Assembly: GCA_049642065.1 (NCBI GenBank)
Contig: JBAROK010000099.1
Location: forward strand, 6,744-70,743
From: Candidatus Omnitrophota bacterium
GTDB lineage: Bacteria > Omnitrophota > Gorgyraeia > Tantalellales > Tantalellaceae
Direction of reading: 5' to 3'
Length of the DNA: 64,000 nucleotides
Under the pieces are notes generated by a model that searched no databases, was not told the origin of the DNA, and worked only from the letters and a program-made list of their open reading frames with translations. Positions 1 through 64,000 of this stretch are shown here, one piece after another (within the stretch, counting starts at the first letter, position 1; every line of letters starts with the position of its first letter). The translations under genes and the position numbers were made by a program.

Positions 1-888
1 GTTGCGTACTCTCCTAGCCTCTTCCATCGGTTTGCATGTCTCTTCCGCTACTTTTTCGATGAGGCGTATCGTGACCTTGAGCTTGCGCATGATCTTCAGT
101 ATCGTATCCTCTTTTTTCGAAAGCCGTACGCGTTTTATAAGCTGTCGTTTTCTGTCTTCCAGCCTACCTGAATCCGCGCCCGGCTGTATATCCAGAAAAT
201 CGTCAAGGTTATACTCATTATCAAAAGCTTCTTCAATCTGATCAAGCACCCGCTCTCTTCCCAGCTTGATCCCGAATACTATCTCTTTAAAATCTTTCTC
301 TTTCGTCTTAATCCGTTTGGCTAGTTCCAACTCTTCATTACGGGTAAGCAGCGGGATCTGTCCCATCTGTTTCAGGTACATCTTTACCGGATCATCTATC
401 TGTACAAACTTCCGTGCTTTGACCTTTTTTTTGTCAGTCTTAACGGCAAGGGGTATTTTTTCGACTTCTTCTTCGGAGTCGACCACCTTGATATCGGCGC
501 TATGAAGCGCCGTTATGACCTCGTCGATCTCATCGGAAGAAACAACATCGTCAGGAAGAAGATCATTTACTTCGTCATAACTGAGGTAGCCTTTGTCCTT
601 ACCCGCTCTTATAAGCTTACGGACAATAGCTGAACGGCTTTTTTCATGTTCGGTAGATTCTTCCATTTCACCCGAGACAACTTTTGCAGTTGCCGGTTTT
701 CTTGCAGTCTTAGGGGCTCTTGTCTTCTTTTCGGGTTTCGAAGCCTTTTTAGCCTTGGCTGGTTTGCTGGCTTTTGCCGTTTTTTTAGTCTTCGGCTTCA
801 GCGGTTTTTTGCCCCGGACCGTTTTCTTTGCCGCTGTCGTCTTCTTTTTTTTGACGATCTTCTTTGCCTTTTTCTTTTTTATTGGCAT
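1..888 (-). CDS. rpoD: RNA polymerase sigma-70 factor RpoD, N-terminal part; the gene runs off the window at position 1
   Basis: Reverse-complement translation from the ATG at 888-886 gives MPIKKKKAKK...YLSYDEVNDLLPDDVVSSDEIDEVITALHSADIKVV...DPVKMYLKQMGQIPLLTRNEELELAKRI, the sigma-70 region 1.1/1.2 signature. It lies immediately downstream of dnaG in the classic dnaG-rpoD arrangement. The ORF track omits it because no stop falls inside the window. Confidence 0.85.
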   Translation of the reverse strand, partial: MPIKKKKAKKIVKKKKTTAAKKTVRGKKPLKPKTKKTAKASKPAKAKKASKPEKKTRAPKTARKPATAKVVSGEMEESTEHEKSRSAIVRKLIRAGKDKGYLSYDEVNDLLPDDVVSSDEIDEVITALHSADIKVVDSEEEVEKIPLAVKTDKKKVKARKFVQIDDPVKMYLKQMGQIPLLTRNEELELAKRIKTKEKDFKEIVFGIKLGRERVLDQIEEAFDNEYNLDDFLDIQPGADSGRLEDRKRQLIKRVRLSKKEDTILKIMRKLKVTIRLIEKVAEETCKPMEEARRVRN

Positions 889-890
889 AG

Positions 891-2672
891 TTATGCGACT
901 TTCTCCTTATGTATCTGATTAAGTTTATCGGTGATATTCTTTATCTTTACCACCAGATCCATGATCTCTTTATCGTCCTTTGACTCCTGAGCTTTTTTTA
1001 GTCTCTGGTTAAGCTGTTTCAGTTGATCCTCGTTGTTTTCTTTTCTTACGTAAAAAATACAGTCGTTCAGCGCGCGTTCCAGATCCTGCGTTATATCAGC
1101 CTTCGCCAGCGCCTGGACTGCGGCATCTTTAGCGCTATTGCTATGCTCAAGTCGGCTTAGAAGTTTCCCGGGGTTGATCTCTTCGTCGCCATTATTGTAC
1201 ATTTCATTCACTATTTCTAAAGCTGTCTTCACATGCGGATCGCAGAACTTATCCAGCCCAAGTTCGGCTTTCAGTTTTGTGAACATTTTCTTGTTTACAA
1301 TAGCCAGCCCCAACAAGTGCACTTCGCTGCTTTTGTAATTATTTGAGTTCGGCTCTGCCTTAACCTCAGAAGCGTAATGATAAGAATAGCCCGGTTTTAC
1401 CTTCTTCATCTCATGACGCAATGATTGTTCGTGTAACCCAAGACGTTCGGCAAGTTTCTTAAGATAATCCGATTTAATGACGTCATTATCCACCTTGGCT
1501 ATGGTAGGAAGCATCTCGTCCGTTATACCTCCTATGTCGCGTGTGCCCAGTTTTTTGACCAGTAGATCCAGCTTATAGTCAAAGAGCCCTTTGGCAGAAT
1601 CTATAGCGCTTTCAAAGCCCTCTTTGCCTTTCTTCTTGATGAAACTATCCGGATCGTCCCCTTCAGGAAGGGTAGCTATCCGCACCTTCATCCCGCTCTC
1701 AATGAGGATATCAAGTCCGCGCAGGCTGGCGGCTTCTCCTGCCTGGTCTGAATCGAACACCATAACAGCCGTATCCGTATATTTTTTCAGCATACTCACC
1801 TGGTTGGTGGTAAGCGCCGTACCGGAAGTGGCCACCGTATTGGTAACGCCATATTGAGACGGCACAACCACATCCATGTATCCTTCTGTCAGAACCGCGC
1901 ATCCTTTTTCACGTATGCCACGTTTACTGAAATTCAAACCGTAAAGGATATTGCTCTTACTGTAGATCACAGTCTCGGGAGAATTAATATATTTGGGGAG
2001 CGAATCATCCATGACCCTTCCCCCAAAAGCAACAATCTTGCCTCTTTCGTTGAATATGGGGAAGATTATCCTGTTGCGAAACCGGTCATAATCGCCTTTC
2101 CCTTTTTCACTTGGTATGGTCAGTCCGGCTTTTCTCAAAAGATCCACGGTTATTTTTTTGCTTTCGCAATACCGCCTGAGCGATTCCCATTCATCCGGTG
2201 CGTATCCTATCCTAAACGCACTTAACGTATCGGTATCTATACCGCGTCTCGTCAGATATTCAAGAGCCTTTTTTCCTTTTACGCTCCTAAGAGTGCCTTG
2301 AAAAAAAGCAGCTGCTACATCGTTTATTTCGTAAAGACGGGTGGCGACAGAAGGTGCGCCTCCCGCATCCGTTTCATGTTTCGGCACTTCCACGCCGGCC
2401 CTGTCTGCCAGCATCCTGACAGTCTCAGGGAAATCCATGTTCTCGTATTTCATGACGAAGTTAATAAGATTCCCGCCGGCATGGCACCCGAAACAATGGT
2501 ATATCTGCTTATCCGGGCTGACCACAAAAGAAGCGGTCTTCTCGTTATGAAACGGACAGCAAGCCTTAAAATTCCTACCGGCTTTCTTTAGCTGAATGTA
2601 TCCAGAAACGATTTCGACTATATCTAGCTTGTCCAGTATCCTGTCTATTATCTCTTGCGGTATCTTTCCCAT
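891..2672 (-). CDS. dnaG: DNA primase DnaG
   Basis: The 593-aa product carries the zinc-ribbon motif CPFHNEKTASFVVSPDKQIYHCFGCHAGGN and a TOPRIM region (VLTEGYMDVV...FDSDQAG). Its stop at 891-893 is 2 nt from the rpoD start. Confidence 0.9.
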   Translation of the reverse strand: MGKIPQEIIDRILDKLDIVEIVSGYIQLKKAGRNFKACCPFHNEKTASFVVSPDKQIYHCFGCHAGGNLINFVMKYENMDFPETVRMLADRAGVEVPKHETDAGGAPSVATRLYEINDVAAAFFQGTLRSVKGKKALEYLTRRGIDTDTLSAFRIGYAPDEWESLRRYCESKKITVDLLRKAGLTIPSEKGKGDYDRFRNRIIFPIFNERGKIVAFGGRVMDDSLPKYINSPETVIYSKSNILYGLNFSKRGIREKGCAVLTEGYMDVVVPSQYGVTNTVATSGTALTTNQVSMLKKYTDTAVMVFDSDQAGEAASLRGLDILIESGMKVRIATLPEGDDPDSFIKKKGKEGFESAIDSAKGLFDYKLDLLVKKLGTRDIGGITDEMLPTIAKVDNDVIKSDYLKKLAERLGLHEQSLRHEMKKVKPGYSYHYASEVKAEPNSNNYKSSEVHLLGLAIVNKKMFTKLKAELGLDKFCDPHVKTALEIVNEMYNNGDEEINPGKLLSRLEHSNSAKDAAVQALAKADITQDLERALNDCIFYVRKENNEDQLKQLNQRLKKAQESKDDKEIMDLVVKIKNITDKLNQIHKEKVA

Positions 2673-2678
2673 GAAAAT

Positions 2679-3635
2679 CTACTTGCGCCTCACTCTCCTG
2701 AACCCAGAACACTCGATGAACTTCAATTTCTCTTTTTTCTCTATTGCATCATACAAGATATTCATGCCCAGATTATCGCTTGAAATATGCCCGGCGATAA
2801 CGTAGTTGATAAATTCACCTTTTGCCAGCTTAAAAGCGGATTCCTTGCAATGCATTCCTATGACCGTCTTGACCCCTGCCTGCGAGAGCCTGCCGAAAAG
2901 CCTATCAGGACCGGAAGTACCCCCAGTCATATCAATAAATATTTTACCTGCATCGCTCTTCTCCTCGCCTATGAGGATGAAGGGGCCGGCACTGACCTTC
3001 ATGCCTTCTTTATATTCAGGTATGTTTTTGAGAAGGCTCAGAACGTTCTTAAGTTTTTTCGGTTTCTTACTATCAAATAGTTTCTGAAGGTATTTCGCTA
3101 CGCAATTATCGGCAGCGGTATGAGTACACATAAAAGGTATACCGAGCAGCTTGGCGGCATCAATAGCTCTTGTATGGTTAATGGGTGAAAGCCCGCGGGA
3201 TACCTCTTCCATACGGTCCTTCATAAGGCCTCCTGCCACTTCTGATGAGAGACCGTACTTTTCCCAAAGAGAAGGCTGTATATCCATTACTTTATTAAGT
3301 TGTGCAAGGCCTCTTCCCGCAGGGTGATGCGAGATGACCAAGTCTATCTTTACGCCTTTTTCTCTTAAACGATCCGCAAGAAGCAGCTCAGGAACACCGA
3401 CATCTATGCCAACCATCACTGTTTTAACATCCTCATTGCCAGAGCCATTAAGTATCCGGGTATCGGCATAAGGGTTCTTAAGGCTTTCTTTATCAAAGGT
3501 TTGTTTATCTATCCCCTTCGCCTTATGGTATTCTTTCCTGGCTTTTTTAAGTCCCTCCTCAATAACTTTTTTGGGCCTCTGGTCTTCTTGAATCCCTTTC
3601 TTTACGACAAGCTCGTATATTGTCCTAAGCTTCAT
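2679..3635 (-). CDS. NIF3-family (DUF34) dinuclear-metal-centre protein with an N-terminal extension
   Basis: An ISHHP motif and a C-terminal IAGHISSD motif (compare AGHYATE in NIF3 proteins) are present. The gene is 6 nt upstream of dnaG, as in the yqfO / dnaG / sigA neighbourhood of Bacillus. Confidence 0.55.
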   Translation of the reverse strand: MKLRTIYELVVKKGIQEDQRPKKVIEEGLKKARKEYHKAKGIDKQTFDKESLKNPYADTRILNGSGNEDVKTVMVGIDVGVPELLLADRLREKGVKIDLVISHHPAGRGLAQLNKVMDIQPSLWEKYGLSSEVAGGLMKDRMEEVSRGLSPINHTRAIDAAKLLGIPFMCTHTAADNCVAKYLQKLFDSKKPKKLKNVLSLLKNIPEYKEGMKVSAGPFILIGEEKSDAGKIFIDMTGGTSGPDRLFGRLSQAGVKTVIGMHCKESAFKLAKGEFINYVIAGHISSDNLGMNILYDAIEKKEKLKFIECSGFRRVRRK

Positions 3636-4197
3636 CTTCTTTCCCTTTCCTTGTAGATGTTACAAGATCATCAACAACTTCTTCCCGACCTTTCACTCCG
3701 GATATTTTTGCAACCTTGGTCATCCAGCTGTAGAGCTGAGCATCCAAATTAACAAAAAGCATGCACGTCTTCGACCCCTCCATAGCAGATGCGCGAACCT
3801 GATCCATCGGAGTAAGTATCAGAAGCATCCCTATGGCCCCGAACAGCATACATCCCCTGAAAGATGCAAGAATTGCTCCTCCAATCCGTTCTATAGGAGC
3901 GGACTCCTCGGAGTTCATAACGTTAAATACTCTTTCAAGAAGTTTAATTACAACAAAAATTACCGCGGAAATAACAAAAAACGATACCGGTTGTGACCAT
4001 TTTTGAAGCAAAAAACCGAATATTGCTTTAGAGAAATAATTATAATACCCTATCGAAAAGAAAATTAAGACAAACCACCCTATCAGAGAAAGTATCTGAC
4101 AACCAACACCGGTCCGTAATCCTTTATAAACCATTCCCAGCAAAAGGATTATAAAAACTATGTCCAACCAGTTAATTTGTTCTAATATTGCAGGCAA
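3625..4197 (-). CDS. cvpA: CvpA-family membrane protein
   Basis: The N-terminus INWLDIVFIILLLGMVYKGLRTG followed by four TM helices is typical of the colicin V production protein family. Confidence 0.5.
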   Translation of the reverse strand: MPAILEQINWLDIVFIILLLGMVYKGLRTGVGCQILSLIGWFVLIFFSIGYYNYFSKAIFGFLLQKWSQPVSFFVISAVIFVVIKLLERVFNVMNSEESAPIERIGGAILASFRGCMLFGAIGMLLILTPMDQVRASAMEGSKTCMLFVNLDAQLYSWMTKVAKISGVKGREEVVDDLVTSTRKGKEDEA

Positions 4198-4306
4198 GGT
4201 ATTCCCCCTAATGGAAACCAGAGTATATCATATTATTTTTATTAAAACAAGACCTGTGGATAAAAGGAAAGTAGGATTTTGGTTACACTAACGATTTGCG
4301 GTTATT

Positions 4307-5587
4307 TTACACATTTTTGCTCTTCCCGACCAGGCAGGGTATGTCTTTATCTATGTTTTCGACCATTACAGATACAATATTCCCCTTATCTGCCTCTGAA
4401 CCGTCTATCCTTACGCGCAAATATTCACCACTATACCCTTCCGTCCAGCTGCCGGCAGATCTTTCTTCTACGAGTACTTCCACTTCTTTACTGATGAATT
4501 CCTTGCAAAATTCGGCTTGAAGCAGGTCCCCGTCTGCAATCAGACGGCTAACCCTATCCTTGGCAACATCAACCGGTATCTTACCGGAAAATCCGGACGA
4601 AACTGTACCTTTTCGGTCGCTATACTTAAAAACATGCAACCTCGATGGTTTCATCTCGTTTATGAACTCCCTTGATTTAGCAAAATCCTCTTCTTTCTCG
4701 TCCGGGAAGCCAGCTATTACGTCCATGGTCACCCCAGCTAAAGGCATTTTGAATCTTATCCACTCGAGAAGATTTCTGAACTGCGCCGTGTCATATCTTC
4801 TATTCATGAGTTTAAGCACCCTGTCCGATCCGCTTTGAAGAGGCACGTGCAAATGCCGGCATACTTTCTTCGAAACAGATATAGCTTCTATAAGAGAGTC
4901 TGTTATATGGTTGGGCTCCAAAGAACTGAGCCTTATCCTGAAATCTCCTTTAATGCTCTCTATCGATTCTATAAAAGCTGAAAGATCCTGTCCCCTGCTA
5001 CCTTTCCACGATCCTAGGCAGATGCCCGTTAACACTATCTCCTTGTGTCTGCACGATACAAGCCTTATAAGCTCATCTGCGATCTCATCCTCGTGCCTGC
5101 TGCGTGAAGGCCCCCTCACTAGATTGACCTTGCAATAAGAACAGTCTTGGTCACATCCGTCCTGCATCTTCAGAAAGGCTCGGGTGTGGTCACTGAACCC
5201 GGATATACCGCTTTGCGCAGGGCCTCCGACCTTACCGGTGAAAAGAGAGTCTATCATGACGGGAAGGTCCTCTTTGTTTTTTCCCGGCACCACCTCATCC
5301 ACTTCCGGCATAGACCTTAACTTTTCGATATCTTCTTCAAATACGGCGTAGCACCCGGTAACAAACACTTTGATATGCGGATTGTCTCTTTTTACTTTAC
5401 GTATTAATTTCCGCGTCTTAACATCGGCCGTATCAGTTACAGTACAGGAATTCAGTATAAATATATCAGCATCCCCGGGATCCGATTCGGTGAATCCGAA
5501 CCGTAAGAGATTCTCTCTTATAAGCTGTTCTTCGTACTGGTTCACTTTGCAGCCTAAAGCTTTTACTGCGAATTTAGGTTTTTTCAT
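4307..5587 (-). CDS. mtaB: Radical-SAM methylthiotransferase, MtaB-like (tRNA t6A37 methylthiotransferase)
   Basis: An MTTase N-domain (KALGCKVNQYEEQ, SCTVTDTAD), a radical-SAM cysteine motif (CDQDCSYC) and a C-terminal TRAM-like domain are present. Confidence 0.75.
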   Translation of the reverse strand: MKKPKFAVKALGCKVNQYEEQLIRENLLRFGFTESDPGDADIFILNSCTVTDTADVKTRKLIRKVKRDNPHIKVFVTGCYAVFEEDIEKLRSMPEVDEVVPGKNKEDLPVMIDSLFTGKVGGPAQSGISGFSDHTRAFLKMQDGCDQDCSYCKVNLVRGPSRSRHEDEIADELIRLVSCRHKEIVLTGICLGSWKGSRGQDLSAFIESIESIKGDFRIRLSSLEPNHITDSLIEAISVSKKVCRHLHVPLQSGSDRVLKLMNRRYDTAQFRNLLEWIRFKMPLAGVTMDVIAGFPDEKEEDFAKSREFINEMKPSRLHVFKYSDRKGTVSSGFSGKIPVDVAKDRVSRLIADGDLLQAEFCKEFISKEVEVLVEERSAGSWTEGYSGEYLRVRIDGSEADKGNIVSVMVENIDKDIPCLVGKSKNV

Positions 5588-5607
5588 AGTCTTATTTTTT
5601 GGAATAA

Positions 5608-6345
5608 TTACACAGAGAACTCATAATCCAGGACGGATAAAAGAGCTAACCCCGCGGTATCACTCTTTAAAACTCTTTTACCGAGCGAGACGAACCTACA
5701 GTTCTCAACGTCTGCCATCTTCATCTCTTCAGGGGTGAAATCCCCTTCGGGTCCAATAAAAACCAGTATTTTCCCGCTTTTGAACCCTTCCAGGGACTTT
5801 CTTAATGAAATTGTCTTATCAGTAAGACACGCAAAAAGGACCAGATCGTACCGGTCCATCCTATCGATCATTTCACTGAATTCCGTTACCGCGTCAATCT
5901 CGGGTACATCCGTACGGCCGCACTGTTTCGCCGCTTCAACGGCTAATTTTTTCCATCTTTCCACTTTTTTTCTGCATCCCGCGTCATCCGGTCTGACAAT
6001 AGTCCTGTCACTGACTAACGGAATAACTTCACTGGCCCCCAACTCTGTCGCCTTCTCTATGATATAGTCCATTTTGCCTTTTTTGGGTAATGCTTGCGCA
6101 AGCGTTATCTCCGGCACGCGTTTAGAAGAAGGTTTCTCCGTCCGGATTATTTCCACCAAGAGTCTCCTAGCTGTTCTGTCCGTATTCTTAATAAATCCGA
6201 TATACTCGTTACCCGTACCATCAAAGACAACGACCTTATCGCCGTCCTGCATCCGCATAACGTCAAGAATATGATGTGCTTCCTTGCCGTCTATCAAGAT
6301 ATCTTCTTTGCCCACCTTTTCCGGTGATACGTAAAATCTACTCAT
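5608..6345 (-). CDS. rsmE: 16S rRNA (uracil1498-N3)-methyltransferase RsmE
   Basis: MSRFYVSPEKV...ILIDGKEAHHILDVMRMQDGDKVVVFDGTGNEYIGFI is the RsmE PUA-like N-terminus, and a SPOUT C-domain follows. The start is taken at the internal Met (MSRFY) rather than the ORF-track start at 6417. Confidence 0.75.
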   Translation of the reverse strand: MSRFYVSPEKVGKEDILIDGKEAHHILDVMRMQDGDKVVVFDGTGNEYIGFIKNTDRTARRLLVEIIRTEKPSSKRVPEITLAQALPKKGKMDYIIEKATELGASEVIPLVSDRTIVRPDDAGCRKKVERWKKLAVEAAKQCGRTDVPEIDAVTEFSEMIDRMDRYDLVLFACLTDKTISLRKSLEGFKSGKILVFIGPEGDFTPEEMKMADVENCRFVSLGKRVLKSDTAGLALLSVLDYEFSV

Positions 6346-7840
6346 TAGCTGTTTCTTTCTCCCCAAAAACTTCCGCCGTGAACACATATATATCGCATTC
6401 TCCAGTCTTCCATGCATTAGCCGGAATACCAGCCTTATGCATGCAAAGACTGTTCATAAACTCTTCTCTATCCCATCCTGTTTCGTCTGCAACCTGAGGT
6501 AAATATACCCCGCCTCTCAATCCCATCCGTACCATGACCCCGTGTTTTCCCACCTCAATTTCATTGTAATCATCTATCTTCCTCATGGGAGATAACGCAG
6601 ATATCTCTATATCCACATCGTCAAGCTCATCAAGAGTCGTAGAAGGAAATCTCGGATCTTCGGTAGCAGCAGCTATGGCCATGTCTCTCACTGTAAGATG
6701 CAGCGGCCCTGATGCGGCCATGTGCCCAATACAACCTCTTAGCGCACCGGTTTTATGTAAAGTCACAAAAGCTCCCATATCCTGTTTTAAGGCTTCGTCG
6801 TCAATCTCAGGCTCCAAACGTTTTCCTGTTTCGAGATAATATTTTATGGTATCTCTAGCTAACCTTAAAAGCTTCTTCCTCTGAGCTTCGTCGAACATAT
6901 CTGCCTCCTTGCCTTTTTTGGCTGGCTGTTCGCGCTTGGGGTTTTTGCCACTCCTTACAAAAGCAGCGCTCATATACCCGACAACACTGTCCTTCATCCC
7001 TGAAGTGTCTCCAGAATTGGCGTACTTTAATATTTTTACTTCGTCCGCGCCCAGTTTTTTAGACGCTTTCATTACCGCATATACCGCGCCAAAACCGCAC
7101 ATCCTTTCATCGTTCTTGTCTCCAAGGCTCTTCATGTAAAACTTCTCAGGATCAAACGATTCTATTGAGTCAATAGTAGTAGCATCCTGCTTCTTCGCAA
7201 CCTCATAAGGCTTCTGATGGCACATATCGGTACTTGCGACCAACGCAAAATCTTTCTCGTCTTTCAATACCTCATAAAGCGCATCAGCTAAAACGTCCGA
7301 ATTATCCATAGATTGATCAGCGATAGCTATAAGCACTAACTTAGCGTCTTTTAGCGCTACCTGCACGAAGGGTACTTCCATTTCGACTGAATTTTCCGAA
7401 ACAAACGCCTGCGGTATATATTCGATCCTGTCACTGTACGCTATTAGTTTTTCAGAGAGATCTTTGTCTATAACCGCTTTGCCCAGCGGTGTGACAAAGG
7501 TTTTTTCCATAAGCACAGAAATGCGGTTCGGAAAATACCTCCTGTGAGTGAATCCGACTATGATGACTTTGGCAGGAGGATTAGCCATTAAGGCCTTGAA
7601 CGAGTACGCTGCGATCGGTCCGGAATACCGGTATCCAGCGTGAGGAGCGATAACGCCGATAACGTCCCCCTCTATCTCGCCAAGGCGAGCGTTATTAAGA
7701 TATTTTTCAAGTTCGGCTTTGAGCTGTTGAGGGGAACCAGAGTACCATGATCCGGCAAGATCCGCCTGCTTTGCTAGCGAACATGCTGCAGGCAGAAACA
7801 ACACTAATATCAGGAATAATGAAGTAATTCGTGTTTTCAT
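6338..7840 (-). CDS. Secreted fusion protein with an N-terminal Memo-like domain (AmmeMemoRadiSam system protein B) and a C-terminal AMMECR1 domain (protein A)
   Basis: A signal peptide is present (MKTRITSLFLILVLFLPAAC). The Memo motif is GVIAPHAGYRYSGPIAAYSF. The C-terminal AMMECR1 motif is GAFVTLHKTGALRGCIGHM...GGVYLPQVADETGWDREEF. The start is taken at MKTRIT (7840); the ORF track extends it to 7915. Confidence 0.7.
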   Translation of the reverse strand: MKTRITSLFLILVLFLPAACSLAKQADLAGSWYSGSPQQLKAELEKYLNNARLGEIEGDVIGVIAPHAGYRYSGPIAAYSFKALMANPPAKVIIVGFTHRRYFPNRISVLMEKTFVTPLGKAVIDKDLSEKLIAYSDRIEYIPQAFVSENSVEMEVPFVQVALKDAKLVLIAIADQSMDNSDVLADALYEVLKDEKDFALVASTDMCHQKPYEVAKKQDATTIDSIESFDPEKFYMKSLGDKNDERMCGFGAVYAVMKASKKLGADEVKILKYANSGDTSGMKDSVVGYMSAAFVRSGKNPKREQPAKKGKEADMFDEAQRKKLLRLARDTIKYYLETGKRLEPEIDDEALKQDMGAFVTLHKTGALRGCIGHMAASGPLHLTVRDMAIAAATEDPRFPSTTLDELDDVDIEISALSPMRKIDDYNEIEVGKHGVMVRMGLRGGVYLPQVADETGWDREEFMNSLCMHKAGIPANAWKTGECDIYVFTAEVFGEKETANE

Positions 7841-7868
7841 AACCACCAGCCTTACGGGAACCGACTCT

Positions 7869-8330
7869 CTATTCAGCCTGTGTCGACATAACCCCGCGGA
7901 TCCCTTCAAAGACACCTATGTTCATAGCGTCTACGCACTGATAACACAACCCGCGAAGATCAGGTCCGGTTTCAAGCCATAACCCGTTATAATCGCTGTA
8001 GGTAAAAGGCTTCCCATCCACATTCATTTCAATAATCTCAGAACTGGCAGAAGCGATCACATACCCCAGCCTTCTTCCCCTGTTCGTAACCAACCTGCGC
8101 ACGATCACGTGAATATACACGCCAGGATCTTCGTCCACGATCTCTACATCAGGCAGCGCTTCAAAAGCAGTATTAATATAGTCCGAAACTTGCCGGTCAA
8201 CATCCTTCTCCGCGACTACTTCGATCTTTACGCGGATCTTATCGGATTCGGACAGTGCAAATGGACAAGAGAAATTGATCCCTATAAGCGTGACCAATAA
8301 TATTAACGCTAATTTTCTCATTGAATACAT
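7869..8330 (-). CDS. Hypothetical secreted protein, about 154 aa
   Basis: The ORF-track entry 7869..8477 runs through a tRNA gene, so the real start is placed at the internal MYSMRKLALILLVTLIGINF signal peptide. No family was recognised. Confidence 0.35.
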   Translation of the reverse strand: MYSMRKLALILLVTLIGINFSCPFALSESDKIRVKIEVVAEKDVDRQVSDYINTAFEALPDVEIVDEDPGVYIHVIVRRLVTNRGRRLGYVIASASSEIIEMNVDGKPFTYSDYNGLWLETGPDLRGLCYQCVDAMNIGVFEGIRGVMSTQAE

Positions 8331-8371
8331 AAGAAATGAGGATAAGCGACCAGGACCCTGATCTTTTAAAA

Positions 8372-8447
8372 TGGTGGAGCAGATGGGATTCGAACCCACG
8401 ACCCCCACGTTGCGAACGTGATGCTCTCCCAACTGAGCTACTGCCCC
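8372..8447 (-). tRNA. tRNA-Ala (anticodon CGC)
   Basis: The reverse complement is GGGGCAGTAGCTCAGTTGGGAGAGCATCACGTTCGCAACGTGGGGGTCGTGGGTTCGAATCCCATCTGCTCCACCA. It shows a 7-bp acceptor stem with the G3:U70 Ala identity pair, a D arm, the anticodon loop TTCGCAA, a T arm GTGGGTTCGAATCCCAT and an encoded CCA. Confidence 0.85.
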
Positions 8448-8465
8448 ACCTGAAAATTGGAAATC

Positions 8466-8493
8466 ATTATAACACATTTTCTTAAAACGTAAA
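8466..8493 (-). promoter_or_regulatory. Putative sigma-70 promoter for tRNA-Ala
   Basis: On the minus strand the sequence is TTTACG, 16 nt spacer, TATAAT. The -10 hexamer lies 18 nt upstream of the tRNA 5' end. Confidence 0.35.
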
Positions 8494-8510
8494 GCTTTCT
8501 GCCTTTTATT

Positions 8511-9437
8511 CTATTCTACAAATACTTTCACACATTCTTCAATAGTACCGAAATGTATATCAACCGTGTCTTCCCTGTCAACGGCATATCCGCCGGCAAG
8601 GGTTACAGATACAGGCACATCAAAATTCCGTGCCTGAGTATACACGAAATTGTCTCTTTCCCTCAATCCTTCCTTTGAAAGCGCAAGGTTGCCGAGCTGA
8701 TCCCCTTCATAAGGGTCTGCTCCGGCCACATACAATATTAAATCCGGCTTGAACGTATTGATAATCTTGGGGACCTTATCGTAGAGCTGAGCAAGATACT
8801 CTTTATCTCTGGTAAAATCGCTCAGACCGATATCCAGGTCACTCGCCGGTTTATGAAAAGGATAGTTCTTCTCTTGGTGTATTGAAAAAGTAAATACAGA
8901 AGAATCTTTTTGAAAAGTAAAAGCGGTCCCGTTACCCTGATGAACATCGCAATCGACCACAAGGGCTTTTTTAATAGATCCTTCTTCCTGCAATACCTTG
9001 ATACTCACTGCTACATCATTCAACACGCAAAACCCCTCACCGTGATCCGGAAAAGCGTGATGAAACCCTCCTCCCAGATGTACTGCGGCTTTTCCTTTTA
9101 TTGCACGGCGTACCGCCGTAAGAGTCCCTCCGCAGCAGGTGAACGAAGCTTCCGCAAGTTCTTTAGAATATGGGACCTCCATCGTGGCAATTTCTTCCGC
9201 GCTTAAATTCCCCGTCTTCAGCTTACTGATATATTCTTCTGTATGAACTGTCAGCACCTCTTCGTCAGTCACCTTCTCAGGCAATACAAACTCACATTTA
9301 TCCCGCAAAAGCTCGTCCGAATCGATGCGTTTCTTTAACAGCTTGTACTTGGATGTAGGGAATACATGGTCCCCTATATCCACATAATAAGATTCCGAAT
9401 AAATAATCGGTACTTTGGACGGTTTATCTAGTAACAT
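8511..9437 (-). CDS. Histone-deacetylase-family hydrolase (AcuC / acetylpolyamine amidohydrolase-like)
   Basis: Arginase/deacetylase fold motifs are present: HLGGGFHHAFPDHGEGFCVLNDVAV and VVDCDVHQGNGT. Confidence 0.8.
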   Translation of the reverse strand: MLLDKPSKVPIIYSESYYVDIGDHVFPTSKYKLLKKRIDSDELLRDKCEFVLPEKVTDEEVLTVHTEEYISKLKTGNLSAEEIATMEVPYSKELAEASFTCCGGTLTAVRRAIKGKAAVHLGGGFHHAFPDHGEGFCVLNDVAVSIKVLQEEGSIKKALVVDCDVHQGNGTAFTFQKDSSVFTFSIHQEKNYPFHKPASDLDIGLSDFTRDKEYLAQLYDKVPKIINTFKPDLILYVAGADPYEGDQLGNLALSKEGLRERDNFVYTQARNFDVPVSVTLAGGYAVDREDTVDIHFGTIEECVKVFVE

Positions 9438-9511
9438 AACTGCTGTTTTTATTTAACCCTTAAGATCAGTTTCTTGTCTACAGGTTACGAAAATATAAAA
9501 TGGTCTGCGAT

Positions 9512-9832
9512 TCACGCAAGTTCGCCGATAAAAGATTCAACTGACTTTTTCATGATCTCCCAGTCTTCTTTCGAATGGATACCGAACTTTTGTTTGCGTT
9601 TCCAGCCGTCGTCTTTTTTCTGCCACAGGTAAAAACAGATCTGTTTCTTCGCGTAACTTTCAAGCAGAACTACTGCGGCCCACCAACCGAACTTTTTGTT
9701 CACAGTACGGAACTTAAGCACCCTTAAGGGGGCTTTTATCGGCAGTCTCTCTTCCTCGCCTTCTGCGCTCTTCTCTATAGGTAGCGCATGCTCCTCCTGC
9801 ACATCGGGTTCTTTTGAAATATCTTCAACCAT
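9512..9832 (-). CDS. Hypothetical protein, 106 aa, with an acidic N-terminus and a Trp/Lys-rich C-terminal domain
   Basis: The sequence LRVLKFRTVNKKFGWWAAVVLLESYAKKQICFYLWQKKDDGWKRK matches no recognised family. Its ATG overlaps the stop of the upstream wHTH gene (TAATG). Confidence 0.4.
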   Translation of the reverse strand: MVEDISKEPDVQEEHALPIEKSAEGEEERLPIKAPLRVLKFRTVNKKFGWWAAVVLLESYAKKQICFYLWQKKDDGWKRKQKFGIHSKEDWEIMKKSVESFIGELA

Positions 9833-10044
9833 TATTCTTCCCCCTTCTTTAATCTTACCGTATAGTTCGGCGTCTTGCCTTCAAGAACCATGTGTCCTTC
9901 CCTAGCAAGCCATCCTATACTCATTAGCATAAGATCTCTGTCTTTCTGCAAAGCACTAATAATGTCTCCTAACCTTGCTTCTTGATCATGATTCTCAAGA
10001 TACTCCCAGATCTCTCCCGCTACCAGTCCTATCCGCGTTATCAT
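9832..10044 (-). CDS. Small winged-helix DNA-binding protein, 70 aa
   Basis: MITRIGLVAGEIWEYLENH...LSKIISALQKDRDLMLMSIGWLAREGHMV-like winged-helix pattern. It is translationally coupled to the downstream 106-aa gene. Confidence 0.45.
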   Translation of the reverse strand: MITRIGLVAGEIWEYLENHDQEARLGDIISALQKDRDLMLMSIGWLAREGHMVLEGKTPNYTVRLKKGEE

Positions 10045-10327
10045 TCTTCACCCCCTTTCCTCTGCTCGCAAGAACTTTAGTCCCGTAAAATGTTCCACCT
10101 ACACCCCGTTGGTTATAACTTCCGCACTTGGGACATTTTGATATATCATCATGCCTACTGTCCACATAAGTGCTCGCGCAAATAGAACAATGCCAGATAT
10201 ATTTTTCGTCCGAAGAATAAGTCTTCAGTTTCGTCCCAAAATCAAAAAACGACCATATCAATAGAAGAAACACTGCCGTAAAAAGCAGGTATATAAATAA
10301 TGCCATAGAAATGTCCAGCTTTATCAT
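9995..10327 (-). CDS. Membrane-anchored zinc-ribbon protein, 110 aa
   Basis: One N-terminal TM helix (MALFIYLLFTAVFLLLIWSFF) is followed by a CxxC...CxxC ribbon (WHCSICASTYVDSRHDDISKCPKCGSYN). Its 3' end overlaps the start of the wHTH gene by 50 nt. Confidence 0.45.
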   Translation of the reverse strand: MIKLDISMALFIYLLFTAVFLLLIWSFFDFGTKLKTYSSDEKYIWHCSICASTYVDSRHDDISKCPKCGSYNQRGVGGTFYGTKVLASRGKGVKNDNADRTGSGRDLGVS

Positions 10328-11023
10328 TTAGTCGCTCCCAGCCTTCAGGATCACGTCCACAACATGCCATTCGTCCTTATCCGCGGCTTCCTGATGCGGC
10401 TCGAATATCCAACTTTTCGCAAATTCCGAAGCCATGATGTCAAGCTGTGGATATCCCGTCGTGGTCAATGGCTCAGACCGTTTTACTTTACCATCAGGGC
10501 GGACCAATACGTCTACCCTAATGTTATACTCCGCCTTCTCCCCGTAAAATCCGCTCATCATAACAGGCGGATCACCCTTATAAATGACTTTCCTCGAACT
10601 TACCCGAGAACTCTCACCTGCACCCCATCCCGGCAGCATGTACCTGTTACTGCTAAGCCCCAGATTCAATCCCGGCACTATCTTGGTCTCGGTCAGAAAA
10701 TCAAGTACCAGCGTATCCATTTTGCTTTCCTGGTATTTCGGGAAAGCCGGGACCAAAGATTCCCTCTTTGCCACCACCACCTTCAAGTAACCGTCTTTCG
10801 GAGAGAACCCCACGTGCCTGTAAGTCGTGCTCATGGTAGAGTCAATATTCTCAAGCATGATATCAAATGCTGTTTTCTTGAGTATAGGTCCGAGAAAAAC
10901 AACGCTGGTATACGTTCCCTTCCGCCTCATGTCATCCGGCGTAATTATTGTCACCGCGGACATGCCGAATAGATGCACCCCCAGCGATACAACCAATGCT
11001 ATGGTCAAATTCCTGCCGATCAT
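10328..11023 (-). CDS. TonB/TolA-like energy-transducer protein
   Basis: An N-terminal membrane anchor (LTIALVVSLGVHLFGMSAV) is followed by a C-terminal TonB-like domain (IRVDVLVRPDGKVKRSEPLTTTGYPQLDIMASEFAKSWIFEP). It lies downstream of exbB and exbD. Confidence 0.55.
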   Translation of the reverse strand: MIGRNLTIALVVSLGVHLFGMSAVTIITPDDMRRKGTYTSVVFLGPILKKTAFDIMLENIDSTMSTTYRHVGFSPKDGYLKVVVAKRESLVPAFPKYQESKMDTLVLDFLTETKIVPGLNLGLSSNRYMLPGWGAGESSRVSSRKVIYKGDPPVMMSGFYGEKAEYNIRVDVLVRPDGKVKRSEPLTTTGYPQLDIMASEFAKSWIFEPHQEAADKDEWHVVDVILKAGSD

Positions 11024-11037
11024 CGCCTTCCCAAAAG

Positions 11038-11451
11038 TTACTGCGTGGTAGCTATGTTTATCTGTCTTATATCCATTTGCCTGCAAATATCCCAAATCTC
11101 TATGACCTTGCCCATATCCGCGCTTTTATCAGACCTAATCAAGAGCGCCTGACCGTCCCGTGCCGCTACAGCAATACGGGAGATCAGCTCCTCGTTGGTA
11201 ACAGGTCTTTCATTCACAAGAATATCGTTGTCTTCGGTAACCGTTACAACGAGCAGTTCTTTATGAAGAACTTCGCTGGTAACGGCCCTGGGAAGGTTCA
11301 CTCTTATCCCCGGCTGGAATATAAAACTCGAAGTAAGCATAAAAAATATAAGGAGCAGGAACACCACGTCTATTAACGGCGTAATATCCAAACGTCCTTT
11401 TTCTAAAAATACTTTTCTTTTAAACTTCATCTGCTTCCCTCTTGGTGCCAA
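11038..11451 (-). CDS. exbD: Biopolymer transporter ExbD/TolR
   Basis: MKFKRKVFLEKGRLDITPLIDVVFLLLIFFM is the ExbD/TolR signature. The start may be the MKFKRK Met at 11430. Confidence 0.8.
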   Translation of the reverse strand: MAPRGKQMKFKRKVFLEKGRLDITPLIDVVFLLLIFFMLTSSFIFQPGIRVNLPRAVTSEVLHKELLVVTVTEDNDILVNERPVTNEELISRIAVAARDGQALLIRSDKSADMGKVIEIWDICRQMDIRQINIATTQ

Positions 11452-12052
11452 GTATGTTTATGACGTCAGTCGCGCTTTTCTCCATCTCCAGGACAAAGCC
11501 ATCTACCTTGCTTACCAAGAAATTATAAGCAACATAAGTAGGTATAGCGACCGCAAGACCCGCCACCGTGGTAATAAGAGCTTCCCATATGCCTCCGGCA
11601 AGATCTCCAGGGTTTACCGACATAAGAGCAGTCGCTTTCAGTTCTATCACCTGGAACGACCGGACCATCCCCGTTACAGTTCCCAACAGACCCAAAAGAG
11701 GCGATATGTGAGCAATCGTTGCCAGGGCGCTAAGGTTCTTCTCAAGCCTGGGCACCTCGTGTAACCCCGCGTCTTCTATTGCATCCTTTATCTCGACCCT
11801 GGGACGATCATGTTTGAGTATCCCAGCTTTAAGGATCTGAGCGATTGGACCGGGCATCGCGTTACATTTATCGATCGCTTCCACTATCTTGTTCCTTTTA
11901 AGCGTCTCGGCTATATCTTCCATGAAATCTTCTGTGTTTATTTCAGCTCGATGCAGCTGCCATAACTTTTCCAGCACAACCGCCAGCGCGATGATAGAGC
12001 ACAGAAGTATCAAAAACATCAACGGTCCGCCTTTAACTATAAGATCCCACAT
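11420..12052 (-). CDS. exbB: MotA/TolQ/ExbB proton-channel protein
   Basis: Three TM helices and the ExbB-like TVAGLAVAIP...LEMEKSATDV region are present. Confidence 0.8.
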   Translation of the reverse strand: MWDLIVKGGPLMFLILLCSIIALAVVLEKLWQLHRAEINTEDFMEDIAETLKRNKIVEAIDKCNAMPGPIAQILKAGILKHDRPRVEIKDAIEDAGLHEVPRLEKNLSALATIAHISPLLGLLGTVTGMVRSFQVIELKATALMSVNPGDLAGGIWEALITTVAGLAVAIPTYVAYNFLVSKVDGFVLEMEKSATDVINILGTKREADEV

Positions 12053-12087
12053 TTTTTTCCTCCTCGTAAATACCGGTTAAACCTTGC

Positions 12088-14565
12088 TTATCTTGCGTGA
12101 TGCCTCAAAAGTTCTATCTTCTCCTTGGCTATACGAGCTTCCTGCCCTTCTCCTTCAGCCAGTTTTTGATATATCGCGTATGCTCTTTTATATTCTCCCT
12201 GCTTTTCAAGCAGTTCCGCGCATCTTAGGTGAGCGCGCATAACCCAGAACTCCCCGCGGGGATACTTGTATTCGACTTTCATGTATTCTCCAACAGCCTC
12301 ATCGTCCATCCCGGCTTTTTCGTAACATTCGGCTATATCGAACTGTATCTGGGCGTTGGTCTCAGAGTTCTCTTGAGTAAGCGCCACCCGGAAGTATTCG
12401 ATAGCAAGGGGATATTTTTCCTGTATTTTCAATATGATGCCAATCCTGTTGTTAGCTATGTTCGTTATGTCGCTGTCGGGATATTTCTTTATAAGGTTCT
12501 TATATTTCGCTATTGCTTTGACATACTCGTTGCGTTTTTTGTGGATATCTCCCAGCGCGAGTATTGCCTGGGGTGCCCACTTACTGCCTGGACGTTCTTT
12601 TATTATCTCCTGGAACTGTTTCAAACTCTCTTTGACCCGGTTATCGTCATACAAAGTCCAGCCCAGCCAGTAAGACGCATCATCAGCAAAAGAACTCTCC
12701 GGGAATTCGTTTATCACTTCAGAAAAATATTTCTGCGCGTTCTTGAAATCCCCTTTGCTGTAGTAATATTCTCCGAACCAGAGTTTTGTGCCCGGCAAAA
12801 ACCGTCCGCCGCCGTTCTCGGCAGGCATCTGGTGAAAAATCTCAAGGGCTTTCCCCTCTTTTCCCATCTTATAGTAAGCCCATCCGGCATGATACCTCGC
12901 CCTCTGCGCAAGATCTTCGTCTTTAGAAGACTTGATAAGCTGCTCGTAGACCCCTACCGCCCGAGCATATTCACCGCTATTATAAAATGAATTGGCTTTC
13001 TGGAGATACGCTTCGTTAATAAGCTTGCTGCTGTGAAAATCTTTGATAACACGATCGAACTGATCTATTGCGGTCTTGTAGTCACCTTTCTGCGCGTATA
13101 GCATGCCCAACTGGTAATGTGTCTTGTCAAGCAGGCTAGACCCGGAGAAATTCACTACCAGCGACTGGAACGCAAGTATTGCGGCGTCTTCTCTATTCAT
13201 TTTTTTGAGCAGTGTCCCAACTTCATACTGAGCGCTATCAGCAAGAATACTGTGAGGAAAATCCCTCAGCACCCTGTCGTACACGTCTATCGCCTGTCCG
13301 TTTTCGTCCATCCCCTGAAGGATATCTCCTATGCTGCAAAGCGCACTCACAACAAGATCCTCATTGTCCGAGGCTTCTACCGTCATATCGAACTGTTCAA
13401 GTGCTTTTTTTTCGTCACCGGAACCAAGATACGCCCACCCAAGATTGTAATGCATCGCATCCGAGAATTCTCCGCTGGGAAACTTTTCCAGGGCATCACG
13501 GTAAACTTTTATCGCACCGCTCATATCCCCCGCCTTATAGAGAACTTCCCCCATCCAGTAGTACGCGTCATCTGTCCATTCGTTCTGTGGCACTTCATCT
13601 ATTATCTTCGTATAGGCAGCTACTGCTTTCTCCCTTGATTCCCTGTCGGCTGTATTTTCTTCCGACCTTTTTAGGTTAATCCTGGCCGAACCCATTAGAG
13701 CAGCACTCTTCGTTGAAGCATCCTCACTGTCTTCGATAGACATCTCAAACCATCCCTCAGCTGTAGGCAAATCTCCAAGCTGCAAATAAGACCTTGCGAT
13801 CTTATATTCGGCTATCGCTACCCACGGTTTATCGCTGCGACCCTGCAAAGCGTTCTTCAGATCGACTACCGCTTCAGGAAACTCTTCCAGTTTATAATGA
13901 CAATCCCCGAGCATATAATACGCATCAAATATCCGTTCATTAACGGGATATTCCCTGGAAAAAGCTTTTAATTCCGGTACGGCTTCACGATAACGTCCAT
14001 CCCTATAAAGAATCTCTGCTATCTTATACTTCGCCTTTATCGCAAGCTCACTCTGCGGATACCGTTTGATAACTTCCCGGAACGCATCTACCGCAACCGG
14101 ATATTCTCCCATCTTCTCATAACACCATGCTTGTGAATAGTATGAGTAAGGTGCATATCCGCTCGTCGGATGTGCCTCTACCACAAGCTGGTAATACGCC
14201 AGCGCCTGCTCAAAATCGTTTTCACTGAAATAAACTTCGGCTACCCAGTAAGAGGCAGCTGAGGAAAGTTCTCCGTTTTTAAACCGGTCTAGAACAATAT
14301 CGAATTCGGTAAGCGCTTTTGCTGGAAGGTCCTGCTCATAATAAATCCTTCCGAGAAGCAAGTGAACTTCTCCTTCGATATCTCTTGGCATATCCATGAC
14401 CAGTAAAGAGCTCAACTTATTTTCGGCAAGATCATAGAATCCGTCTTTGATAGCTTTACGAGCGAAATCAAGTTCGGACTGGAATGTTTGCTCTTCGCAT
14501 TCCGAGGGGATGCTCCCCAATAGAACGAATATCACCAAAAGGCATATTATTTTTTTGCTATTCAT
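12088..14565 (-). CDS. Large secreted tetratricopeptide-repeat protein, 825 aa
   Basis: A signal peptide is followed by more than 15 TPR-like repeats (W/Y-rich A...Y..G.Y..A patterns throughout). It heads the exbB-exbD-tonB-like operon. Confidence 0.75.
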   Translation of the reverse strand: MNSKKIICLLVIFVLLGSIPSECEEQTFQSELDFARKAIKDGFYDLAENKLSSLLVMDMPRDIEGEVHLLLGRIYYEQDLPAKALTEFDIVLDRFKNGELSSAASYWVAEVYFSENDFEQALAYYQLVVEAHPTSGYAPYSYYSQAWCYEKMGEYPVAVDAFREVIKRYPQSELAIKAKYKIAEILYRDGRYREAVPELKAFSREYPVNERIFDAYYMLGDCHYKLEEFPEAVVDLKNALQGRSDKPWVAIAEYKIARSYLQLGDLPTAEGWFEMSIEDSEDASTKSAALMGSARINLKRSEENTADRESREKAVAAYTKIIDEVPQNEWTDDAYYWMGEVLYKAGDMSGAIKVYRDALEKFPSGEFSDAMHYNLGWAYLGSGDEKKALEQFDMTVEASDNEDLVVSALCSIGDILQGMDENGQAIDVYDRVLRDFPHSILADSAQYEVGTLLKKMNREDAAILAFQSLVVNFSGSSLLDKTHYQLGMLYAQKGDYKTAIDQFDRVIKDFHSSKLINEAYLQKANSFYNSGEYARAVGVYEQLIKSSKDEDLAQRARYHAGWAYYKMGKEGKALEIFHQMPAENGGGRFLPGTKLWFGEYYYSKGDFKNAQKYFSEVINEFPESSFADDASYWLGWTLYDDNRVKESLKQFQEIIKERPGSKWAPQAILALGDIHKKRNEYVKAIAKYKNLIKKYPDSDITNIANNRIGIILKIQEKYPLAIEYFRVALTQENSETNAQIQFDIAECYEKAGMDDEAVGEYMKVEYKYPRGEFWVMRAHLRCAELLEKQGEYKRAYAIYQKLAEGEGQEARIAKEKIELLRHHAR

Positions 14566-14664
14566 CTCTTATACGCTAATTATATGTTAATTGTATGGTA
14601 AGAAACTGCTATTATGCTAACAGAATAAGGCTTTTACATCAAGGGCTTTTTATTTAACGTAGGA

Positions 14665-17478
14665 TTATTTGAGGACCTTTTTCAGGTATTTTCCCGTATG
14701 TGATCGTTTATCAGCGACTACTTCCTCCGGTGTGCCGTTTGCGACCAATTCTCCGCCTTTGTCTCCCCCTTCGGGCCCGAGATCGATGATATGATCCGCG
14801 GATTTTATAACGTCCAGGTTATGCTCAATTACCAAGACCGTATTGCCAGCTGAAACCAAGGTATGCAGGACATCCAACAGTTTATGTATATCGGCGAAAT
14901 GCAGGCCGGTAGTAGGCTCGTCCAGGATATACAGGGTCCTGCCTGTTGCTGTTTTAGAAAGCTCCGTTGAGAGTTTTACCCTTTGCGCTTCGCCACCGGA
15001 TAAGGTCGTCGCCGGTTGCCCCAGCCTGATATACCCGAGCCCTACATCGTAAAGGGTATGGAGCTTATTCTTGACCGTAGGTATGTTCTCAAACACTTTA
15101 AGAGCATCTTCAATGCTTAAATTGAGGATCTCCGAAATACTATATCCTTTGTACCTTATCTCAAGTGTCTGGTCATTGAAACGCTTACCGTTACAGACCT
15201 GGCACTGGACATAAACATCCGGCAGAAAATGCATCTCGATCTTTTTTACCCCATCCCCCTGACAGGCCTCACAGCGTCCGCCCTTAACATTAAAACTGAA
15301 TCTGCCCGGTTTATAGCCGCGCATTCTCGATTCAGGCAAAGAACTGAAAAGTTTGCGTATCGGGTCAAATGCGCCAGTGTAAGTAGCAGGATTCGACCGA
15401 GGGGTCCGGCCAATAGGTGACTGGTCTATCACAATGACCTTATCTATATTCTGTATACCGTTTATTCTCTTATGCTTGCCCGGCTTCAGCTTGCTCCTGT
15501 AGAACTTTTTCGCAAGAGACCGGTAAAGGATTTCGTCAATAAGCGTACTCTTACCTGACCCTGAAACACCTGTCACGCAGTTGAAAAGACCCAGCGGTAT
15601 CTTGACGTTTATGTTCTTCAAGTTATGCTCGGAAGCACCCATCACTTCAAGGCATTTTTTACTGTTGTATTTTCTTCTCGTCTCGGGCACCTCTATCCGG
15701 AGATCCCCTCTTAAGTATTTTCCGGTAAGCGATCTTGTGCATTTAAGTATATCGTCTAGTTTCCCCTGCGCTATGACTTCCCCGCCATGTTCGCCCGCAC
15801 CCGGCCCCAGATCTATCAAGTGATCCGCTTTTCGTATTGTAGCTTCGTCATGCTCCACAACAACAAGCGTATTCCCTAAATCCCTCAAAGCAAACAGAGT
15901 ATCCAACAGTTTCTGGTTGTCCCTCTGATGAAGACCTATGCTGGGTTCATCCAGCACATAAAGCACGCCTACCAGCCCAGCCCCTATTTGTGTCGCCAGT
16001 CTTATACGCTGGTCTTCACCGCCGGAAAGCGTGTTGCTCTTCCGGTCTAAAGTAAGATAATCAAGCCCGACGTTCAGCATAAAATCCAACCGAGCCTGTA
16101 TTTCCTTCATGGCCTCTTCAGCTATTTTTTTCTTCATAGCGTCCAGCTTAAGCTTCGAGAAATACGTTTTCGCTTCGTTTATCGACATTTTGCCTACATC
16201 TGCTATATTCTTCTTTCCGATAAAAACATTAAGCGATTCCGCCCTCAGCCGTTGCCCCTTGCAATCCGGGCAAGGCTGAACCGACATGAACCCACCTATC
16301 ATTTCTTTGATAAAATCGCTTCCAGAATGCTGAAAACGGCGCTCCAGATTTGGTATTACTCCTTCAAAACCTGATTCCATATCCCCGTAGAGAACCATAT
16401 CCTCCTGTTTAGCAGTTAGTTTTTCGAATGGTTGCTCATAATCAAACCCCTGATTCCGAGCTAATCGCCGCAGCTGCCTACGATAATGGATCACTATTCC
16501 TTTACCGCCCCTCTTCCAGGGAACAACAGCCCTTAGAAGCGATTCGGATTTATCCGGTATCAACAGTTCCAGATCTATCTCCATCTTGTTCCCGAGACCG
16601 TTACATGTAGGACAAGCCCCATAAGGACTGTTGAATGAAAAATTCCTTGGAGCCAGTTTTTCGAAACTTATCCCGCATTCAACGCAGGCGTTCTGCTCGC
16701 TGAGAAGAATATCCTCGGCAATAGCTTTTTCACCTTTATCCGCCGCTGCGATTATAATAACACCTGCACCAAGCTTAAGAGCTATCTCTACCGAATCCGA
16801 AAGCCTCGAACGTATCCCCCCCTTAAGAACAAGCCTATCTACGACAGCCTCTATGGTATGCTTCACTTTTTTGTTAAGACGGGGTATACTGTCGCCAATA
16901 TCCACAATTTTATCGTCCAGTCTCACCCGTACGAGACCGTCTTTACGCGCATTCTTCATTATTTCAACATGCTCGCCCTTCCGGCCCCTTACAAGTGGCG
17001 CTAGTATCAACATCTTAGTACCCTTGGGCAACGATAATATGCGATCCACTATCTGTTGGGAACTTTGACTGGATATTTCTTTGCCGCATTTGGGACAATG
17101 CTGGGTGCCTATTCTGGAAAAAAGTACTCTGAGATAATCGTAGATCTCGGTCTGTGTACCTACAGTAGAACGAGGATTACGTCCACCCGATCTCTGCTCA
17201 ATGCTAATGGTCGGCGACAATCCTTCGATATAATCCATGTGAGGTTTCTGGAGCTGTTCGATAAACTGCCTCGCATAACTGGACAAAGACTCCACGTAAC
17301 GCCTCTGTCCTTCAGCATATAGCGTGTCGAAGGCAAGGGACGATTTGCCGGACCCCGAAAGACCTGTCACAACGCACATAACGTCCCGGGGAATGCGCAG
17401 GTCTATGTTCTTGAGGTTATGCTCTCTTGCCCCTTTTATAACTATAAATTCTTTGCCCATAGGTGATAATTGTATCAT
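14665..17478 (-). CDS. uvrA: Excinuclease ABC subunit A
   Basis: The 937-aa product has two ABC ATPase modules ([12 protein letters not shown] and [11 protein letters not shown]), zinc-finger cysteines and LSGGE signatures. Confidence 0.95.
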
Positions 17479-17608
17479 ATGTATATCATAAGGACAAGCT
17501 GGCCTGCTTTTTCAGTATAGTAGAAATTTAGTTTGATAAAATATAAAAAATACTGTATATTAAAAGCTGAGGTTAACTGTAATCTTATTAGACCGAAAGG
17601 AGATATAT

Positions 17609-18160
17609 ATGAAGATAGGAAAAAGTATTCGTTATCTAAGAAAAGAAAGAGACATGACCCTTGAGGACCTTGCTAAAAAGAGCGGCGTCGCTCTCGCGAC
17701 ACTCAGCCGCATGGAAAATGACAAAATGACCGGCACCTTGGCTTCGCACAACAGGATCTGCAAGGCTCTTAATACATCCATCGCTGAACTTTACCGTGAA
17801 CTTGAAGACGAATCTAAAACGGTCGAAGCCGTTCCAAAGAAAAAACGTACTGAGCATTTTGTTCACGCTAAAAAAGCGAAATATGAGCTTCTTGTCGAAA
17901 AAGTGATGGATAAGAAACTCATGCCGCTCATGATTAAGATCTCAAATGGAGGTGAAACCCAGAAAGAGCAAAACAAGCCCGGCGTTGAAAAATTCATCTA
18001 TATGATATCAGGTTCCATAGAAGCAACTGTCGGCTCTGAAACTTACAGCCTCAAGCATGGGGACAGCCTTTATTTTGACGCGTCTCTTCCCCACACTTTC
18101 AAAAATAAGAGCAAAACAGAAGCTGAAGCAATGTGTGTGATTTCACCACCGGCACTTTAA
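17609..18160 (+). CDS. XRE-family HTH transcriptional regulator with a C-terminal cupin domain
   Basis: The N-terminal HTH is IRYLRKERDMTLEDLAKKSGVALATLSRMEN. The C-terminal cupin is EKFIYMISGSIEATVGSETYSLKHGDSLYFDASLPHTFKN. The gene is divergent from uvrA. Confidence 0.75.
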   Translation: MKIGKSIRYLRKERDMTLEDLAKKSGVALATLSRMENDKMTGTLASHNRICKALNTSIAELYRELEDESKTVEAVPKKKRTEHFVHAKKAKYELLVEKVMDKKLMPLMIKISNGGETQKEQNKPGVEKFIYMISGSIEATVGSETYSLKHGDSLYFDASLPHTFKNKSKTEAEAMCVISPPAL

Positions 18161-18201
18161 AGATAACCAATGTTTACAATATATAAGTGAAAGGAGAAAA
18201 G

Positions 18202-18558
18202 ATGAGCGTTCGCAAAAGAATATTGATATGTGATGATGAGCTAGGCATCAGGGAATCCCTTAAACTGATCCTGGAGGATGACTACGATCTGGATTTTGCC
18301 TCGTCTGGCACTGAAGCTATTAACAAAATAAAAGATTCATCTTTTGACGGGCTGATACTAGATATAAAAATGCCTACTAAAGATGGTCTGGAAACACTAG
18401 CAGAAGTTAAAGAAATCTCCCCCGAAACTAAGGTTATAATCGCTACAGGATACCAAAGCGTCGAAACAGCCTCTAAAGCAGTAAAACTGGGAGCTATAGA
18501 CTATATCACTAAGCCGTTTGAAAGTGAAGAAGTCTTAGAAAAGGTTAGTAAAATTTGA
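18202..18558 (+). CDS. Single-domain response regulator (CheY-like receiver)
   Basis: ILICDDELGIRESL...GLILDIKMPTKDG...YITKPF is a receiver domain. An AGGAG sits 8 nt upstream of the ATG at 18202, and the stop is 1 nt from the downstream kinase start. Confidence 0.8.
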   Translation: MSVRKRILICDDELGIRESLKLILEDDYDLDFASSGTEAINKIKDSSFDGLILDIKMPTKDGLETLAEVKEISPETKVIIATGYQSVETASKAVKLGAIDYITKPFESEEVLEKVSKI

Positions 18559-18559
18559 T

Positions 18560-20161
18560 ATGAACTTTTTTGGGATAACACAATTAATAAGTGGAATTTT
18601 TAGCCTTTTAATAGGCGTATTTGTCCTTTGTCAGGATTTGAAAAACAAAGTTTATCGATCTTATGCTTTGTTCACTTTTTCTCTGTCTGGCTGGTGTACC
18701 TGTTATTTCATATGGCAATTTCAAACAGTAGAAGAATATGCAATTTTCTGGCTAAGAATACTCATGGCCTTTATGGCATATATCCATTCACTTTTTTTGC
18801 ATTTTGGATTATCAAACATCAATCTCGTTGAGTCTAGAAAAAAAATTCTTTGGTTTTCCTATTCTTGGAGCACAATCTTCGCCATACTCTTTTTAACAGG
18901 AGCAGGATTTGCTGATAATGCAAGACAAAAATTATTTGCAAAGTTCTGGCCAGATGCAAACTTTTTTACTTTATTGTTTCTTGTTGTTCAAATAGCGATA
19001 GTTTGCTACGGGCTTTATTGCCTATATTCTTCGATACATAGCGCCGAAAAAGAGAAAAAAAATCAGTTAAAATATATATTTATTATGAGTGCGCTCGCTT
19101 GGGCTGGCGGTCTTACAAATTGGCTTTTATGGTTTAATATTTACATACCACCTTTGGGAAATTTTCTTATTACAATATATCTTGCAGTAATTGCTTATGC
19201 TATTCTTAGACATCACCTGCTTGATATAAATGTTGTATTCAAAAAAAGTATCATATATTCTGTGTCAGCTACAATTTTAAGTGCAATGTACTTGCTAATA
19301 GTATTTTCTTCAGAACAAATATTCCGAGGTGTAACCGGGTATAATTCTACGCCCTTAACTATTTTTATACTTATATTTTTTGCGTTCATATTTCATCCGC
19401 TTAAGAACCAGATTCAACGCATAATTGATAAATATTTCTTCCGCGGTTCAATAGAGCAAATAGATGAGGAGAATGTACGACTTCGGGGGGAGCTTCAGAA
19501 AACCGAAAAGCTTAGAGCCATATCCACTCTTGCCGCCGGTATGGCTCATGAGATTAAAAATCCGCTAACCTCAATAAAAACATTCACCGAATATCTTCCT
19601 AGAAAACACAATGACCCCGATTTTATCAATAGATTCAATGATATCGTGGGCGCTGAGGTGGATAAAATAAATCATATAGTAAAACAGCTTCTTGAATTCT
19701 CGCGCCCAAGCGAACTTAAGCTTAAAGAAACAAATATAAACGATTTGCTTGATGAAACCCTGTCTCTCTTAAATAATGATCTTTTGAAATATAACATTAA
19801 AACACAAAAAAATTATTCTGACATCGCTACTATAGACACCGACCCATCCCAAATCAGACAGGTATTCCTTAATCTTTTTTTAAACGCCATGGACTCAATA
19901 AGAAACGATGGAACTATACATGTTGTTACCAATCAAGAAAATAATGGCAAGATCTCTATCACAATCTCTGACACGGGACAAGGCATCCCCAAGGAGGACA
20001 TTGGCCGTATCTTTGACCCATTTTTCACTCGGAAAGATGAAGGAACTGGCCTTGGCTTAAGCGTGGTACACGGAATTATCGAAAAGCATGGAGGAAAAAT
20101 AACCGTTAAAAGCGTTCCTGAAGAAGGAACTTCCTTCGTAATTACCCTACCCATCAAATAA
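18560..20161 (+). CDS. Membrane sensor histidine kinase with a 6-7 TM N-terminal domain
   Basis: Multiple TM helices are followed by the H box AGMAHEIKNPLTSIKTF and the HATPase_c motifs DTGQGIP and GTGLGLSVVHGIIEKHGG. Confidence 0.85.
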   Translation: MNFFGITQLISGIFSLLIGVFVLCQDLKNKVYRSYALFTFSLSGWCTCYFIWQFQTVEEYAIFWLRILMAFMAYIHSLFLHFGLSNINLVESRKKILWFSYSWSTIFAILFLTGAGFADNARQKLFAKFWPDANFFTLLFLVVQIAIVCYGLYCLYSSIHSAEKEKKNQLKYIFIMSALAWAGGLTNWLLWFNIYIPPLGNFLITIYLAVIAYAILRHHLLDINVVFKKSIIYSVSATILSAMYLLIVFSSEQIFRGVTGYNSTPLTIFILIFFAFIFHPLKNQIQRIIDKYFFRGSIEQIDEENVRLRGELQKTEKLRAISTLAAGMAHEIKNPLTSIKTFTEYLPRKHNDPDFINRFNDIVGAEVDKINHIVKQLLEFSRPSELKLKETNINDLLDETLSLLNNDLLKYNIKTQKNYSDIATIDTDPSQIRQVFLNLFLNAMDSIRNDGTIHVVTNQENNGKISITISDTGQGIPKEDIGRIFDPFFTRKDEGTGLGLSVVHGIIEKHGGKITVKSVPEEGTSFVITLPIK

Positions 20162-20168
20162 TATAGGA

Positions 20169-21521
20169 CTACACTGAATTAGATAGCTTGCCTTTTCTGT
20201 GTGCAAGTAAAAAACCGCTGACTACTATCGGATCGAACTGGGTGCCGGAATTGTCCTTGATTATCTGTATAGCCACTTCAGCCATCTTTTTCTGGCGATA
20301 AGGCCTGTCACTCGTTATTGCATCAAAAGTGTCCGCTACGGCGATTATACGCGCAATAAACGGTATCGTTTCGCCTTTCAACCCATCTGGATATCCATTA
20401 CCGTCAAATCTTTCATGATGTGCACGAACTTCTCTGGCAATATCACCCAATTCCCGTATAGGGTAAAGGATAGCAGCGCCTGTCACCGAATGTTCTTTTA
20501 CTTTTTCATATTCGTCACCTGTAAGCTGCCCTTTCTTGTTCAGGATACTGTCTGGGACGCCTATTTTACCAACATCGTGCAGCAATCCTGATATATGCAA
20601 TGTTTCCCTGAAGTTCTTATACATGTTCGCCTCGGGCAAATCCTCTAGCTCCTCAGCTATAGCCAAAGCATAACGGGTAACCCTCTCCGTATGACCATGT
20701 GTATACGGATCTCTTGCATCAATAGCCGCGGCGAGAGATATCGAAGTGTGAATAAATATCCGGTGCTCCCTTTCATAAAGGTTGTGTACCTCGAATATCT
20801 TCTCTTGCAAATCCTGGATAAGTTCTGCATTCGAAAGCGCCATCGCAACATCATTGGCAAGCGTTGTAAAAAACCCTATCTCTTGCCGCGAGAATTTCAC
20901 ATTCGATAGTTTTTTGCCCAGAACAAATACGCCCCTGAGTCCCTTCTTATAATATACAGGCACACAGATAGTAGCCTTTAAAAGCTCCATCTGCTTGATA
21001 CTTAGTTCCATTAATTCCACCAATTCCTCATCTTTTTTCACATCCTCATTCCTTTGTAGCAGGTCAAGAAGCTCTTTATATCCTATCGCTCCTGTCTCGG
21101 ATATTTTGAAATTGTGCTGTTCGTGAAAAAGACGAATAAGTGGATTATCAAAGGTCATTCGGATAAACCCTACGGGTATCTTTGTCCCTTCTGCTCCCTT
21201 GCTGTCTAAAAGTATGAAGGAATCCTTCTCCTTTTTATACATGAGCATTGCCGTGTGGGTAACCTTAACCTGCTCATCAAGAATCTTCACGATCATTCTT
21301 ATGAGGCGTTCCGGTCGTTTAAAACGTATCATCGTCCTTGAAGCACTCTCCAAGAAGAACTGGTAATCCAACTCTGGTTCCTGACGCTGCTTGATATTTT
21401 CAGAATCCATCGGAATGAGCGCTCCGTCACAGCTCTTCATCTTTTCAACGATCCAATCCTGTAATTTCAACCAGTTATCTTCATAGGACGTGCTTACTTT
21501 ATGTTTTTCTGCCACCTTCAC
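20169..21521 (-). CDS. HD-GYP domain protein (predicted c-di-GMP phosphodiesterase) with an N-terminal GAF-like domain
   Basis: HDVGKIGVPDSILNKKG...HHERFDGNGYPDGL is the HD-GYP signature. The gene is convergent with the plus-strand kinase gene with only a 7-nt gap. Confidence 0.85.
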   Translation of the reverse strand: MKVAEKHKVSTSYEDNWLKLQDWIVEKMKSCDGALIPMDSENIKQRQEPELDYQFFLESASRTMIRFKRPERLIRMIVKILDEQVKVTHTAMLMYKKEKDSFILLDSKGAEGTKIPVGFIRMTFDNPLIRLFHEQHNFKISETGAIGYKELLDLLQRNEDVKKDEELVELMELSIKQMELLKATICVPVYYKKGLRGVFVLGKKLSNVKFSRQEIGFFTTLANDVAMALSNAELIQDLQEKIFEVHNLYEREHRIFIHTSISLAAAIDARDPYTHGHTERVTRYALAIAEELEDLPEANMYKNFRETLHISGLLHDVGKIGVPDSILNKKGQLTGDEYEKVKEHSVTGAAILYPIRELGDIAREVRAHHERFDGNGYPDGLKGETIPFIARIIAVADTFDAITSDRPYRQKKMAEVAIQIIKDNSGTQFDPIVVSGFLLAHRKGKLSNSV

Positions 21522-21549
21522 CCTCCATTTGTTTATATAATTACAGCGT

Positions 21550-21930
21550 TCACCATTCTGCTGCCATTTTTATCTGCTCAGCTATTGTAAGAACAGTCCT
21601 TTCGAGCTGTTCAAGCAAAAGAGGTTTAGTTATATACTCCGCAGCTCCACGACTTTTCGTCTCCTCAGCTAGCTCAACATCTTCTACGGCCGTTACCATT
21701 ATGACCCTTATGTTATTATCTATACGTTGTATTGCCTTAAGCGTTTCAAACCCGTCCATTACCGGCATCCTTATATCTAAGAGAACTATATGTGGTTTTC
21801 TAGCCTCTATACGGCTGACTGCCTCTTTCCCGTCATAGGCTATTTCTACCTCGAAATCTCGTTCTTTAAAAAACTTTTTCACAAAATCGCATATATCTGC
21901 TTCGTCGTCGACAACCAGTAGTCTCATCAT
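21550..21930 (-). CDS. Single-domain response regulator (receiver)
   Basis: LLVVDDEADICDFV...IVLLDIRMPVMDGFETLKAI...YITKPL is a receiver domain. Confidence 0.8.
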   Translation of the reverse strand: MMRLLVVDDEADICDFVKKFFKERDFEVEIAYDGKEAVSRIEARKPHIVLLDIRMPVMDGFETLKAIQRIDNNIRVIMVTAVEDVELAEETKSRGAAEYITKPLLLEQLERTVLTIAEQIKMAAEW

Positions 21931-21941
21931 CTTAGCTCCTC

Positions 21942-22319
21942 CTATTTATCTGTTTTCACAGCGCGATTTATAAGATCTTCTAGGTCCTTAAGACTCTTAA
22001 TAGGCTTCTCCATAAATGCATATGCCCCTTCATTTATCAGCCTTTCCTTAGTCTTCCCTGAATCACTAAAAGCCGTTATGAAGATTATCTTTATCTCGTT
22101 CCCCTCGTCCTTTGTCTGCCTCATTATTTCATCGCCACCGAGTCCGGACATCTTAAAATCCAGAAGTGCAACGTCGTATTTATTCGTCTTCAGAAATTCC
22201 AAACCCTTCTCACTTTTACTAGTCACGTCTATTTGATAGCCACGTGGCTCAAAATACTGTTTGAGCATATCCGTAAAATTCGGTTCGTCGTCTACGGATA
22301 GTATTCTGGGTTTATTCAT
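21942..22319 (-). CDS. Single-domain response regulator (receiver)
   Basis: KPRILSVDDEPNFTDML...VALLDFKMSGLGGDEIM...FMEKPI is a receiver domain. The start is taken at MNKPRIL. Confidence 0.8.
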   Translation of the reverse strand: MNKPRILSVDDEPNFTDMLKQYFEPRGYQIDVTSKSEKGLEFLKTNKYDVALLDFKMSGLGGDEIMRQTKDEGNEIKIIFITAFSDSGKTKERLINEGAYAFMEKPIKSLKDLEDLINRAVKTDK

Positions 22320-22370
22320 GCTCTCCCCTCTTTTGCCCCACATAGAGACATATCCATGCGTTCTTTTCTT

Positions 22371-23186
22371 TTAAAACGTAACGGTGTTGAATCTTAGGTG
22401 AAAAGTGGTTCCCACTCCTAGCTCACTTTTAACGGCTATTCTGCCTTCATTCTTTTCAACGATCTGTTTCACTATAAATAACCCAAGACCGGTTCCCTCC
22501 CCTGGTTCCTTCGTCGTAAAAAATGAGTCAAATATCTGTGCAAGGTGGTTCTTATCCATGCCAATGCCTGTGTCTTTAATTTCTATATTCACCTTATTAT
22601 TAATGTTAGTGGCACGAATCAATATCTCCCCTTTGTTCTCTATCGACTGTGCTGCGTTCCTTATTAGATTAAAGAATATCTCTTGTATCTGTTTTCTGTC
22701 AGCTGCAATATGCGGTAATCCTTCTTCAATATCCGTTTTTATTGAGATGTTATCCAATTTCAAATCGTGCTCCACAAACGATATTACTTCCTTAAGCTCA
22801 TTCCTCACATTCACGTCATTAGTAATCGTTCCATTAGATGGTTTTGCAAACAAAGAAAGTTTTTTGGTAATAACAGTCGCCCTATCCATCTCGTTTATGA
22901 CTTTCTCCATTATCTCCCGCGCCTTCTCAATCAATTCCTCCGGAGGCCTGTCATCATAAATCCCTTCCTTCAAGTTCAACAGGAACATCTCACATTGTCC
23001 GCGCGCTATTCCCAGCGGATTACATATCTCATGATTTATACCCGCTGAGAGGGTACCGATAACTGCCATTTTTTCTCTTTGAGCCGCCTGCGCCTGGGCT
23101 TCTGAGAGCTTTTCTGAAAATAGAAAATGTTTGTAAATCTCGGTATCATGCTCTTTCCCATCAATCGATAAACTAAACTTTTGCAT
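22371..23186 (-). CDS. Cytoplasmic histidine kinase (HisKA + HATPase_c)
   Basis: The H box is AVIGTLSAGINHEICNPLG and the ATP lid is DTGIGMD...GTGLGLFIVKQIVEKNEG. No TM segments are present. Confidence 0.8.
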   Translation of the reverse strand: MQKFSLSIDGKEHDTEIYKHFLFSEKLSEAQAQAAQREKMAVIGTLSAGINHEICNPLGIARGQCEMFLLNLKEGIYDDRPPEELIEKAREIMEKVINEMDRATVITKKLSLFAKPSNGTITNDVNVRNELKEVISFVEHDLKLDNISIKTDIEEGLPHIAADRKQIQEIFFNLIRNAAQSIENKGEILIRATNINNKVNIEIKDTGIGMDKNHLAQIFDSFFTTKEPGEGTGLGLFIVKQIVEKNEGRIAVKSELGVGTTFHLRFNTVTF

Positions 23187-23219
23187 TCGCTCTCCCTACT
23201 TAATAATTTTATAAAAAAA

Positions 23220-23432
23220 TTATCTGTGTCCACCTTCTTCTTGGCTCTTAATCCACTCATCAATCGTATCTTTCTTAAACCGCCATTTTGAGCCGACCTT
23301 GAATCCCGGAAGTTTTCCCTCCTGGGCGTGTTTGTAGATCGTTACGACCTTCATCTTCAAATAATCGGCTAACTCCTCTACTGTCATTACTGGGCTAACC
23401 ATAGAAACCACTCCCTTAATGTTTATTGACAT
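23220..23432 (-). CDS. Excisionase-family (MerR-like) HTH DNA-binding protein
   Basis: MTVEELADYLKMKVVTIYKHAQEGKLPGFKVGSKWRFKKDTIDEWI matches the excisionase/Xis-type HTH (TIGR01764-like). The start may be MVSPVMT at 23402. It is the first gene of the minus-strand signalling operon. Confidence 0.6.
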   Translation of the reverse strand: MSINIKGVVSMVSPVMTVEELADYLKMKVVTIYKHAQEGKLPGFKVGSKWRFKKDTIDEWIKSQEEGGHR

Positions 23433-23519
23433 ATATTAATCTGTTCCACTTTCTCTTACGATATATTGATATAAATTATTATGCTTTAATACAAATTGCA
23501 GCATATCTATAAAGTAAAT

Positions 23520-23683
23520 GAGCATATATAAATACCTCCGTTACAGCCTGTTATGGTTTTCTATCTCTTCTGACCGTTTATTGTTAATTGGTATCCTTTG
23601 ATGCGAATTGGTCAGCGTTGATAAGTATAATGAGTATATGCTCAAAGTCAAGAACATGGCTAAAATTTTTTGAGTATATACTC
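23520..23683. promoter_or_regulatory. Three related palindromic boxes, GAG(C/T)ATAT(A/G)(C/T)TC, in the upstream region of the signalling operon
   Basis: GAGCATATATAA lies at 23520-23531. GAGTATATGCTC at 23632-23643 is a near-perfect palindrome. GAGTATATACTC at 23672-23683 is a perfect 12-bp palindrome. The last two are 40 bp apart, centre to centre. Confidence 0.4.
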
Positions 23684-23765
23684 GTAGCTATTGGATAAAA
23701 TTGTGCTGGTTTTGGCAGTTTTCAAGGGTTTTAGGCTATTGGTGAAATGCTAAACCCCTATGTCG

Positions 23766-24236
23766 TTAACCCAAGAACCGAGTCTGGGCAAAGACAATGA
23801 TATGTAGGATGATATTGGTGTAGATGGCGGCCATAAGGTCATCAAGCATTATACCCCAGCCACCTTTAAGCTTTTCAAGAAAGCCCATAGGAGGTATTTT
23901 TGCTATATCCATTACCCTGTAAAGGGCAAACCCTGCCGCTACCATCGGAAAACTGAGCGGAATAAAGAGAAACGCTACAAAGATACAGGCAAATTCATCA
24001 ATAATAACATAAGAAGGATCCTGTATCCCGTTTTCGGATTCTAGTTTCTCCGAGGTTATTACTCCCGCAGCAAACAGGATTATAAAGGTTAATATATATA
24101 TAACTGGATTGTTGTGAAGCAATAAGCAGAGAATAAGTCCTGCAGCGCTACCAATTGTGCCAGGCGCAACCGGAAAATATCCTAACCCGAAAACTGTAGC
24201 TATTCTTTCATAAATGTTTTTCATGCTACTCGCCAT
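23766..24236 (-). CDS. pgpA: Phosphatidylglycerophosphatase A
   Basis: GLGYFPVAPGTIGSAAG...IIDEFACIF...YRVMDIAKIPPMGFLEKLKGGWGIMLDDLMAAIY is the PgpA signature. The start is taken at MASSMK. Confidence 0.75.
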   Translation of the reverse strand: MASSMKNIYERIATVFGLGYFPVAPGTIGSAAGLILCLLLHNNPVIYILTFIILFAAGVITSEKLESENGIQDPSYVIIDEFACIFVAFLFIPLSFPMVAAGFALYRVMDIAKIPPMGFLEKLKGGWGIMLDDLMAAIYTNIILHIIVFAQTRFLG

Positions 24237-24813
24237 TATTAAAAAGATACTTCTTATTCCCAATGAGATAAGAAACGCCGCTAATAATCGTAAGCGCAAC
24301 CGTTATAAGCATCAGGATAAATATAAGCTGTTTATACCAGTATTCAAACGAATTGTTCCAAAACCCAAAAGTGCTTACCCCCGCTTCTTTTATCACAATA
24401 AATATCAAAATAACGAATATAGACAACATCTGGGACGCAGTCTTGTGTTTGCCACCCATCCCCGCGGCAAGAACCTCTTTTTTCATGAGAGCGCGGAGCC
24501 TGATACTGGTTATAAGCAGCTCCCTCATTATTATTACTACTACCATCCATGCCGGGACAAGCTTCATTTCTACAAACGCCAGAAAAGCCGCAAGAGTCAG
24601 TATCTTGTCAGCTACCGGATCCATTATTTTCCCAAAATCGGAAAAAGAATTATATTTCTTAGCGAAATATCCGTCCAGGTAGTCAGTAGCAGCTGCGACC
24701 AAAAATATCACAAGTGCCAGGATCTTACTGGTAAGTCCGCCGCAAAACAGCGCTATCATGAAAATGAAAGCCAACACGATCCTGCCTATGGTGATCTTGT
24801 TTGGCAGGTTCAT
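24226..24813 (-). CDS. pgsA: CDP-diacylglycerol--glycerol-3-phosphate 3-phosphatidyltransferase
   Basis: NKITIGRIVLAFIF...DYLDGYFAKKYN...GKIMDPVADKIL is the CDP-alcohol phosphatidyltransferase motif. Confidence 0.8.
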   Translation of the reverse strand: MNLPNKITIGRIVLAFIFMIALFCGGLTSKILALVIFLVAAATDYLDGYFAKKYNSFSDFGKIMDPVADKILTLAAFLAFVEMKLVPAWMVVVIIMRELLITSIRLRALMKKEVLAAGMGGKHKTASQMLSIFVILIFIVIKEAGVSTFGFWNNSFEYWYKQLIFILMLITVALTIISGVSYLIGNKKYLFNNGE

Positions 24814-26141
24814 GCAGCTTCTCCTATCAGGTCATATTCCATTGTACCGGTAATGCGCACATCTACAAAATCCCCGATCCTTAGGTCTTTCCCTTTGACG
24901 TAGACAATACCATCCACCTCGGGCGCGTCCATATAGGACCTGCCTAGGTACTGCGACCCATCAGAGGGATCTTTTTCATCTATCAGAACTTTTAATGTTT
25001 TATCGAAAAGCTTCATGTTGTTCTCTGTCGATATGCTTTGCTGAAGAACCATGACCTTATCGAACCTTTCCTCTTTTATCTGTTCCGGTACCTGATTATC
25101 AAAATCAGCAGCCGGAGTGCCTTCTTCTCTGGAATAAATGAACGTGCCTAGTCGATCAAACCTTGTCTCCATAAGAAACTCCAAAAGTTCACCGAATTCT
25201 TTCTCGGTCTCTCCCGGGAACCCCACTATAACTGAAGTCCTGATAACAACATCGTTTATCTCGCCCCTGATCCGGCTCAAAAGGTCCATTATCTTTTCTT
25301 TTCCCGCACGACGGTTCATTTTTTGCAGCACCCCATCATTTATGTGCTGTATCGGCATGTCCACGTAATTGCATACATTATCCGTCTCCCTGATCACGTC
25401 TATGAGCTCGTTAGTGAACTGTGCAGGATGCGTATATAAAAGTCTTATCCACCCGTCCTCCATAAGCGGGCTTGCCCTTCTTACTAGCTCTGCAAGCTCA
25501 CTCTTACCGCTTCTATCGATCCCGAAAGAGGTAATATCCTGACCGATTACAACCAACTCTTTAACCCCGTATTCACCTCTAAGCTCTTTTATCTCTTCTA
25601 GTATAGAAGAAGTCTCCCGGCTGCGTCTCGGACCCTTAAGATCCGGTATTACGCAATAAGAACACCTGTTAGAACATCCTTCCTGAATCTTTAGGTATGC
25701 AAAATGCGGTGATGTAAGCATTTTCCTCTTGTCATTATGGTCATATATCAGATCCGGAATAGTTTTAACGTTCTTGACCTTTTCTCCAGAAAAAAGCATC
25801 CCGATCTTATCGGGAATATCCTTGAAATCAGCGGATCCAAAAATACCGTCTATCTCGCCTATTTCATCCATCAGCTCGTCCGGATATCTCTGTGAAAGAC
25901 AACCGGTAACGACAAGTTTCTTTATCTTTGAGTTTTTTTTGAGAGTGGCTAACTGTAGGATGGTATTAATAGATTCTTGTTTCGCGTCCTGGATGAACCC
26001 GCAGGTATTAACGATCGCTACGTCCGCGCCTTCCGCTTCTTCTGTGATCGTGAACCCTTTTTTCTCAAGAAGCCCCAAAAGGACTTCGCTGTCTACAAGA
26101 TTCCGCGGACAACCGAGACTGAGAAGATAGACCTTTTTCAT
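24810..26141 (-). CDS. rimO: Ribosomal protein S12 methylthiotransferase RimO
   Basis: KVYLLSLGCPRNLVDSE is the RimO N-terminus. The radical-SAM motif CSNRCSYC and a C-terminal TRAM domain are present. Confidence 0.8.
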   Translation of the reverse strand: MKKVYLLSLGCPRNLVDSEVLLGLLEKKGFTITEEAEGADVAIVNTCGFIQDAKQESINTILQLATLKKNSKIKKLVVTGCLSQRYPDELMDEIGEIDGIFGSADFKDIPDKIGMLFSGEKVKNVKTIPDLIYDHNDKRKMLTSPHFAYLKIQEGCSNRCSYCVIPDLKGPRRSRETSSILEEIKELRGEYGVKELVVIGQDITSFGIDRSGKSELAELVRRASPLMEDGWIRLLYTHPAQFTNELIDVIRETDNVCNYVDMPIQHINDGVLQKMNRRAGKEKIMDLLSRIRGEINDVVIRTSVIVGFPGETEKEFGELLEFLMETRFDRLGTFIYSREEGTPAADFDNQVPEQIKEERFDKVMVLQQSISTENNMKLFDKTLKVLIDEKDPSDGSQYLGRSYMDAPEVDGIVYVKGKDLRIGDFVDVRITGTMEYDLIGEAA

Positions 26142-26153
26142 ATAAAGACCCTT

Positions 26154-27017
26154 TTAAAAACGAGCTGCCCAGTCGTCCCCGATCTTTACTCCGTCGGACG
26201 ATACTTTGATGTCCTTTACGACACCTATTGCGACTTTGCTTACCTTATGATCGTTGACGATAAAATCCAACCGCTCGGCTTTTCCCGTCCATACCCTGAT
26301 TGTTCCTTCAGCCTTCCAGGTCTTTGAATCACCGTCATGAAGCGTACCATCATAAAGCACATCGCCATCATGTGAAACCCGCACCCAGGCGTCTCCGCGG
26401 GACCTTAACGTAAAAGTTATCGCGCCTTCTTTTGCTGGAGCTTTCATTCCGCCCGCAAAATTGCTCGCAGGCTTTTCCTGTAATGCGGACGTTTTCTTGG
26501 CTTCTTCTATCTTTGGAGCTGGTGCTACTTCTTTGCGGGGCTTCGGTTGTACCGCTACTTTTTTAGGGAGAGTTTCGGCTCTCCTCTGGCGGGCAAGCGA
26601 TATCTTTGACTTCATCGTCCCGATAAGAACAAACATAAGTATAACTAAAACCACGGACGAAGCTGCTATCAGGATCTTTTGCAACTGTTCCTTAGAGATA
26701 GGCGGCAGCGTCGGAAGAGTAACAGGCGTCTTTTTCTCTTCTTTTTCGATAACAAACGTGAACTCCTTTTCAGGAAGAGCGCAAGAGATCTTATCGTACT
26801 GTTCTATCACACTTTTTTCGTCAATACCTAAGAATGCCGCGTATTTTTTCAGAAAACTTTTGATATATAATTTATCAAGCCTGTCAAATACCCCGTTCTC
26901 TATGTCGGCTATAACATTCGAATGGATGCGGCTTTGCGTACTAGCATCTTCGACGCTTACACCAAGAGCTTTCCTTTTTTCCTTGAATTTATTCCCTATT
27001 TCTTTAGACGTCACCAT
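26154..27017 (-). CDS. rodZ: RodZ-like cytoskeleton protein (HTH, TM helix, DUF4115)
   Basis: The N-terminal XRE-type HTH is IGNKFKEKRKALGVSVEDASTQSRIHSNVIADIENG. One TM helix, a K/P-rich linker and a C-terminal DUF4115-like beta domain (ITFTLRSRGDAWVRVSHDGDVLYDG) follow. Confidence 0.65.
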   Translation of the reverse strand: MVTSKEIGNKFKEKRKALGVSVEDASTQSRIHSNVIADIENGVFDRLDKLYIKSFLKKYAAFLGIDEKSVIEQYDKISCALPEKEFTFVIEKEEKKTPVTLPTLPPISKEQLQKILIAASSVVLVILMFVLIGTMKSKISLARQRRAETLPKKVAVQPKPRKEVAPAPKIEEAKKTSALQEKPASNFAGGMKAPAKEGAITFTLRSRGDAWVRVSHDGDVLYDGTLHDGDSKTWKAEGTIRVWTGKAERLDFIVNDHKVSKVAIGVVKDIKVSSDGVKIGDDWAARF

Positions 27018-29271
27018 CAGCTACCTCTTCAAGCTCCTCGATGTCTTCCACTAGGATCTCGCGGGGTTTTGAACCGTTGTACGATCCGACTATACCTTCT
27101 TCTTCCATTATATCTATCATCCTGGCGGCCCGGGTATATCCTACCCTGAGCTTTCTCTGAACCATCGAAACTGAAGCCTGTTTAGTTTCGATGACTATGC
27201 GCACAGCCTCATGATAAAGATCATCTTTTTCCTGTTCCACGCCAAGTTTTTTCTTTTCCTGTGTCGCAACAGCCTCATCGATGTATTGCGGACCCGCCTG
27301 CTGCTTGATGAACTTCACGACATTCTTTATCTCTGCGTCTTCCACGAGACTGCATTGTCCGCGTTTAATACCCGCAGCACCCGGTTCCATTAGAAGCATA
27401 TCTCCCCTGCCAAGAAGTTTTTCGGCACCGTTAGCATCCAGAACAGTCCTTGAATCAACCTTGGAAGCGACTTTAAAAGATATCCTGGCAGGAAGGTTCG
27501 CTTTGATAACACCTGTAATAACATTGACTGAAGGTCTTTGTGTCGCAAGTATCATGTGTATCCCCGCCGCACGTGAAAGCTGCGCAATACGCATTATTGC
27601 GCCTTCTACGTCCTGCTGGGCGACCATCATAAGATCCGCCAACTCATCCACTACCACAACTATATAAGGGAGGTTTTCATCTTCCTCAGCTTCCCTCTCC
27701 TTGTACGCATTTATGTTCCTGACGCCTTTTTCCGCGAAAACTTCGTACCTTCTTTCCATCTCGTTTATAACCCAGTTCAAGGCCGAAGCAGCTTTCTTGG
27801 GGTTAGTAACTATCGGGGAAACAAGATGCGGTATACCTTCGAACATCATCAGTTCCACCCTCTTCGGGTCTATCATCATGAACTTAAGTTCGTCCGGAGA
27901 AGAATTAAATAAGAGGCTGCTGATAATACAGTTAATACAAACGGTCTTTCCAGAACCCGTCGCACCCGCTATTAATAGATGCGGCATCTTGGCAAGATCT
28001 GCGACTATCGCGTTACCCGAAAGGTCTTTACCTAAAGCGAATTTAAGCGGAGATTCCTCGTCGTTATATTCTTCGGTCTCAAGTATGTCCTTAAGAAACA
28101 CGAACTCGCTCTTCTTGTTAGGCACCTCTATTCCTATCGTACCCTTACCTGGCAGAGGAGCAACAATGCGTATGTTCGCCGATTTCATTGCAAGCGATAT
28201 ATTGTCTCCCAGAGAAGTGATCTTATTGACCTTGGTACCTACGGCAGGTTCCAGCTCGTACATCGTTATTACAGGACCGGGGTTGATCTTAACCACTTTA
28301 GCTTCTACTCCGAATTCAAGCAGCGTGCTCTCAAGCTTAAGAGCGTTTCTTTTAAGGTCCTCTTCTCGCTCTCTTACGCTACCTTTGGGTGCTGTCTTAA
28401 GGAGGTTGATTTCCGGGAGTTTATATTCGACCTTTTCACCCGTAGTCCCGTCAGAAACAGGTGTAACGCGCACGGGTTTCGGATCTACTTTCTGCGGCTT
28501 AGCAGCCTTCACTATCTTAAGCTCGGCGGCGGAGGCTGATGTCGGTTCAGGCCTTTTTACTTCTTCGGCAGCTTTCTTCCGGGCAAGAGATGTCTTTTTA
28601 ACCTCTTCGACCTGGCTTTTCATCTTCTCGAGTTTTCTAGCGATCTCTTCCCTGGCAGCTTTTATTTTGCTCTGTTTCGATACTTTTTCCCGAACAGGCC
28701 TTTCTTCTGGTTCCGGGATCATTGATTTAAGTTTGTTCGGAGCCTTAGCTAAGAATTTCAACATGGCCATGATTATAGGCAGAATGAGAAACTCTGTCGC
28801 AATCAGTATCGACAGGATCATCATCGCTATGATGAATACCGTAGCGCCTACCCTGCCCAAGTATTCCAGAAGAAACGCCGAAACAACGCTGCCCATCAAA
28901 CCGCCTTGAGAAAATGCTATTGTGCGACTGGAGTCGGATATCATGCTTAAACTGGCACTCACAACAGTTGCAAGAACTATCGTACCGAACACTTTAAAAA
29001 ATACCTTGCGGGTTTCCAGCTGCATAAGACGCGATATACCCCATATCATTATGAGTAGCGGTATGACATACGTGGCCTTACCCATGATAAAGAGCAATAC
29101 GCCGCCTATATAAGCGCCCACTACCCCCGTAGCGTTCTGAGGTACAACATTCGGACTGCTAGTGTAAAAGGAAAGATCCTGTTCGCTGAACGTGAATATA
29201 CTAAGAAAAAGAAAAAGACTTATCGCGAACAGTATAACGGCAATAATTTCGTTTTTTCTTACTTGATCCAT
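27004..29271 (-). CDS. ftsK: DNA translocase FtsK/SpoIIIE
   Basis: An N-terminal 4-TM domain and linker are followed by Walker A (LIAGATGSGKTVCIN), Walker B (IVVVVDELADLMM) and the gamma wHTH (SVSMVQRKLRVGYTRAARMIDIMEEEGIV). The start is taken at MDQVRK so that it does not overlap uppP. Confidence 0.9.
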   Translation of the reverse strand: MDQVRKNEIIAVILFAISLFLFLSIFTFSEQDLSFYTSSPNVVPQNATGVVGAYIGGVLLFIMGKATYVIPLLIMIWGISRLMQLETRKVFFKVFGTIVLATVVSASLSMISDSSRTIAFSQGGLMGSVVSAFLLEYLGRVGATVFIIAMMILSILIATEFLILPIIMAMLKFLAKAPNKLKSMIPEPEERPVREKVSKQSKIKAAREEIARKLEKMKSQVEEVKKTSLARKKAAEEVKRPEPTSASAAELKIVKAAKPQKVDPKPVRVTPVSDGTTGEKVEYKLPEINLLKTAPKGSVREREEDLKRNALKLESTLLEFGVEAKVVKINPGPVITMYELEPAVGTKVNKITSLGDNISLAMKSANIRIVAPLPGKGTIGIEVPNKKSEFVFLKDILETEEYNDEESPLKFALGKDLSGNAIVADLAKMPHLLIAGATGSGKTVCINCIISSLLFNSSPDELKFMMIDPKRVELMMFEGIPHLVSPIVTNPKKAASALNWVINEMERRYEVFAEKGVRNINAYKEREAEEDENLPYIVVVVDELADLMMVAQQDVEGAIMRIAQLSRAAGIHMILATQRPSVNVITGVIKANLPARISFKVASKVDSRTVLDANGAEKLLGRGDMLLMEPGAAGIKRGQCSLVEDAEIKNVVKFIKQQAGPQYIDEAVATQEKKKLGVEQEKDDLYHEAVRIVIETKQASVSMVQRKLRVGYTRAARMIDIMEEEGIVGSYNGSKPREILVEDIEELEEVADGDV

Positions 29272-29285
29272 TTTGATACCACTGT

Positions 29286-30056
29286 TTATTTCCAGAAAAA
29301 TATCCCGATAGCACCTAGCAAAAGACAATATGCGGCAAATATGTACAGCATCTTGCCTTTTACAATCTTCCATAGAACGTGGAGGCTCAGGAGCCCCACA
29401 ACGAACGCTGTCATCATACCGGCCAGATAATTCACTGTGTTACCCGCCATAACCGCTCCAAGATCCACTGTCAGCGCTTTGTATAATGCGGCACCGAGTA
29501 TAACCGGTATCGACAAGAGAAAAGAGAATTTGAAAGCTTCTTCGGCTTTCATTCCTCCTGCCAGGCCCGTCGATATAGTCATCCCGCTGCGCGAGATCCC
29601 GGGTAATAGCGCAAACGCCTGAGCGATACCAACAGCTAATGCCGTAAAGAACGACAGCTTTTTTCCCGAACCGTCTCTTTTCCAGAGAGCGACCTGTCCG
29701 ATGAGAAGCACCGTACCCGTAATTACCAGCATGAACGCTACTTTTACGGGACTTGTAAAGAACGTTGATATCCGGTCCTCAAATAAAAGTGCCGCCAAAA
29801 CTGCCGGAACGGTAGCAATCGCAATATAAAAGAACCATTTAAAGTTTTTCTCTCTGATAAGAGAAACTATATCCCTGCCAAAATACAGGATAACAGCCAT
29901 CAAAGTCGCCGCGTGCAGGCATATATCAAAAAAGATGCTCGGTTCAGTAAACCCAAAAAACTTGTGAACCAGGACAAGATGGCCTGAGCTTGAGACCGGC
30001 AGAAATTCCGTCAAACCCTGCACGACTCCGGCTATTAAAGCTTCAATTAATGTCAT
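29286..30056 (-). CDS. uppP: Undecaprenyl-diphosphatase UppP (BacA)
   Basis: MTLIEALIAGVVQGLTEFLPVSSSGHLVL is the BacA signature, with eight TM helices. Confidence 0.85.
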   Translation of the reverse strand: MTLIEALIAGVVQGLTEFLPVSSSGHLVLVHKFFGFTEPSIFFDICLHAATLMAVILYFGRDIVSLIREKNFKWFFYIAIATVPAVLAALLFEDRISTFFTSPVKVAFMLVITGTVLLIGQVALWKRDGSGKKLSFFTALAVGIAQAFALLPGISRSGMTISTGLAGGMKAEEAFKFSFLLSIPVILGAALYKALTVDLGAVMAGNTVNYLAGMMTAFVVGLLSLHVLWKIVKGKMLYIFAAYCLLLGAIGIFFWK

Positions 30057-30095
30057 GTTCTTATCTCAATCCGGTCACTACTCACCGGACACTGC

Positions 30096-30545
30096 TCAAA
30101 TCCCCGTATGACCGAACCCGCCGTGAGCCCGTTCGGTCTGGCCAAGCTCTTCCATCTCCACGAATTCCGCGCAAATCACTTCGCGGATCATCATCTGAGC
30201 GAGCCTGTGCCCGCGTTCTACTGTAAAAGTTTCTTTTCCGAGATTGGTGACTATCAGGTTAAGTAAACCCCTGTAATCGCTGTCGATCGTACCGGGCGTA
30301 TTCACTAACGTGATCCCGTGTTTTAACGCCAGTCCGCTCCTGGGCCTGATCTGGGCCTCGTACCCCTCGGGTATCTCGATATATATCCCGCAAGATATAA
30401 GTTTTATCTCGCCGGGAGCGATGGACACTTCGCCTTCCACATCAGCATAAAGATCCACACCGCTGGATCCGCTGGTCGCGTAAGTCGGAATTGGCAGGTC
30501 TTTCGCGTTTTCTTTACGTTTTATGTTAACTTTTATCTTCTTCAA
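30096..30545 (-). CDS. dut: dUTP diphosphatase
   Basis: SSGVDLYA...[28 protein letters not shown] matches the dUTPase motifs. Confidence 0.85.
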
Positions 30546-32613
30546 CTTGCTTCATACTGAGTTTGACGCGGCCCTGATCATCAATACCGATAAGTTTTAC
30601 TTTCACTTTATCGCCTTGCTTGACCACCTCGGTTACATCTTTGACATACTCTTTGGAAAGTTCCGATACATGAACGAGCCCTTCCTGCTTCGGAAGGAAT
30701 TCGACAAAAGCTCCGAAATTCGTGATGTTAACTACTGTAGCATCGTAGATCCTCCCGATTTCTGGCTCTTCGATGATACCCTGAATTATCGCTACAGCCC
30801 TATCAAGGGATTCTTTATCCGAGGAAGCTACCTGACACGTACCGTCATCCTCAATATTTATATCAGCGCCTGTATCGGCGATGATACCCCTTATCACCTT
30901 ACCGCCCGAACCAATAACGTCCCTGATCTTATCAGGCTTGACCATGATCGTTACTATTCTCGGAGCGTACGGAGCTATATCATCAAGCGGCTTAGCAATG
31001 GTCTTCTTCATGTTATCGAGTATCTGCATACGCGCCTTATTCGCCTGATCAAAAGCTGCTTTCAGTATATCGAAACTAACGCCTTTTACCTTAAGGTCCA
31101 TCTGCACAGCCGTAACGCCGTCTTTCGTACCAGCCACCTTAAAGTCCATATCCCCGAAATGGTCTTCGGCTCCCGCAATGTCCGTAAGTACCGCGTAATT
31201 GTCGCCTTCTTTGACCAATCCCATCGCGATACCGCTTACAGCATCTGACAGTGGAACACCACTAGCCATAAGAGACAATGAACCCGCGCACACCGTAGCC
31301 ATGGAACTGGAACCATTAGACTCCAGTATCTCCGATACAAGCCTTATAGTGTAAGGGAATTCTTCCTTTGAAGGCAGAACCGGTGTCAGGGCCTTTTCTG
31401 CAAGAGCTCCGTGCCCGATCTCTCTTCTTCCGGGACCACGCATTGGACGTGCCTCACCGACACTGAACGGCGGAAAGTTATAATGAAGCATGAAAGACTT
31501 GAACGTCTCTCCCTCCAAAGCATCTATGCGCTGCTCATCCGCTGCTGTCCCCAAAGTGGTAACAGCCAGCGCCTGAGTCTCCCCACGAGTGAAAAGTCCC
31601 GAACCGTGAGTCTGCGGAAGTATGTTTATGTCGGAAGTTAATTCTCTTATCTCATCAAACTTCCTGCCGTCGACACGTTTTTTCTCGTTAAGGGTGAGAT
31701 CCCTGAGAACTTCTTTCTCTAGCTTGTATATAACCCTTTTGACGTCTCCGGCGACGCTTTCATCTTCAGAGCCACCTTCCTCTTCAGTCAGCTGCTCTTT
31801 AAGCGCATCCAGGCCAGTAACTCTTTGCTGTTTCTCTGTAAGCTGCATTATCTCTTTCAGCTTACCCTGAGCCTTAGGTTTGATCTTCTGATAAAGTTCT
31901 TCGTTCACTCCAACATAGGTGACATCTTCTCTTTTTGGTTTTCCAACTTTCTTTGCCAACTGATTCTGTATATCCAAAAGAGGTTTCAAATTATCGTGAC
32001 CGAACTTAATCGCTTCGATCATCGTATCTTCGCTAAGCTTGTCGCATCCGGATTCCAGCATTATAACGCTTTCTTCATTCCCGACTACGATAAGATCCAG
32101 CTTAGAATCTTCCATTTCAGCGAACGTAGGATTGACAACGAACTTATCGCCTACAAGCCCTACTCTTACGCCGCCTATGGGACCGTTAAACGGTATATCC
32201 GATATGGTAAGAGCCGCTGAGGCTCCTATGATACCCAGTATATCGGAATCGTTCTTACTGTCCGAGGACAAAACGGTAGCTATGACCTGAACCTCATTCG
32301 ACATCCCTTCCGGGAAAAGCGGCCTTATGGGCCTGTCTATCATCCGAGATGTCAGGATAGCTTTCTGCGAAGGACGTCCCTCTCTTTTGAAAAACCCGCC
32401 GGGTATTTTACCTGCAGCGAATGTTTTTTCCTGATACTCAACTGTCAATGGAAAAAAATCCAGCCCCTCTCTGGGCTGATGTGAACACACCGCGGTTACA
32501 AGGACCATAGTCCCACCGTACTGCACAGTAACGGCACCATCGGCCTGCTTAGCTAATTTTCCCGTACTTATAACTATCTCTTCTCCACCGAGCTTGATTT
32601 TAACATCTGTCAT
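30526..32613 (-). CDS. pnp: Polyribonucleotide nucleotidyltransferase (PNPase)
   Basis: The 695-aa product has two RNase PH domains, a KH domain ([12 protein letters not shown]) and an S1 domain ([20 protein letters not shown]). Confidence 0.95.
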
Positions 32614-32691
32614 TGTTTACAACTCCCTCTTCTTACAACTTTCCATACAAATACAATCGAATACAATAATGCAAAATAGAAGGGACACGTA

Positions 32692-32961
32692 TTACTTTCT
32701 GAGTCCCAGCGTTTTGATGAGCTCTTGATATTTATCGTTATCAGAGGATCTCAGGTAAGTCAAAAGCTTTCTTCTCTTGTTGATCAGGAGCAGTAGCCCC
32801 CTTCTGGAATGGTGATCTTTTTTGTGCTTTTTGAAATGCTCCGTCAGATTACTGATACGCTCTGTTATGAGAGCTACCTGTACTTCCGGAGAACCCGTAT
32901 CCGAATCATGCTGCTTAAATTCCCCAATAATCTCCTGTTTTTTTCCCTTTACTATAGACAT
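32692..32961 (-). CDS. rpsO: 30S ribosomal protein S15
   Basis: The 89-aa product contains [35 protein letters not shown]...LGLRK. Confidence 0.9.
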
Positions 32962-32987
32962 TCTTCACCTCCTCCCCAAATGTACTG

Positions 32988-33020
32988 AGAAAGCCCCCCT
33001 ACCTTGGGGGCTCTTCTCAA
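32988..33020 (-). promoter_or_regulatory. Stable hairpin in the rpsO 5' leader (possible S15 autoregulatory element, or the ribF terminator)
   Basis: On the minus strand GAGAAGAGCCCCCaaggtagGGGGGCTTTCTC forms a 12-bp stem. It lies about 25 nt upstream of the GGGGAGGAGG ribosome-binding site of rpsO. Confidence 0.35.
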
Positions 33021-33128
33021 GTTATCAGGGCTTATGTTAGCATATAAGTATAATTTTGTAAATATATAACTAGGGGATTTGTAATTATTATAGATAATTA
33101 GGGGCGAGTCCTGCCTAGTGAGTAAACT

Positions 33129-34106
33129 CTATAAGTATTTATACCGCTTTATCTTCCAGAGTATTTTTTTGCTTGAAAGTACATCTTTAGCCTTCAGGAT
33201 ATCCCTTTTTATCTGCCGAATAAGTGCTTCCCTCGTCTTAAAATGTTTCTCTTTTCTGAGCCTTTTTATGAAAAATATCTCTATATTCTGACCGTATAAA
33301 TCACCTTCATACCCGATTACGTGAACCTCTATACGAGGTTCCTTTCTTTTCTTCAATTTAGTACCATAAAAGGTTGGTTTAAACCCTCTATTCAGTACAC
33401 CATCATACAACTTCCCGGAAATATCCACTTTCACGGCATACACACCAGACGGAGGTATAACTTCCTGATGGGGATCTATATTTGCGGTGGGGTTACCTAA
33501 CGTCTTGCCGAGCTCGTCGCCTTTTACTACCGTTCCCAGAACCGATACCGGCCTCCTCAGAAGCTGCTCGGCTCGTGCGATCTTTCCCTCTTTAATGAGC
33601 TTCCTGAGCCACGTACTGCTTACAACTTTCCCACCTTTTTTGACAGGTTGCACTATCTGTACGTCTATACCACACTCCCGGCCTATCTCTTTGAACTTCT
33701 CGACATTCCCACTCTTGCCTTTACCAAAATGAAAATTGTTGCCAACATAGACTTTCCTGGCACCGATACTTTTAATAACCTTTTTTACAAATTCTTCCGG
33801 GGACATCATTGCAACAGAATCAGTGAAACGTATCACTATGACCGCGTCTAGGCCCATTTTTTCAAGAATGAAGAGCCTGTGATCGAGCGACATGATCCTA
33901 GGCGGTCTTTTCCCCGGCCTCAAAATGGTCTGGGGATGCGGATCAAAAGTCACTACAACTTTTTCTCTTGCGGGCTCACGAAAGCTAAGCAGTTTCTTTA
34001 TCACGCGCTTATGCCCTAAGTGTATCCCGTCAAAGATACCTATAGCGATGATCGGGTCTTTAAGCTTTTTCTCAAGGTTCCTGTACCCGTATAATATTTG
34101 CATCAA
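33129..34106 (-). CDS. ribF: Bifunctional riboflavin kinase / FMN adenylyltransferase
   Basis: PIIAIGIFDGIHLGHKRVI is the nucleotidyltransferase motif, and a C-terminal riboflavin kinase domain follows. The start is taken at MQILYGY. Confidence 0.85.
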   Translation of the reverse strand: MMQILYGYRNLEKKLKDPIIAIGIFDGIHLGHKRVIKKLLSFREPAREKVVVTFDPHPQTILRPGKRPPRIMSLDHRLFILEKMGLDAVIVIRFTDSVAMMSPEEFVKKVIKSIGARKVYVGNNFHFGKGKSGNVEKFKEIGRECGIDVQIVQPVKKGGKVVSSTWLRKLIKEGKIARAEQLLRRPVSVLGTVVKGDELGKTLGNPTANIDPHQEVIPPSGVYAVKVDISGKLYDGVLNRGFKPTFYGTKLKKRKEPRIEVHVIGYEGDLYGQNIEIFFIKRLRKEKHFKTREALIRQIKRDILKAKDVLSSKKILWKIKRYKYL

Positions 34107-34767
34107 ATTTTTCCCTATCCAGTTTAGAAAGTTCAGAGAATGGTATCGATCCATCCAGCGAAAAAGATCCGGAACGTGTGCGCCTTAGTTCTGTAAGATG
34201 TGCCCCACAACCCAGTTTCTCCCCGATATCTTCCGCGAGTTGTCTTATGTAAGTGCCTTTACTGCAAACTGTCCTGAAAGTAACAAAAGGGATCTCTGTC
34301 TTTATTACCTCAATGTCTTCGATAAATATCTTCTGCGGTTTCCTTTCAACTTCCACGCCTTTTCTCGCGAGCTTATACAACCTTCTGCCATTAACCTTTT
34401 TTGCCGATACCATCGGTGGCGTCTGTTCCACTTCACCGATAAAGGAGTTAACTGCTTCTGCAATCTCCTTGCCGGAAACGGCTACATCCCTGGTCAAAGT
34501 AACCGTTCCGTCCATATCACCCGTATCAGTCTTCTGACCGAGCTTCATTACGGCAACATATTCCTTCTCTTCACCCGAATACTTGCCGGAAAGTTTTGTC
34601 GCCCTGCCCAGTAAAAGCACAAGAACGCCCGTTGCCCCGGGATCAAGCGTACCGGCATGCCCCACTTTTTTTATCGAGAACCTTCTTCTTACCATCTTCA
34701 CGACGTCGTGGCTCGTCATGCCTTTTTCTTTATCAACTACTAGTATTCCGATCGGATCTTCCGTCAT
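34072..34767 (-). CDS. truB: tRNA pseudouridine(55) synthase
   Basis: GILVVDKEKGMTSHDVV...GHAGTLDPGATGVLVL matches TruB. Confidence 0.85.
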   Translation of the reverse strand: MTEDPIGILVVDKEKGMTSHDVVKMVRRRFSIKKVGHAGTLDPGATGVLVLLLGRATKLSGKYSGEEKEYVAVMKLGQKTDTGDMDGTVTLTRDVAVSGKEIAEAVNSFIGEVEQTPPMVSAKKVNGRRLYKLARKGVEVERKPQKIFIEDIEVIKTEIPFVTFRTVCSKGTYIRQLAEDIGEKLGCGAHLTELRRTRSGSFSLDGSIPFSELSKLDREKFDANIIRVQEP

Positions 34768-34768
34768 G

Positions 34769-35758
34769 CTACCTGCTCTTTTGCTGCTTAATCGCTTCTT
34801 TCGCCGTTGCCAAAACTTTCTCGCGGGTTTCTTCTAAAGACGCGATCAGAGTACACCCGGAAGCCTGCGCATGCCCTCCGCCACCGAAGCTGGAGGCGAC
34901 CGCATTAACATCAACCTTCCCGGAAGACCGGAAACTCACGTTTATCCTGTCCGGATAATTTATGTTCTCCTTGAAAAATATCGCCACTTCAACGCCTTTT
35001 ACCGAACGAGGAAAATTAATGAATTCATCAGTGGGCACGCTTTCCACGCCTTCTTCCATATACATCTTACGGGTTAGACTCATGTGAGCCAACCGACCCT
35101 CAGCTTCAACCTCAAGCGTCGCAAGTACTTTGCCGAGAAGCCGCACCTGTGCAAGATCCTTGCTCTCGAATATCTCGCCATGCAGGTCCTTCGGGTTCAG
35201 TCCCCACTCAATAAGCTCACCTACCACTTCGTGCGTAGCTTTTGAGGTGTTAGTATAATTGAACATCCCCGTATCCGTAACTATGGCGGTATAGATCGCC
35301 TCGGATAGTTCCTTGTCGATAACCATTTGCGTCTTTTTAGCAATATGGAAGACCATCTCCCCGACGGAACTTACCGTCGATTCCACCCAATTCACATCGC
35401 CGAAAAATTCATTGCTCACGTGATGATCAATGTTTATAACGAACTTTTTCGCGTCATCAAGGCCGGGAATATTCCCAGTTCTTTCCTTAACCGGGCAATC
35501 CAGCACAACCAGCGTCTCCGGACAAAACCCTTCCGGCACTTCACGTGATATAAGATTGGCACCTTTGAGAAACTTAAGATTCTCCGGCACTTCGTCATGA
35601 TCCACTATGATAGCCTTCTTGCCCCATTTTTTAAGAATATGGCGTATCGCTATTTGGCTTCCTATAGAATCTCCTTCAGGATTAACGTGCGCCATGATCA
35701 GGAAATTATCCCTGGTCTCCAGCTCCCTGATCACCTTGTCCATGCTGTCAATGTCCAT
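34769..35758 (-). CDS. nrnA: DHH/DHHA1 phosphoesterase (NrnA-like oligoribonuclease / pAp phosphatase)
   Basis: DHH motifs MAHVNPEGDSIGS and NIDHH are present, with a DHHA1 C-domain (GGGGHAQASG). Confidence 0.75.
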   Translation of the reverse strand: MDIDSMDKVIRELETRDNFLIMAHVNPEGDSIGSQIAIRHILKKWGKKAIIVDHDEVPENLKFLKGANLISREVPEGFCPETLVVLDCPVKERTGNIPGLDDAKKFVINIDHHVSNEFFGDVNWVESTVSSVGEMVFHIAKKTQMVIDKELSEAIYTAIVTDTGMFNYTNTSKATHEVVGELIEWGLNPKDLHGEIFESKDLAQVRLLGKVLATLEVEAEGRLAHMSLTRKMYMEEGVESVPTDEFINFPRSVKGVEVAIFFKENINYPDRINVSFRSSGKVDVNAVASSFGGGGHAQASGCTLIASLEETREKVLATAKEAIKQQKSR

Positions 35759-36134
35759 CGCTTGTCCCTTCTGTTTCGTCCGTCTCTATGCCAAGCTCTT
35801 CCTCTATCTTACTGAAAAGCCTGTCCATCGATTCTTCCCGTTTTGTCTCTTTATCTTCCCTGAACAATATGCGGGGAATATACTTAAGGGTTATGCGTTC
35901 GGCAAGTTCTTTCCTGACGAACCCGCCAGAACTTTTAAGCCCTTTCGCTACCTCTTCACTGGTAAACTCTTCGCTGTCAGTCACGTAAAAGACCTTCGCA
36001 AGACGCAAGTCCCGTGTCATTTCTACCCGTGTTATAGTTACGTGGCTTACCCTAGGATCTTCAATATCTTCCTGCAGAATAACCGATATCTCCCGCTCCA
36101 CCATCTTCTGTAATCTATCCATTCTGTCAATCAC
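35748..36134 (-). CDS. rbfA: Ribosome-binding factor A
   Basis: RLQKMVEREISVILQEDIEDPRVSHVTITRVEMTRDLRLAKVFY matches RbfA. Confidence 0.8.
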   Translation of the reverse strand: MIDRMDRLQKMVEREISVILQEDIEDPRVSHVTITRVEMTRDLRLAKVFYVTDSEEFTSEEVAKGLKSSGGFVRKELAERITLKYIPRILFREDKETKREESMDRLFSKIEEELGIETDETEGTSDGH

Positions 36135-36149
36135 ATAAACCTCATAAAC

Positions 36150-36431
36150 TTATAATATTTCCGTCGTATGGTCTAACACCATAAGCCTGTTCTCTGCCTC
36201 AATAAAATCAACTATACTGTCGAGACACGAAGAAAGATGTTTTTTATCATTCGAGATGGTAACTACCCCTAGAACAGCCTTTTGCCATTTATCCATCTCC
36301 TCGACTTCCGCGACAGAGACATTGAACTTATTCTTCAACCGGTCCTTCAGTCTTCTTAAAATCCCGCGCTTCTCTTTGAGAGAAGAGCTTTCTCCCAGAT
36401 GCAGCTCTATCCTTAATGCCCCAATATGCAT
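36150..36431 (-). CDS. DUF503 (YlxP-like) protein
   Basis: MHIGALRIELHLGESSSLKEKRGILRRLKDRLKNKFNVSVAEV matches DUF503. It sits upstream of rbfA, the usual position. Confidence 0.7.
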   Translation of the reverse strand: MHIGALRIELHLGESSSLKEKRGILRRLKDRLKNKFNVSVAEVEEMDKWQKAVLGVVTISNDKKHLSSCLDSIVDFIEAENRLMVLDHTTEIL

Positions 36432-36433
36432 GG

Positions 36434-39094
36434 TTACTTGCCGTGCTTAGCGTCTTTTATGAGTTTACGCATGTATTTCAGCTCGTCTTTTTTTGCAGGA
36501 AGCTTACCATCAAGTTTCCTGCAAAGTATTTTTTTTAGCATATCCTTGTACTCCGGCCCCGGGCTCACGCCTTCTTTCTTTATATCGTGCCCTTTAATGT
36601 GAAGTTCCATCCCGTTATAATCGGTAAAGAATTTCTTTATGCGCCTCTGAACCGTCTTAGACTTGGTCTTGGCCATTATACAAAGCGTTACCTCATGAGA
36701 GAACGGCTCAAGGATATCATAGACCTGGCTGGGTTTCATCTTATTTCTGGATGAAAGTTTTCTCGCTGCTTTATCACCCATCTTTTTATACGAGCGCAGC
36801 CTTATACTTTCACTTCTTGTGAACACGAACTTGCCGAGAACCTCTTCAACCTGTTTCAGGGTAAGCTTATCCAGAACGATCATAAGGTTCATCAGCCAGA
36901 TATCAAGCTTGCGTTTTCTGGAAGCCGTAGCCTCGTACCACTGTGCAACAGATTTTAACTGGACAAAGTTCTTCTTCATGGACCTTTTTAGTACCAGTTC
37001 CGGATGTATGAACCTGAGTTCATGAAGCTCTCTCATCCTGAAAACCGCTTTCTCCGGATCCTTTTCTTTTAGTATAAGTACGAGTTCGTCCCTTATCCTC
37101 TGGTTTTCGGTCCTGCGGAACATCTCCTGTTTAACGGCATGCTTGATAAGATACTCGGTATGGCTCTCTATCTCAAAACCGAACCGCTGCTCAAATCTTA
37201 CCGCACGGAAAATGCGCGTAGGGTCGTCTATAAAACTTTTATCGTGCAGCGTTCTAATAATACCTTTTTCCAAATCTTTTATGCCGTCAAAAAAATCTAT
37301 GAATAGGCCGAAATCCTTTTTGTTGACCTCAATAGCCATGGCGTTTATCGTGAAATCCCTGCGGTAAAGGTCTTCTCTGAGCGAACTGAACTTTACCGTA
37401 GGCAGTGCCGCAGGAGCCGCGTAAGTTTCTTGTCTGGCTGTCGCTATATCTATCTTGAATTTATTGTCCGGGTGAAGTGACGGGCCAAGCCACTCAGGCC
37501 AGTTCATGACAACTGTTGAGGTGCCGAATTTCTTATGCACTACAAGAGAACCTCTGAGCTTATCAGCGATGATCTTGCCAAACTTTATGGCATCTCCTTC
37601 TACGACTATATCGAGATCGTAATTCTTCTGACCCAGAAGTAAGTCTCTTACAAAACCTCCGACCACAAAAAGTTTTATATCCCTCGAATCTGCCTCAGCA
37701 GTTATCGATTTTATCAGTTTCATGAACTTCTTCGGAAGAAGCATATCCATCCGGCTGGTTATATCCGCGCTGCTAAGATGTTCTTCTGTTTTTGCAGCGA
37801 ACAGCACGCTATGAACTTTCTTTAAAACGTCTGTCCTGCTCACTATACCTACCAGTTTTCCCTTTTTTAGAACAGGTAAACGCCCTTTGTCCTTATCAGT
37901 CATGAGCTCCTGCAGATCATGTAAAGGAGTATCCGGCATAACCGTTACAAGAGGAGTTGACATATATCCTTTTACCCGGGAATGCCCCATGCCATGCTTT
38001 ATCGCTTTTTTCATGTCCCCCATAGTGATCATGCCCACCAGTTTGGACTTTTCATTAATGACCGGCATGCCCTTATACCCGGAACTTCTGAACTTTTCGA
38101 ATACACTGTTTATCTTTTCTTCCTGCGATATTGTTTTCACGGGGGATGACATTATATCCCTGGCATAAACGTCCGGCCGCACTATCTTCTCAAGCATGTG
38201 GATTATCTCGGATTTTATTTTGTCCGGAGATTTACCTTCGGTCCTGGCGCTTGCCGCTGAAGAATGGCCTGCACCGTTGAAATGCCCCATCATCTTATTG
38301 ACGTCTATACTTTTAATCCGGCTTCGGGCCATTATCTTTACTTTGTCGCCGGTCTTGAACATTACAAAAACTACAGGATAGTTCTCAACATCCTGTAGTT
38401 TGTGAACTACCGTTCCCATCTCTCCTATGAAATGTTTTGCTTCCACTCCGGCGAACGCTACGTTCACTCCCTGCATGTTCATTACCTCTACTGATTCCAA
38501 AAGATCCACAAAGATAGACAGTTCCGTCTCCGACAATTCCCTGTTAAGGTAAGACGATACCGCACCGAGGTTAGCGCCCTCTTCTAAAAGCCTGCTTACC
38601 ATGTCAACATCTAGTTTTGTCGTGGGAGAATACGAAAGTGAACCCGTCTCTTCATATATACCAAGAAGCATCAGCGTAGCTTCCAGCGGGGTCAGGCGCA
38701 ACTTGCCTTTTTTCTCCAGTATCTCCAAAAGAATTGTTACGGTGGCTCCTGCTTCCTTAAACACGTCCTTGTCGCCTTTGATATCGAACCGCGTCCTGGG
38801 GTGATGATCGTAAATATGGACCTTCATACCCTCCTTCTCCAGAAGCGAAGCTGCTTCTCCTATACGCGATTTGTGTCGATTATCCACTATCACAAGACGC
38901 GTTACATCGTCCATGCGGCAGGTTTTTTCGTCTTCTATCCTGATCTTATCCTTGATAAGGGAAAGGAAATTCCTTACGGCCTTTTCCTGAGACCCTGGCA
39001 GGAGAAGTCGCGCTTTAGGGTAGAGCTTGCTGGCAGCTACTAGAGAACTAAGCGCGTCAAAATCAGCGTTATTATGCGTTACTATAAGGTCCAT
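36434..39094 (-). CDS. Multidomain protein: DHH-DHHA1 phosphoesterase, two CBS domains and a tRNA nucleotidyltransferase / poly(A) polymerase (CCA-adding) domain
   Basis: The N-terminal DHH region is MDLIVTHNNADFDALSS...HIYDHHP. The tandem CBS domains are IMSSPVKTI...GMPVINEKSKLVGMITMGDM and LVTVMPDTPLHDLQELM...LPVLKKGKLVGIVSRTDV. The Pol-beta-like nucleotidyltransferase region is LFVVGGFVRDLLLGQKNYDLDIVVEGD...RRDFTINAMAIEV. Confidence 0.8.
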   Translation of the reverse strand: MDLIVTHNNADFDALSSLVAASKLYPKARLLLPGSQEKAVRNFLSLIKDKIRIEDEKTCRMDDVTRLVIVDNRHKSRIGEAASLLEKEGMKVHIYDHHPRTRFDIKGDKDVFKEAGATVTILLEILEKKGKLRLTPLEATLMLLGIYEETGSLSYSPTTKLDVDMVSRLLEEGANLGAVSSYLNRELSETELSIFVDLLESVEVMNMQGVNVAFAGVEAKHFIGEMGTVVHKLQDVENYPVVFVMFKTGDKVKIMARSRIKSIDVNKMMGHFNGAGHSSAASARTEGKSPDKIKSEIIHMLEKIVRPDVYARDIMSSPVKTISQEEKINSVFEKFRSSGYKGMPVINEKSKLVGMITMGDMKKAIKHGMGHSRVKGYMSTPLVTVMPDTPLHDLQELMTDKDKGRLPVLKKGKLVGIVSRTDVLKKVHSVLFAAKTEEHLSSADITSRMDMLLPKKFMKLIKSITAEADSRDIKLFVVGGFVRDLLLGQKNYDLDIVVEGDAIKFGKIIADKLRGSLVVHKKFGTSTVVMNWPEWLGPSLHPDNKFKIDIATARQETYAAPAALPTVKFSSLREDLYRRDFTINAMAIEVNKKDFGLFIDFFDGIKDLEKGIIRTLHDKSFIDDPTRIFRAVRFEQRFGFEIESHTEYLIKHAVKQEMFRRTENQRIRDELVLILKEKDPEKAVFRMRELHELRFIHPELVLKRSMKKNFVQLKSVAQWYEATASRKRKLDIWLMNLMIVLDKLTLKQVEEVLGKFVFTRSESIRLRSYKKMGDKAARKLSSRNKMKPSQVYDILEPFSHEVTLCIMAKTKSKTVQRRIKKFFTDYNGMELHIKGHDIKKEGVSPGPEYKDMLKKILCRKLDGKLPAKKDELKYMRKLIKDAKHGK

Positions 39095-39101
39095 TTCTCT
39101 T

Positions 39102-39986
39102 TTACGCTCTTGGATGATACTCTTTGTGGATCTTTCTCAGTTTATCTTTGTTTATATGCGTATATATCTGCGTCGTTGAGATATCCGCATGGCCCAGCAT
39201 CTCCTGCACTCCCCTAAGGTCAGCCCCACCTTCCAAAAGGTGTGTAGCAAACGAATGGCGAAGACTATGCGGCGTGATATGCTTTTTGATGCCGGCCAGA
39301 GCAGTGTATTTCCGTATTATCTTCCATAAGCTCTGCCGGGAAAGTTTCCTGCCAAGCCTTGACAGAAAAAGATGATCATCCTGTGTGGTTTTTGATAATT
39401 TCCCGCGTGCGTCCTTAACGTATTTCGAAACCGCTTTTTCTGCGACCTTACCTAGTGGAACTATTCGCTCTTTACCGCCCTTGCCCAGACACTTCACAAA
39501 CCCGGCATCGAGGTTCACGTTCATTTTTTTGAGATCCTTGACTTCCGATACCCTCAACCCTGTCGCGTACATAAGTTCCAGTATGGCTTTGTCTCTTATC
39601 CCCAACCATCCTTTTTTTTGTGGAGCGTCAAGAAGCTTCTCTACCTCGTCCCTATTCAACGTATCAGGCACTGTTTGCCAGGTCTTCGGGGTCTCCACAA
39701 CAGCAGCCACGTTCTCCACAACTATCTGTTCAGCAACCAGGAATTTCCAAAAGGTCTTCATCGCCGCTAGATTCCTGGCAATAGTAGTCGCTGAAAGCTG
39801 TAGATCTTTTAGATACATCATGAAATTCACTATATCTTCTCGCTTGACCCCAGAGACATTTATTTTTCTTTTCTTCAGATACTCTGAAAACTTCTTCAGG
39901 TCCCGTCGGTAAGACTCAACTGTGTTGTTACTTACCCCCCGTTCAACTTCCAAAAAATATATGAAGTTCTCAATATGGTCTTTCAC
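39102..39986 (-). CDS. xerD: Tyrosine recombinase XerD/XerC
   Basis: The N-terminal SAM-like domain is FLEVERGVSNNTVESYRRDL. The catalytic motifs RHSFATHLL and GHADISTTQIYTH are present. Confidence 0.85.
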   Translation of the reverse strand: MKDHIENFIYFLEVERGVSNNTVESYRRDLKKFSEYLKKRKINVSGVKREDIVNFMMYLKDLQLSATTIARNLAAMKTFWKFLVAEQIVVENVAAVVETPKTWQTVPDTLNRDEVEKLLDAPQKKGWLGIRDKAILELMYATGLRVSEVKDLKKMNVNLDAGFVKCLGKGGKERIVPLGKVAEKAVSKYVKDARGKLSKTTQDDHLFLSRLGRKLSRQSLWKIIRKYTALAGIKKHITPHSLRHSFATHLLEGGADLRGVQEMLGHADISTTQIYTHINKDKLRKIHKEYHPRA

Positions 39987-39996
39987 TATTTAATCC

Positions 39997-40626
39997 TCAG
40001 ATGTTAGAGCTCGGTAACCCGTTAACTTCTTTCTCGTGCCCTATGGTCGTCTCGGGACCATGTCCCGGCAGTACTCTCACATGATCCGGCAGAATAAACA
40101 GTTTGTCCCGAATGGATTTAACTAGAGCATCCTGGTCGCCTTCCGCAAGATCCGTACGCCCCACGCCTTCACAAAACAAAGTATCCCCGCTGAAAAGAAC
40201 ATCACCGCATTTTACAGATATGCTGCCTTGTGTATGACCCGGAGTATGTATAACTTCCAGCGAAAGATCTCCTACCTTCACTATATCCCCATCGGCAAGC
40301 AAGCGTGCAGCCTTTGTCGGTTTTACCTCTTGGTCAGAAAAAGCTGACCGATTCTTCCGTGAGTCGCTCAGGCAGGGTTCATCAAGTTCATGGATCAATA
40401 CCGGAAAGCCAAAAGAAGCGTTACCACGTATATGGTCAGAATGCCCGTGAGTATCCAGCGTATACATAACCTCGATCTTGTTATCCCGTATGTATTCACT
40501 TATAGCTGGATCATAATCTCCCGGATCTATCAGGATACCTTTGCGGGAATCATTGTCGTACACGAGATAACAGTTAGTGGCCAGTTCTCCCACCACGAAT
40601 TTTCTAATCTCTAGAGCCCCAGTCAT
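39997..40626 (-). CDS. MBL-fold metallo-hydrolase (hydroxyacylglutathione hydrolase-like)
   Basis: TLDTHGHSDHIRGN and HTPGHTQGS are metal-binding motifs of the MBL fold. Confidence 0.7.
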   Translation of the reverse strand: MTGALEIRKFVVGELATNCYLVYDNDSRKGILIDPGDYDPAISEYIRDNKIEVMYTLDTHGHSDHIRGNASFGFPVLIHELDEPCLSDSRKNRSAFSDQEVKPTKAARLLADGDIVKVGDLSLEVIHTPGHTQGSISVKCGDVLFSGDTLFCEGVGRTDLAEGDQDALVKSIRDKLFILPDHVRVLPGHGPETTIGHEKEVNGLPSSNI

Positions 40627-41113
40627 CCCTAATGTATCCTCTCATCTTGTTATAAGAAAAGTTTCTTTTTATGCCCTTGCCCGCGCTTTCAAGATTCTTT
40701 TCTATCCTGACACGGTTCCCCTGGGTGATCTTTTGTTTTTTGATCCTCGTCTCGACCTCTATCATCTGGTTTATGTATCCCTGTAGCTCCTGCGCCTTCT
40801 CATCCACTAGCATCCTCTTCATATCCATCAGGTTGGATATTTCCTGCTCAACCGAAACGACTACTTTCTTCTGGTTCTTGTCCCTAAGAACCTTAAGCGT
40901 TTCCCTATGCCAGTTCTTCCAAAAAACGTACCTTTTGGTATATAATTCCATATTGGGCTTAACATCATAGGCCCTGACAGCCTTATACCTCATTACAGAC
41001 TCTTCTTTCTTTTTCTTTTTAGGAACAAATTTGTCCTTTAGCTCCGCACAACCGGATACCGTAAGAGCCATTATCAAAATAGTCACAACCACATAAAAGT
41101 TCTTTCTGCCCAT
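40604..41113 (-). CDS. Hypothetical lipoprotein, Lys-rich and predicted coiled-coil
   Basis: The lipobox is LTVSGC. No family was recognised. Confidence 0.4.
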   Translation of the reverse strand: MGRKNFYVVVTILIMALTVSGCAELKDKFVPKKKKKEESVMRYKAVRAYDVKPNMELYTKRYVFWKNWHRETLKVLRDKNQKKVVVSVEQEISNLMDMKRMLVDEKAQELQGYINQMIEVETRIKKQKITQGNRVRIEKNLESAGKGIKRNFSYNKMRGYIRDDWGSRD

Positions 41114-41138
41114 GTTTTCCTCTCTTCCCTTAACTAAA

Positions 41139-41864
41139 CTAGCTGCCTATAAACAGTCTTTCTGCAAGTATCTCCGGCAGACCCGCCTTGATAATACGGT
41201 CTGCTGCGGTATCTATGTCGTATTTAACTCTTCGAAACTCTATCTTATTTTCTTCAGGATCGTATATGCAATAGCACGCCCTGCTATCACCGTCACGAGG
41301 CTGTCCTATGCTACCGACATTTACGATATAACTTGCGTTCTCTTTAATCATGATCTTTTTGGCGAAAGTCTGGCTCAACTTCCCGTTCCTTAGGATAAAC
41401 ACCGACGGTATATGGGAATGTCCCACAAAACAAATTTTCGACTTCATCACTTCAAAAGTATGCATCGCGTCGGCACCTGTCATCATATATATGAACTCTT
41501 CCGGCTCATGTAGAGTCCCGTGCACAACGGAAAAAAGATCTTCTTCCAGAACATACGGAAGAGACCTCAGAAAATCAAGACTTGCCCTGTCAAGATGCTC
41601 TTTGGTCCAAAGAACGGCTTCAGCAGCACGCCTGTTAAAACGTGAAATATCGGTTTTATCGAGTACTCCCGCGTCATGGTTGCCCAGAACGTTCCTGGCC
41701 CCCATAGCGGATATCTTCTTAATGCACTCAACCGGTTCGGCGCCATAACCTACAACATCCCCTGCACAGATTATTTCAGTGCTTTTCCCCTTAGGAAAAG
41801 TTTTCTGTGCGGCTTCGAACGCCGGAAGATTGCCATGTATGTCCGAAATGATGACATGCTTCAT
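41139..41864 (-). CDS. Calcineurin-like metallophosphoesterase (YfcE / MJ0936 family)
   Basis: MKHVIISDIHGNLPAFEA...ICAGDVVGYG...GNHD...GHSH are the metallophosphoesterase motifs. Confidence 0.7.
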   Translation of the reverse strand: MKHVIISDIHGNLPAFEAAQKTFPKGKSTEIICAGDVVGYGAEPVECIKKISAMGARNVLGNHDAGVLDKTDISRFNRRAAEAVLWTKEHLDRASLDFLRSLPYVLEEDLFSVVHGTLHEPEEFIYMMTGADAMHTFEVMKSKICFVGHSHIPSVFILRNGKLSQTFAKKIMIKENASYIVNVGSIGQPRDGDSRACYCIYDPEENKIEFRRVKYDIDTAADRIIKAGLPEILAERLFIGS

Positions 41865-41865
41865 A

Positions 41866-42144
41866 TTAAAATCTTATCTCAAACAACGAAAATTCTCCGC
41901 TTTTAGGTTCCCATTTCACTTGAGAATCACTAATATACCCGTCCATATCTTTTTCTATTCCATATAGAAACGACTCCAGCTGATCCTGGGTAGCCTCACA
42001 AACTATCTCTACCCTTCCATCAGGAAGATTTTTTACAAATCCTGTCACCTCGTTCTGAGAGGCTAATTTTTCAGCGGTAAACCTGAAACCGACACCCTGA
42101 ACGTTGCCGCTGAACACTACATGAGCCCTCTGTGCCTGTTCCAT
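41866..42144 (-). CDS. acyP: Acylphosphatase
   Basis: VVFSGNVQGVGFRFTAEKLASQNEVTGFVKNLPDGRVEIV matches acylphosphatase. The start is taken at MEQAQRA; the ORF-track 5' extension to 42243 is read-through into the tRNA gene. Confidence 0.7.
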   Translation of the reverse strand: MEQAQRAHVVFSGNVQGVGFRFTAEKLASQNEVTGFVKNLPDGRVEIVCEATQDQLESFLYGIEKDMDGYISDSQVKWEPKSGEFSLFEIRF

Positions 42145-42182
42145 GGATGGATTCCTGTCTGAAGAGAAAATGTTTTGAAGTA

Positions 42183-42259
42183 TGGTCGGGGCGCTGGGAT
42201 TTGAACCCAGGACCTCCACGTCCCGAACGTGGCGCGCTGCCAAACTGCGCTACGCCCCG
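42183..42259 (-). tRNA. tRNA-Pro (anticodon CGG)
   Basis: The reverse complement is CGGGGCGTAGCGCAGTTTGGCAGCGCGCCACGTTCGGGACGTGGAGGTCCTGGGTTCAAATCCCAGCGCCCCGACCA. It has a 7-bp acceptor stem, a D arm, the anticodon loop TTCGGGA, a T arm and an encoded CCA. Confidence 0.85.
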
Positions 42260-42296
42260 ACATTATGTTAACTAGAATACCGTAAATATTGACGAT

Positions 42297-42325
42297 ATAT
42301 TATCATTATAATAATACGCCGTCAA
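42297..42325 (-). promoter_or_regulatory. Putative sigma-70 promoter for tRNA-Pro, embedded in a 10-bp inverted repeat
   Basis: On the minus strand the sequence is TTGACG, 17 nt spacer, TAATAT. The -35 hexamer is one arm of the inverted repeat AATATTGACG (42285-42294) / CGTCAATATT (42320-42329). Confidence 0.4.
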
Positions 42326-42347
42326 TATTAAATACAATCTTTCTGGA

Positions 42348-42713
42348 TTAATTATCCGTACGGTAAACGCTGAGCCGCTTGTCTTTTTTATCCGTAAAGA
42401 ACTCTGGGTTTTCCAATATAGGCTTGTACTCCCCAGGAATCGGCACAGGAAAAGTAACTACTTCATACGCTCCTACTGAAACTCTTTTTACAACTTCCAC
42501 CGTACCATTAAGTACGCCCCAGGTCATACCGGCCAGCCATCCGTTCTTCTCAACGGTATCCCCCATGCCCTTAATGAAATAGAACGGTGAAGCGAATATG
42601 TTCCCTATGCCCCTTCCGAGCTTTTTCACCGGACCAGCCGCTAGATCATCAGCGTTCGCGGCACAGGTAAAGAAAAAAATGGCAATGATCAATAGTGCTA
42701 CAACTTTCTTCAT
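42348..42713 (-). CDS. Small secreted protein, 121 aa, Gly/Val-rich
   Basis: A signal peptide (MKKVVALLIIAIFFFTCAANA) and the segment KKLGRGIGNIFASPFYF...VVTFPVPIPGEYKPILENPEFF are present. It loosely recalls a small exosortase-system-associated protein family, but that cannot be confirmed here. Confidence 0.4.
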   Translation of the reverse strand: MKKVVALLIIAIFFFTCAANADDLAAGPVKKLGRGIGNIFASPFYFIKGMGDTVEKNGWLAGMTWGVLNGTVEVVKRVSVGAYEVVTFPVPIPGEYKPILENPEFFTDKKDKRLSVYRTDN

Positions 42714-42736
42714 TCATCCCCCCCTTTATTATATAA

Positions 42737-43363
42737 CTACATAAACCCTTTTTCCCGGAGCATATTTTGAGAGATGGAACTCTCCGGGTTTTTCTTTTCC
42801 GCATATTTTGCCATCATATCAAATTCCAAGTTAACATAATCTCCCGTTCTTTTCAAATTTAATATTGTATTTTCAAGAGTATGCGGGATAACGAATATAC
42901 GGATCGATTTACTTGAGATTTCGCCTACCGTCAGGCTTATCCCGTCAACGGCCACAGAACCTCTTGGAACGATGTGTTTTTCGTCTCCAGAAAGGATCCC
43001 TATATCCAGCGCCCACCCTTTAGAGGTCTTTTTACTCGCCCTTATCGGCCGCTCGCAATCAATATGCCCGGATACCATGTGACCGCTTAAGGTATCCCCG
43101 AGCTTTAACGCGTTTTCCAGGTTAACCCTGTCTTTAGTCTTTAACCTTTTAAGGTTGGTTTTGTTGAACGTGTTGCCTACCACATCAAAAGAGAGAGCGC
43201 CGTTCATTTTTACAACGCTGAGGCAAACGCCGTTAACCGCTACGCTGTCACCCAAAGCTATATTATCGGCTGTTTTAGAACATTTTACTTCAAGAAGCGT
43301 AGAAACACCTTTTTTGACGATACTTTTGACTTCGCCTATCTCTGTGATTATGCCTGTGAACAT
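42737..43363 (-). CDS. ribE: Riboflavin synthase
   Basis: MFTGIITEIGEV and the duplicated lumazine-binding half-domains are present. Confidence 0.85.
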   Translation of the reverse strand: MFTGIITEIGEVKSIVKKGVSTLLEVKCSKTADNIALGDSVAVNGVCLSVVKMNGALSFDVVGNTFNKTNLKRLKTKDRVNLENALKLGDTLSGHMVSGHIDCERPIRASKKTSKGWALDIGILSGDEKHIVPRGSVAVDGISLTVGEISSKSIRIFVIPHTLENTILNLKRTGDYVNLEFDMMAKYAEKKNPESSISQNMLREKGFM

Positions 43364-44451
43364 ATCATACCTCTTACGAAAATATCTTCACCATATTTTT
43401 TTATTTCAACACTGTTTAGCTCCATAGCCCCGGCTATGTTCGGTACACCGCTACCCTTAACAGAAGAATAACTGCCCCCTATTATCTTAGGGGAAATAAA
43501 GAACATTACTTCATCCACTAATTTTTCGTCGATCAAACTGCCGACCAGCTCGCCGCCACCCTCAACCAACACATTAACCATTTCTTTTTGCGCAAGTTTG
43601 GTTAAGAGCGCCTTCAAGGACACTTTTTTTGTTTTGCTTCTGGTTTTTATTATCTCAACACCATTTATATTTTGGAATTTTTTTATTTTGTTGGGGGGAG
43701 CAAGCTCCGTTGTTGCAATTATTACAGGAGCCTTCCCCGCGGTCTTGATAATGTTGGATTCTAGCGACATCCTGAGCCGGCTGTCTATTACGATACGTGA
43801 AACGTTATATCCACGTCTCTTTTCATCCAAAAGAAAAGGGTCATCATTAACTGCAGTATTGGCACCGACAATAATTGCATCGAAATCAGGACGCATTTTT
43901 CTGACATATTTGCGGGAAAGCTCAGATGATATCCATTTCGAAGAACCGTCACGAGCAGCAATCTTGCCGTCAATAGATTGTGCCAGTTTGACTGTTACAT
44001 ACGGCAGATTACTCGTCATGAACTTGATATATTTTTTGTTAAGTTCTTTCGCGTTTTCTTCAAAAATGCCGACATTAACCACTATGCCCGCTTTCTTAAG
44101 CTTGCGGATACCCTTTCCACCTGTGATCGGATTAGGATCTTTCATGGCAGCATAAACTTTTTTTATGCCACTTTCGATTATACCCTGGGTGCACGGAGGC
44201 GTTTTACCATAATGGTTGCAGGGTTCAAGCGTAACGAACATCGCCGCCCCGCGGCACGCAGCGCCAGCATCCTTGATAGCGTTAATCTCGGCATGGTTCT
44301 CGCCAGCCCTGTGGTGATATCCCTTCCCTACTATCCGTCTGCCTTTTACAATAACTGCACCTACCATAGGATTGGGATAGGTCTTATCCTTGGCTTTCGC
44401 TGCCAGCATGAGAGCCAGCTTCATATATTTTTTTTCAAGAGATCTTTTCAT
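43348..44451 (-). CDS. ribD: Bifunctional diaminohydroxyphosphoribosylaminopyrimidine deaminase / 5-amino-6-(5-phosphoribosylamino)uracil reductase
   Basis: HAEINAIKDAG...TLEPCNHYGKTPPC is the deaminase motif, and a C-terminal reductase domain (VTVKLAQSIDGKIA) follows. The start is taken at MKRSLEKKY. Confidence 0.85.
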   Translation of the reverse strand: MKRSLEKKYMKLALMLAAKAKDKTYPNPMVGAVIVKGRRIVGKGYHHRAGENHAEINAIKDAGAACRGAAMFVTLEPCNHYGKTPPCTQGIIESGIKKVYAAMKDPNPITGGKGIRKLKKAGIVVNVGIFEENAKELNKKYIKFMTSNLPYVTVKLAQSIDGKIAARDGSSKWISSELSRKYVRKMRPDFDAIIVGANTAVNDDPFLLDEKRRGYNVSRIVIDSRLRMSLESNIIKTAGKAPVIIATTELAPPNKIKKFQNINGVEIIKTRSKTKKVSLKALLTKLAQKEMVNVLVEGGGELVGSLIDEKLVDEVMFFISPKIIGGSYSSVKGSGVPNIAGAMELNSVEIKKYGEDIFVRGMICSQA

Positions 44452-45292
44452 CGCGTATAATACGAGCTTCTTCCCGAAGCTTTTCAACCGTGTCGTACCC
44501 CACTCGCACCTTGCCCATCCGCATATCTTTTCCCAATATACCGTGACAATCGGATCCACCGGTAATAAGCAAACCGTATTTCGAGGCCATCTCAGTGTAT
44601 CTATCGGATGTAGCCGGCCAGTGTTTTGTATGATATGCTTCCAGTCCCCTTAATCCCGCCTCCACATAAATAGGTATATCCTTATCGCTACCCATCGTCC
44701 CGGGATGCGCAAGAACGGGCACACCACCGGCTTTTCTTATCATATTTATAGCTTTTACATAATCAAGATACTCATGCCCGACATGGCAGGGTTTTCCATT
44801 ACCTATATACCCATCAAAAGCGGTCCTCAAATTTTTTACCAGATTTTTATGGACCATTACGCGCGCAAGCTGCAAACGTCCTATAGTGCCAAGGGGAGAA
44901 GATTCTATCACTTCTTCATCGCTGATATCCATACCCTTCTCCTGAAGTAAACGGACCATTTTATGCATCCTTTCGATCCGTTTTTCACGCATCGCATTCA
45001 GAGCCTTTGTAAGATCCCCCTCCTTCCAGTCAATTAAATATCCCAGTATGTGTGCCTCGTTCTCTCCCATGGATGCGGATATTTCAATACCCGGCACGAT
45101 CTCAAGTTCTGTGCCTTCAGCGGCCTGTATGGCAGGAAAAACACCGTCCACAGAATCATGATCAGTTATACTTATGGCCCTGAGGCCCATCTCAAGAGCC
45201 TTCTCAACTATTTCTTTCGGAGAAAGCAGCCCGTCCGAAAAATACGTATGGACGTGCAGGTCCACTTCCCCGCTGTTACCATTCATTTTCAT
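44435..45292 (-). CDS. PHP-domain phosphoesterase (TrpH/YciV-like) embedded in the riboflavin operon
   Basis: VDLHVHTYFSDGLLSPKEIVEKALEMGLRAISITDHDSVDG is the PHP domain signature. Confidence 0.7.
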   Translation of the reverse strand: MKMNGNSGEVDLHVHTYFSDGLLSPKEIVEKALEMGLRAISITDHDSVDGVFPAIQAAEGTELEIVPGIEISASMGENEAHILGYLIDWKEGDLTKALNAMREKRIERMHKMVRLLQEKGMDISDEEVIESSPLGTIGRLQLARVMVHKNLVKNLRTAFDGYIGNGKPCHVGHEYLDYVKAINMIRKAGGVPVLAHPGTMGSDKDIPIYVEAGLRGLEAYHTKHWPATSDRYTEMASKYGLLITGGSDCHGILGKDMRMGKVRVGYDTVEKLREEARIIRDEKIS

Positions 45293-45303
45293 AAAAGATC
45301 CTT

Positions 45304-45735
45304 TTAAATGGTTACATCCGATCCGTGACGTTCTTCGGTCTTGTTGATCTTATCAAGGATACCGTTAACGAACTTGCCCGAATCTTTGTCCCCATATTTT
45401 TTCGCGATATCAATCGCTTCGTTGATAGCGACCTTCGGGGGAATATCCTCCGCGTAAAGCAGTTCAAAACATGCCATCCTGAGAACGTTCCTGTCAACTG
45501 TAGCCATGCGCTCCAGCTCCCAGTTAGCCGCATACTTCGTAATAGCTTCGTCCACTTCTTCCCTGTGAGAACTGACGCCAGCGACGATGCGTTCTGCGAA
45601 CTCCCGCACCTCATCGTCTTCCTGGTCGTTATCATCCCAGAACCTTCGCGAACATTCCTCTAAGCTTTCCTTGCTGACATCGCTGGAGTAAAGGATCTTT
45701 AGCGCTATTTCACGCGCCAGAGTACGTTTTCTCAT
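45304..45735 (-). CDS. nusB: Transcription antitermination factor NusB
   Basis: MRKRTLAREIALKILYS...DRNVLRMACFELLY matches NusB. Confidence 0.8.
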   Translation of the reverse strand: MRKRTLAREIALKILYSSDVSKESLEECSRRFWDDNDQEDDEVREFAERIVAGVSSHREEVDEAITKYAANWELERMATVDRNVLRMACFELLYAEDIPPKVAINEAIDIAKKYGDKDSGKFVNGILDKINKTEERHGSDVTI

Positions 45736-45755
45736 CCTTTGCCCTTCCTTTTTGT

Positions 45756-46226
45756 TTATAGCACTGAATACAAACTGCACATCTCAATAGCGGTTCTTGC
45801 AGCATCTCTTCCTTTGTTGCCGCTTTTGGTGCCGGCTCTATCAAGCGCCTGTTCAAGATTGTCGGTAGTTATTATACCGAATATACAAGGAACTTTGCTA
45901 TCCATAGCCACTTTAGCAACTCCTTTAGCTGCTTCGCTGGCGACGAAATCAAAATGCGGCGTTTCGCCTCTTATGATCGCCCCCAGACAAATGATAGCGT
46001 CATACTTGCCCGAATCCGCCATCTTGTGTGCAAGTACCGGCGTCTCGAATGAGCCAGGCACCCAGACTACAGAAACATCATCGTCTTTTATCCCGTGCTT
46101 GATAAGGGTATCAATAGCACCTTCCAGCAGTTTGGACGAGACGAACTCGTTGAAACGGGATACCACTATCCCAATCTTCTTATCCGTAGCTATCATGTTA
46201 CCTGTGATCACTTTTGCTCCTGCCAT
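45756..46226 (-). CDS. ribH: 6,7-dimethyl-8-ribityllumazine synthase
   Basis: [29 protein letters not shown]...VWVPGSFE matches lumazine synthase. Confidence 0.9.
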
Positions 46227-46243
46227 ATTCTCCTCCTTATTTT

Positions 46244-47446
46244 CTATACATATTTTAATTTGTGTCCCATTCGTTTCTTTTTCGTTGCCAGATATTTCTT
46301 GTTTTTCTCTCCCGGTTTTGTTTCCAGAGGGGCTCTACCCACAACCTGAAGCCCATACCCCTTAAGCCCTATTATCTTCCTGGGATTATTTGTCATGAGC
46401 CTTATTTTCTTTAGACCAAGATCCGCCAGTATCTGAGCTCCTATACCATAATCTCTGAGATCCGCCTTGAACCCGAGTTTCTCGTTGGCTTCAACAGTGT
46501 CATATCCTTCATCCTGAAGCTGATACGCTTTCAGTTTGTTCAGAATACCTATACCGCGCCCTTCCTGAGCCAGATACAACAACACCCCTTTACCTTCTTC
46601 GGATATCCTTTTAAGCGCCTTATCCAACTGGTCCCCGCAGTCACAGCGCAGGGAATGAAACACATCACCCGTAAGACACTGCGAATGCACCCTGACCAAC
46701 GTTTCGCCTTTAGTTATATCTCCCCTGACCAAAGCGAGATGCTGAAAATCATCTATCATAGACCTGAACGCGTACAGTTTGAACTCCCCAAAGGGTGTCG
46801 GCAGATACGTCTCCGCCACTTTCTCGATAAGGCGATCTTTTTCCATACGATACTTTATAAGGTCCTCTATGGAACATATCTTGAGTGAATGTTTTTTCGC
46901 GAATTTTAACAGATCCGGCATCCTTGCCATAGTACCGTCTTCGTTCATAATCTCGCATATGACCCCTACCGGCCTGCAGCCTGCCAGTTTCATCAGATCC
47001 ACACTAGCTTCGGTATGACCTGCGCGCACAAGTACACCGCCTTTCTTGGACCGCAACGGAAAAACGTGGCCAGGTCTTGCGAATTGTTTCTCTTTAGACT
47101 CCGGATTGGCTAGCAGCTTTATGGTCTTTGCCCTATCGTGAGCAGAAATACCCGTAGTTACACCGTCTTTAGCATCGACCGATACGGCCCACGCTGTCTT
47201 ATAGGGATCCTGCGGGGCATCAGACATAAGATGAAGCCCCAACCCTTCAGCTATATCGTCCTCCATAGGAACACAGATAAGCCCCCTACCGTACTTAGCC
47301 ATAAAATTGACCTTCTCGGCGGTAATACGTTCGGCCGATACGATAAGGTCCCCCTCATTCTCTCTTGACTCGTCATCAACCACTATGACCATACGGCCAG
47401 CTTTTATATCTTTGATCACTGATCCCACTTTATTCAGTTTCATTTT
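46244..47446 (-). CDS. ribBA: Bifunctional 3,4-dihydroxy-2-butanone-4-phosphate synthase / GTP cyclohydrolase II
   Basis: The DHBP synthase region is [12 protein letters not shown]...GHTEASVDL. The GTP cyclohydrolase II region is [19 protein letters not shown]. The start is taken at MKLNKVG, which has an AAGAGGA ribosome-binding site; the ORF-track extension to 47530 runs through the riboswitch terminator. Confidence 0.9.
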
Positions 47447-47460
47447 CCGTCCTCTTGTGT

Positions 47461-47499
47461 AAAAAAAATAGACCCTGAAGCACATAACTTCAGGGTCTA
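47461..47499 (-). terminator. Intrinsic terminator forming the expression platform of the FMN riboswitch
   Basis: The 12-bp stem TAGACCCTGAAG / CTTCAGGGTCTA with a 7-nt loop is followed on the minus strand by U8 (plus-strand A8 at 47461-47468). It lies between the aptamer and the ribBA ribosome-binding site. Confidence 0.7.
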
Positions 47500-47520
47500 T
47501 AAAAATACTTTGTGAAAGCA

Positions 47521-47655
47521 CTTCTCCCATCCCGGCTTTACGGTCGGCACCCGAATCTCACGGGTTCAGATCTCGTTTGGAGATCTCGCGGACTTTCCCC
47601 CCTTAAGAGGATCACCGCCGGCTAAGGAATTGCACCTTACCCTGAAGCATTAACG
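47521..47655 (-). ncRNA. FMN riboswitch (RFN element) aptamer
   Basis: On the minus strand the sequence is TTCAGGGTAAGGTGCAATTCCTTAGCCGGCGGTGATCCTCTTAAGG...AGTCCGCGAGATCTCC...GATCTGAACCCGTGAGATTCGGGTGCCGACCGTAAAGCCGGGATGGGAGAAG. This reproduces the conserved RFN blocks AGGTGAAATTCC-like, CCGGCGGT, AGTCCGCGAG, CCGACNGTAAAGCCGGGATGGGAGA. Confidence 0.75.
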
Positions 47656-47692
47656 ATTTTAACACAACTGCTATATAAGTCAAGCATTTATA

Positions 47693-47727
47693 AAAAAAGA
47701 GCAGGCCCAAAGACCTGCTCTTTTTTT
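47693..47727 (-). terminator. Bidirectional intrinsic terminator after groEL
   Basis: AAAAAAAGAGCAGGcccaaagaCCTGCTCTTTTTTT is a 7-bp stem flanked by an A-run and a T-run. It lies 18 nt beyond the groEL stop. Confidence 0.7.
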
Positions 47728-47745
47728 ACATCTTTACAGATGATA

Positions 47746-49425
<1,680 letters not shown>

Positions 49426-49437
49426 CTAAAGATTTGA

Positions 49438-49725
49438 TTATTTGACTATGCCAAGGATATCCTCTTCCTTGAGCATGAGCAGGTTCTTATCATCTATCTT
49501 AAGTTCCGTGCCGGAATATTTACCGTACAGAATAACGTCGCCTTCTTTCACCTTCAAAGCGACCTCTTTACCATCGGTAGTGATCCTTCCCGTACCCACG
49601 GAAACGACCTTACCCTGCTGCGGCTTTTCTTTAGCCGTATCGGGCAGAACTATACCGCTCTTTGTTGTTTCTTCAGCTTCCAGTACCTCGACAAGAACTC
49701 TGTCGTAAAGTGGTGTTACCTTCAT
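49438..49725 (-). CDS. groES: Co-chaperonin GroES
   Basis: [14 protein letters not shown]...[18 protein letters not shown] matches GroES. The start is taken at the second ATG (49725), which has a perfect AAGGAG ribosome-binding site. Confidence 0.9.
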
Positions 49726-49779
49726 AATCTTCTCCTTCATCTTTCTGGGTTTACCTACAAATACCTGATTTTTACCTTT

Positions 49780-49806
49780 TTAGCACTCTTTAGACAGGAG
49801 TGCTAA
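49780..49806 (-). promoter_or_regulatory. CIRCE operator (HrcA binding site) upstream of groES
   Basis: TTAGCACTC-tttagacag-GAGTGCTAA is a perfect 9-bp inverted repeat with a 9-nt spacer. It lies about 55 nt upstream of the groES start. Confidence 0.8.
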
Positions 49807-49897
49807 TGGATTAACCATTCTATCGCAAATTAGCGTCTTGTCAAGAAAATTTTTCTAAATTTGCGGAAAATAGCTAAAACCCGTGTTTATGGGGGGT

Positions 49898-50638
49898 TCA
49901 GCGCGTGAGGATGGATAGGCCCGAAATAATAAGGTCTGGGGAGACCTTATTTATATGGCGTGAGTACCTTGAAACCAGCTCGGCATCGCCTCCGGTAGCT
50001 ACGATCTTGAGGCCTCTGCCGTATTTTTCCCTGAAACGACCAATAAGGCCGTCACACATCGATGCATACCCATACAGGATACCGTTATTCATGCTGCTTA
50101 CCGTATCCCGGCCTATAAGACTCTTTGTAGGTTTCAAGTCAATCTTTGGCAGCAACGCCGCTTCCTTGGATAATGATCCCATGGCCAGGCGTAATCCGGG
50201 AAAGATCAAGCCGCCTTCGTAATCACCTTTTGCATTAACATAGTCCATGGTAACAGCTGTCCCGAAATCGATTGCAAGAACCGGTTTGCCGACCAAGTGA
50301 GCCGCCGCGTAAGCCGTGACAAGCCTGTCCTGCCCGACTTCTTTTGGTTTCTTGTATCTTATTTTCATCGGTACTTTTATATCCTTACCGACTACCCTTA
50401 CAATCACCTTGGGAAAAACTGACTCAAGGCTTTTCTTTACTACCCGTAAAAACTTGGGCACAACGCTTACTATCACTATATCATCGATCTTCTTCCGGGA
50501 ACTGCCCAGAAGACGTTTTAAAGAAGCCGGCTGCAGCTCTTTCTTGCCGGTATGTATAAAATACCGTTTACGGATACTCTTCTCCTCCGTTACGGCAATA
50601 TAACAATTAGTGTTTCCTATATCTATTAACAGCTTCAT
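49898..50638 (-). CDS. coaX: Type III pantothenate kinase
   Basis: MKLLIDIGNTNCYIAV and the ASKHA-fold motifs (IDFGTAVT, IVATGGDA) are present. Confidence 0.8.
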   Translation of the reverse strand: MKLLIDIGNTNCYIAVTEEKSIRKRYFIHTGKKELQPASLKRLLGSSRKKIDDIVIVSVVPKFLRVVKKSLESVFPKVIVRVVGKDIKVPMKIRYKKPKEVGQDRLVTAYAAAHLVGKPVLAIDFGTAVTMDYVNAKGDYEGGLIFPGLRLAMGSLSKEAALLPKIDLKPTKSLIGRDTVSSMNNGILYGYASMCDGLIGRFREKYGRGLKIVATGGDAELVSRYSRHINKVSPDLIISGLSILTR

Positions 50639-50640
50639 GA

Positions 50641-51618
50641 TTATCTGGAGATCACTACATCTCCGCTAAAAATCCTTTTCTTCTGGCCGCTATCGGTCTT
50701 GATGATAAGGGCACCCTTCTCGTCAATGTCTATAGCCATCCCTTTTGTCGACCGATGATGTTCCATCACATTCACTTTCTTGCCTAGAGTCGCCGAACAA
50801 TCCATGCATTCTTTACGCAAAGCAGCAAACCCTTCTTTATTGAACTTTAAATAGTCACTTTCGAATTCCGTCAGCACGCTTCGTGTTAGTTCTAGGCGGT
50901 CCATGCTGCGCCCGCACTCTATTTTTACACTTGTACCTTCCGGCGGCAACTTGCTTGCCGGCGTATTGACGTTTATGCCTATACCGAGCACCAGAAACTC
51001 TACCTGATCCGGTTGCGCCTTTATTTCAGTTAATATACCACATAATTTCTTGTCGTTCACGAGCACATCGTTCGGCCACTTCATCTTAGCGTCAAGACCA
51101 CAGGATTTTTTTAGCGCCGAGATTATCCCCGCGGCCGCTATCAAAGTGATCGTAGGTATCTCATCTGTCTCTACATCAGGGCGAACGATAAGTGACATGT
51201 AAATACCGGTTCCCTTTGGTGAGACCCATTTGCGGCCTATCCTGCCTTTACCATGAGTCTGGCTCTCCGCAATAACTACGGTACCTTCGGGTTCGCCCGC
51301 TTCGGCCAGTTCGTATGCCCTGTTATTCGTGGAACTGATACTATCGTAATAATAAACGGCCTTTTTGCCGAATTTCCTAGCCTTAAGCCCGCAGGAAATA
51401 TCGTAACCATACATCTTGTCCGGCGCAGACACCAGTTTATACCCCAAGTGAGGCACAGCTTCTATAAGATAACCTTCATCTCTCAACTTCTTTATATATT
51501 TCCAGACGCTGGCTCGCGAAAACCCGAGCGTATCGGAAATATCTTCACCGGAAATGAACTTCTCCCGGTTCTTTCGGAAAAACCCTATAATTTCTTTTTT
51601 TACTTCATATTCTTTCAT
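50641..51618 (-). CDS. birA: Bifunctional biotin--[acetyl-CoA-carboxylase] ligase / biotin operon repressor
   Basis: The N-terminal HTH is ISGEDISDTLGFSRASVWKYIKKLRDEGYLIE. The ligase core GKGRIGRKWVSPKG and a C-terminal SH3-like domain are present. Confidence 0.8.
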   Translation of the reverse strand: MKEYEVKKEIIGFFRKNREKFISGEDISDTLGFSRASVWKYIKKLRDEGYLIEAVPHLGYKLVSAPDKMYGYDISCGLKARKFGKKAVYYYDSISSTNNRAYELAEAGEPEGTVVIAESQTHGKGRIGRKWVSPKGTGIYMSLIVRPDVETDEIPTITLIAAAGIISALKKSCGLDAKMKWPNDVLVNDKKLCGILTEIKAQPDQVEFLVLGIGINVNTPASKLPPEGTSVKIECGRSMDRLELTRSVLTEFESDYLKFNKEGFAALRKECMDCSATLGKKVNVMEHHRSTKGMAIDIDEKGALIIKTDSGQKKRIFSGDVVISR

Positions 51619-54600
51619 GCTTTGGCACCTTCTTCTTCAATCTGTTCCATTTTCTTTCTTGCCGCCTGGGAACGAGAAAGCTCAAACCTATCCAGGAACT
51701 CTTCCTGGAATTTTTGCATATAAAGAAATATCCCGGGAGTCACAAAAAGTGTTATAACCTGAGCAAAAGCCAACCCTCCAACAATTATAAGTCCTAGCGG
51801 CCGCCGTGAAGAACCATCCGCTCCAAAACCAAGAGCTATGGGCATAGCTCCCATTATGGTCGAAGCCCCTGTCATAAGTATAGGCCTGAACCTTTCCTTG
51901 CAGGCTCCAAAGATCGCATCAAAGTTACTGGCACCCTCTTCCAGTTTCTGCTGAGCAAAATCGACCATTAGGATTCCGTTCTTTGAAACTATACCCAATA
52001 GCATGAACATCCCTATATATGCGTAAAGTGAAAGTTCTGACCTAAAGAACAGCAAAGTCGCAAGACCGCCACAAGCCGCTACGGGTAGTGTCGTCAAGAC
52101 CGTGAATGGATGTATATAGCTCTCGTATAATATACCTAAAATGACGTACATCAAAAATACTGAGATCAATAGAAGCACCGCCATGCTGGCTACGGCCTGC
52201 TCGAATTCCTGCGCCTCACCTTGAAAAACACCGGTTACACCCTCAGGAATAAGTGTGCTGGTAACTTGCCCTAGTTCTTTTGTAGCGTTCCCAAGAGGCA
52301 CACCCGGTTTCAAACTGAAGGAGATAGTAGCCGAATTGAGCTGGTCTGAATGCGGCACGTTCTGCGGTCCTACAGTTTCTTCCCATTCCGCTACGGCCCC
52401 AAGAGGCACAAGATCATCAGTAACATTTGATCGAATGTATATAGTGGAAAGGTCCTTAGGGTCTTTCTGGTACTCTTTATCAAGTTCAAGTATAACGTAA
52501 TACTGGTCGACGTCTGTCTTGTATGTTGTTATCTTTCCCCCGGCGTATGCTAAAAGCAATGCTCGTTCTATATCCGCTGCGGTTAACCCAAAAGTAGAAG
52601 CCCTGTCTCTAAGTATCTTGACGCTAAGCTGAGGCATGTTCAGTTTGACGCTGTTCTGTATCCCTATAAACCCGGGCAAACTCTCCATCGCCTGTTCGAG
52701 ATTAAGCGCAGTTTCATAAACCTTATCCTGATCCTGTCCCCTAAGAATATACGAATATTTACTTCCGGTAGCAGTGCTTTCACCACCAGTGCTTAATTGA
52801 AGCGCGGGTATTGGCTGCAGAAACACAAATCCAGTCGGGATAAAAGCCATCCGGTAACTCAACCCTTGCACGATCTGCTGTATAACAGGCCGGTGTGAAT
52901 CTCTCAGTATGGCTATTACAATACCCGAACTTTGGTCGGCACCGGTATTCTCCCCCGTTATAGTAAGTATTTTCTGGACATAAGGATTAGCCCGGAGCAT
53001 TTTGTTGACCTGGTCCTGAAACTGTCTCATCTGTCTCGTGGAAGTTCCCTGCTTCATAAGCAGCCCCCCGCGAATAGCCCCGGAATCTCCTTCCGGCATG
53101 AAAGCTTTGGGAAGTATTGTAAACAGCCACATCGTACCCGCCAGACACAAAGCCCATATGATAATGGACCAGTATTTGCGTGTTAAAACGAATTTAAGAG
53201 CAACAAGATACTTGCTCTTTATAGCGCTTTCGAACCTGTCAGCGAACACCTGCATCCGGGTCTTAGCCCCACCAAGGTTTTTCAGCATGCGAGAACACAT
53301 CATTGGAGTCAAAGTAAGTGCCATGATAGTAGAACAGATAATGGCTATCACAACCGTAAGAGCAAACTCCATAAAATTCTTTCCCACTACCCCGCCCATG
53401 AAAACAAGCGGCATGAACACGATTATAAGCGCCACGCTAGTGGATATAACCGCGCCCGTGATCTCTTGCATACTCGTAATAGCCGCGTCAAGAGGACGTT
53501 GGCCCTTTTCGATATGGCGTGTGGTATTTTCAAGAACAACTATCGCGTCGTCCACCAGAAACCCTACAGATAATGTCAATGCCATAAGCGACAGGTTATC
53601 AAGACTGAACCCAACGACCAGCATAACTGCGAACGTTGCGAATATCGCCAAAGGAAGCACTGTGCTTGGTATTATGGTATCGTTTAATCTGCCAAGAAAA
53701 AGAAATATGACCATAACAACAAGGATAAGGGCGATGACTATCGTAGTCTTCACATCGTCTATGGATGCTATGATCTGGACCGCTTTGTCGTAACATATAT
53801 CCAGCTTTACCGATCCGGGTATCTCGCCCTTGATCTCAGCCAATGTATCTCTTACGCTCTGGGATAAAGCCACAGTATTCGCACCAGCAGAACGGGAAAC
53901 AGCAACACAGACTGCTCCTGATTCTATAGGGTCATCCTTATTCGCCGAATACATAACACGGGTCTTATCGTTCTGCTGAGAATCAACGCTTTTGCCGACA
54001 TCTTTTATCCTTACGGGAGCATTATCCACATATTTAATTATAAGCTCGTCGTATTCTTTTGCTTTAAAAAGCTGGCCATCCGGCTGAATAGAAAACGTAC
54101 GGTCATAACCGTCAAGGCTTCCACCTGGAATCAGGACCGTACCGGTCCTTAGCACATCAGCAACCTCATTAAGGCCTATTCCATAAGAAGAAAGTTTTTG
54201 TGGATTGACTTGCACCCGAACGGCCGTTTTTGCACCGTATATCTGTACCTGTGAAACACCGCTCAACATACTCATCCGTTTACCGATGGTCCTGTTACCG
54301 AAATCGTACATCTCTCCGGGTGTAAGGGTATCTGATGTAACCATAATATAAATGATCGGCGCTTCGGAGGGATTGGTCTTCTGGTAGGTTGGTGGCACTG
54401 GCAGGTCCGACGGAAGGTTCGCCTGAGCTCTCGTGATAGCTGACTGAACGTCGGGTGCCGCAAGATCCACGTTGCGATCCAGGTTAAAAGTAAGCGTGAT
54501 TACCGTTTGTCCATCAGTATTGTCCGAAATTATGGACTGCAGCCCCTGTATCTGCATACACTCGTTCTCAAGCGGAGCGGCTACAGAAGCTGCCATTGTA

Positions 54601-54773
54601 TCCGGGCTTGCCCCGGGATAACCCACGGTAATGGTCATGACCGGAAAATCCACCACGGGAAGATCACTTACGGGAAGCTTGAAATATGCCGCTATCCCGA
54701 ATATGAGCATCGCAACCATACAAAGAGTGGTCATTATCGGTTTGCGTATGAATTTTTCCGAAAAAGTCGCCAT
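51615..54773 (-). CDS. RND efflux transporter permease subunit (MdtB/MdtC-like, HAE1 type)
   Basis: The 1052-aa product has 12 TM helices and two large periplasmic loops. Its N-terminus LPVSDLPVVDFPVMTITVGYPGASPDTMAASVAAPLE resembles MdtC. Confidence 0.9.
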   Translation of the reverse strand: MATFSEKFIRKPIMTTLCMVAMLIFGIAAYFKLPVSDLPVVDFPVMTITVGYPGASPDTMAASVAAPLENECMQIQGLQSIISDNTDGQTVITLTFNLDRNVDLAAPDVQSAITRAQANLPSDLPVPPTYQKTNPSEAPIIYIMVTSDTLTPGEMYDFGNRTIGKRMSMLSGVSQVQIYGAKTAVRVQVNPQKLSSYGIGLNEVADVLRTGTVLIPGGSLDGYDRTFSIQPDGQLFKAKEYDELIIKYVDNAPVRIKDVGKSVDSQQNDKTRVMYSANKDDPIESGAVCVAVSRSAGANTVALSQSVRDTLAEIKGEIPGSVKLDICYDKAVQIIASIDDVKTTIVIALILVVMVIFLFLGRLNDTIIPSTVLPLAIFATFAVMLVVGFSLDNLSLMALTLSVGFLVDDAIVVLENTTRHIEKGQRPLDAAITSMQEITGAVISTSVALIIVFMPLVFMGGVVGKNFMEFALTVVIAIICSTIMALTLTPMMCSRMLKNLGGAKTRMQVFADRFESAIKSKYLVALKFVLTRKYWSIIIWALCLAGTMWLFTILPKAFMPEGDSGAIRGGLLMKQGTSTRQMRQFQDQVNKMLRANPYVQKILTITGENTGADQSSGIVIAILRDSHRPVIQQIVQGLSYRMAFIPTGFVFLQPIPALQLSTGGESTATGSKYSYILRGQDQDKVYETALNLEQAMESLPGFIGIQNSVKLNMPQLSVKILRDRASTFGLTAADIERALLLAYAGGKITTYKTDVDQYYVILELDKEYQKDPKDLSTIYIRSNVTDDLVPLGAVAEWEETVGPQNVPHSDQLNSATISFSLKPGVPLGNATKELGQVTSTLIPEGVTGVFQGEAQEFEQAVASMAVLLLISVFLMYVILGILYESYIHPFTVLTTLPVAACGGLATLLFFRSELSLYAYIGMFMLLGIVSKNGILMVDFAQQKLEEGASNFDAIFGACKERFRPILMTGASTIMGAMPIALGFGADGSSRRPLGLIIVGGLAFAQVITLFVTPGIFLYMQKFQEEFLDRFELSRSQAARKKMEQIEEEGAKA

Positions 54774-55946
54774 TTATTTCTTTTTCTCTTTCTTTTTCAT
54801 TTCCTCAGTGACATCGATTACCGGCATACCGGGACTCAACCCTAACTGTCCGACGGTCACAACCGTTTCTCCAGCTTTTACCCCTTCTTCGATGACTATC
54901 TCGTCATCATCCCTATCACCAATGGTAACCATTCTCAGATCAGCTTTTCTATTCTTCACCACAAAAATATAATAGCCCTTTTTCCCTATCTGAGCCGCTT
55001 CGTACGGCACGACCACAGCATTCTTTTTCATGCCTAGGATAAGCCGTACTTTCACGAACTGTCCCGGCCAAAGAGTCCTGTCCTCATTAATAACTATCGC
55101 CCTGAGAGCAAACGTACCCGTAGAATCATCAACTGTATTATCTATAAGTTTAAGCTGACCATATTTAGGATCATCTTCCTTCCCGGGAACGGATATCCTT
55201 ACCTTAAGCGTATCCTCTTGCATAGCTTTACGTACTCTTGAGAGATCACGTTCCGGAAGAGTGAAATCTAAAAACAGCCTGTCGATGGTCTTGACGTTAA
55301 CAAGTACTGGCCCCGTATTGGCAGATACTATATTGCCTTCATCCACCATCCGTTTGCCCGTAACACCATCTATAGGCGACCGTATATAACAATATTCAAG
55401 GTTCACTCTGGCAAATTCCAGGGCGGCACTATCCAGCTGAACATTAGCCTCTGCCGCGACAACATCTGTCTGGTATTGCTCGTAATCCTGCTGGGAAATA
55501 AGCTGTTTTTCGTAAAGAGAATGGTTCCTTTTAAGAGTGTCTTTTCTCAACTTAAGTTGAGCCACAGACTCCTCAAGATGACCCGCCTGTTCGTCAAATT
55601 GCGCTTTGTATTCCTGCGGATCGATCGTAAAAAGAAGGTGTCCGGCGGGAACTTCCTGCCCCTGCGTGAAATTAACTTCGAGTATCTTGCCGGTCACCTG
55701 TGCCTTAATATCCACGTTTTCTGGTGAAGATAAAGTTCCGAAAGAATCCACCTGTATCGGGACGTCTTTCTTAGATGCCACTCCTGTCTGTACCGGCCTT
55801 GGTTGTATGGGTTCCTTTATGTTCGCTATCTGGCAGCTGCGTATATGGAATGTTATCAGCATCGCTAAAAGAAGAACGCCTATAAGCTTAAGAACCTTTT
55901 TGTTCTCTTCCACATACTCAAGGATCCTTTTCTTATCAAGTTCCAT
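54774..55946 (-). CDS. Efflux RND periplasmic adaptor subunit (membrane-fusion protein, HlyD family)
   Basis: One N-terminal TM helix, a coiled-coil hairpin (QQDYEQYQTDVVAAEANVQLDSAALEFARVNLEYC) and beta-barrel / MP domains are present. Confidence 0.8.
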   Translation of the reverse strand: MELDKKRILEYVEENKKVLKLIGVLLLAMLITFHIRSCQIANIKEPIQPRPVQTGVASKKDVPIQVDSFGTLSSPENVDIKAQVTGKILEVNFTQGQEVPAGHLLFTIDPQEYKAQFDEQAGHLEESVAQLKLRKDTLKRNHSLYEKQLISQQDYEQYQTDVVAAEANVQLDSAALEFARVNLEYCYIRSPIDGVTGKRMVDEGNIVSANTGPVLVNVKTIDRLFLDFTLPERDLSRVRKAMQEDTLKVRISVPGKEDDPKYGQLKLIDNTVDDSTGTFALRAIVINEDRTLWPGQFVKVRLILGMKKNAVVVPYEAAQIGKKGYYIFVVKNRKADLRMVTIGDRDDDEIVIEEGVKAGETVVTVGQLGLSPGMPVIDVTEEMKKKEKKK

Positions 55947-55967
55947 ATTTAATCCTTTCCTCGCTTT

Positions 55968-57434
55968 TTAAAGATTCTTTTCTGGTTCGATACCGGTCGT
56001 AGCTGCTTGCCCTCTTGCCCCTATTGTCCCGGTCGCATGTATAAGTTCCGCCAGCGACACAAACATATCGCGTTCGGATTCGATAAGATTGCTCCGCGCA
56101 CCCGAAAGACTGCGCTGCGCTTCAATAAGATCCAGTATATTCTTAAGCCCTGCTTTGTACCCTACCAGCGCAAGATCGTAGGATTCTACCGAACTGTCAT
56201 ATGATGCTTCGCTGAACTTGCGTTTCTTTACGGACGTCTTATAATTATAATATTTAGTCCATACATCAGCGCTTGCTTCGAGTTCTGTCTGCATCAGTTT
56301 TTCGCGCTCGGCATCCGCTTCCGCTTGTGCTTCACGCCTGATAGCCAGATTGTTAAACCCATCAAAAATATCCCATTCGACACTGAGGTATCCCGTATAT
56401 GCATTGTCAACTGTCGAGGCCTTATTGGCCCCGAAATAGTCGTTCCGGGTGCTCCCCATGGATCCACCGGCGTTCAGCGTAGGCCACAGATCGGAATTCG
56501 CGGATTTTACCGCCGCTTCTTTTGCCCTTAAGTTTGCCCTGCCCGCGGCAATATCGGGTCTTTGCTGCAATGCAGCATCAATAAGATCACTTACATTCTC
56601 TTGACTAATATTCTCAGGTAGTTTTGGGGGATTCACTATCTCAAAATCAGTATCGGCCGAAAACCCCAGCACTTTCGCTAGATTAGCTTTAGCGCTCTGA
56701 CGTAAAGCTTTTGCTTCTTCCAGTCCATAAAGCGCATTTTCATAATCCGATTTTGTCTGTAAAACATCAAGTTTTACACCCAACCCCGCAGTCAATCTTA
56801 CCTGAGCGGCTTCATAAGAACTCCGCGTATTTTCAACATCTGCTTCAGCTGCTTCTACATTAGATTTCGAGCTGTAATATGTGTAATAACCGGTAGCAGT
56901 ATCAAGGAAAAGATCCTGGATAGCCTGATTGAAAAGGAAATTGGCTTCAAGGGTACGCTGGGTAGCTTGTTCAATATCGGCGCTCCTTCCTCCGAAATCC
57001 AGGATAAGGTAAGTCGCTTTTAAGAATCCGCCAAAATCCCTGACGTTCTTCTTGTCCTCTTCTCTATTAGTAACGACCTTATCCTTAGTAAAATCTACTT
57101 TACCCGCGATCTGCGGATACGAAGTGCTTTGCGCCTGTTTTATCTTCGCCTCGGCTGCACGCGCTCTTTGCCAAGCTCCACGCGTATTGGGGTTATTCCG
57201 GAGAGCTATACCGACAAGCTCATATAATGTCAAAGGCTGCGTAATATCGCTACCTTTCTCCCGGATAGACTCCCAAATAACATCTTTGGACTTCGCACTC
57301 TTTTCCCATTCCGGAGTAACCCACATTTCATCAGGTTTGGGGGGAGCCTTGAGAGTACGGCACCCTGCGACGAGAAACATAACTGCGCTTAAAAATATAA
57401 GGGAAAAATATTTTGCGGATTTCACTCTTAGCAC
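55968..57434 (-). CDS. TolC-family outer-membrane efflux protein
   Basis: A lipoprotein-type signal (LVAGC) is followed by duplicated outer-membrane efflux protein repeats (LTLYELVGIALRNNP...; DLIDAALQQRPDIAAG). Confidence 0.8.
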   Translation of the reverse strand: MLRVKSAKYFSLIFLSAVMFLVAGCRTLKAPPKPDEMWVTPEWEKSAKSKDVIWESIREKGSDITQPLTLYELVGIALRNNPNTRGAWQRARAAEAKIKQAQSTSYPQIAGKVDFTKDKVVTNREEDKKNVRDFGGFLKATYLILDFGGRSADIEQATQRTLEANFLFNQAIQDLFLDTATGYYTYYSSKSNVEAAEADVENTRSSYEAAQVRLTAGLGVKLDVLQTKSDYENALYGLEEAKALRQSAKANLAKVLGFSADTDFEIVNPPKLPENISQENVSDLIDAALQQRPDIAAGRANLRAKEAAVKSANSDLWPTLNAGGSMGSTRNDYFGANKASTVDNAYTGYLSVEWDIFDGFNNLAIRREAQAEADAEREKLMQTELEASADVWTKYYNYKTSVKKRKFSEASYDSSVESYDLALVGYKAGLKNILDLIEAQRSLSGARSNLIESERDMFVSLAELIHATGTIGARGQAATTGIEPEKNL

Positions 57435-57535
57435 CTAAACATTATTAATATCAAACAAATAATTGTAGATGCTATTATAAGATATTTTTAGTTATATTGG
57501 AAGTTTTTTGCTTTGAGTCTACGTAGAAAGAGAAG

Positions 57536-57976
57536 CTATTTCTTCTTTTTCCAGAGTTCCTGAGACTTTTGTTTTACCCGTTTCTCTATCTCAATAGCCA
57601 GGTTCTTACCCATGATCCGTTTACTCATAGCCTCACGTGCAGCATCTTCTACTACTTTTTTGGCGTCATTCACACTCTCGCCCATAGAGACCAGGTAACT
57701 CATGGAAAAAACCGAATCTGACAGGACCCTGCCGTCCAGACCCATTTTTTTGAGGTCAATAATGGCACCTTCTATATCTTTAGCACTTGCCCCGACATAC
57801 AACATATTCTTAGCGGAAACCTCTATGTTGCGTATCTCTATCTCTGTCAGTCCCTCGTCCAGGAATTTTTCCTCCATCTCCGGAAAAGATGCGTCTGTAT
57901 CAGCTCCCTCTTGGGCGCAAACCGGACTAGACAACAAACAAACTGAAACCGCAACAACAGCGAACAATCTTTTCAT
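57536..57976 (-). CDS. Hypothetical secreted protein, 146 aa
   Basis: A signal peptide (MKRLFAVVAVSVCLLSSPVCA) is followed by an acidic, Lys-rich tail. No family was recognised. Confidence 0.35.
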   Translation of the reverse strand: MKRLFAVVAVSVCLLSSPVCAQEGADTDASFPEMEEKFLDEGLTEIEIRNIEVSAKNMLYVGASAKDIEGAIIDLKKMGLDGRVLSDSVFSMSYLVSMGESVNDAKKVVEDAAREAMSKRIMGKNLAIEIEKRVKQKSQELWKKKK

Positions 57977-58001
57977 TCCTGGTCCTTTCGTATGAATAGG
58001 A

Positions 58002-58376
58002 TTATTTCACGAACATCAGCATTACACCGGTCGCAAAAACAACCACGCCCCAAACCCTGAAGAAAACAAGCGGTCTTTCCCCCCACCATTCGAATACTTT
58101 CTCGGAAGTTTTAGACGTCAAAAGCATTATCCCTCTTATGGCGATGACCATACCGATCACCCCGACTATCTTTGCCAGTATCCCCGGCGTTTTAAATACG
58201 CTCCCTATAAGAAGAAATCCGAAGACAAGAATAAATCCAAACACAATCCTTCTCATCTTTCTGTTTATTTTTTTTTGAAGACGTCTTTTAAGCATATCGG
58301 GTTTTAGTGCCCACAATATGCCGAGCAATATCCATATTATACCAAGCACTTTAGCGAACATCGTCGTCTCCTTCAT
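58002..58376 (-). CDS. Small integral membrane protein, 124 aa, with 3-4 TM helices
   Basis: Only hydrophobic helices and KR-rich loops are visible. No family was recognised. Confidence 0.4.
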   Translation of the reverse strand: MKETTMFAKVLGIIWILLGILWALKPDMLKRRLQKKINRKMRRIVFGFILVFGFLLIGSVFKTPGILAKIVGVIGMVIAIRGIMLLTSKTSEKVFEWWGERPLVFFRVWGVVVFATGVMLMFVK

Positions 58377-58989
58377 TAACTTCTTTATTCGCTTCTTCCG
58401 AGGATCCTCTACCGAATAAAAAAGCGAAAACTTTTTTCAAAAAACTGAACATAACCCTGAGGAACCATATGGAAAATATGATAAAAGATATGACAAGAAT
58501 AGTTGCTATAACAGGGTGTTTCATCATAAGCCAAAGCGCAACAAGAACCAACCCGTCTTCAGTCACACTTGCCGTTATGTTAGTGAACGGTTCCGGTGAA
58601 GTGTTTATCGCTACTCGTGTGGTAGCTTTCGTAAGATGAGAATCCAGAGCTACTGTGCCACCTATCATAGCAACAGCCATCTGCATCGCAGCAGCATTGT
58701 CGGAAGTCGCCATAAAAGCTATAGCAGCTCCCCCTACAGGCCTTATGAACGTATGCACCGAATCCCAGGCGGAATCCACTAGAGGTATCTTGTCGGCAAA
58801 GAATTCTACAATAAACAGAAGTACCGCGACTATAATAATAAGAGGGTGAGTGAGAATATCAAGACTGCCCGGAAGGTCAATAAGCCCTAGCCTGCCCGCT
58901 ATTCCGAGCCCGGCTACCGTAAGGTAAAGGTTTACTCCCGATGCCCAGGATCCGCCCAGCACTAAACCCAGACCGCTTAGAAAGTTCAT
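58351..58989 (-). CDS. DUF4126-like polytopic membrane protein
   Basis: MNFLSGLGLVLGGSWASGVNLYLTVAGLGIAGRLGLIDLPGSLDILTHPLIIIVAVLLFIVEFFADKIP resembles the DUF4126 pattern. Confidence 0.5.
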   Translation of the reverse strand: MNFLSGLGLVLGGSWASGVNLYLTVAGLGIAGRLGLIDLPGSLDILTHPLIIIVAVLLFIVEFFADKIPLVDSAWDSVHTFIRPVGGAAIAFMATSDNAAAMQMAVAMIGGTVALDSHLTKATTRVAINTSPEPFTNITASVTEDGLVLVALWLMMKHPVIATILVISFIIFSIWFLRVMFSFLKKVFAFLFGRGSSEEANKEVNEGDDDVR

Positions 58990-58992
58990 GTG

Positions 58993-59481
58993 CTAGTTCT
59001 TCTCCTGGTCCATCTCTTCTTCCATCTTGTCCAGTTCCGTCTTTATCGCAGTCATGGCCTTGATGGTCTGATCGAGCTTATTGCTAATATCGCGTGTCAT
59101 CTGGGCATCATCTTCATCTGATGTACCCGGTGTTTTAGCGTCATCTTCAGGAGCGGTTACTTCTTTGACTTTCCTCCAGGCCCTTAACATTCTTCTGACG
59201 GCAGCAACGGTTTTCGCGGCCCAGTTTGCTTCAGCATCTTCATCAGGAGTCTTTACTTTAGCAGCTTTCTCTTCGCTCTTTTTGTAATCTTCAAGTTCTT
59301 CTTTTATGACTTCCAGAACCTTTATTGTCGTATCGAGTTTTTTATCAACGTCTTTTGTCCAATCAACGTCTCCTGCCATAGTCGTATAGCTGCTTGTATT
59401 ACCCGGCACTTGCGCAGAGACCGGGCTTATCATAGCCAGGGTCATGCAAAAGATGATTATTACGTGTACTATCTTCATCAT
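58993..59481 (-). CDS. Secreted coiled-coil protein with an internal two-fold repeat
   Basis: After a signal peptide, the segment DKKLDTTIKVLEVIKEELEDYKK is echoed by SNKLDQTIKAMTAIKTELDKMEE. The protein is acidic and Lys-rich. Confidence 0.35.
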   Translation of the reverse strand: MMKIVHVIIIFCMTLAMISPVSAQVPGNTSSYTTMAGDVDWTKDVDKKLDTTIKVLEVIKEELEDYKKSEEKAAKVKTPDEDAEANWAAKTVAAVRRMLRAWRKVKEVTAPEDDAKTPGTSDEDDAQMTRDISNKLDQTIKAMTAIKTELDKMEEEMDQEKN

Positions 59482-59508
59482 TCTACCGTCCTTCTCCGGA
59501 GTGCTAAA

Positions 59509-59711
59509 CTAGTGTTGCTTAAGCTGATTAATCTGCTGCGCAGGCTGCTGGTCTTCCACCCCGCTCAAATAATACTTCAGCGCTTCCAGCCCTTTTTCCA
59601 GGTCCTTAATTATCTCCCCGAAAGACCCCCAGCCTGGCGAAACTCTTCTATGAACGAATGCACATCACTTATCGTTTTCTGCGCTTCGGCCCAATACGGA
59701 CATCTTCTCAT
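59509..59711 (-). pseudogene. Small ORF (about 70 aa) interrupted by a frameshift at a G5 (plus-strand C5) homopolymer
   Basis: The first frame reads MRRCPYWAEAQKTISDVHSFIEEFRQAGG and then stops. The next frame continues ...SFGEIIKDLEKGLEALKYYLSGVEDQQPAQQINQLKQH* with no start codon of its own. Adding one G in the run at 59626-59630 fuses the two frames. Confidence 0.25.
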
Positions 59712-59721
59712 TAGACTGCAC

Positions 59722-60207
59722 CTAGAACAGCTGTTTCATATAAAGCTTTTTACACTCTTTAGCCTGCTCTTTGGTTAGTATCGCTTTAAGATCAAGTATC
59801 CCTTTCGAAAGGATCTTATCCTTTTCTTTCTTAAGCTCATATTTCCTGTCCGTAAGCTTATTCAATATATCGGAACTCGGCTCGTCCTTCCACATTTCTT
59901 CGCTTAACTCTGCCTTGGTCATATCTATGCTGGTATCCTTGGATATAACCTCTTTTTTAACTTTGTACTTCAAGGCCTTAATATCATCTATCTGTTTGTC
60001 AGTAAGGTCCAGTTCTTCATGGTTTTTTAGAAGGAACATAACTTTCTTATAGAACTTGCCCTCAAGCCCTTTTTGATGCTCTCCACCCTTCATCATCTTA
60101 CATCCGCCGGACATCTCAGCATGACTAACGGGCGCCATAAAAAACACCATAACAACCGCCGATAGAACTATTGCTAAAACTCGTTTCCTCATGATCTCCT
60201 CCTTCAT
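59722..60207 (-). CDS. Spy/CpxP/ZraP-family periplasmic protein (LTXXQ motif protein)
   Basis: A signal peptide is followed by two LTxxQ motifs (LTDKQIDDIKAL and LTKEQAKECKKL) in a helical, Lys-rich, roughly 140-aa mature protein. Confidence 0.5.
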   Translation of the reverse strand: MKEEIMRKRVLAIVLSAVVMVFFMAPVSHAEMSGGCKMMKGGEHQKGLEGKFYKKVMFLLKNHEELDLTDKQIDDIKALKYKVKKEVISKDTSIDMTKAELSEEMWKDEPSSDILNKLTDRKYELKKEKDKILSKGILDLKAILTKEQAKECKKLYMKQLF

Positions 60208-60251
60208 TGAGTTACTATTAAATGATACAAGTAACAGTGACTAGATATAAT

Positions 60252-60280
60252 ATTATACGCTATTGAGGGTAGAGCGACAA
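60252..60280 (-). promoter_or_regulatory. Putative sigma-70 promoter of the Spy/CpxP-like gene
   Basis: On the minus strand the sequence is TTGTCG, 17 nt spacer, TATAAT. It lies about 60 nt upstream of the GGAGGAG ribosome-binding site. Confidence 0.4.
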
Positions 60281-60330
60281 GTTTTGAGCGGATTGTAATA
60301 CCATCTCGGAAGGTCACACACATAAATAAA

Positions 60331-60359
60331 AAACCGCGTTTCCAAAACGCGGTTTTTTT
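60331..60359. terminator. Bidirectional intrinsic terminator
   Basis: AAACCGCGTTT-cca-AAACGCGGTTT is a perfect 11-bp stem with poly-T on the plus strand and poly-A ahead of it, which becomes poly-U on the minus strand. Confidence 0.7.
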
Positions 60360-60567
60360 GCCTACTGCTGGTAGCTATGTAGGTGTATTATTTAACTCTT
60401 CTCTTCTGACCCACTATAAGTATAACATTTACTTATTAATAAGATATTAACTTGATATTAAATTTATATTAATTCTATGTTAACATTTAAGTGCTTATAA
60501 ATAAATAGCTTATGATTGTAGGTGGGTGTTACGTGCGGCTTTTTTGTAAAAGAAATAGTGGTCCCGG

Positions 60568-61272
60568 CTAGTCAGCATCCTCTTGCAGCCGGTAGCCGAC
60601 TCCCCTTACCATCTCTATAAGATCTCCAGCTTTTCCTAGCTTTTGCCGCAAATGTCTTATGTGGACATCAATTGTGCGATCCAAAACAACTTTCTCTGTC
60701 CCCCAAAGATGATGCAACAGTCTGTCCCGGCTGAAAACCTGACCCGGCCTTGAAGAAAGAAGCTGGAGTATCTTGAACTCAGTATGAGTAAGGGCTATTT
60801 TTTTATCTTCTATCTTAACCTGGTATCTTTTAAAGTCTATCTCCAGGAGACCACCTACCGTTATCTTCTTCTCTTCGCCCTGCTCTTCGGCCATATTAAG
60901 TATAGTTTTGACTTTAGCCAATAGAACATCCAAAGAATATGGTTTTATCAGATAATCCAAAGCACCCAGATCCAGCCCGAATATCTGGTCAGTATCTTTG
61001 TCCTGTCCCGAAAGGATGATGACAGGTATATTCGCGAATTGTTCAGTTTCCTTGAGGGTCTTACATATCTGGAAACCGTTCATGTCAGGAAGAACTACAT
61101 CAAGTATGATAAGATCCGGCCTTTGCGTATGCAAATACTTGAAGAGCGCTTCGGCAGTAGGAAACCCCTTTACATCAAAGCCTTCTTTTTCAAGAAAGTC
61201 AGATACCGTGTTTATGATATCCGGATCGTCGTCTACCAGCGCTATTACTTTACCTTTGAATTCCTCGCCCAT
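60568..61272 (-). CDS. OmpR/PhoB-family response regulator (receiver + winged-helix output) with no adjacent kinase
   Basis: The receiver is VIALVDDDPDI...LIILDVVLPDMNGFQ. The Trans_reg_C domain is LTHTEFKILQLLSSRPGQVFSRDRLLHHLWG...RTIDVHIRHLRQKLG. Confidence 0.85.
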   Translation of the reverse strand: MGEEFKGKVIALVDDDPDIINTVSDFLEKEGFDVKGFPTAEALFKYLHTQRPDLIILDVVLPDMNGFQICKTLKETEQFANIPVIILSGQDKDTDQIFGLDLGALDYLIKPYSLDVLLAKVKTILNMAEEQGEEKKITVGGLLEIDFKRYQVKIEDKKIALTHTEFKILQLLSSRPGQVFSRDRLLHHLWGTEKVVLDRTIDVHIRHLRQKLGKAGDLIEMVRGVGYRLQEDAD

Positions 61273-61344
61273 TCTTGATCCTCATTTATTGTCTTAATAT
61301 CCTAACAAGGTTAAGGTATTTTGGCAAGAAGGTTTTACGCATGC

Positions 61345-61953
61345 TTATAAATACGGTTCGATCGCCTCGTAAACCCTTTTAGCTATTATCTTATACCCTT
61401 CAGCATTAGGATGGATCTGATCGGATTTCAGTGAGGGATCCTGCAATATACCTTTCATTAAATATGGTATGAATATAGCTCCCTTTCGACGAGCCAGACG
61501 CTTTAGCTCCTTGTGATAGATATTATAAGCTCCCATAATGGCTCCGCCGCTTATATCACAAACTGCTACCATCGCACCCTCCCCTTGAACACGTGATACC
61601 ATCTGTTCCAGGTTATCCAGAGTCTCTTGCTGGGGAACTTTTTTGAAATAATCGTTCGCGCCAAACTCGATTATAACAAGGTAGGGGTCTCTTTCCAGTA
61701 CGTCTTCCTCAATCCGGTCCAGTCCCTCTTCAGTCGTTTCACCCGAGATACCCTCATTTATTACGTCTCTTTTGACCATCTCCCTCAGGTATGCCGGGTA
61801 ATCCCCTCCCTTTTTAGCTCCCTGTCCAAAAGTGATACTATCCCCAAAACAAATGATCTGCGTGCCTTGTGAATCAGCATTCTTGATAGAAGGCCCGCAT
61901 CCTGACAGAGAAAATGCTATCAGGACCAGTGCTATCAGAAAGAGTCTTTTCAT
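61345..61953 (-). CDS. SGNH/GDSL-family esterase (TesA-like), lipoprotein
   Basis: The lipobox is LSGC. The GDSL block is IICFGDSITFGQG. GANDYF and DQIHPN are consistent with the SGNH catalytic residues. Confidence 0.7.
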   Translation of the reverse strand: MKRLFLIALVLIAFSLSGCGPSIKNADSQGTQIICFGDSITFGQGAKKGGDYPAYLREMVKRDVINEGISGETTEEGLDRIEEDVLERDPYLVIIEFGANDYFKKVPQQETLDNLEQMVSRVQGEGAMVAVCDISGGAIMGAYNIYHKELKRLARRKGAIFIPYLMKGILQDPSLKSDQIHPNAEGYKIIAKRVYEAIEPYL

Positions 61954-61957
61954 GACT

Positions 61958-62785
61958 TTAATCGAGAACTTTCACGGTAAGAAACATCATTAGTTTACTA
62001 TACTCTTCCGAACCTTCCTCTATTGCGGGCAAATCCGCACGAGACAAGGTACGCCCCTCAATGCGCTGCCGGGATGTAGTAACCCCGCCGATTGCTATGG
62101 TATCACCATTATGAACAACAACCTGTGTAAGAATAGATTGTTCGTATATACTGTGATCTTCCTGGAATCTGCTCATCTCCGGCCGTATCTTAACGGCAAT
62201 GGAGCCGTCATCGTTCACCCTTGGCAAAACTACCAGGAAATTACCTGCAGACCTTGTAGTCGGCGGTGTATACACAGTCGCGTCACCGCTCCTTTGGATC
62301 GTTCCTCCAAAAAATTCCTCCTGGGCAACTTGAAGTGTAGCCGGCTGACCGCTAAGTGTTTTTATAGACATATCCGAACGGATACTTGAATCTTCGCTGG
62401 AAGTTAATAGATACCGTACCTCTTTGAATTTTTCCTCTGGTATGATTATCTGACCGGAACTTATCCCTATTTCCCCGAGGAACCTGCCGGAAACTTCAGC
62501 GATAATAACAGTTACCTCAAGCTGTTTTTTGGGAACGTCCAGTTTCTTGATAACACTTTCCATCTGCTTTATTTTGTGTGGGTAATCCACTACTATCAGC
62601 TTGTTAGTCGCGTCATGAAGGGTCACTTTACCTTCAGGGCTTTTAAGGTGTTCAAATACAGCGTACATAGACCTGGCGCTTCCGTGTTGTATATCAAACA
62701 CCCGCACTTCCAGGTCTTCCTTTGCTGAAAAGGCAGATGCCGAAAGAAGAGAAAAGATTATTATGAAGACTAGTAATATTTTCAT
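61958..62785 (-). CDS. Compact secretin-like outer-membrane protein (Secretin_N plus a short secretin C-domain)
   Basis: A signal peptide is followed by the Secretin_N-like segment VRVFDIQHGSARSMYAVFEHL...GKVTLHDATNKLIVVDYPHKIKQMESVIKKLDVP. The secretin-domain-like segments are LVVLPRVNDDGSIAVKIRPEMS, TQVVVHNGDTIAIGG and a C-terminal KLMMFLTVKVL. At 275 aa it is much shorter than GspD/PilQ. Confidence 0.5.
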   Translation of the reverse strand: MKILLVFIIIFSLLSASAFSAKEDLEVRVFDIQHGSARSMYAVFEHLKSPEGKVTLHDATNKLIVVDYPHKIKQMESVIKKLDVPKKQLEVTVIIAEVSGRFLGEIGISSGQIIIPEEKFKEVRYLLTSSEDSSIRSDMSIKTLSGQPATLQVAQEEFFGGTIQRSGDATVYTPPTTRSAGNFLVVLPRVNDDGSIAVKIRPEMSRFQEDHSIYEQSILTQVVVHNGDTIAIGGVTTSRQRIEGRTLSRADLPAIEEGSEEYSKLMMFLTVKVLD

Positions 62786-62796
62786 GAATGTAAAAG

Positions 62797-63948
62797 TTAT
62801 TCAGGCGACGCTAAGCTCAGTAAATTTACTATATCATCCTCGGTAAGTTGTTTAACCGCACCGGTCAACCCAAACTCAACAGTATTAACAGCAATATCCC
62901 TGATCTGGGGTCTTTTTACTCCAAGCTCAGCAAGTGTGGTAGGAGCTCCCCACTCTTTCAGTTTCGCTTTCATTGCGGATACTCCATCTTCTACACTTTC
63001 CGCATCCCATATATTCTTTGCCCAGCGTTTAAAAAACGCCGGATTTGCGTCTTGGCAATAAGTTATCCATGCTGGAAATACCACCCCAAGCCCCGCACCA
63101 TGAGCAACTTCGGGGTTTAACGCACTGATTCCATGTTCAATACCGTGTGAAGCCCAATCACCTCCACCCTGACCTGCTCCGCTTGTACCGTTAAGAGCCA
63201 GTGTAGCCGCCCACGCAAGGTTTGCCCTGCTTTCGTAATCGTCCGGTTTGGACTTAAGTTCATCTGTCATCTGCACAATCGTCCGGAACAGCGACTCGTC
63301 CAAAGCCAAGGTAGTTTCGGATCTGCCTCCTATAAAATAATATTCCATTATATGGCTCATGGCATCTAGCGCACCGTTAACCGTCTGATCCCAGGGCAGT
63401 GTTGTCTGTACCGAAGGATCCACTATGGACACTTTCGGATAAAGTGCCGGTCCGGCTATGTTCCATTTTTTATTCTCTTCTTCGTTGGTAAGCACAGCGT
63501 ACTGGTCCATTTCAGTTCCTGTAGCTGATATAGTAAGCACCGAATATACAGGCATGGCTTTTTCAACAAGCTGGTCTCTTGCCTCGAACGCCTGCCAGAC
63601 ATCGTCAATGCACATGCCAGTAGCAACTGCTTTACCGGAATCGATCACGCTCCCGCCTCCAACAGCCAGTATCGCATCTACTTTCTCTTTTTTGGCAAGA
63701 TCTATCATCTCCCGTACCTTAGAAAGAACAGGGTTTGGCTTAACTCCCCATGTTTCCACCCATTCAATGCCGATATCCTTAAGAGAGGCAACTGTCTGGT
63801 CATAAACACCGTTCTTCTTGATGCTACCGCCGCCGGCTATCAGTAAAACTTTTCTGGCTCCACCGGACTTGATCTCTTCGCCTATCCGTCCGATGGTATC
63901 CTTTCCGAATATAAGTTTGGTCGGGTTTAAAAAATCGAAATTATGCAT
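62797..63948 (-). CDS. Iron-containing (group III) alcohol dehydrogenase
   Basis: NPTKLIFGKDTIGRIGEEIK...VLLIAGGGSI...AVGGGSVIDSGKAVA and His-rich metal ligands (HIMEYY, ASHGIEHG) are present. Confidence 0.8.
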   Translation of the reverse strand: MHNFDFLNPTKLIFGKDTIGRIGEEIKSGGARKVLLIAGGGSIKKNGVYDQTVASLKDIGIEWVETWGVKPNPVLSKVREMIDLAKKEKVDAILAVGGGSVIDSGKAVATGMCIDDVWQAFEARDQLVEKAMPVYSVLTISATGTEMDQYAVLTNEEENKKWNIAGPALYPKVSIVDPSVQTTLPWDQTVNGALDAMSHIMEYYFIGGRSETTLALDESLFRTIVQMTDELKSKPDDYESRANLAWAATLALNGTSGAGQGGGDWASHGIEHGISALNPEVAHGAGLGVVFPAWITYCQDANPAFFKRWAKNIWDAESVEDGVSAMKAKLKEWGAPTTLAELGVKRPQIRDIAVNTVEFGLTGAVKQLTEDDIVNLLSLASPE

Positions 63949-64000
63949 AATGATTTTTCGCTTTTATTCTTCGGTTCCGTGCGGTCCAACATAAAACTTG

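What the first reader, a model, noticed from the sequence alone, without database searches (positions are those of the whole stretch)
6338..7840. Signal-peptide-bearing fusion of Memo-like and AMMECR1 domains without the radical-SAM partner
AmmeMemoRadiSam systems normally consist of three separate cytoplasmic proteins: AMMECR1, a Memo-like protein and a radical-SAM activase. Here the Memo-like domain (HAGYRYSG motif) and the AMMECR1 domain (LRGCIGHM motif) sit in one polypeptide behind a cleavable or lipoprotein-like signal peptide (LFLPAAC), so the protein is predicted to be extracytoplasmic. The only radical-SAM gene nearby, mtaB at 4307-5587, belongs to the MTTase family and is not the cognate activase. 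A periplasmic fused form without its activase is unexpected and hints at an envelope-located function.
Basis: partly seen in the sequence, partly recalled or inferred. Interest (0 to 1): 0.55.

Follow-up and report, generated by a model that had tools for sequence, protein, structure and literature searches.

The report
Exported Memo–AMMECR1 fusion, rSAM partner missing locally
This gene encodes a two-domain protein of unknown chemistry (Memo-like plus AMMECR1) that is almost certainly secreted into the periplasm; it belongs to an Omnitrophota-wide branch that has lost the neighbouring radical-SAM partner and changed one otherwise invariant pocket histidine, while relatives in many phyla appear to export the whole system, radical-SAM enzyme included.

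Summary
A 500-aa gene (7840→6338, minus strand) fuses a Memo/AmrB domain to an AMMECR1/AmrA domain behind a canonical Sec signal peptide. No AmmeMemoRadiSam radical-SAM gene (amrS) lies anywhere in the 64 kb.

The interpretation needs correcting:
- The fusion is a common architecture that NCBI's annotation pipeline names amrB. It occurs in more than 15 phyla, and about four in five copies carry Sec or lipoprotein signals.
- In 32 of 80 species the fused gene sits next to amrS. That amrS often carries a twin-arginine (Tat) or hydrophobic leader of its own.
- Other Omnitrophota have amrS–fusion–dsbD-like–rsmE–mtaB. The window's clade has only fusion–rsmE–mtaB.
- All 125 members of the window's clade replace the Memo "EHS" histidine with Asn or Gln. 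It is invariant in 72 of 72 other fusions.

So this is a derived, exported variant of a known family, probably SPase-I cleaved and not a lipoprotein. Whether amrS exists elsewhere in the genome could not be tested, and unlinked amrS genes are common. The unexpected by-product is an apparently extracytoplasmic radical-SAM system.

The parts
6338..7840 (-). amrB-amrA fusion gene (Memo-like + AMMECR1), 500 aa, including the TAG stop at 6338-6340
   Evidence: The closest relatives are 52-98% identical Omnitrophota proteins of about 500 aa carrying both domains.
7843..7847 (-). Shine-Dalgarno-like GGTGG, separated from the ATG by 2 nt
   Evidence: sequence read directly.
7772..7840 (-). Sec-type signal peptide, residues 1-23 (MKTR / ITSLFLILVLFLPAA / CSLA, predicted cleavage before K24)
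   Evidence: n-, h- and c-regions with A-x-A before Lys are conserved in 104 orthologues. The AlphaFold2 model shows an N-terminal helix at residues 2-14 detached from the fold.
6965..7765 (-). Memo / AmrB domain (residues 26-292). Retains H67, H99, D205, H208 and C248.
   Evidence: The alignment to human MEMO1 maps H81 to H67, D189 to D205, H192 to H208 and C244 to C248.
7391..7393 (-). Codon for Asn150 (AAT), at the position of the otherwise invariant His of the Memo 'EHS' motif (human MEMO1 H131)
   Evidence: His in 72/72 fusions outside the window's clade; Asn or Gln in 125/125 inside it.
6869..6964 (-). Lys-rich, low-confidence interdomain linker (residues 293-324)
   Evidence: pLDDT below 50 for residues 300-312.
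6365..6868 (-). AMMECR1 / AmrA domain (residues 325-492), with LRGCIG Cys370 (codon 6731-6733) retained
   Evidence: E 4e-35 to the archaeal AMMECR1 structure 1VAJ.
5608..6345 (-). rsmE (16S rRNA m3U1498 methyltransferase). Its ATG overlaps the fusion's stop by 8 nt (ATGAGTAG). This is conserved operon context, not a functional part.
   Evidence: The order fusion-rsmE is conserved in all clade members.
4307..5587 (-). mtaB (tRNA ms2t6A methylthiotransferase). It is the only nearby radical-SAM gene and is not the cognate AmrS.
   Evidence: TIGR01579 above its cut-off. No match to the amrS HMM.
8372..8447 (-). tRNA-Ala(CGC). It marks the upstream boundary of the locus; in relative L070, amrS lies between this tRNA and the fusion.

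Best explanation
The gene encodes a Sec-exported periplasmic protein in which a Memo-type (LigB-fold) metal-binding domain is joined by a flexible linker to an AMMECR1 domain. SPase I most likely cleaves it after Ala23.

It is the positional orthologue of the amrB-amrA fusion that other Omnitrophota encode in an operon amrS - fusion - dsbD-like - rsmE - mtaB. In the window's clade, amrS and the DsbD-like gene have been deleted from that operon. The pocket histidine of the Memo 'EHS' motif has become Asn or Gln. Every other conserved residue of both domains is kept, so the protein is still under selection.

**Shown**
- Domain identity and the start codon.
- A conserved export signal.
- Operon remodelling.
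- The clade-wide substitution.

**Inferred**
- The mature protein works in the periplasm on an envelope-associated or periplasmic substrate.
- It uses the retained His67/Cys248 metal site and the AMMECR1 Cys370.
- In this clade it does so without radical-SAM chemistry. This would parallel eukaryotes, which keep MEMO1 and AMMECR1 but have no AmrS.

The chemical reaction is unknown for this family in any organism.
For: **Domains and start**
-.

**Export signal**
- It is conserved in the family.
- Homologues in other phyla carry lipoboxes at the same place. Lipoboxes occur only on exported proteins.

**Synteny**
- Fusion-rsmE-mtaB-cvpA-dnaG is found in the window and in all 14 clade loci that reach past the fusion's 3' end. 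None has amrS.
- All four Omnitrophota amrS contexts examined show amrS-fusion-DsbD_2-rsmE(-mtaB).
- DsbD_2 is present only where amrS is present.

**Phylogeny**
- A neighbour-joining tree places the window's clade as sister to the other Omnitrophota fusions. The two together form one group among the fusions of other phyla.

**Residues**
- Of the 89 positions that are at least 85% conserved in amrS-linked fusions, 80 are kept in the window's clade.
- The one 100%-invariant position that changes is His150 to Asn/Gln.
- That His corresponds to MEMO1 H131, which lies next to the metal site (PMC11081632).

**Structure**
- The AlphaFold2 model is confident for both domains (mean pLDDT 90.9).
Against: - Genome-wide absence of amrS was not tested; only 64 kb is available.
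- amrS is often unlinked from Memo/AMMECR1 genes. Of 80 amrS-centred loci, 40 have no such neighbour.
- Several other Omnitrophota fusions that keep His150 also lack an adjacent amrS (L017, L019, L022, L023, L026, L028, L050).
- Signal-peptide cleavage and localisation are predictions only.
- The interdomain arrangement is uncertain (pTM 0.63).
- No substrate can be named.
- The tree is neighbour-joining without support values.
Confidence: 0.6

Rival explanations
1. The system is intact. amrS (and perhaps the DsbD-like gene) has merely moved elsewhere in the genome, and the exported fusion still depends on radical-SAM chemistry. Dependence could arise in two ways: AmrS modifies the preprotein or its substrate in the cytoplasm before export, or AmrS is itself targeted to the envelope.
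For: - Unlinked amrS genes are common (40 of 80 loci).
- amrS is widespread in Omnitrophota (at least 120 clusters).
- In Segatella, a signal-bearing fusion sits beside a leaderless amrS.
- Cytoplasmic radical-SAM maturation of a protein that is later exported has published precedent in HxsA (PMC13128918).
Against: - In all four Omnitrophota amrS contexts examined, amrS is glued to the fusion.
- amrS and DsbD_2 are missing together, and the clade shows a fixed His150 to Asn/Gln change. That points to a functional shift more than to simple relocation.
- No contig length is shared between the top 120 clade fusions and the top 120 Omnitrophota AmrS proteins. This is weak evidence.
Confidence: 0.33
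2. The N-terminal hydrophobic segment is an uncleaved signal-anchor, so the protein is tethered to the outer face of the inner membrane and is not released into the periplasm.
For: - The h-region is long (median 18 uncharged residues).
- About 18% of orthologues have Val at -1, which is poor for SPase I.
- Homologues in other phyla are membrane-tethered as lipoproteins.
Against: A-x-A directly before an invariant Lys is the dominant pattern. In the window protein, S-L-A before K fits the -3/-1 rule.
Confidence: 0.15
3. The protein acts with RsmE and MtaB in cytoplasmic RNA modification, as suggested by the tight operon and the published prediction (recalled from memory) that links Memo/AMMECR1 to nucleotide-base modification. 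On this reading the hydrophobic N-terminus is not an export signal.
For: - The stop/start overlap with rsmE.
- Phylum-wide synteny with rsmE and mtaB.
Against: - Three independent kinds of export signal occur across the family: SPase I sites, lipoboxes, and Tat leaders on the partner.
- The rsmE linkage is confined to Omnitrophota.
- The same block continues into cvpA, dnaG and rpoD, so it is housekeeping synteny.
Confidence: 0.04

Closest known systems
Fused AmmeMemoRadiSam protein B/A ('amrB' in NCBI annotation), e.g. Segatella hominis WP_218456557.1 and Ideonella dechloratans WP_151123310.1
   Same: - Same Memo-then-AMMECR1 order and a similar length (464-491 aa).
- Same conserved residues.
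- The Segatella protein also has a signal-like N-terminus.
   Different: - Both of these have amrS immediately downstream and keep the EHS histidine.
- The Ideonella protein has no signal peptide.
- The window gene has no amrS nearby and carries Asn150.
Other Omnitrophota fusions in the operon amrS-fusion-dsbD_2-rsmE-mtaB (L070, L086-L088)
   Same: - Same phylum.
- Same position upstream of rsmE/mtaB; in L070 it also lies downstream of tRNA-Ala.
- Signal peptide present.
- 38-42% identity.
   Different: They retain amrS (with a hydrophobic leader), the DsbD-like membrane protein and His150. The window's clade lacks all three.
Eukaryotic MEMO1 and AMMECR1
   Same: - Memo and AMMECR1 are present without any AmrS-type radical-SAM enzyme (established knowledge).
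- The MEMO1 metal ligands H81 and C244 are conserved here as H67 and C248 (PMC11081632).
   Different: - The eukaryotic proteins are separate and cytosolic or nuclear.
- MEMO1 ligand H49 is Leu28 here.
- MEMO1 keeps H131, whereas the window protein has Asn150.
Archaeal stand-alone AMMECR1 proteins (PH0010, PDB 1VAJ; MM0484, PDB 1ZQ7)
   Same: The AMMECR1 domain is clearly homologous (E 4e-35 and 2e-33), including the LRGCIG motif.
   Different: They are single-domain and have no signal peptide. Their function is still listed as unknown (PMC6393860).
Radical-SAM-matured exported proteins (anaerobic sulfatase-maturing enzyme with sulfatases; HxsB/C with HxsA)
   Same: They are a possible working analogy for relatives in which a leaderless amrS sits beside a signal-bearing fusion: modify in the cytoplasm, then export (PMC13128918; the sulfatase case is from established knowledge).
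   Different: There is no homology. Many AmrS proteins carry export leaders of their own, which these maturases do not.

Membership tests
AmmeMemoRadiSam system protein B (TIGR04336; Pfam Memo PF01875) | Profile score above the curated cut-off | tested here: met
   241.8 bits against 26; Pfam 209.6 bits against 27.
AmmeMemoRadiSam system protein B (TIGR04336; Pfam Memo PF01875) | Conserved pocket residues: HAG His, EHS His, SxDxxH, CG Cys | tested here: not met
   H67, D205, H208 and C248 are present. The EHS His is Asn150; that position is invariant His in 72/72 fusions outside the clade. Membership by homology stands, but the pocket is altered.
AmmeMemoRadiSam system protein A (TIGR04335; Pfam AMMECR1 PF01871) | Profile score above the cut-off, and the LRGCIG cysteine | tested here: met
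   174.3 bits against 99. C370 lies in LRGCIGHM and is invariant in all alignments.
Complete three-component AmmeMemoRadiSam system | A TIGR04337 radical-SAM enzyme encoded with A and B | tested here: not met
   There is no amrS-like ORF in 64 kb (best E 1.3). None occurs in the flanks of the 15 other clade loci. The rest of the genome was not available.
Complete three-component AmmeMemoRadiSam system | A TIGR04337 gene anywhere in the same genome | not testable with these tools
   Only the window and flanks of up to 10 kb around relatives can be read.
Sec/SPase I secretory protein | Positive n-region, hydrophobic h-region of 10-20 residues, small residues at -3 and -1 | tested here: met
   MKTR / ITSLFLILVLFLPAA / C-S-L-A before K. 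The pattern is conserved in 104 orthologues. Cleavage itself cannot be tested here.
Bacterial lipoprotein (SPase II) | Lipobox [LVI][ASTVI][GAS]C with a conserved Cys at +1 | tested here: not met
   P-A-A-C has Pro at -3, and Cys20 is absent from most orthologues. Many homologues in other phyla do have good lipoboxes.
Tat substrate | Twin-arginine motif in the n-region | tested here: not met
   The window protein has no RR. RR leaders are found on the AmrS partners of relatives, not on the fusions.
MtaB as the cognate radical-SAM partner | Membership of TIGR04337 rather than the methylthiotransferase family | tested here: not met
   TIGR01579 386.5 bits, above its cut-off of 357. No match to the amrS HMM.

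The most novel reading that the evidence does not exclude
The window gene is the surviving half of an entirely extracytoplasmic AmmeMemoRadiSam pathway.

- In many anaerobic phyla the Memo-AMMECR1 fusion is exported by Sec or as a lipoprotein.
- In those phyla its radical-SAM partner AmrS is exported folded through Tat, or anchored by a hydrophobic leader. That would make AmrS a radical-SAM enzyme working outside the cytoplasm.
- In this Omnitrophota clade the pathway has been rewired to run without AmrS and without its DsbD-like electron conduit, through a remodelled Memo pocket (His150 to Asn).
Probability: 0.35. Interest if true: 0.8.

Novelty: new variant of a known kind. Interest (0 to 1): 0.55.

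Why it matters
- **An open functional question.** Memo and AMMECR1 are conserved from archaea to humans and are linked to disease. Their biochemical function is still unknown (PMC6393860; PMC11081632).
- **Where to look for the substrate.** A large bacterial branch of the family is exported. This points to the cell envelope as the place to search for the substrate.
- **A natural experiment.** One clade keeps the radical-SAM partner, a DsbD-like gene and the pocket histidine. The sister clade has lost all three from the locus. Comparing them could show what the radical-SAM step contributes.
- **A challenge to current assumptions.** Twin-arginine leaders on many AmrS enzymes, if functional, would conflict with the assumption that radical-SAM chemistry is confined to the cytoplasm.

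Tried and rejected
**Literature**
- Searches for AmmeMemoRadiSam, for AMMECR1 with Memo and radical SAM, for periplasmic or Tat radical SAM, and for AMMECR1 with signal peptide found no paper on exported forms.
- The key comparative paper (Burroughs et al. 2019, PMC6664185) is not held. Its conclusions are cited from memory only.

**Searches that failed or led nowhere**
- A first attempt to scan genomes with a nine-sequence alignment failed because no stretch was conserved enough. A six-sequence alignment worked.
- I tried to link unlinked amrS metagenome loci to the window's lineage through shared neighbours. No convincing synteny appeared.
- I compared contig lengths between the fusion and AmrS hit lists as a proxy for co-location. 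There were no matches, but this is weak evidence.

**Readings considered and rejected**
- The small secreted ORF upstream (7869-8327) is neither an amrS remnant nor a replacement partner. It has no amrS similarity and is conserved in only two relatives.
- The lipoprotein reading is rejected.
- The upstream GTG start at 7915 is rejected because it overlaps the preceding ORF and is not supported by orthologues.
- L031, L052 and L061 are not triple fusions. The overlap is an artefact of stop-free, high-GC reading frames.

**Limits of the tools**
Full report
**1. What is there**

On the minus strand an ORF runs from ATG 7840 to TAG 6338-6340 and encodes 500 aa. Pfam finds Memo at residues 26-292 (E 6.6e-62) and AMMECR1 at 325-492 (E 4.5e-55). 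NCBIfam finds AmmeMemoRadiSam protein B (TIGR04336, 241.8 bits) and protein A (TIGR04335, 174.3 bits), both far above their cut-offs.

The ATG is preceded by GGTGG, and the upstream ORF ends at 7869-7871. The longer GTG-initiated ORF in the mechanical list overlaps that upstream gene and is not supported by orthologues. The gene's stop overlaps the ATG of rsmE by 8 nt (ATGAGTAG). Next come mtaB, a CvpA-family gene, a NIF3-like gene and dnaG. tRNA-Ala lies upstream.

**2. The signal peptide is real and is a family trait**

The N-terminus reads MKTR / ITSLFLILVLFLPAA / CSLA, followed by K24, and the Memo domain starts at residue 26.

- The 120 closest database proteins are 52-98% identical, about 500 aa long, and named Candidatus Omnitrophota where a name exists. 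Nearly all show the same design.
- Together with the window protein these make 121 sequences. In the 104 with a usable leader, the n-region is net positive in 101 and the uncharged run has a median of 18 residues.
- Position -3 is Ala in 63% (a residue acceptable to SPase I in 99%), and -1 is Ala in 67%. The next residue is always Lys. This is a Sec/SPase I signal.
- The lipoprotein alternative fails. Pro occupies -3 of the would-be lipobox, and Cys20 is not conserved.
- The AlphaFold2 model (mean pLDDT 90.9) shows an N-terminal helix, two confident domains and a disordered linker at 300-312. A pTM of 0.63 means the relative domain orientation is not reliable.

**3. The fusion is common and is usually exported**

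A tblastn search of plasmids with the AMMECR1 half hit two genes annotated 'amrB: AmmeMemoRadiSam system protein B', in Segatella hominis and Ideonella dechloratans. Both are Memo-AMMECR1 fusions followed directly by amrS.

A scan of one genome per species found 577 confirmed relatives. The best 80 are full-length matches spanning both domains, except for a few cut by contig ends and two (L074, L082) whose reading frame ends after the Memo domain. They come from Omnitrophota, Desulfobacterota, Latescibacterota, Eisenbacteria, Zixibacteria, Kiritimatiellia, Lentisphaerae, Chloroflexota, Armatimonadota, Margulisiibacteriota, WOR-3, KSB1, Acidobacteriota, Nitrospirota, Bacteroidales and Altiarchaeota.

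By a hydrophobicity-and-start-codon heuristic that I then checked by eye, about 66 of the 80 have an N-terminal signal before the Memo AGxFY/WY motif. Outside the window's clade many of these are good lipoboxes (LLAGC, LISAC, FLSGC and others). The clear exceptions are two small Desulfobacterota groups, one starting MTQDIRKSIIAGSWY and the other made up of L074 and L082.

So 'three separate cytoplasmic proteins' is not the norm against which this gene should be judged.

**4. The radical-SAM partner**

- I built an amrS HMM from 33 loci. Representatives score 345-380 bits on TIGR04337, against a cut-off of 220.
- amrS lies within the available flanks in 32 of the 80 species loci.
- It is absent from the whole 64-kb window (best E 1.3 with filters off).
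- It is absent from all 15 other loci of the window's clade, defined as at least 52% identity (L003-L015 and L018).
- The two CxxxCxxC ORFs in the window are MtaB and RimO.

**5. The window's clade is a derived state**

amrS is widespread in Omnitrophota: at least 120 clusters are 60-100% identical to the L070 enzyme. In all four contexts examined the order is amrS - fusion - DsbD_2/CcdA-like membrane protein - rsmE, followed by mtaB in three of them. In L070 the whole block lies downstream of tRNA-Ala.

The window's clade has the same frame, fusion - rsmE - mtaB - cvpA - NIF3-like - dnaG (- rpoD), in the window and in every clade locus that extends past the fusion. It lacks both amrS and the DsbD-like gene. 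Among all loci, the DsbD-like gene occurs only in the four Omnitrophota loci that also have amrS.

A neighbour-joining tree of the mature regions places the window's clade as a monophyletic sister to the other Omnitrophota fusions. The two together form one group among the fusions of other phyla (no support values).

**6. A clade-wide change in the Memo pocket**

I compared 125 clade sequences with 36 amrS-linked fusions. Of the 89 positions that are at least 85% conserved in the amrS-linked set, 80 are also conserved in the clade. These include H67, H99, D205, H208, C248 and the AMMECR1 residues R368, G369, C370, D395, R397, P448 and Q449.

The single position that is 100% invariant in the linked set and different in the clade is residue 150. 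It is His in 72 of 72 fusions outside the clade, whether or not amrS is adjacent. It is Asn (or Gln) in 125 of 125 inside it. The window has Asn, codon 7391-7393.

Alignment to human MEMO1 equates this position with H131. The crystal-structure paper describes H131 as close to the Fe/Cu site but not a ligand; the ligands are H49, H81 and C244 (PMC11081632). H81 and C244 are kept here as H67 and C248. H49 is Leu28 here and Val or Ile in other bacterial fusions.

The protein is therefore under purifying selection but has a remodelled pocket. This fits a functional shift that accompanied the loss of amrS and the DsbD-like gene from the operon.

**7. Limits on 'without the radical-SAM partner'**

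- In 80 amrS-centred metagenome loci, 36 have an adjacent fusion, 4 have an adjacent Memo-domain match with no AMMECR1 match (mostly cut by a contig end), none has clearly separate A and B genes, and 40 have no Memo or AMMECR1 gene in the flanks. About a dozen of those 40 have 6 kb on both sides. Unlinked amrS is therefore common.
- Seven other Omnitrophota fusions that keep His150 also lack an adjacent amrS.
- I could not read the rest of any clade genome.
- I put the probability that the clade truly lacks amrS at roughly one half.

**8. An unexpected by-product: AmrS itself carries export leaders**

Many AmrS enzymes begin 30-60 residues before the TIGR04337 model starts.

| Sample | Twin-arginine leader | Hydrophobic Sec-like leader or anchor | No leader | Undetermined |
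|---|---|---|---|---|
| 36 amrS genes beside fusions | about 17 | about 11 | 5 | 3 |
| 80 amrS-centred metagenome loci | 43 | 13 | 20 | 4 |

- Typical twin-arginine leaders are MPEITRRELIKK…, MEGITRREFIKKAAVVGAGLG… and MKKISRREFLKRSLLATGG….
- Five of ten tested leaders pass the curated Tat-signal model TIGR01409.
- In Omnitrophota, 117 of 120 AmrS homologues have a hydrophobic leader.

The fusions carry Sec or lipoprotein signals, so the whole system appears to be extracytoplasmic in many anaerobes. How a radical-SAM enzyme would obtain SAM and a low-potential reductant outside the cytoplasm is unexplained. Possibilities include the following:
- a single-turnover 'activase' exported with SAM bound;
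- a vestigial Tat leader used only for cofactor proofreading;
- in lineages such as Segatella, where AmrS has no leader, modification in the cytoplasm before export, as published for HxsA (PMC13128918).

I found no description of this in the held literature. I could not read Burroughs et al. 2019, which from memory links Memo systems to nucleotide-base and isoprenoid modification.

**9. Verdict**

It rests on a wrong baseline, because fused and exported is the usual form of this architecture and often sits beside amrS.

The gene is a new variant of a known kind. It is an SPase-I-type exported AmrB-AmrA fusion from an Omnitrophota clade marked by operon loss of amrS and the DsbD-like gene and by the EHS-to-ENS/EQS substitution. 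The biochemical role remains unknown. The most useful lead is the natural contrast between this clade and its amrS-linked sister clade, together with the possible existence of exported radical-SAM enzymes.

Noticed in passing
L016, L024, L034, L036, L045, L053, L054, L058, L063, L065, L067, L071, L073, L079, L082, L084, L085; and 43 of L089-L168: AmrS radical-SAM enzymes (TIGR04337) begin with textbook twin-arginine signal peptides. Five of ten tested pass the curated TIGR01409 cut-off. A Tat-targeted radical-SAM enzyme would be very unusual.
   Followed up: partly
L070:11449-12108, L086:8549-9223, L087:8622-9296, L088:8575-9237: A DsbD_2/CcdA-like membrane protein sits between the fusion and rsmE only in Omnitrophota loci that also have amrS (all 4 amrS-linked loci, none of the other loci). 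This suggests a functional tie between amrS and a transmembrane thiol-electron conduit.
   Followed up: partly
Omnitrophota AmrS proteins P0121-P0240 (e.g. L070:8842-9933): 117 of 120 Omnitrophota AmrS homologues have a Sec-like hydrophobic N-terminal leader or anchor in place of a Tat motif. Sec export would be incompatible with a pre-assembled Fe-S cluster, so the topology is puzzling.
   Followed up: partly
window 7869-8327 (-): An ORF of about 150 aa with its own signal peptide (MRKLALILLVTLIGINFSCPFALSE) and no Pfam or NCBIfam match. It lies between tRNA-Ala and the fusion, the slot that amrS occupies in L070. It is conserved only in L005 and L006.
   Followed up: partly
window 8372-8447 and 42183-42259 (-): These are tRNA-Ala(CGC) and tRNA-Pro(CGG). 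The mechanical ORFs 7869-8477 and 41866-42243 read through them (…GAVAQLGEHHVRNVGVVGSNP…). Their N-terminal parts are artefacts.
   Followed up: yes
window 6338-6345: The fusion's TAG stop overlaps the rsmE ATG (ATGAGTAG), implying translational coupling. The block fusion-rsmE-mtaB-cvpA-NIF3-like-dnaG(-rpoD) is syntenic across the clade.
   Followed up: yes
L033, L039, L044, L049, L051, L052, L054, L056, L058, L059, L061, L069, L071, L073, L076-L079, L084, L085: A membrane protein of about 750 aa with a central spermidine-synthase-like domain (PF01564) recurs next to the fusion or amrS in 21 non-Omnitrophota loci. It may be a further component of the exported system.
   Followed up: partly
L089-L168: In loci centred on this AmrS subfamily, every complete adjacent Memo/AMMECR1 partner is the fused form (36 fused, none clearly separate; 4 further loci show only a Memo-domain match, mostly cut by a contig end). 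Half of the amrS genes have no such neighbour at all.
   Followed up: yes
L006, L009, L018, L022, L026: Metagenome-assembled genomes titled 'uncultured Planctomycetia/Planctomycetales' carry Omnitrophota-type fusion genes. L006, L009 and L018 also show the conserved downstream synteny. The taxonomic labels look doubtful.
   Followed up: no
L022, L026, L028 (upstream of the fusion): A DsbA-like thioredoxin and a MauE/DoxX-like membrane protein lie immediately upstream of the fusion in some Omnitrophota that lack an adjacent amrS. This is another periplasmic thiol-redox association.
   Followed up: no
window 24810-26141 (-): A second methylthiotransferase-family radical-SAM gene, RimO (TIGR01125, 502 bits), lies in the window. 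It is unrelated to the AmmeMemoRadiSam system.
   Followed up: yes
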